From: an uncultured Bacilli bacterium | GTDB lineage: Bacteria; Bacillota_I; Bacilli_A; RF39; UBA660 | Reading direction: 5' to 3' | NCBI GenBank assembly: GCA_947628365.1 | Contig: CANQZN010000066.1 | Span: 1 to 6,001 of the forward strand | DNA length: 6,001 nucleotides | In this document: positions 1 through 6,001 of the stretch, one piece after another | How positions within the stretch are numbered: the stretch's first letter is position 1 | Layout: the number at the start of each line of letters is the position of its first letter | The notes under the pieces: model-generated | What the model was told of the DNA's origin: nothing | Database searches by the model: none | Seen by the model: only the letters and a program-made list of their open reading frames with translations | Made by a program: the position numbers and the translations under genes

Positions 1-104
1 TTTGCACTATAAGCCTCACGGCTTATTTTTCCTGTTTCATAGGATTTTACTCCTCCACAGGCCATATTTCCGACAGTCGCTGCCGTACTTATTTTTTTTA
101 TTAT
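1..104 (-). pseudogene. TnpB C-terminal-like fragment / omega-RNA-like region (partial, continues left of window)
   Basis: The frame is open from 104 to the window edge after a TAA at 107-105. The only ATG (65-63) has no good SD. The peptide ..TAATVGNMACGGVKSYETGKISREAYSA.. resembles TnpB tails, and there is a stable hairpin at 9-26. Confidence 0.35.
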
Positions 105-114
105 TTATTTAATT

Positions 115-201
115 TTAATAATTTTCTTTATAGTAACTTATTATTTCTACTTGTTTTACATTTGGATACATTCTAAATTTGTATGCGTGATTAACTAACA
201 T
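115..201 (-). pseudogene. TnpB N-terminal fragment (28 codons then TAA)
   Basis: ATG 201-199 with a strong SD. Translation is MLVNHAYKFRMYPNVKQVEIISYYKENY, with stop TAA at 117-115. This is far too short for a functional TnpB (normally about 350-450 aa). Confidence 0.5.
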
Positions 202-226
202 AACCATTACCTCCCTAGACAATATA

Positions 227-256
227 ATTATACCATACGAACAAATGTATTTACAA
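227..256 (-). promoter_or_regulatory. Sigma-70/SigA-type promoter driving the TnpB remnant
   Basis: Minus strand reads TTGTAA (256-251), an 18-nt spacer, then TGgTATAAT. The TATAAT is at 232-227 and the TGG at 235-233, giving a perfect -10 with an extended TG. Confidence 0.45.
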
Positions 257-338
257 GTGCTTTTTTACCTTTTTGAACTTTCCTATAAGATAAAAAAATG
301 CCAATCTATTATATACAATTTAGAAACAAAAAAATACT

Positions 339-384
339 TTATCCCTTTTTGTTAATAACTTGGTAGTTTTTAACAAATGGCATT
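339..384 (-). pseudogene. Orphan 3'-end fragment of a hypoxanthine-DNA glycosylase gene (direct-repeat partner of 3566-3620)
   Basis: 339-376 matches 3566-3603 at 35 of 38 nt. After a 9-nt in-frame gap, 377-384 matches 3613-3620 at 7 of 8 nt. The fragment translates as ..IIMPFVKNYQVINKKG*, versus ..CAIPFAKIVENYQVINKKK* at the intact gene end. The stop codon is at the equivalent position. Confidence 0.75.
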
Positions 385-412
385 ATAATGTATTATTCTA
401 CATTAAAAAAAA

Positions 413-1645
413 TTATTTTCGTTCTAAAATTAATTGTTTGGTTTTTTCAGGAGCTGGAATATCTTTTGTATTAATAAATATATAGTTAATCTTTTTCTGA
501 AAAAAATTGGGATCATAATGCTCAGGTGTTAAATCATTAAATATTATCCATAATACACACGGACAATTATCTGGATATATGCATTCACCATCTGTAAGAA
601 TAATTTTATTATCAGCATTATTAGAAAAGCACTCCACCATTTTTACAAAATCAGTACAACCTCTACCTACAATTTGTAAATTATCAATATCTTTTTCGGT
701 TTTTATTTCATTCCACCCATAAAATTCTATATCAAAAAATCCGACTTTCATATGACTGGCAGTCAAAATATTTTTGCACTCTCTTAAAATTGCTTTTATT
801 TTTGGCATTTGCATAGAAAAACTACTATCAATAATTATTTCACTTTCACTGTCTGACTCAGTAGGTTTTTCTTCTTTTTTTATTATTCCATCCATTTCAA
901 CTTCATAAAATGAGGTTGTTGACTCATCTGGTGAATAAATACTCTTATTTAATAAATTTTTCCAATCAAGAATTGCCTTTGATTTGCCAACATTTACACT
1001 AGGAAATTCTATACCTAAAGAAGTTTTAATTGCATTAGCATCATATTTAAGTTGTTCTTGATAATTATCCAATATTTTACTTCTTATTTTACTATTTTCA
1101 TTCATTAATTCTTCTAAATCCGTAGAATTTATTTTACTATTTTCATCCATTAGTTCTTCTAAATCTTTAGAATATATTTTATTTATCCATGTTTCTATTT
1201 CACTTATTCCCATATGATAAGTATTGCTATTCATCCATTCTTTAATTTGTTGTAAATACGGCAAATATTTCATATATAATTCCTCTACAGAATAATCTAA
1301 CGCATCTGGAATATATATTACGCCAGAAGGCATAGTTAAGCCATCTCTAACTAATAATTGATTAATAATTGCATCTTCTACAAAGTTTAATAAATCTTTA
1401 TCTTTTCCAATATTTCTTGAAAGATGATTTAACACTATATGAAATATCTCATGTGCTATTATAAACTCTTGTTCTGCATCAGTAAAATAATCTATAAAAT
1501 CTTGCTTATAGAAAATACATTCTCCGTTTGTATATGCGGGAGCAGGTACTAAATCACTACAAAGGCAAAATTGTAAATTAACAATTATATTACCAAATAA
1601 AGGATATCTTATCAAAAGTTTTTTTATAATATTATTTATTTCCAT
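413..1645 (-). CDS. HExxH metallopeptidase (DUF2201_N-like) fused to a vWA/MIDAS domain (DUF2201-like); partner of the upstream AAA+ ATPase
   Basis: 410-aa ORF. The ATG at 1645 overlaps the upstream gene's stop by 14 nt (ATGGAAATAAATAA), with AAAGG about 10 nt upstream. Zincin motif HEIFHIVLNH (H65 E66 H69 H74) is at nt 1424-1453. A Glu/Lys/Asn-rich linker carries a 15-aa tandem duplication. The C-terminal domain has MIDAS DSSFS (D273xSxS, nt 815-829), GRGCTDF and ILTDG, as I recall for the DUF2201 VWA-like domain. Confidence 0.8.
   Translation of the reverse strand: MEINNIIKKLLIRYPLFGNIIVNLQFCLCSDLVPAPAYTNGECIFYKQDFIDYFTDAEQEFIIAHEIFHIVLNHLSRNIGKDKDLLNFVEDAIINQLLVRDGLTMPSGVIYIPDALDYSVEELYMKYLPYLQQIKEWMNSNTYHMGISEIETWINKIYSKDLEELMDENSKINSTDLEELMNENSKIRSKILDNYQEQLKYDANAIKTSLGIEFPSVNVGKSKAILDWKNLLNKSIYSPDESTTSFYEVEMDGIIKKEEKPTESDSESEIIIDSSFSMQMPKIKAILRECKNILTASHMKVGFFDIEFYGWNEIKTEKDIDNLQIVGRGCTDFVKMVECFSNNADNKIILTDGECIYPDNCPCVLWIIFNDLTPEHYDPNFFQKKINYIFINTKDIPAPEKTKQLILERK
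1084..1175 (-). repeat. In-frame 45-bp tandem duplication (2 copies plus the start of a third) inside the peptidase-vWA linker
   Basis: 1086-1130 versus 1131-1175 is 40 of 45 nt identical. The units encode KDLEELMDENSKINS / TDLEELMNENSKIRS. Confidence 0.9.
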
Positions 1646-3473
1646 TTGGCACTAACCTTTTAACTAACGGACTATCATCGTTATTATATATTTTCATTAT
1701 TCTTTGTTCATTACCTTTAGACCATTCATAATCAAAAACTGCCAAAAATTCTTTTCCTAATCCACTAACAAACTCTCTAACCACATCAACATTATCATCA
1801 TCCACTGTACTCAAACATAAAGTCGTGTACCATCTAATAGATGGATTAAAAGGAATATTATCAGATGTACATTTACCACTTAAAACATCTTCAACAGTAA
1901 CTAAATTCATTTGTGAAAATTTTATAAAGTCTTTTGTTATTTCCTCCCCAACAAAAGCACGAAGAACATTTGGATTATTGCATTGATATAATGCTCGAGA
2001 AGCTAATGCCCATTTTCTAGGATCGGCATTTGGAGTTTCACCATTATAAGGAGTTCTTAAAACTTTATCTCCATTAACTCTAATATAATCTACAATAGCT
2101 GGATAAATTGTATCCCTTTCCTCAATTTTTTTATAAGTTAAAGTTCTTCCTTCTTTTTTTCTATTTGAAGCCCATTTTATCCATTCTTCAGAGTCGGTAT
2201 CAATATAAACATGAGCAAATCTTCCAAATAATGGTGCACTCATAGCATTTGCAGATCTTGACTCACTCGCTTCATTTCCTGCCGCACAAACTACAGCATT
2301 TTCAGGCAAATGTAATCTAAAACCACTATTAGTTAAAGTTTTATTAAGTGTTACTTCAAATGCTACTTTTTGAATATCATTTTTTGCATTTGTTAATTCT
2401 TCTAAAAATAGAATATGTAATAACTCTGGATGCTCTTCACATTTTTTGCACAAACTTTTATACCAATATGGCTCGTATAGGAAAAGTTCTTTAGAATTAA
2501 AATCTTTTGCAACAATACCTGTAAACCCATCTGAACTAGTACATCCAAAATCAACTAATTCTAAATTTTTATCTAATGCTATCATTCTTTCGGTTTTTCC
2601 AGCACCTGTCTTGCCATGCAGAAATACTGCTATATTACTATTAATACAAATCTCAACAATTTCTTCTTCAGTTAAATCAGAAAAATCAAATCCATATCTA
2701 TTATAATTTACTATTTCTTCTTGAAACTCAACTGAAGGTACCTTATGCTCCAACTCATCATTAATACTTTTTAAAAAATTCCCATTTAAATATCTATTTA
2801 AATCACTATTTTCAAATTCTCTTCCTTGACTATCAAAGTCTGATACCATCAAAACCATAGAAGAGTAAATTAATTGAGCATCTTCATCGACTTGAAAAGG
2901 AATTTTATCAATTTTCATATAAACAATTTTATCTTTTTCAGTTAATGTACCATCTATTAAAACACATTGTGAAGTTTTTTGACTCTTTTTAATAAATCTA
3001 ATACCAAACACTTCATATTCATCATATAAAGTATTATTTATATCATGAACTCTTCCTGTTTTTAAAATCAATTTACTTTTAGTTTTAAATAGTTCGTCAA
3101 TTGTTTTTCCAAACATACCACCAATTGCAAATAAAGGGTATTCACATACTAAATTATCTATTTCATTTAATTTAAAATCTTCAATATCATTAAAATGTAT
3201 CGCTATTCTTACGCCAACTGGGCTTTTACCAGAATATGATGAAGATAAATTACCATTTTTATCAACATACTTCATAGCATTCTTCTTTTTATCACTTGAT
3301 GGTTTCCCATTGTACCAGTAAGCGCCAAAACCATTTGATGGATTATATTCAATTCCCATAACCCTAGCTAAATCAGAGCAATAGCACTCAAGTCCAATTT
3401 GTTTAAGAGTAGGAATCATATCAAGATTTTTTATATGATTTTCTTTTAATATACCGACTTTTTTTATCTTCAT
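1632..3473 (-). CDS. AAA_5-type (MoxR/McrB-clade) P-loop ATPase with a ~285-aa non-ATPase N-terminal module (DUF6273-like?) and a helical C-terminal region
   Basis: The ORF track opens at a TTG (3491), but the ATG at 3473 has GGGGGA (3485-3480) 6 nt upstream, so I call 613 aa. Walker A GKTGAGKT is at nt 2592-2615. A Walker B-like ILFLEE is at nt 2397-2414. VVCAAGNEASESRS is a sensor-1 region resembling both MoxR ..TQNP.. and McrB ..MNTADRS. LFGRF sits where MoxR has LDRF. The N-terminal part has no NTPase motifs and contains GFGAYWY and ENSDLNRYLNGNFLKSI. Confidence 0.8.
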   Translation of the reverse strand: MKIKKVGILKENHIKNLDMIPTLKQIGLECYCSDLARVMGIEYNPSNGFGAYWYNGKPSSDKKKNAMKYVDKNGNLSSSYSGKSPVGVRIAIHFNDIEDFKLNEIDNLVCEYPLFAIGGMFGKTIDELFKTKSKLILKTGRVHDINNTLYDEYEVFGIRFIKKSQKTSQCVLIDGTLTEKDKIVYMKIDKIPFQVDEDAQLIYSSMVLMVSDFDSQGREFENSDLNRYLNGNFLKSINDELEHKVPSVEFQEEIVNYNRYGFDFSDLTEEEIVEICINSNIAVFLHGKTGAGKTERMIALDKNLELVDFGCTSSDGFTGIVAKDFNSKELFLYEPYWYKSLCKKCEEHPELLHILFLEELTNAKNDIQKVAFEVTLNKTLTNSGFRLHLPENAVVCAAGNEASESRSANAMSAPLFGRFAHVYIDTDSEEWIKWASNRKKEGRTLTYKKIEERDTIYPAIVDYIRVNGDKVLRTPYNGETPNADPRKWALASRALYQCNNPNVLRAFVGEEITKDFIKFSQMNLVTVEDVLSGKCTSDNIPFNPSIRWYTTLCLSTVDDDNVDVVREFVSGLGKEFLAVFDYEWSKGNEQRIMKIYNNDDSPLVKRLVPNGNK

Positions 3474-3497
3474 TATAAGTCCCCCTAACAAAATATT

Positions 3498-3526
3498 AAT
3501 ATACCATAAATAGTCTTTTTTTACAA
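3498..3526 (-). promoter_or_regulatory. Sigma-70/SigA-type promoter of the ATPase/vWA cassette
   Basis: Minus strand reads TTGTAA (3526-3521), a 17-nt spacer, then TGgTATATT. The TATATT is at 3503-3498 and the TGG at 3506-3504. It lies about 25 nt upstream of the ATG at 3473. Confidence 0.5.
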
Positions 3527-3565
3527 TTACAAACTATATTCTAAAAACTCTCAACTTTAGATATT

Positions 3566-4054
3566 TTATTTCTTTTTGTTAATAACTTGGTAGTTTTCAA
3601 CAATTTTAGCAAATGGTATTGCACAATTAGCGGGTGATGGTGAGTATAAACAAGTTGCCTCTATATGTGTTTTTGGTAAAATATACTTATTATATAATTC
3701 ATGAGCTTTCTTACCAGTTGTAAATATATATTTTATATTAGTTTCTTTTATTAATTTATTTATATTATTAGGTATCACTTTAGTTATAGATGAATCGCTA
3801 GATCCTTTAATATTACACGATTTAATAACATCCCATAAAGCAATATGATTATTTTTTAAAAATTCTTTTTTAGAAGAAATATCATCACCAATTGTAGTAT
3901 TAAAAACACTTTCTAATATTTTCCAAAATCTATTTTGTTTATGCATATAATAGAAACCTAATTCTCGTGATTTTACCGAAGGAAAAGAACCAAGTATTAA
4001 GATTTCACTATCTTGTTCATAAAATGGTGGAAAAGAATGATTAACTCTTGCCAT
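3566..4054 (-). CDS. UDG-superfamily family-6 glycosylase (hypoxanthine-DNA / DNA-deoxyinosine glycosylase)
   Basis: 162-aa ORF. The N-terminal HSFPPFYEQDSEILILGSFPSVKSRELGFYYMHKQNRFWKIL matches the pattern I recall for bacterial deoxyinosine glycosylases (..iLiLGsFPS..S....YY.h..NrFW..l). The start is 2 nt after the HAD gene stop, indicating translational coupling. Confidence 0.75.
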   Translation of the reverse strand: MARVNHSFPPFYEQDSEILILGSFPSVKSRELGFYYMHKQNRFWKILESVFNTTIGDDISSKKEFLKNNHIALWDVIKSCNIKGSSDSSITKVIPNNINKLIKETNIKYIFTTGKKAHELYNKYILPKTHIEATCLYSPSPANCAIPFAKIVENYQVINKKK

Positions 4055-4056
4055 AA

Positions 4057-4590
4057 CTATTTTTCTCTTTTTAATTCATAATCTTTATCTAATGTTTTAT
4101 TAAATATCTGTTTAGCATGTTCATAATCAGGAATAGAAATACCTACATAATAATTAATCTTAACAAAATGATCTTGTTGATTAGGTAACATCCTTTCTTC
4201 ATCATCTAATATAACATAATTTTCTACCTCAAGGTGATTATCTAAATATTCTTGAATTTCTTCTCCTCTTGTTAATCTAAAATCATCATGAGGTGTTACA
4301 TCAATTACTTCAATACTTTCTAATAAACCCGAATTAACGAGTAATTCTTTTAAATATGGAATACCTAGAACTTTCCAAGTAGATGAAATAACAATTTTTG
4401 CATTGCATTCCATACATAATTTATTAAGTAACATTATTGCTTGACGATTATATAATTTTTTGTCTGTTGGAAAAGCAAGTCCATAATAAAATCCATCTTT
4501 CTTTGTTTTGCCATGAATTAAATCAAATGGCTCTGTATCTAAAAGAGGCGTATTAACAACACCATCAATATCTAAAAAAACTATATTCAT
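4057..4590 (-). CDS. Small stand-alone HAD-superfamily phosphatase (HAD_SAK_2-like)
   Basis: 177-aa ORF with AGGAGA 10 nt upstream of the ATG. HAD motif I is FLDIDGVVN (DxD). Motif II is VISSTWK. The acidic motif is YVILDDEE. RGEEIQEYL and overall size match the small 'HAD domain-containing protein' family as I remember it. Confidence 0.7.
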   Translation of the reverse strand: MNIVFLDIDGVVNTPLLDTEPFDLIHGKTKKDGFYYGLAFPTDKKLYNRQAIMLLNKLCMECNAKIVISSTWKVLGIPYLKELLVNSGLLESIEVIDVTPHDDFRLTRGEEIQEYLDNHLEVENYVILDDEERMLPNQQDHFVKINYYVGISIPDYEHAKQIFNKTLDKDYELKREK

Positions 4591-4622
4591 ATTTTCACTA
4601 TCTCCTAATTAAGTTAGCCTTT

Positions 4623-4631
4623 ATTATAACA
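4623..4631 (-). promoter_or_regulatory. Possible proximal extended -10 promoter for the HAD/glycosylase operon
   Basis: Minus strand reads TGtTATAAT (TATAAT 4628-4623, TGT 4631-4629). It lies just downstream of the 4651-4688 terminator and about 30 nt before the HAD ATG. There is no good -35. Such hexamers arise by chance in A+T-rich DNA. Confidence 0.3.
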
Positions 4632-4650
4632 CAAATTAAAAATAAGAAAT

Positions 4651-4688
4651 AAAAAAATTAAGCCCATAGTATATAATACTACGAGCTT
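4651..4688 (-). terminator. Intrinsic terminator between rpsI and the HAD gene
   Basis: Minus strand reads AAGCUCGUAGUAU-UAU-AUACUAUGGGCUU. This is a 13-bp stem (11 Watson-Crick plus 2 G-U pairs) with a 3-nt loop, followed by AAUUUUUUU. Confidence 0.7.
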
Positions 4689-4805
4689 AGAATAATTCAG
4701 CAGTCTCCCAGTCTCTACATGTATTCTTTCGGTATAACCTACTCTAACCTTATATAATAAGGCGTCAGTGCAAGAAGAAATATTTACACCCTTAAATTAT
4801 TTCAT
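4689..4805 (-). ncRNA. Candidate structured RNA (riboswitch-like leader of the HAD/glycosylase operon, or an independent sRNA); class not recognised
   Basis: It is bounded by a candidate promoter (4812-4840) and the terminator (4651-4688). It contains the hairpin CCUUAU-UAU-AUAAGG. It also has a long-range helix, GGUUAGAGUAG (4749-4739) with UUAUUCUAAGC (4695-4685), in which 10 of 11 positions pair. The 3' strand of that helix shares AAGC with the terminator 5' arm. Confidence 0.4.
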
Positions 4806-4811
4806 GTAATA

Positions 4812-4840
4812 TTCATACCATTAATTTTATAAAAAATCAA
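4812..4840 (-). promoter_or_regulatory. Candidate promoter downstream of the rpsI terminator
   Basis: Minus strand reads TTGATT (4840-4835), a 17-nt spacer, then TGgTATGAA (TATGAA 4817-4812). The -10 is imperfect. Confidence 0.35.
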
Positions 4841-4885
4841 TCGTTTTTTTATTTGCATCTATTTAAATTAACAAATATTTTTAAC

Positions 4886-4916
4886 AAAAAACCTCATAAA
4901 CAATATGTTTACGAGG
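4886..4916 (-). terminator. Intrinsic terminator of the rplM-rpsI operon
   Basis: Minus strand reads CCUCGUAAACA-UAU-UGUUUAUGAGG, an 11-bp stem including one G-U pair, followed by UUUUUU. It lies 19 nt after the rpsI stop. Confidence 0.8.
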
Positions 4917-4934
4917 CATAAAGAAACTTGATTT

Positions 4935-5354
4935 CTAACGTTTACTAAATTGTGGAGCACGACGTGCTTTCTTCAAACCATATTTCTTACGTTCTTTAAC
5001 TCTTGGATCTCTTGTAATTAATCCTTCAGCTTTTAAAATATGTCTATAACTATCTTCTCTAGTTTGATCAGTATTAGCATCAAATTTTAATAATGCTCTA
5101 GCAATAGCTAATCTAATAGCACCAGCTTGACCATTATATCCACCACCATTAACTTTAACTTCGATATCAAATCTATTTTCATTATCAGTAGCTACTAATG
5201 GTTGTTTTAAATCCATAACTAATGTTGCAGATGGCATATATTCATCAACATTAACACCATTAACAACGATATTGCCTGTACCACCAACAAGTTTAACTTG
5301 TGCAACTGCTTGTTTTCTTCTTCCTGTTGCAGACCAAATTTGTTTATTTGCCAT
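4935..5354 (-). CDS. rpsI: 30S ribosomal protein S9
   Basis: 139-aa ORF containing [29 protein letters not shown] and the C-terminal [12 protein letters not shown] typical of S9. AGGAGG lies just upstream, and the gene follows rplM as in the conserved operon. Confidence 0.95.
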
Positions 5355-5362
5355 ATATCCTC

Positions 5363-5794
5363 CTAATCAATTTCTATAGCTACAGGTTTTTGAGCTTCAT
5401 GTTTATGATTTTCATCTTTATAAACAAATAACTTTTTACCCATTGCTCTTCCTAAACTATTATGTGGCATCATACCTTTAACTGCTCTTTCAAGCATTTC
5501 TTCAGGATAACTTTCAATCATAACTTTAGCAGTTCTCTCTCTAAGTCCTCCTGGATAACCTGAGTGATTATAATACTTTTTATCAGTTAATTTTTTACCA
5601 CTTAATGTTACTTTAGAAGCGTTAATAATAATTACATAATCGCCACAATCAACATAAGGTGTATAAGTTGGTTTATGTTTTCCTCTTAATATATTAGCGG
5701 CTTTTGTTGCAACTCTTCCTAATGGTTTACCAGCTGCATCAATAACATACCAATTTCTTTCAACTGTTTCTTTTTTTTGCATAAATGATTTCAT
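5363..5794 (-). CDS. rplM: 50S ribosomal protein L13
   Basis: 143-aa ORF containing [48 protein letters not shown] and [10 protein letters not shown], classic L13 blocks. GGAAGGAAA is 8 nt upstream of the ATG. Confidence 0.95.
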
Positions 5795-5882
5795 AAATAT
5801 TTCCTTCCATTATGTTATCCATTAAACTTTCCCACGGCTTAATAAACTCCATAAATAAAATGTACCATATTAAATTATATTT

Positions 5883-5920
5883 AAAAAGTACGATTCTGTC
5901 AATCAAAATCGTACTTTTTT
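5883..5920 (-). terminator. Intrinsic (sequence-symmetric) terminator upstream of rplM, ending the preceding minus-strand gene
   Basis: GTACGATT (5888-5895) pairs with AATCGTAC (5907-5914) around an 11-nt loop. The stem is extended by flanking A and T runs, and a T-run follows on both strands. Confidence 0.6.
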
Positions 5921-6001
5921 ATTTATTTTCTGACTTGGACAAGTAAAAGCAATTTTTATAAATGGAGTTGCATTTACTTTTCCAAAATAAGTTGCATTAA
6001 G
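5903..6001 (-). CDS. Possible 3' end of an unidentified upstream CDS (partial)
   Basis: This is the only frame open to the right window edge: ..LNATYFGKVNATPFIKIAFTCPSQKINKKVRF*. The TGA at 5905-5903 lies in the terminator loop. No recognisable motif, so the product is unknown. Confidence 0.3.
   Translation of the reverse strand, partial: LNATYFGKVNATPFIKIAFTCPSQKINKKVRF

What the first reader, a model, noticed from the sequence alone, without database searches (positions are those of the whole stretch)
339..3620. Cassette is bracketed by a diverged direct duplication of the 3' end of the glycosylase gene
Seen in sequence: the last ~55 bp of the intact glycosylase gene (3566-3620) recur at 339-384, just beyond the end of the vWA gene. 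Identity is 35 of 38 nt, then a 9-nt gap, then 7 of 8 nt. The orphan copy keeps the reading frame (the gap is exactly 3 codons) and has a stop codon at the equivalent position (..PFVKNYQVINKKG* versus ..PFAKIVENYQVINKKK*). The 3181 bp between the copies (385-3565) contain only the cassette promoter and the two cassette genes. Inference: the cassette was inserted at, or exchanged through, the 3' end of the glycosylase gene. The mechanism could be site-specific integration that regenerates the gene end, or homologous recombination with a diverged allele carrying the cargo. The divergence and the codon-sized indel argue against a simple target-site duplication and for two different alleles of the gene end. 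The repeat gives exact candidate boundaries for the mobile unit.
Basis: partly seen in the sequence, partly recalled or inferred. Interest (0 to 1): 0.7.

Follow-up and report, generated by a model that had tools for sequence, protein, structure and literature searches.

The report
Gene-end relic marks cassette insertion hotspot
A two-gene accessory cassette sits just after a DNA-repair glycosylase gene in an uncultured gut bacterium and is followed by a leftover copy of that gene's last ~50 bases; relatives show this spot repeatedly takes in new cargo and pushes old gene ends downstream, which is a known style of genome hotspot, not a new mobile element.

Summary
The repeat is real. Window 334-384 matches 3561-3620: 39/43 identical, then a 9-nt gap, then 7/8. 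The local score is 66 against a null maximum of 40 in 1000 simulations. Both junctions recur in at least 11 independent assemblies. The copies bracket a promoter plus an AAA_5-like ATPase gene and a DUF2201 peptidase/VWA gene.

Comparison shows an insertion hotspot between the deoxyinosine-glycosylase gene and an Amidase_3 gene.
- Three relatives have the two genes adjacent (empty site).
- A conspecific haplotype (flanks 98-99% identical) carries a RelB-YafQ cassette instead. It has a 35-nt relic of the DUF2201 gene followed by its own glycosylase-end relic.
- The window's genome has a second relic about 610 nt further on.
- A sister species has a Fic cassette bracketed the same way.

The ATPase/DUF2201 pair occurs in six other contexts, two with recombinases, and never with such repeats. 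In one diverged background the whole glycosylase gene travels with the cassette at 100% identity.

Best reading (about 0.5): sequential displacement. DNA anchored by homology in or upstream of the glycosylase gene brings a fresh gene end plus cargo, and strands the resident gene end.

Rival (about 0.25): att-type integration by an unseen recombinase.

This is a new member of a known kind, of moderate interest.

The parts
3566..4054 (-). Intact DNA-deoxyinosine (hypoxanthine) glycosylase gene, UDG superfamily, 162 aa. It is the conserved anchor gene whose 3' end is duplicated.
   Evidence: Pfam PF03167 E 4e-14. NCBIfam TIGR04274 equivalog, 130 bits against a cut-off of 80. The C-terminal ..VENYQVINK motif is conserved across 120 homologues.
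3561..3620 (-). Gene-proximal copy of the repeat: the last 55 nt of the glycosylase gene plus 5 nt after the stop.
   Evidence: The last 88 nt of the gene are identical to the conspecific haplotype L171. Divergence from L171 begins 2 nt after the stop.
3529..3560 (-). 32-nt spacer between the repeat and the cassette. It contains a degenerate remnant of the 3' arm and T-run of the glycosylase terminator (AAGTTGAGAGTTTTT).
   Evidence: It is not shared with cassette copies elsewhere. It resembles the 3' arm seen intact in L007/L008. It folds weakly here (z = -0.3).
3474..3528 (-). The cassette's own promoter and 5' UTR: -35 TTGTAA, TG-extended -10 TATATT, and a GGGGGA ribosome-binding site.
   Evidence: Promoter scan. 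Homology with cassette copies L056, L057 and L058 starts at window 3528-3521.
1632..3473 (-). Cassette gene 1: 613-aa ATPase. The AAA_5/MoxR-like domain is in the C-terminal half. The N-terminal ~270 aa are unassigned.
   Evidence: Pfam AAA_5, weak (E 0.0017). PHROG 1297 'ATPase' E 4e-39. Homologues of 612-618 aa set the ATG at 3473. No PDB, PADLOC or NCBIfam hit.
413..1645 (-). Cassette gene 2: 410-aa DUF2201_N metallopeptidase-like plus DUF2201 VWA-like protein. It overlaps gene 1 by 14 nt.
   Evidence: Pfam PF13203 E 1e-16 and PF09967 E 2e-7. PHROG 1314 E 2e-38. It is always adjacent to the ATPase in L056-L059 and L167-L170.
385..412 (-). 28-nt 3' flank of the cassette, partly alignable with the flank of the L056 copy.
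334..384 (-). Orphan 1: a displaced relic of a glycosylase 3' end (-55..+5, with a 9-nt deletion).
   Evidence: It best matches the gene end of haplotype L171, sharing TAAAGTAT after the stop. A relic occupies the same position after a DUF2201-gene remnant in L171.
208..333 (-). Intergenic stretch belonging to the older, displaced unit. It has half of a palindrome (261-299) and a TG-extended promoter (256-227).
   Evidence: Window 299-261 is 83% identical to the palindrome at L056 3359-3399. Promoter scan.
115..207 (-). Truncated N-terminus of a TnpB (IS605/IS1341-type OrfB) gene. It is an IS remnant inside the older unit.
   Evidence: Pfam PF12323 HTH_OrfB_IS605, E 5e-5, 23 bits against a cut-off of 21. 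A 30-aa gene is called here in L038/L039.
1..100 (-). Possible C-terminal tail or right-end remnant of the same IS (unverified). Beyond the window edge, in L039, lie a truncated RelB gene, orphan 2 and the Amidase_3 gene.
   Evidence: The IS reading rests on reading the sequence only.

Best explanation
The interval between the deoxyinosine-glycosylase gene and the Amidase_3 gene is a recombination hotspot in this clade of uncultured low-GC gut Bacilli. New cargo arrives there by sequential displacement.

Proposed steps:
1. Incoming DNA from a related strain carries, in order, conserved upstream sequence, a complete glycosylase gene end, and a new cassette.
2. Its left side is integrated by ordinary homologous recombination in or upstream of the glycosylase gene.
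3. Its right side is joined inside the last ~30-60 nt of the resident glycosylase gene. The join is either illegitimate, at a microhomology, or uses the short conserved ..GAAAACTAYCAAGTTATTAAC.. core of a relic already carried by the donor.
4. The resident gene end, now useless, is stranded downstream of the new cassette, still attached to whatever cargo used to follow it.
5. Repetition stacks units.

In the window's genome the resulting order is:
- glycosylase;
- ATPase + DUF2201 cassette;
- relic 1;
- IS remnant + truncated RelB;
- relic 2;
- amidase.

Shown: the architecture, the empty sites, the alternative cargos, the co-transfer of the glycosylase gene with the proximal cassette junction, and one microhomology junction. 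Inferred: the actual recombination pathway and the order of events.

The cargo is a self-promoted ATPase/DUF2201 pair that elsewhere rides on integrative elements and has relatives in phage protein families. Its function is unknown.
For: 1. Empty sites. The glycosylase gene is directly followed by Amidase_3 in L012, L013 and L053/L055. The window's flanks align to L046 and L007 up to the glycosylase stop, and again from the amidase start.

2. Same species, different cargo. L171/L172 flanks are 97.6-99% identical to the window. There the glycosylase gene is followed by:
- RelB-YafQ;
- a 35-nt remnant of the DUF2201 gene's 3' end;
- a 63-nt glycosylase-end relic;
- a 135-aa gene;
- amidase.

3. 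Nested relics. A second relic lies about 610 nt beyond relic 1 in L039, next to the amidase gene. Its tail AACATTCATAAATAA resembles the native gene end of L052/L053.

4. Independent case. In L007 a Fic cassette is bracketed by the gene end and a 71-nt relic (score 109). That relic is closer to sister species L008's gene end than to L007's own. This is as expected if the attached end is the incomer.

5. The anchor gene travels with the proximal cassette junction. In L006 identity to the window jumps from about 85% to 100% at the HAD/glycosylase boundary. It stays at 100% through the spacer and the first 198 nt of the ATPase gene, where the contig ends.

6. Mosaic SNPs inside the glycosylase gene and in rplM show frequent recombination with diverged donors.

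7. Illegitimate joining is visible. The truncated RelB gene is fused to relic 2 across an imperfect 11-nt microhomology, AAAT(T)GTTG(G/A)A.

8. No recombinase gene lies in any of the sequenced glycosylase-amidase intervals (window plus L039, L171, L007, L046).

9. Relics are not obligatory. L046 carries a Fic cassette 90% identical to L007's with no relic.

10. The ATPase/DUF2201 cassette in six other contexts has no glycosylase-like or other flanking repeats. The repeat is therefore a property of this locus, not of the cassette.

11. Precedent. The same model was proposed for T6SS effector-immunity arrays and for Rhs/CDI orphan strings (PMC5361080).
Against: - Classical homology-facilitated illegitimate recombination usually deletes recipient DNA. 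It does not usually leave a duplicated stretch of the anchor.
- There are only two or three independent informative joins (-62/-55, -42, about -38/-27). All fall in the last ~60 nt of a 489-nt gene. That hints at site preference. Loss of longer, recombination-prone repeats could bias what survives.
- The core contains an imperfect 11-6-11 inverted repeat, TTGTTGAAAAC-TACCAA-GTTATTAACAA. It matches 9/11 (chance about 0.05) in the gene copy and 10/11 (chance about 0.005) in relic 1. This is the layout of a tyrosine-recombinase core site.
- The microhomology at the DUF2201/relic-1 join could not be established.
- Similarity between the sequence after relic 1 and the sequence after the L171 gene end is not significant.
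- Competence or another DNA-uptake route in these uncultured organisms is unknown.
- L006 ends 198 nt into the ATPase gene, so co-transfer of the full cassette is not shown directly.
- No complete genome was available to rule out a recombinase encoded elsewhere.
Confidence: 0.5

Rival explanations
1. Att-type integration. The 3' end of the glycosylase gene is an attachment site. Cassettes enter as circles carrying a copy of that site and integrate by a single reciprocal crossover. The crossover is catalysed by a recombinase encoded elsewhere (Xer-like or another tyrosine or serine recombinase), or occurs by RecA on the 26-nt identical core. This regenerates the gene end and leaves the other hybrid site downstream. 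Arrays would grow by accretion, as with cis-mobilizable elements, pseudo-SCC elements or IMEX.
For: - Direct repeats bracket exactly one promoter-plus-operon unit.
- Relics are nested.
- A different cargo is bracketed the same way in L007.
- All four copies in this species lose similarity at the same point, 5 nt after the stop (..TAAARTAT|).
- The pattern of differences between the gene copy and relic 1 fits one reciprocal exchange. The +2 G and downstream sequence are of resident type in the relic. The +2 A plus terminator remnant are of incoming type at the gene.
- The core has an imperfect 11-6-11 palindrome, improved to 10/11 in relic 1.
- Homologous cassettes elsewhere are cargo of elements with a tyrosine integrase next to a tRNA gene (L056) or a large serine recombinase plus Mob_Pre relaxase (L058).
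Against: - No recombinase lies in any sequenced array.
- The same Fic cassette sits in L046 without any relic.
- The ATPase/DUF2201 cassette elsewhere never carries a glycosylase-like site.
- The core motif is absent from 2.9 million viral contigs.
- In L006 the whole glycosylase gene is 100% identical along with the proximal cassette junction. Integration into a resident gene end does not predict this.
- The native intergenic spacer is only 8-45 nt, so a shared '+5' boundary is weak evidence.
- The palindrome lies in a protein-constrained motif and was noticed post hoc.
Confidence: 0.25
2. Decayed larger integrative element. A full IME or prophage with its own integrase integrated into the glycosylase 3' end. 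Everything except the ATPase/DUF2201 module was later deleted, leaving attL and attR.
For: - The module is carried by integrase- or relaxase-bearing islands in L056 and L058.
- Both proteins hit phage families PHROG 1297 and 1314.
Against: - What lies between the repeats is exactly the conserved promoter-to-stop block shared with six other contexts, plus 32 and 28 nt. There is no pseudogene or other element debris.
- Those islands target other sites: a tRNA gene in L056, and neither has a glycosylase gene nearby.
- Three different arrays all lack an integrase.
Confidence: 0.1
3. In-situ duplication. Insertion at widely staggered breaks, or replication template switching at the terminator hairpin that overlaps the gene end, duplicated about 60-70 nt of target around captured DNA. 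This would be a very long target-site duplication.
For: - In L007/L008 the gene end forms the 5' arm of a strong terminator hairpin (z = -5.6 and -4.5).
- L011 has an exact 25-nt tandem duplication of the gene end with no cargo. This shows that local duplication happens here.
Against: - The two copies are not the same allele. Relic 1 matches the L171 end better than the attached end, and the L007 relic matches L008's end better than L007's own.
- Relic 2 and the L171 relic have different C-terminal codons, NIHK* and SKNK*, against NKKK*.
- No known transposase makes duplications of this length (general knowledge).
Confidence: 0.07
4. Chance similarity or assembly chimera.
For: The sequence is AT-rich (27% G+C). 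The contigs come from metagenomes.
Against: - Score 66 against a null maximum of 40 in 1000 simulations.
- Identical junctions in at least 11 runs, and two contigs spanning the whole structure.
Confidence: 0.01

Closest known systems
Orphan arrays made by sequential displacement: T6SS effector-immunity arrays in Vibrio cholerae, and Rhs/CDI orphan toxin-immunity strings (PMC5361080 and references cited in it)
   Same: - A conserved gene serves as a homology anchor.
- Incoming DNA brings a new distal part plus cargo.
- The old distal fragment and its cargo are pushed downstream.
- Repetition gives arrays of truncated relics.
- No integrase is involved.
- Homology-facilitated illegitimate recombination was proposed as the mechanism.
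   Different: - There the conserved gene is itself the toxin-delivery gene, and the displaced piece is a functional toxin tip with its immunity gene. Here the anchor is a housekeeping DNA-repair gene.
- The relic here is only 30-63 nt with no function.
- The cargos are unrelated modules: ATPase/DUF2201, RelB-YafQ, Fic, an IS.
Cis-mobilizable elements (CIMEs) and accretion at the fda 3' end in Streptococcus thermophilus; pseudo-SCC elements and composite SCC islands at the rlmH (orfX) 3' end in staphylococci (own knowledge; CIME/accretion concept in PMC5704250 and PMC7563491)
   Same: - Cargo units lack a recombinase.
- They are bracketed by direct repeats of the 3' end of a conserved gene.
- The gene stays intact.
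- Tandem arrays are separated by repeat copies.
   Different: - Those repeats are defined att sites of known integrases or Ccr recombinases, with proven excision. Here no recombinase is seen, and excision is untested.
- Relics are not obligatory here (L046).
- The anchor gene co-transfers with the proximal cassette junction (L006).
Homology-facilitated illegitimate recombination in transformable bacteria (Prudhomme 2002; de Vries & Wackernagel 2002; Meier & Wackernagel 2003, as cited in PMC5361080; PMC3240628)
   Same: - One homologous anchor plus one illegitimate join at a short microhomology.
- One such join is visible here (truncated RelB gene/relic 2).
   Different: - Experimental events usually delete recipient DNA next to the anchor. 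Here the join lies inside the anchor-homologous gene end, so a short duplication results.
- Competence of these organisms is unknown.
Xer-dependent integrating elements (IMEX) and pdif modules of Acinetobacter plasmids (own knowledge)
   Same: - Small cargo modules, often toxin-antitoxin or accessory genes, without their own recombinase.
- They are bounded by 28-bp 11-6-11 sites. The glycosylase core has that geometry.
   Different: - The site here lies in a coding sequence next to rplM-rpsI, not at dif or on a plasmid.
- There is no convincing sequence similarity to known dif sites.
- pdif modules are bounded by inverted sites, while these are direct.
- The geometry is only marginally above chance.
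MoxR-type AAA+ ATPase with VWA partner; DUF2201 family (Pfam PF13203/PF09967); PHROG 1297/1314 phage gene pair
   Same: - Adjacent, overlapping ATPase and VWA-containing genes.
- Carried on mobile elements and in phages.
   Different: - The AAA_5 match is below the Pfam cut-off.
- The ATPase has a ~270-aa N-terminal region of unknown type.
- No characterised member, solved structure or defence-system model matches.

Membership tests
Sequential-displacement (anchor-recombination) orphan array | The conserved anchor gene is co-transferred with the new cargo | tested here: met
   In L006 the HAD gene is about 85% identical to the window. The whole glycosylase gene, the spacer and the first 198 nt of the ATPase gene are 100% identical, up to the contig end. 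The breakpoint is at the gene boundary.
Sequential-displacement (anchor-recombination) orphan array | The displaced relic represents a resident or other allele of the anchor's distal end, still linked to older cargo | tested here: met
   Relic 1 best matches the L171 gene end. The L007 relic best matches the L008 end. Relic 2 best matches the L052 end. Relic 1 is followed by an IS remnant plus a RelB homologue, and relic 2 by amidase.
Sequential-displacement (anchor-recombination) orphan array | Nested or multiple relics, and alternative cargos at one locus within a species | tested here: met
   There are two relics in the window's genome. The conspecific L171 has RelB-YafQ plus a relic.
Sequential-displacement (anchor-recombination) orphan array | Illegitimate right-hand junction at a microhomology | tested here: inconclusive
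   It is clear for truncated RelB/relic 2, with an imperfect 11-nt microhomology. It is not resolvable for DUF2201/relic 1 or for Fic/L007 relic.
Integrative element with att duplication (ICE/IME/CIME, SCC-like) | Direct repeats of the target gene's 3' end flank the inserted unit, and the target gene is left intact | tested here: met
Integrative element with att duplication (ICE/IME/CIME, SCC-like) | A cognate integrase or recombinase in the element or adjacent to the array | tested here: not met
   There is none in window plus L039, L171, L007 or L046. A recombinase acting in trans cannot be excluded without a complete genome.
Integrative element with att duplication (ICE/IME/CIME, SCC-like) | Every integrated unit is bounded by att copies | tested here: not met
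   L046 has four genes, including the Fic cassette, between glycosylase and amidase with no relic. Its best score of 32 is at background level.
Integrative element with att duplication (ICE/IME/CIME, SCC-like) | Excision to a circular form, or the same unit with the same ends at the same site in unrelated hosts | not testable with these tools
   This needs raw reads or a wider genome survey.
Integron | An intI integrase next to attI, with promoterless cassettes each ending in an attC hairpin | tested here: not met
   No integrase is present. The cassettes carry their own promoters. The repeat is a gene end. It forms a hairpin only in L007/L008, where it is the gene's terminator.
IS200/IS605-TnpB transposition as cause of the repeat | The cassette lies between IS ends next to tnpA/tnpB | tested here: not met
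   Only a 30-codon TnpB N-terminal fragment exists, 127 nt downstream of relic 1 and outside the bracket. This family makes no target duplication (general knowledge).
Xer-dependent element (IMEX / dif module) | A 28-bp 11-6-11 XerC/XerD-type site at each boundary | tested here: inconclusive
   There is an imperfect palindrome, 9/11 in the gene copy (P about 0.05) and 10/11 in relic 1 (P about 0.005). No similarity to known dif sites was established. The motif is protein-coding.
DNA-deoxyinosine glycosylase (TIGR04274, UDG superfamily) | A full-length match above the curated cut-off | tested here: met
   130 bits against a cut-off of 80, residues 7-151. Pfam UDG.
Known anti-phage defence system (PADLOC models) | A match of either cassette protein to a defence-system model | tested here: not met
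   There were no hits at E <= 0.01.

The most novel reading that the evidence does not exclude
The last ~28 nt of the glycosylase coding sequence (TTGTTGAAAAC-TACCAA-GTTATTAACAA) would be a genuine recombination site. A host recombinase encoded elsewhere, Xer-like or another tyrosine recombinase, would use it. The glycosylase-amidase interval would then be an integron-like or IMEX-like cassette array in small-genome gut Bacilli. Recombinase-less modules (ATPase/DUF2201, Fic, RelB-YafQ) would be captured, stacked and possibly excised, each carrying one copy of the site.
Probability: 0.12. Interest if true: 0.7.

Novelty: new member of a known kind. Interest (0 to 1): 0.4.

Why it matters
- It documents, with empty sites and two haplotypes in one species, how uncultured small-genome gut Bacilli swap accessory modules at a fixed chromosomal spot. 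It also shows that short 'gene-end fossils' record the order of acquisitions. These relics can be used as markers to find such hotspots and to read their history in metagenome assemblies.
- It flags a self-promoted ATPase/DUF2201 pair as a promiscuous mobile module worth testing for a conflict-related role. The pair occurs in seven genomic contexts, on integrative elements, and in phage protein families, and its function is unknown.
- If the minority reading were right, it would add a recombinase-in-trans cassette system in a lineage where none is known.

Tried and rejected
- A metagenome-contig scan for the 18-nt core (AACTAYCAAGTTATYAAC) gave 107 loci, mostly environmental. None encodes a glycosylase relative, so the scan was uninformative.
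- A viral-contig scan for the 21-nt core gave 0 hits.
- I looked for flanking repeats around the cassette in its other contexts (L056, L057, L058, L167-L170). Nothing rose above shuffle level.
- I tested whether the sequence after relic 1 is homologous to the sequence after the L171 gene end. It is not significant: 126 of 500 shuffles scored as high. That argument rests only on gene order and the RelB homology.
- I considered a longer decayed duplication reaching the two promoters (window 210-237 vs 3481-3508, 75%). I rejected it as promoter/RBS convergence, because the ATPase promoter is native to the cassette in L056, L058 and L167.
- I considered a TGTGCAA microhomology at the DUF2201/relic-1 join, based on the L056 flank. 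It is not conserved in other cassette copies, so I left it as a hint.
- There were no Rfam or tRNA hits in the window.
- There were no PDB sequence relatives or PADLOC hits for the cargo.
- A look-up of the exact HAD protein gave no new haplotype.
- Structure prediction of the cargo was not attempted, because it does not bear on the repeat.

Full report
**Layout of the window.** All genes lie on the minus strand. In gene order they are:
- rplM (5794-5363);
- rpsI (5354-4935);
- a HAD_SAK_2 phosphatase-like gene (4590-4057);
- a DNA-deoxyinosine glycosylase of the UDG superfamily (4054-3566; TIGR04274, 130 bits against a cut-off of 80);
- a 613-aa ATPase (3473-1632; the ATG is set by 612-618-aa homologues);
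- an overlapping 410-aa DUF2201_N/DUF2201 metallopeptidase-VWA protein (1645-413).

After these come the orphan copy of the glycosylase end (384-334), an intergenic stretch with a promoter, and a 30-codon N-terminal fragment of a TnpB gene (207-115; PF12323). G+C content is 27%.

- The repeat finder reports 334-376 vs 3561-3603 at 39/43.
- The longest exact block is 26 nt.
- The gene end against the rest of the window scores 66. In 1000 Markov simulations the mean was 26.7, sd 2.9 and maximum 40.
- The same search in about 20 related loci without a relic gives 22-37.
- Both junctions are reproduced in contigs from at least 11 sequencing runs. Two contigs span the entire structure. It is not an assembly artefact.

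**Where the cassette begins and ends.** The ATPase/DUF2201 pair has about 190 homologues, down to about 50% identity for full-length copies. I recovered it in six other genomic contexts:
- L056: next to an HTH gene and a tyrosine integrase that abuts a tRNA gene;
- L057: between murB/POTRA and a metallophosphatase gene;
- L058/L059: inside an element with a Mob_Pre relaxase and a large serine recombinase;
- L167/L168;
- L169/L170.

Homology to all of them starts at window 3528-3521, at the cassette's own TG-extended promoter. It ends at the DUF2201 stop, around 412. That leaves a 32-nt spacer (3529-3560) and a 28-nt flank (385-412) between the cassette and the repeats. None of the other copies has flanking repeats above shuffle level or any glycosylase-like sequence. 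The repeat therefore belongs to this locus, not to the cassette.

**The locus in relatives.** A scan of species-representative genomes found 29 loci with a glycosylase relative, the best at 75-76% identity. All are uncultured Bacilli or Mycoplasmatota-like MAGs, many from rabbit gut. None has the ATPase/DUF2201 pair next to the gene.
- In L012, L013 and L053/L055 the glycosylase gene is followed within 8-45 nt by an Amidase_3 gene.
- Contig L039 extends the window leftwards. It shows that the window's genome reaches the same amidase gene about 0.65 kb beyond relic 1.
- Glycosylase-amidase is thus the ancestral adjacency, and everything between is insertion.
- What is inserted differs by lineage. 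L046 has four genes including Fic. L007/L008 have a Fic cassette.

**More relics.**
- L039 holds a second glycosylase-end copy about 610 nt past the first, right before the amidase gene. Its tail (AACATTCATAAATAA) resembles the native gene end of L052/L053 (AACATTCATGAATAA).
- In L007 the Fic cassette is bracketed by the gene end and a 71-nt relic, score 109.
- That relic includes an intact terminator hairpin (z = -4.5). It is closer to sister species L008's gene end than to L007's own.

**A second haplotype of the same species.** The only other member of the glycosylase's 90% cluster (P0241, 96% identical, same C-terminus) led to contigs L171-L175 from five further samples. Their rplM-rpsI-HAD-glycosylase DNA is 97.6-98.8% identical to the window, and the amidase start is 99% identical. 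Between them L171 carries:
- RelB and YafQ/ParE genes;
- the last ~35 nt of a DUF2201 gene (..AAACAATTAATTTTAGAACGAAAATAA);
- 12 nt of spacer;
- a 63-nt glycosylase-end relic without the 9-nt gap;
- a convergent 135-aa gene.

Several conclusions follow.
- The join 'DUF2201 end - glycosylase relic' predates the split of the two haplotypes' arrays. It is only 76% identical between them, while the flanks are 98-99% identical.
- In L171 most of an ATPase/DUF2201 cassette has been overwritten by a toxin-antitoxin cassette.
- The 77-aa ORF beyond the window edge is a truncated RelB homologue, 82% identical at the nucleotide level to L171's (E 6e-33).
- That ORF is fused to relic 2 across an imperfect 11-nt microhomology.
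- Window and L171 share identical glycosylase sequence for the last 88 nt. They diverge from 2 nt after the stop. Twelve SNPs cluster in the middle of the gene.
- Relic 1 shares the post-stop TAAAGTAT of L171, not the window's TAAAATAT.

**How the cargo moves.**
- Contig L006 is about 85% identical to the window through the HAD gene. It then becomes 100% identical from the start of the glycosylase gene. This continues through the spacer and the first 198 nt of the ATPase gene, where the contig ends.
- L039, from the same sample, matches the window's right side with one mismatch.
- So at least once the whole glycosylase gene moved into a diverged background together with the proximal cassette junction, by homologous recombination.
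- L172 also has a ~200-nt tract of about 20% divergence in rplM.
- Recombination with diverged donors is therefore common here.

**Interpretation.** These facts fit sequential displacement best. Incoming DNA is anchored by homology in or upstream of the glycosylase gene. It brings a complete gene end plus new cargo. Its right end is joined within the last tens of bases of the resident gene. The join is illegitimate, or uses the conserved GAAAACTAYCAAGTTATTAAC core that protein constraint (..VENYQVIN..) keeps nearly identical across species. The resident end is stranded, still attached to the older cargo. The same model was proposed for T6SS effector-immunity arrays and Rhs/CDI orphan strings (PMC5361080).

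**The main rival.** This is att-type (Campbell) integration of circular cassettes by a recombinase acting in trans. In its favour:
- the clean bracket around one unit;
- the common +5 boundary of all four copies in this species;
- differences between gene copy and relic 1 that fit one reciprocal exchange;
- an 11-6-11 imperfect palindrome in the core, 9/11 (P about 0.05) in the gene copy and 10/11 (P about 0.005) in relic 1.

Against it:
- no recombinase lies in any array;
- the Fic cassette in L046 has no relic;
- the cassette never carries the site elsewhere;
- the viral-contig scan gave no hit;
- the gene is co-transferred in L006.

I put displacement at about 0.5, att-type integration at about 0.25, a decayed larger element at about 0.1, in-situ long duplication at about 0.07, and artefact at about 0.01.

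**The cargo.** Both proteins match phage families: PHROG 1297 'ATPase' (E 4e-39) and PHROG 1314 (E 2e-38; labelled HNH endonuclease, though Pfam identifies the window protein as DUF2201). There are no PADLOC, NCBIfam or PDB matches. The only paper found holding both 'DUF2201' and 'AAA' is a phage genome report. The pair is a self-promoted module of unknown function that rides on mobile elements.

**Verdict.** The repeats are better read as a fossil of displacement than as the ends of a mobile unit. The phenomenon is a new example of a known kind of hotspot architecture. It is of moderate interest, with a minority possibility of a true recombination site.

Noticed in passing
window 115-207 (-) and 1-100; L039 1633-1850: This is a remnant of an IS605/IS1341-type element. 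A 30-codon TnpB N-terminus (PF12323) has its own TG-extended promoter (256-227). It is followed by an A-rich gap and a possible C-terminal tail or right-end remnant. A hairpin lies at 9-26 (+).
   Followed up: partly
window 1084-1173: There is a 45-nt tandem duplication (91% identical) inside the DUF2201 gene. It gives a repeated 15-aa segment (..NSKI.S.DLEELM.E..) in the linker between the peptidase-like and VWA-like domains.
   Followed up: no
window 4591-4934: The rpsI-HAD intergenic region has two terminator-like hairpins (4917-4891 and 4689-4659, minus strand) and no ORF of 40 aa or more. L171 has about 70 nt extra here. Relatives carry PBECR3 (L046), a RelB-like gene (L007; with a second 96-aa ORF in L008) or other genes in this interval. 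It is a second variable spot just upstream.
   Followed up: partly
L011 2642-2691: There is an exact 25-nt tandem duplication of the glycosylase gene end (AGTTATTAACAAAAGTCAAAAATAA x2) with no cargo between the copies. It lies in the loop of the terminator hairpin. The gene end is evidently prone to local duplication.
   Followed up: no
L007 10490-10560, L008 5570-5640, L046 10960-11035; L007 11915-11955: The Fic cassette promoter carries three copies of AATTGCATCA/TGATGCAA(TT), which look like operators. A decayed pair (AATTACATCA..TGATGCAATT) follows the L007 relic. This suggests a deleted older Fic-type unit.
   Followed up: partly
L172 positions matching window rplM (window about 5730-5530): A ~200-nt tract of about 20% divergence lies inside an otherwise ~99% identical rplM gene between two conspecific contigs. 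It looks like a recombination import from a diverged lineage into a ribosomal protein gene.
   Followed up: no
window 261-299; L056 3359-3399: One arm of a palindrome (TTTATCTTATAGGAAA..) in the window is 83% identical to a perfect palindrome downstream of the cassette copy in L056. It may be a small repeated palindromic element of these genomes.
   Followed up: no
L046 14720-15655, L012 12152-13090, L048 7873-9515: The neighbourhood downstream of the amidase gene carries an Abi_2 gene in L046 (Pfam); the similarly placed 312-aa ORF in L012 was not Pfam-tested. A different glycosylase context (L048) has Ku plus an ATP-dependent ligase. So end-joining repair genes exist in this clade.
   Followed up: no

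Follow-up and report, generated by a model that had tools for sequence, protein, structure and literature searches.

Organisation of the locus

The stretch of DNA analysed here (6,001 nucleotides, hereafter the window) carries at positions 413-3526 a genuine two-gene cassette of an uncultured gut bacterium, which encodes an ATPase with a recognition domain and a tethered metalloprotease (Table 1). The sequence features reported in a preliminary description of this DNA were confirmed in nearly every detail, beginning with the two overlapping minus-strand open reading frames. The overlap is consistent with translational coupling of the two genes, and a similar one recurs among the relatives belonging to the same subfamily as the window copy (subfamily A). 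In the open reading frame listing gene 1 begins at TTG 3491; the ATG at 3473-3471, preceded by AGGGGG, is a better start, and 613 aa is likewise the length called independently on other contigs. The end coordinate of 3526 assigned earlier to the cassette therefore takes in the promoter and not coding sequence. As for the promoter of its own with which the cassette had been credited, the motif TTGTAA-17-TGgTATATT is present and falls within the ~50 nt of upstream sequence conserved with the cassette in relatives, but by itself it proves nothing, since shuffles of the AT-rich window contain such sites at least as often (44.8 expected against 41 found).

Table 1. Features of the cassette and its surroundings, in window coordinates
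Feature	Position	Strand	Description
Truncated TnpB-like ORF	115..201	-	28 aa, MLVNHAYKFRMYPNVKQ..., recognised by eye; outside the bracketed cassette
Direct repeat copy 2	334..376	.	37 nt downstream of the gene 2 stop; 91% identical to copy 1
Gene 2	413..1645	-	410 aa: metallopeptidase, linker, vWA
vWA domain	470..838	-	Residues ~270-392; complete MIDAS (DSSFS 815-829, TDG 587-595); Pfam DUF2201 2e-7
Charged linker	941..1213	-	Residues ~145-235; low-confidence; in-frame 2 x 45-nt tandem duplication at 1084-1173
DUF2201_N Zn-metallopeptidase domain	1124..1627	-	Residues 7-174; HEIFHIVLNH at 1424-1453; Pfam 1e-16
Gene 1 stop/gene 2 start overlap	1632..1645	-	14 nt
Gene 1	1632..3473	-	613 aa: N-domain, MoxR-class AAA+ ATPase, helical C-terminal region
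AAA+ core	2184..2681	-	Residues ~265-430; Walker A GKTGAGKT 2592-2615, Walker B ILFLEE 2397-2414, sensor-1 N400, R418
N-terminal domain	2688..3473	-	Residues 1-262, mostly beta; lineage-specific; absent from phage homologues
Loop equivalent to DGR variable region	3195..3308	-	Residues ~56-93, ...AMKYVDKNGNLSSSYSGKSPVGVRIAI
Ribosome-binding site AGGGGG	3481..3486	-	7 nt before ATG 3473; from sequence reading and 613-aa calls elsewhere
Promoter-like site	3498..3526	-	-35 TTGTAA (3526-3521), 17-nt spacer, extended -10 TGgTATATT (3506-3498)
Direct repeat copy 1	3561..3603	.	Last 9 codons, stop and 5 nt of the deoxyinosine glycosylase gene

Domain composition of the two proteins

The domain identities of both proteins and the conservation of their catalytic, ATPase and MIDAS residues are established by computation. 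In the gene 1 protein G287, G292 and K293 of Walker A, E359 of Walker B, N400 of sensor-1 and R418 are invariant in 60 homologues; in the gene 2 protein H65-E66-x-x-H69, H74, R77 and D91 of the peptidase and D273-S275-S277 and T351-D352-G353 of the MIDAS are invariant in 52, so that all the motifs noticed earlier proved to be conserved. The AlphaFold2 model of the ATPase supports a MoxR/MCM-clade AAA+ fold, with Foldseek matches to NorQ, MCM and phage gp24-like ATPases, and residues 277-594 match phrog_1297 (4e-39). The AAA_5 assignment holds for the family, of which 41 of 60 members match this Pfam model, but the window protein itself stays under the gathering score (0.0017).

The N-domain of gene 1 (residues 1-262) has no significant match in Pfam; its DUF6273 matches are sub-threshold, and hhalign comparisons with neighbouring DUF6273 proteins are not significant. 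It is colinear with the N-domain of ATPases targeted by a diversity-generating retroelement (DGR) (E=0.002 over residues 8-237; E=6e-6 in a second comparison). Residues ~56-93 form the least conserved stretch of the protein and of the family, and the variable region (VR) of the sister subfamily B aligns there, to residues 56/66-93 of the window protein. No GC-rich motif resembling a homing site (IMH) was found in this loop of the window allele, nor any reverse transcriptase (RT), bAvd or template repeat (TR) in the 6 kb of the window; the window copy is therefore a fixed-specificity member.

The assignment of the gene 2 protein to DUF2201_N and DUF2201 was upheld by Pfam. Its N-terminal domain matches MJ1213 selecase (4e-5) and, weakly, BepA/M48, and is, as judged from these matches, kin to the minigluzincin/M48 group. 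MJ1213, BepA and HtpX have the HExxH helix and the surrounding core in common with it; unlike the gene 2 protein, they are stand-alone, membrane or periplasmic enzymes, and none of them carries a vWA domain or has an AAA+ ATPase as partner. Within the linker the AlphaFold2 pLDDT falls below 50 at residues 156-180 and 203-224. Beyond it the model supports a vWA fold, Foldseek matching integrin I domains and the Rpn10 vWA, and residues 9-381 of the protein match phrog_1314 (2e-38).

Mobility and distribution of the cassette

The cassette lies in a 3.2-kb insert bracketed by a 43-nt direct repeat, which scores 31 against at most 13 in shuffles, in agreement with the earlier observation of repeat bracketing. 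The adjoining IS remnant fared less well: the ORF at 115-201 (minus strand), encoding MLVNHAYKFRMYPNVKQVEIISYYKENY up to its stop, resembles the N-terminus of TnpB by eye, which makes an IS200/IS605-family remnant plausible, but no profile match was obtained. Relatives of 87, 82, 78 and 76% identity occupy four unrelated contexts, namely beside an HTH gene and a tyrosine integrase, between murB/POTRA and a metallophosphatase, between a glyoxalase and RibD_C, and between a Mob_Pre relaxase and a serine recombinase, respectively. The relatives share nucleotide homology only between a point ~50 nt upstream of the ATG and one just beyond the second stop, and the mobile unit, read from these limits, is the two genes only. 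The cassette is thus horizontally mobile and not a core gene at a fixed locus next to a client.

Relatives are present in at least 264 species-representative genomes, nearly all of them metagenome-assembled genomes (MAGs) of uncultured gut Bacilli, and the ATPase and peptidase-vWA genes occur together in all the loci examined. Two subfamilies coexist in one MAG (L017 and L073), and the window allele recurs with 100% identity in three other samples. Scans with Pfam, which covered 104 neighbours from 16 loci of subfamily A, revealed no validated defence systems and no defence-island setting; these neighbours are mostly housekeeping genes, RhuM, Fic, Bro-N, Mob_Pre and HTH being only sporadic. 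PADLOC and NCBIfam returned no matches for the cassette. The empty PADLOC and NCBIfam results, the housekeeping character of most neighbours, the lack of a significant match for the N-domain, and the lack of a DGR in a window allele identical across samples, were counted against a conflict module.

These data also bear on a housekeeping function, in which the pair would be a MoxR-vWA chaperone for a lineage-specific cellular client, as in RavA-ViaA, CbbQ-CbbO and NorQ-NorD. The general MoxR and vWA/MIDAS architecture, a Foldseek match to NorQ in the NorQD complex and the wide occurrence of the cassette in one bacterial clade favour it. In these three systems, as in CoxD-CoxE and p618/p892 of the Acidianus two-tailed virus (ATV), a MoxR/helix-2-insert AAA+ ATPase is likewise encoded beside a MIDAS vWA protein, and the window ATPase is structurally like NorQ and ATV ORF618. 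Unlike the characterised pairs, however, the cassette has no conserved neighbour or client, its location varies even at 76-87% identity, its ATPase bears an extra N-terminal recognition domain that is a DGR target in relatives and its vWA domain is fused to what looks like an active peptidase. Tandem ATPase paralogues, and the position of the window copy between direct repeats and next to an IS remnant, also disagree with such a function. The window has no client-enzyme gene adjoining the cassette, as had been noted, and profile and structure searches place the pair in no characterised chaperone system; we regard the housekeeping function as very improbable. With this result and the variable location of the relatives, the conflict interpretation withstood the two computational tests proposed along with it.

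Diversification of the N-domain in subfamily B

Subfamily B is the sister of subfamily A (about 32% identity). Its operon has the form [bAvd-RT]-ATPase(1-3 copies)-c2-peptidase/vWA and lies directly downstream of bAvd and a reverse transcriptase, the RT being found directly upstream in 16 of the 40 loci with enough upstream sequence. The tandem ATPase paralogues have one peptidase-vWA gene in common, and the operon encodes a third protein of 133 aa, the window having two genes only. TR/VR repeat pairs of 77-103 nt were found at 13 loci, with the VR within the ATPase N-domain; in these 13 pairs, pre-selected for at least 70% adenine bias before mismatches were counted, TR adenines account for 148 of the 162 TR/VR mismatches (binomial 2e-57). 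Two MAGs with 98.9% identity over 4.8 kb share the same TR sequences, yet their VRs differ at 12 of 100 positions, a divergence 13 times the background rate. The ATPase N-domain loop is therefore a DGR target in the subfamily B relatives, and the earlier suggestion that the N-domain senses gains strong independent support from the targeting of the same domain.

DGR-diversified sensors coupled to MoxR/vWA/peptidase conflict systems have precedents (PMC7159879; PMC10907252). The MoxR-vWA (VMAP ternary) and STAND systems described by Kaur et al. 2020 (PMC7159879) and Dore et al. 2024 (PMC10907252) are putative antigen sensors of multicellular bacteria, which likewise link a hypervariable ligand-binding domain to the trio of MoxR AAA+ ATPase, vWA protein and peptidase, and which resemble the subfamily B relatives in bAvd, RT and TR/VR pairs with adenine-specific mutagenesis. 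They differ in that the variable domain, a C-type lectin, is C-terminal on the vWA or STAND protein, whereas in the present family it is the ATPase itself that carries the variable region, close to its N-terminus; in requiring a third protein (VMAP or iSTAND), where the window has two genes and the 133-aa third protein of subfamily B is a different one; in their mostly trypsin- or caspase-like peptidases, in place of an HExxH domain N-terminal to the vWA; and in their hosts (multicellular cyanobacteria, actinobacteria or Chromatiales against uncultured gut Bacilli). The window copy, moreover, has no DGR at all. The likeness to the ternary vWA-MoxR systems predicted by the Aravind group, drawn in the preliminary description, was not sustained: those systems depend on a third component and on another vWA architecture, neither of which the cassette has.

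Relationship to phage gene pairs

The peptidase-vWA fusion is not new to the literature. Both proteins belong to a gene pair known from lytic phages (the abundant families phrog_1297 and phrog_1314, of N4-like, rV5-like and jumbo phages); tblastn recovers 406 phage records with the ATPase as query and 65 with the peptidase-vWA protein, and the pair was already described in group 2.2 jumbo phages, where a virion-assembly chaperone/protease was predicted (Iyer et al. 2021, PMC7824862). Phage and window pairs are alike in adjacency and gene order (phage KP8), in the peptidase-linker-vWA arrangement and in the AAA+ core with a helical C-terminal region. They are only 23-27% identical, and the phage ATPases (~350-430 aa) are without the ~260-aa N-domain, alignments beginning at window residue ~258-277; the window pair is chromosomal, stand-alone and mobile, and the function of the phage pair is a prediction. 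The nearest relatives by sequence come from strictly lytic phages, in which the pair presumably works for the phage and not for a host; this, too, was counted against a conflict module.

One alternative would make the cassette a phage-type chaperone and maturation-protease module devoid of any defence role, assembling or processing a structure for a mobile element or cryptic prophage, as proposed for jumbo phages and as shown for the MoxR-vWA pair of ATV. The strong phrog matches, the Foldseek matches to N4 gp24-like ATPases and ATV ORF618 among viral models, the predicted assembly role and the integrases or relaxases adjoining some copies agree with this explanation. We nevertheless consider it unlikely: phage structural genes are absent from the window and from all seven gene-called loci, capsid and tail families are absent among the 25 most frequent families listed for the 104 neighbours, and the mobile unit is limited to two genes. 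In the N4-like phage KP8 the pair itself lies outside the structural module, among early/middle nucleotide-metabolism genes, and the gain by the bacterial ATPases of a ~260-aa, DGR-hypermutated domain is hard to square with a fixed assembly client.

The conserved early/middle location of the pair in lytic phages fits an offensive or counter-defence module, which would break down or remodel host immunity or competitor proteins to the benefit of its carrier element or of itself, the job being the same as in the phages and the victim being chosen by the N-domain. Carriage on apparent integrative mobilisable elements agrees with it too, and DGR diversification would suit either side of an arms race. 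Many copies, however, stand by themselves among housekeeping genes, without further element genes close by, one MAG contains two subfamilies, and the retention of invariant catalytic residues across so many species suggests a benefit to the host; the offensive module, too, is considered unlikely.

Probable biological role

A horizontally mobile, self-contained two-gene conflict module, with an N-domain recognising a ligand, is the explanation that we favour with moderate confidence, and to this extent the earlier interpretation of the cassette as a conflict or defence system is partly supported. Gene 1 would provide a MoxR-class AAA+ ATPase that acts in the cytoplasm, presumably as a hexamer, with an N-terminal ligand-recognition domain on each subunit, and the translationally coupled gene 2 a predicted active HExxH zinc peptidase that a flexible charged linker connects to the vWA domain. 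The variable N-domain loop would bind a foreign protein or other ligand, and binding would gate or direct ATP-driven remodelling by the AAA+ ring. Through contact of the ATPase with the vWA MIDAS, the ring may then reposition or de-repress the tethered peptidase, the presumed effector, which on activation would cleave the captured ligand or a host target. Subfamily A would represent a fixed-specificity branch, and in subfamily B the DGR would continually rewrite one loop of the N-domain.

Since a mutagenic retroelement rewrites the same recognition loop in the sister copies, the cassette most likely serves as a molecular sensor in conflicts with phages or other invaders, and its outcome for these uncultured gut Bacilli would be protection against phages or other mobile elements.

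Organisation of the two-gene cassette

All the genes in the window, which has a G+C content of about 27%, lie on the minus strand, and their positions are listed in the table together with those of the flanking features. The preliminary description of the window was found to be accurate, as the open reading frames, the overlap of the two cassette genes, the promoter-like site, the bracketing repeat and the IS remnant (a TnpB-like stub) which it had reported are all present. The stop codon of gene 1 falls 14 nt within gene 2. The ATG listed for gene 1 is the best start, because it is preceded by AGGGGG and the resulting length matches that of independent gene calls on other contigs. The direct repeat, one copy of which (3561-3603) forms the 3' end of the glycosylase gene, is significant, with an alignment score of 31 as against 13 or less in shuffled controls. 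Promoter-like hexamer pairs are no commoner in the window than in shuffled sequence, so that the promoter motif alone carries little weight.

Features located in the window
Feature	Position	Strand	Remarks
rplM	5363-5794	-	
rpsI	4935-5354	-	
HAD_SAK_2 phosphatase-like gene	4057-4590	-	
Deoxyinosine DNA glycosylase gene	3566-4054	-	TIGR04274, 7e-38
43-nt direct repeat bracketing both cassette genes	3561-3603 and 334-376		copies 91% identical
Promoter-like site	3526-3498	-	TTGTAA-17-TGgTATATT, read in sequence
Gene 1, 613 aa	start ATG 3473, stop 1632-1634	-	ATG preceded by AGGGGG
Gene 2, 410 aa	413-1645	-	
Truncated TnpB-like ORF	115-201	-	N-terminal stub, outside the bracketing repeat

The TnpB-like stub is followed by a hairpin and T-run at 9-26, and together (window 1-260) they resemble an IS200/IS605-family element deleted internally. 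The promoter and ribosome-binding site upstream of the stub (210-237) share 75% identity with those of gene 1 (3481-3508). No RNA families were found in the window with Rfam. The HAD_SAK_2 ('Swiss Army Knife RNA repair' HAD domain) protein also matches phrog_1818 (8e-29), and its gene translationally abuts that of the deoxyinosine glycosylase directly downstream of rplM-rpsI (window 3566-4590), an unusual pairing.

Domain organisation and conserved residues

The AAA+ ATPase identity proposed earlier for gene 1 is borne out by invariant motifs and a predicted AAA+ fold. The window protein alone scores 18.8 bits against the 22-bit cut-off for AAA_5/AAA_3 in Pfam, and AAA_5 is matched by 41 of 60 family members (best 6e-8). 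Walker A, Walker B, sensor 1 and the conserved arginines are all invariant in the family (G287, G292, K293, E359, N400, R418 and R486). Foldseek matches of the AlphaFold2 model (pLDDT 86.9) include subunits of MCM, the NorQ chain of NorQD, MoxR-type ATPases of phages ('gp24-like') and ATV ORF618; the motif set, along with the modelled AAA+ fold of the helix-2-insert/pre-sensor clade, gives gene 1 the features of the MoxR class. A profile of gene 1 gave no match among PDB sequences. The long MCM alignments have a TM-score of about 0.25 and an rmsd of about 35 A, and are therefore not regarded as pointing to an MCM-like N-domain or helicase.

Gene 2 encodes, as had been read from the sequence, an HExxH peptidase joined to a vWA domain with MIDAS. 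Both the N-terminal DUF2201_N peptidase domain (Pfam 9.6e-17) and the DUF2201 vWA-like domain (2.4e-7) score above the gathering threshold, and they are separated by a charged linker of low confidence in the predicted structure. H65-E66-x-x-H69 and H74 of the peptidase and D273, S275, S277, T351 and D352 of the MIDAS are invariant among 52 homologues, a profile of which matches the minigluzincin selecase MJ1213 (4e-5) and, weakly, BepA/M48. For the C-terminal half, the structural model resembles integrin I and other vWA domains. An in-frame 45-nt (15-aa) tandem duplication at 1084-1173 (SKDLEELMDENSKIN/STDLEELMNENSKIR) in the linker partly accounts for the length of 410 aa as against about 396 in close relatives.

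Residues 1-262 of gene 1 constitute a mostly beta domain (hereafter the N-domain), which has no significant match outside its own family in Pfam, PDB sequences or 1.84 billion representative proteins; the 16 phmmer matches among the last are all same-family or uninformative. At E<=10 DUF6273 and DUF4478 are the sole Pfam matches, both sub-threshold. When the N-domain was examined for a C-type lectin fold or DUF6273 variable-protein domain, the DUF6273 match (0.0015-0.005) spanned residues 218-250 only, and 9 of 60 family members matched this profile, the best at 1.5e-4. Foldseek searches against PDB and viral models returned output dominated by the AAA+ part, which swamped the N-domain. No signal peptide or membrane segment was seen in the ATPase on reading the sequence by eye.

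Distribution and mobility

Relatives are encoded in at least 264 species-representative genomes. Nearly all of these are MAGs of uncultured gut bacteria named 'Bacilli', 'Tenericutes' or 'Firmicutes', Coprobacillus sp. CAG:605 among them, and they look like members of an RF39-type lineage. Several MAGs bearing this locus, which is of low-GC Bacilli type, have 'uncultured Muribaculaceae', 'Oscillospiraceae' or 'Bacteroidaceae' as their label, probably as a result of contig mis-binning or mislabelling. A survey of 79 homologous loci (designated by L-numbers) by ORF calling, HMM searches and clustering resolved two subfamilies, A and B, the first of which is the window's own group (>50% identity to the window) and always consists of the bare overlapping pair.

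The surroundings of subfamily A are unrelated from locus to locus. The pair lies between Mob_Pre and a serine recombinase in L009 (76% identity), between an SDR gene and a ribosomal operon in L011, between gyrB and xseA on a 0.62-Mb contig in L013, between murB/POTRA and a metallophosphatase in L101 (82%) and between glyoxalase and RibD_C in L102 (78%), and adjoins an HTH gene and a tyrosine integrase in L100 (87%). The cassette had been proposed from its sequence as a candidate conflict or defence system; a fixed position beside a conserved client was looked for, and no conserved neighbour or client-enzyme gene was found across the 79 loci. Nucleotide similarity to the window extends from about 50 nt before the ATG to a point no more than about 10 nt from the gene 2 stop, and the mobile unit is thus the two genes with their promoter-proximal DNA. 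Most of the 104 neighbours at 16 loci are housekeeping genes; RhuM, Fic, Bro-N, Mob_Pre and HTH genes appear occasionally, and no validated defence system is included.

No empty insertion site was found, as all six contigs with an identical glycosylase gene also have the cassette. When 20 other subfamily A loci were searched for bracketing repeats, L032 alone had one, so there is no general transposition signature. The L032 repeat (43 nt, approximately 5732-5774 and 8864-8906; score 28, with controls reaching 10 at most) is unrelated in sequence to that of the window, the insertion being independent, and 43-nt duplications at two different sites hint at a defined insertion mechanism. In L009 (7300-17400) and L029 (3300-11000) the pair looks to be carried by small integrative mobilisable elements with genes for a Mob_Pre relaxase, a serine recombinase and HTH regulators; the elements have small accessory ORFs (clusters c19 and c33) in common. 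A search of plasmids gave distant peptidase-domain matches only.

A sister subfamily diversified by a retroelement

Subfamily B proteins are about 32% identical to the window protein, in alignments spanning 93-97% of it. Their operon consists of one to three tandem ATPase paralogues (580-940 aa), a gene for a conserved 133-aa protein (c2) and a longer peptidase-vWA gene. Two or three full-length N-domain ATPases in tandem are found in L046, L057, L069, L050, L056, L062, L074 and L084; such ATPases, reaching about 940 aa in L069 and L078, have one c2 and one peptidase-vWA gene in common, and look like an array of alternative sensors. The c2 protein, present in 47 of 57 subfamily B loci (range L035-L093; for example, L049:11890-12297 and L074:11529-11930) and absent from the window's subfamily, matches KAP_NTPase weakly (0.002) and resembles the Walker B to sensor-1 part of the P-loop/AAA+ core without Walker A. 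From this resemblance it may be an inactive-NTPase third component of subfamily B.

Directly before the operon, 16 of the 40 loci with enough upstream sequence have a bAvd-like gene and a gene for a reverse transcriptase (RVT_1, 9e-19), as in a diversity-generating retroelement (DGR). A template repeat (TR; 77-103 nt, intergenic and upstream of the reverse transcriptase gene) is paired with a variable repeat (VR) in 13 of 21 loci bearing the reverse transcriptase, and the VR lies within the ATPase N-domain at about residues 70-105. Among these 13 pairs, which were pre-selected for at least 70% adenine bias, 148 of 162 mismatches fall at TR adenines (binomial 2e-57, adenine making up 0.32 of the TR); the bias is milder at two other loci. 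At its end the VR has a GC-rich GGNGCNCGCCCAG motif that stands out in these AT-rich genomes. L080 and L081, with 98.9% identity over 4.8 kb, share the same TR, and between them the VR differs at 12 of 100 positions, a rate 13 times that of the background; L091, a third relative, has yet another VR. The adenine-biased pairs and the VR divergence are, at the level of sequence, the signature of active mutagenic retrohoming in subfamily B.

Clusters of secreted proteins with sub-threshold DUF6273 matches (2.8e-4) were observed near the subfamily B loci L046 (14000-18700), L061, L089 and L041. These proteins end in a G-I-R-P-A-L-like motif and could represent either further DGR targets or classic variable proteins that the same genomes encode. 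The N-domain showed no significant similarity to them (hhalign, E=0.09).

The N-domains of the two subfamilies are colinear (BLASTP E=0.002 over residues 8-237; 6e-6), and the subfamily B VR corresponds in alignment to window residues 56/66-93 (AMKYVDKNGNLSSSYSGKSPVGVRIAI), the block where conservation is lowest in both subfamilies. The window itself has no reverse transcriptase or bAvd gene within its 6 kb, no TR/VR repeat with adenine-specific mismatches and no GC-rich motif resembling a homing site, and no reverse transcriptase or bAvd gene adjoins the pair at any subfamily A locus mapped. The GC-rich motif occurs in none of 20 subfamily A genes as against 25 of 64 in subfamily B, and the G-x-R-P motif in none of 20 as against 34 of 64. 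Ongoing hypermutation of the window allele was not found, the gene being 100% identical in three other sequencing runs. Since the motifs are absent and the allele is identical in three samples, the window copy is a fixed-specificity relative and not a DGR target.

Phage relatives and comparison with known systems

Profile matches on both proteins, of gene 1 over its AAA+ core and C-terminal region to phrog_1297 (E=4.1e-39; residues 277-594, profile positions 16-332 of 356) and of gene 2 to phrog_1314 (2.3e-38; residues 9-381), make the window cassette a member of a phage-type MoxR/DUF2201 pair. Searches with tblastn gave 406 phage records with the ATPase and 65 with the peptidase-vWA protein, from N4-like Schitoviridae, rV5-like Vequintavirinae and PA5oct-like jumbo phages. 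The ATPase gene comes first, next to its partner and on the same strand, in the window, in phage KP8 and in all bacterial loci examined; in the N4-like KP8 the pair lies among early/middle genes, between RNAP2 genes and those for dCTP deaminase, ThyX and rIIA. As phage ATPases align from window residue ~258-277 onward only, the N-domain is a bacterial addition.

PHROGs labels phrog_1314 'HNH endonuclease', and homologues in NC_071039.1, NC_049436.1, NC_020862.2 and many other phage records are labelled HNH or 'homing endonuclease'. Sequences of this type have HExxH and vWA/MIDAS and no HNH motif, and the label therefore looks like a propagated mis-annotation.

The jumbo-phage pair has been predicted by Iyer et al. 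to act in virion assembly and processing (PMC7824862), and the bacterial pair might likewise be a phage-type assembly chaperone. This reading is less likely, because the pair occurs without phage structural genes and at shifting locations, and its added N-domain is hypermutated in relatives. A housekeeping chaperone would be expected to resemble RavA-ViaA, CbbQO, NorQD and CoxDE, which have a conserved adjacent client gene or operon, whereas the cassette has none; this reading too is less likely, given the missing client, the unstable location and the hypermutated domain of the relatives.

The ternary vWA-MoxR systems of Kaur et al. (2020) have VMAP, iSTAND, FtsH or a beta-propeller fused to vWA as a third component, with the vWA N-terminal and variable effector domains C-terminal to it (PMC7159879). 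In contrast, only two genes lie between the bracketing repeats of the window, and gene 2 has the reverse order, with the peptidase N-terminal and the vWA C-terminal. No VMAP, iSTAND, FtsH or beta-propeller Pfam domains were found in the cassette, bpMoxR being weak in 2 of 60 members only. Assignment to this class was rejected because the third component is missing and the vWA architecture is reversed. PADLOC-DB v2 has no family matching either protein at E<=0.1, and NCBIfam profiles gave nothing useful for either. The literature searched (DUF2201; N4-like phages and MoxR; DGR and RF39) yielded no functional study or experiment on the pair.

Among 372 DGRs surveyed by Wu et al. (2018), N-terminal VRs number only three, and Midasin-like AAA matches occur only in CPR targets. 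Descriptions to date have made DGR-diversified cytoplasmic antigen sensors with MoxR/vWA/peptidase modules a hallmark of multicellular bacteria (PMC7159879, PMC10907252). Three features appear undescribed in the literature searched: the recognition domain at the N-terminus of the ATPase, its targeting by DGRs near the protein N-terminus, and the presence of a system of this kind in unicellular gut Bacilli.

Probable function and significance

The analysis gives as computed results the assignment of the domains, their conservation, the mobility and the DGR targeting. Taken together, they are best read as pointing to a putative conflict module of sensor, switch and protease, which agrees with the preliminary description. 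The investment of a DGR in the loop implies that the loop binds something that keeps changing. The loop homologous to the VR lies on the ATPase, which is paired with an invariantly active-looking peptidase on a MIDAS tether, and one peptidase can serve several sensor-ATPases. By analogy with MoxR-vWA systems (PMC7159879), the ATPases would form a hexamer and contact the vWA domain; activation of the protease and the biological outcome are likewise modelled on these systems and on the 'DGR-diversified antigen sensor' (PMC10907252). The protease would either destroy the captured ligand or be unleashed on host targets, and the beneficiary would be either the cell (defence) or the mobile element (counter-defence).

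We tentatively suggest, as a possibility that falls somewhat short of probable, that the family may provide genome-reduced gut bacteria with a minimal immune system of the intracellular receptor-protease kind, in which the antigen-binding loop of the ATPase, rewritten by a retroelement in one branch and germline-fixed in that of the window, would guide a zinc protease on a MIDAS tether to the proteins of invaders. The copy in the window, being DGR-less and compact (~3.2 kb) with its own promoter-like site, is directly testable, and the N-domain loop (residues ~56-93) offers a handle for specificity swaps with natural subfamily B VRs. The metallopeptidase-vWA fusion and its MoxR partner occur in hundreds of lytic phages and many bacteria with a putative function, and the 'HNH endonuclease' label on phrog_1314 and the homologous phage genes is an annotation problem. 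If the receptor-protease reading is right, the window cassette would be the simplest portable, two-gene, fixed-specificity version of the system; antigen-sensor logic, with the variable loop fused directly to the ATPase, would extend to unicellular gut Bacilli known only from MAGs (with one complete-looking contig of 0.62 Mb), and the proposed tie of DGR-diversified MoxR/vWA sensors to multicellularity would break.

Follow-up and report, generated by a model that had tools for sequence, protein, structure and literature searches.

A DUF6273-related, apparently permuted domain on a MoxR-like ATPase: probable specificity element of a two-gene system with a DUF2201 partner

ATPases of the MoxR type that have vWA partners abound, yet the target that they recognize is almost never known. 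At the locus described here, within a window of 6,001 nucleotides (the whole stretch of DNA that was analysed), the motor carries a recognizable putative binding domain, so that the question of what is sensed becomes directly testable: what is the N-terminal module of this ATPase, and what might it do for the system? We consider it fairly probable that it is a permuted DUF6273 domain acting as the specificity element of a two-gene system, made up of the MoxR-like ATPase and its DUF2201 partner. Coordinates are collected in Table 1.

Table 1. Features of the ATPase/DUF2201 locus, with positions in the window; residue numbers refer to the ATPase protein, P0001, except in the partner row
Feature	Position	Strand	Basis
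Whole gene P0001: N-terminal module + AAA_5/MoxR-like ATPase, 613 aa	1632..3473	-	ORF, start codon, profile matches
Module proper, residues 1-252: DUF6273-like (probably C-type-lectin-like) domain, apparently permuted	2718..3473	-	AF2 model, profile search, DUF6273 links
Residues 1-100: counterpart of DUF6273 C-terminal half (kvGiL..e, SDLA, G.G.YW..G, variable loop, GVRIA); lectin-core-like	3174..3473	-	
Residues 101-150: alpha/beta insert between DUF6273-like halves (DIEDF, EYPL, TGR motifs)	3024..3173	-	Model secondary structure; family conservation
Residues 151-252: beta-meander + F..S.L..YLN..F helix; counterpart of DUF6273 N-terminal half	2718..3023	-	Pfam and canonical HMM alignments
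Residues 253-286: linker + N-terminal helix and strand of ATPase, invariant NRY	2616..2717	-	Conservation, ATPase profile starts
Walker A GKTGAGKT, residues 287-294	2592..2615	-	Read from sequence
Walker B ILFLEEL, residues 354-360, EE replacing DE	2394..2414	-	Read from sequence
Putative sensor-1 region CAAGNE (396-401) + arginine region PLFGRF (414-419)	2217..2288	-	Read from sequence
Partner P0002, 410 aa: HExxH metallopeptidase (DUF2201_N) + vWA-like domain (DUF2201)	413..1645	-	Pfam, PHROG, motifs
Candidate promoter-like site TTGTAA-17-TATATT with TG, ahead of ATPase gene	3498..3526	-	Consensus scan
43-nt direct repeat, left copy bracketing cassette	334..376	.	Repeat search, family D3, 91% identity, spacing 3227 nt
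43-nt direct repeat, right copy, 3' end of glycosylase gene	3561..3603	.	Repeat search, family D3

The ATPase gene begins with ATG behind a ribosome-binding site (GGGGGA), and the protein shares its MKIKK N-terminus with all homologues. The promoter-like site ahead of it is a mere candidate, since such sites are no more frequent here than in shuffled sequence. Membership in the MoxR-like AAA+ family (AAA_5 / PHROG 1297) comes from phrog_1297 ('ATPase'), which aligns to residues 271-588 with an E-value of 4e-39 (317 of 356 positions); the Pfam AAA_5 match is sub-threshold (18.8 bits vs a cut-off of 22). A set of apparent AAA+ motifs can be read in the expected places, GKTGAGKT and ILFLEEL being followed by AAGNE (397-401) and GRF (417-419). 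By AAA+ motif order, CAAGNE would be sensor-1 and PLFGRF the arginine finger. The EE of the Walker B motif, in place of DE, is a feature that counts against the reading favoured here. No P-loop motif occurs upstream of Walker A, as the preliminary description had said.

That description gave the module about 285 residues, and placed its characteristic strings correctly: GFGAYWYNG at 48-56, IPFQVDED...SDFD at 191-214 and ENSDLNRYLNGNFLKSINDEL at 221-241. The module is conserved and folded, at a smaller size of about 250 residues, with its C-terminal border near residue 250-252 (window 2718). Residues 253-286, the invariant NRY and then the EEIVEICINSNIAVFLHG helix and a strand, are already part of the ATPase; the PHROG profile begins at residue 271, and in distant fusions the alignment of the ATPase model begins immediately after the module. 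Disorder or poor conservation, either of which would have told against a domain, was not what we found: the AlphaFold (AF2) model has a mean pLDDT of 88.5 and a pTM of 0.81, 73 homologues of equal architecture and length (40-83% identity) retain the module, and their alignment has 22 invariant columns in the N-terminal stretch. Nor is it an already annotated MoxR N-domain. Mean pairwise identity is 49% for the module vs 84% for the ATPase core, and entropy peaks at residues 51-80. The N-terminal ~250 residues are thus a real, well-folded and fast-evolving domain. D34, R89, T139, E152 and D174 are invariant polar residues of the module family; they could mean catalysis or a fixed ligand instead of a variable target, a point against the reading favoured here.

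The second gene, P0002, shares 14 nt with the stop end of the ATPase gene. Its protein matches DUF2201_N (E 9.6e-17) and DUF2201 (E 2.4e-07) in Pfam and phrog_1314 (E 2.3e-38), with HEIFH at residues 65-69 and a MIDAS-like DSSFS at residues 273-277; an adjacent HExxH + vWA partner is what defines the MoxR / metallopeptidase-vWA pair (PMC7824862). The pairing is strict, the DUF2201 gene adjoining the ATPase gene in every homologous locus that was read. Complex prediction for the module with the DUF2201 partner gave a score of 0.00, which is uninformative on binding either way.

A first alternative is that the pair does housekeeping work, as a MoxR-type chaperone and vWA co-chaperone that assemble or mature a host or prophage complex, with the N-terminal module as a fixed substrate adaptor. 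Such a role has been proposed for the jumbo-phage MoxR/metallopeptidase-vWA pair (assembly chaperone activity combined with peptidolytic processing; PMC7824862), and would suit both the several invariant polar residues of the module and the neighbourhood: housekeeping genes surround the pair in the present window and at two other loci (L037, L039), a setting that also counts against the recognition reading. We nevertheless think this alternative rather unlikely, given the patchy and mobile distribution of the fusion. It occurs in just three of the 151 genomes of the order and two of the eight of the genus, and close relatives hold it at differing loci, the fusion of a same-genus genome (67% identical) lying elsewhere. 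Mobile elements or a defence island host the pair in other cases; in one relative its neighbours include a Mob_Pre relaxase together with a serine recombinase, and in another an integrase, SNF2 helicase, N6 methylase and nSTAND NTPase. Moreover, the module has a much higher rate of evolution than the ATPase, and is missing from cultured-phage ATPases of the same family (544 records), which align from about residue 200-276 onward.

The present cassette is itself bracketed by direct repeats (Table 1), and the sequence of the right repeat is found at the glycosylase gene of a same-genus genome that is free of the cassette. PADLOC-DB 2.0 contains no family that matches P0001, its module or P0002, and neither protein therefore has a recorded defence function. 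The genome of the present contig has two reverse transcriptase genes, and also template-like repeats; no such repeat matches the module DNA, as would be expected, with adenine-specific differences, for a DGR variable protein; seven homologous loci yielded no template-like repeats.

The preliminary description knew of no earlier account of such a fusion. The fusion is not a one-off: beyond the 73 close homologues, an ATPase fusion was seen in 15 of 148 distant clusters carrying the module. The module profile, searched exhaustively, found 407 clusters at E <= 1e-3, most of them spanning the whole module (profile positions ~5-240); the scan of IMG/VR viral contigs with the module alignment found no relative. 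Most of these relatives stand alone, as cytoplasmic proteins 260-360 aa long, and some form tandem arrays of up to seven paralogues. Their prevalence, the persistence of the motifs D..., G.RP, EYP, TGK, EYE and LSDG in distant stand-alone members, and the invariance of D34, Y52, R89, T139, E152, D174 and N230 in the family would all be compatible with an enzyme or small-molecule-binding domain that holds one conserved ligand (nucleotide, sugar or metal) through these polar residues. This seems improbable, however: no enzyme family was matched in Pfam or NCBIfam (the latter gave no meaningful match of any kind), the known relatives (DUF6273, the C-type-lectin fold) are binding domains, and the paralogue arrays better fit diversified binding specificity.

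As to kinship, the preliminary description pointed to a DUF6273 motif, and DUF6273 (PF19789) is indeed the sole Pfam match of the module, profile positions 31-63 aligning to residues 218-250 (33 residues, E 0.001). Pfam membership does not follow, with bit scores of 19.1 (residues 1-290) and 17.3 (whole P0001) against a gathering cut-off of 23.5. The weak match recurs in 18 of 45 homologues, the best E-value among the 45 being 0.001. A module profile (A2) reaches P0212, a bona fide DUF6273 protein (75.3 bits on PF19789), with a whole-library E-value of 8.5e-9. DUF6273 clusters make up 25 of the 30 named protein-language-model neighbours of the module, and a structure search of the ESM Atlas matched a cluster annotated LRR_5 + DUF6273 (TM 0.64 over 225 residues) as well as an AAA_5 cluster, 11% of whose members carry DUF6273. 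Positions 5-86 of an HMM of canonical DUF6273 domains align to residues 152-250 with 16.6 bits, whereas no shuffled or reversed control exceeds 9.7 bits; upstream of residue 152 it aligns to residues 51-92 alone. Native module sequences score up to 23 bits on this HMM, 29 of 209 reaching at least 15 bits, as do none of the 209 reversed or shuffled ones.

Alignment of the module to DUF6273 by hhalign returned two short motif alignments alone (probability <10%), which stayed unmerged, with no single long alignment, when a permuted module alignment was used. Foldseek matched nothing in the PDB or among the BFVD viral models at E <= 0.001; the top BFVD row was a DUF6273 protein (E 0.025, TM 0.22). 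Solved structures were also searched by sequence, using the module profile, the ATPase portion and P0002, with no informative result, and a PDB search with a profile of canonical DUF6273 domains found no chain. The module is a distant, homologous relative of DUF6273; the proposed kinship stands, as a sub-threshold and non-collinear one. That the resemblance is a short motif common to low-GC, N/K-rich proteins, on an unrelated new fold, is highly doubtful, with the same two blocks matching, always swapped, in many family members, reversed and shuffled controls negative, a significant match to P0212, and language-model and ESM Atlas results agreeing independently on DUF6273.

The DUF6273 halves are out of order in the module. 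In module relatives it is the N-terminus that aligns with the C-terminal part of the PF19789 profile (105-170), and the order is thus swapped: a C-half at ~20-100, the insert, and an N-half at ~150-250. Two separate DUF6273 blocks are found in many family members as a constant pair in constant swapped order, and of the 172-position PF19789 profile only 31-63 align to the module collinearly. Going by sequence order, we interpret the module as a circularly permuted C-type-lectin-like domain, with the C-half first, then the ~50-residue insert, then the N-half. The model of a canonical DUF6273 domain, built from the order's genomes, reached a pLDDT of 41 and was left out of the comparison.

Returning to the reading of the module as a specificity element, it is most likely the ligand- or target-recognition part of a mobile, conflict-type MoxR/protease-vWA system; we infer this role from the fast divergence of the module, the known roles of C-type-lectin and DUF6273 domains, and the genomic context. 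The variable loop region (residues ~50-85) would capture a ligand or a protein target, probably one that comes from an invading element. The ATPase would transmit this binding event to the vWA-tethered protease, setting the protease free or switching it on at its target. A bolder picture, which we hold to be possible though doubtful, makes the family a large, un-named set of cytoplasmic, circularly permuted lectin-like receptors (over 400 clusters of stand-alone proteins, tandem arrays and fusions). On the MoxR-like motor the module would then be an interchangeable, antibody-like sensor licensing the vWA-tethered metalloprotease, in a two-gene immune system whose specificity changes by swapping or diversifying the head.

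Best known as a retroelement-diversified receptor of gut phages and surface proteins, the DUF6273/lectin-like scaffold also has an intracellular branch, apparently permuted and missed by Pfam, which comprises hundreds of clusters currently called "hypothetical proteins". Should the pair serve in defence, it would contribute a protease-based and lectin-gated type found in small-genome gut Bacillota, a group that has been little studied.

Among known systems, McrB, an AAA_5 GTPase whose N-terminal domain binds DNA, shares the logic of an N-terminal specificity domain on an AAA_5-type motor. The present ATPase differs in having a DUF2201 partner instead of McrC, an N-domain unrelated to McrB-N, and a cassette without a nuclease. 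The window holds no McrC-like gene, only the DUF2201 partner, and a McrB-like reading was rejected for want of McrC.

A MoxR ATPase + metallopeptidase-vWA protein pair has been described in jumbo phages (group 2.2 of Iyer et al. 2021, PMC7824862), and corresponds to PHROG 1297 + PHROG 1314. ATPase core, HExxH peptidase + vWA partner, and gene adjacency are all shared. Unlike the jumbo-phage pair, the present one is chromosomal or on integrative elements, in small-genome gut Bacillota.

DUF6273 has been described as a lectin-like, retroelement-diversified receptor-binding domain (PMC10743442; bioRxiv 10.1101/2024.10.15.618418), with a C-type-lectin-like fold (PMC10743442). PF19789 is found in surface proteins of Bacillota and in receptor-binding proteins of gut phages; it occurs, for instance, in the tentaclins (diversity-generating retroelement targets) and as the N-terminal domain of ThomasA, the IgA protease of Thomasclavelia ramosa (PDB 9qa6). 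Common to DUF6273 and the module are the beta-meander with its W/F..S.l..yLN..F helix and the series kvGlL..e ... yWw ... V..G ... GVRP; the N-part of the module is lectin-like in look, and its variable loop sits at the canonical retroelement-mutated variable region. In the module, unlike DUF6273, the blocks are swapped around the insert, the score is under the Pfam cut-off, and no retroelement template in the present genome matches. Whereas DUF6273 is known from surface and tail modules, this one lacks a signal peptide, hence is cytoplasmic, and is fused to an ATPase.

The MoxR-vWA ternary conflict systems (Kaur et al. 2020, PMC7159879) bring a MoxR-type ATPase together with a vWA protein and a domain of lectin fold, as the present system apparently does. 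Lectin-fold FGS domains (C-type-lectin fold) are known components of them, and this effector domain is thought to bind invader molecules (PMC7159879). There the lectin fold is on the vWA protein, the third component is VMAP or iSTAND, and most of the host bacteria are multicellular; the present system, in contrast, has two genes, with the lectin-like domain on the ATPase and a metallopeptidase on the vWA protein. What it has in common with the ternary systems (PMC7159879), besides these components, is a patchy, diversifying distribution.

The reading frame of the module-ATPase fusion P0001 is preceded by a GGGGGA ribosome-binding site, and its N-terminal region is a real domain. In a word-indexed search residues 1-290 matched 73 proteins, nearly all of 600-634 aa, at 40-83% identity across the whole region, and in the homologue alignment 22 columns are invariant and about 40 nearly so. 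With this alignment as input, AlphaFold2 gave a mixed alpha/beta model (mean pLDDT 88.5, pTM 0.81) with no disordered stretches up to residue ~250. The separate module upstream of the P-loop noticed in the preliminary description is thereby confirmed; the length of ~285 aa given there has to be shortened. The boundary of the module lies near residue 250-252, and residues 253-286 (an invariant NRY, then a helix and a strand running into the P-loop) are assigned to the ATPase: the PHROG ATPase profile sets in at residue 271, and in distant fusion proteins the ATPase model aligns directly behind the module. Mean pairwise identity within the family is 49% for the module, 84% for the ATPase core and 68% for the C-terminal part.

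Positions of features in the window, in P0001 and on contigs of the same genome
Feature	Position	Strand	Remarks
Module-ATPase ORF (P0001)	window 1632-3473	minus	613 aa; start ATG at 3473
Three peptide strings cited in the preliminary description	P0001 residues 48-56, 191-214, 221-241		sequence
Walker A, GKTGAGKT	P0001 residues 287-294		sequence
Walker B, ILFLEEL (EE variant)	P0001 residues 354-360		sequence
Sensor-1 and arginine regions	P0001 residues 396-419		sequence
Partner gene (P0002), DUF2201_N HExxH metallopeptidase fused to DUF2201 vWA-like domain	window 413-1645	minus	14-nt overlap with ATPase gene
In-frame 45-nt tandem duplication	window 1084-1173		91% identical
Similar 28-nt blocks	window 210-237 and 3481-3508		75% identical
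43-nt direct repeats around cassette	window 334-376 and 3561-3603		91% identity
HAD_SAK_2 phosphatase gene, then directly UDG-superfamily glycosylase gene	window 3566-4590		upstream of cassette; E 3.5e-26 and 4.3e-14
Reverse transcriptase locus	C11 7374-11893		reverse transcriptase at 11189-11893; 372-aa ORF
119-nt copies	C11 7374-7492, 8973-9091, 9279-9397, 9605-9723, 9942-10060		
Contigs with matching 119-nt stretches	C38, C14, C1, C70, C69, C24, C43, C3, C30, C67		

The ATPase core of P0001 matches phrog_1297 (E 4e-39) and the partner P0002, which carries both HEIFH and DSSFS (MIDAS-like) motifs, matches phrog_1314 (E 2.3e-38); a DUF2201 gene follows the module-ATPase gene in all homologous loci read. 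The 45-nt duplication falls within the P0002 linker that joins the peptidase domain to the vWA domain, and length in the partner alignment varies in this region. One of the 28-nt blocks precedes the ATPase gene and the other a short ORF at the window's left end; read on the minus strand, the block contains a -10 region and a ribosome-binding site, and the two units may share a promoter/SD module. The phosphatase-glycosylase pair is downstream of rplM-rpsI.

The two-gene cassette is mobile and patchily distributed. The fusion was found in only 3 of 151 sampled genomes of the order, and in 2 of 8 of the genus. In one same-genus genome (G113) the module-ATPase and glycosylase genes are on different contigs, and its ATPase and partner are 67% and 61% identical to those of the window, as against 85% for rpsI DNA. 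Two homologous cassettes are on integrative elements: (i) one is flanked by a Mob_Pre relaxase and a serine recombinase (L056:8042-17370); (ii) the other has an integrase and a primase-helicase-like gene ahead of it and, behind it, genes for an SNF2 helicase, an N6 methylase, T5orf172 and an nSTAND NTPase, the setting of a typical defence island (L058:5861-21839). In the window, the right copy of the 43-nt repeat forms the 3' end of the glycosylase gene, and its sequence is also present at the glycosylase gene of a cassette-free genome of the genus. Another relative has two related systems side by side (L057:1591-13058), the first with 628-aa and 622-aa proteins (both DNA-similar to the module region), a 133-aa protein and a 528-aa DUF2201 protein, the second with a 618-aa module-ATPase and a 403-aa DUF2201 partner. 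For the pair of MoxR ATPase and metallopeptidase-vWA protein in jumbo phages, a chaperone/co-chaperone role with peptidolytic processing has been proposed (PMC7824862); the N-module is absent from the ATPase homologues of cultured phages (544 records). A housekeeping assembly chaperone whose head is a fixed adaptor seems unlikely.

Among 148 distant representatives of the module family, 64 are stand-alone proteins of ~260-360 aa and 50 are extended at the C-terminus (by pentapeptide repeats in one scanned case). The same ATPase as in P0001 follows the module in 15, one with two tandem modules; two tandem modules make up another 4. In 8 the module stands away from the N-terminus: a region precedes it and, where scanned, LRR_5, ankyrin or DUF4116 repeats follow. 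The remaining 7 are partial or fragments. The 15 ATPase proteins make the fusion recurrent and old, and with the 73 homologues they show that it is no one-off. As a rule the module begins within residues 1-10, hence there is no signal peptide, and the family's proteins are predicted to be cytoplasmic, unlike classical DUF6273 proteins. At one locus (L045:5169-11003) seven consecutive genes encode 274-277 aa each, with gaps of 4 nt. P0101, the product looked up, is a module copy standing alone; faint DUF6273 matches occur in four of the seven, P0101 included, and none is recorded for the other three. The genes resemble a tandem array of stand-alone paralogues, which would suggest diversification of a binding protein.

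By Pfam's rule the module does not belong to DUF6273 (PF19789), since it scores 19.1 bits against a gathering cut-off of 23.5, and no Pfam family names it. The alignment is limited to P0001 residues 218-250 against profile positions 31-63, which holds the motif that the preliminary description ascribed to DUF6273, and the weak match recurs in 18 of 45 homologues and is therefore not noise. A profile of residues 1-252, run by exhaustive HMMER against 1.8 billion representatives, matched 407 proteins at E <= 1e-3, most over nearly the whole profile; they include P0212 (E 8.5e-9), a bona fide multi-DUF6273 protein with 75.3 bits on PF19789. On an HMM made with 15 canonical DUF6273 domains from this bacterial order, native module sequences score up to 23 bits (at least 15 in 29 of 209) and reversed or shuffled ones up to 9.7. 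Of the 30 named clusters nearest to the module in a protein-language-model search, 25 are DUF6273 clusters (scores up to 0.94). In the ESM Atlas, structure search found an LRR_5 + DUF6273 cluster (TM 0.64 over 225 residues) and several clusters of ATPases that bear this head, DUF6273 occurring in 11% of the members of one of them. Remote homology to DUF6273 is well supported; the likeness first suggested stands as kinship, in a domain that is below the Pfam threshold and permuted. That this kinship is not true is quite improbable beside the P0212, cluster and structure matches.

The permutation concerns the order of two halves. The C-terminal half of DUF6273 (kIGLm..sey, WWLRS, V..G, GVRP) corresponds to module residues ~20-100, and the N-terminal half (beta-meander and W..S.l..YLN..F helix) to residues ~150-250, identically in every comparison made. 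By hhalign, module residues 70-95 align to the template end and 219-241 to template 59-81. Positions 158-197 of the canonical HMM fall on P0001 residues 51-92 and positions 5-86 on residues 152-250, and relatives such as P0197 are swapped likewise; with the Pfam model, residues 28-88 of P0101 match profile 105-170, and residues 230-274 of P0197 match profile 26-69. In P0212, module positions 173-236 come before positions 29-94, and Pfam positions 1-59 coincide with the block matching 173-236. Canonical single-copy domains have GVRP at the protein C-terminus, whereas here that half opens the protein. Most simply this is read as a circular permutation in which an alpha/beta piece (residues ~101-150) has been inserted; the predicted model of a canonical DUF6273 domain has a pLDDT of only 41, and the permutation is a reading of sequence order alone.

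Two papers liken DUF6273 to the C-type lectin domain and present it as the target of diversity-generating retroelements in gut-phage receptor-binding proteins, its C-terminal end being the variable region (PMC10743442; bioRxiv 10.1101/2024.10.15.618418). The corresponding stretch of the module, residues ~50-85 between YW.DG and GVR, is the family's most variable part and the site of insertions and deletions. The genome has two reverse transcriptases. Upstream of the one on contig C11 are four tandem A-rich 119-nt copies, which match stretches of the same length on at least 10 other contigs, ungapped, at 63-84% identity, with the adenines of the A-rich copies over-represented among the mismatched positions (e.g. 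13/19, 16/24). These stretches encode the ...GW..W.G.F.G..V...GYT...SVRPVFY C-terminal end of lectin/DUF6273-like domains, and the locus resembles a multi-target diversity-generating retroelement. The module DNA of the window matches none of these copies or stretches, and seven homologous loci searched for template-like repeats of the module yielded none; therefore the window's copy is not a retroelement target.

In the cassette a conserved AAA+ motor carries a fast-evolving lectin-like head, and its strict partner is a vWA-tethered HExxH peptidase. Lectin-fold domains occur in MoxR-vWA conflict systems (PMC7159879), and by analogy with these and with MoxR-vWA pairs, the head would bind a ligand or target, the ATPase would respond to binding by remodelling either the vWA-peptidase partner or the target bound, and the peptidase would be the effector. 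We consider this sequence of steps, taken whole, moderately probable, and a sensor role of the module plausible; a head that is instead enzymatic or binds small molecules is very doubtful. The domain belongs with the known DUF6273/C-lectin kind and the two-gene system with the known pairs of MoxR and metallopeptidase-vWA proteins, each as a variant.
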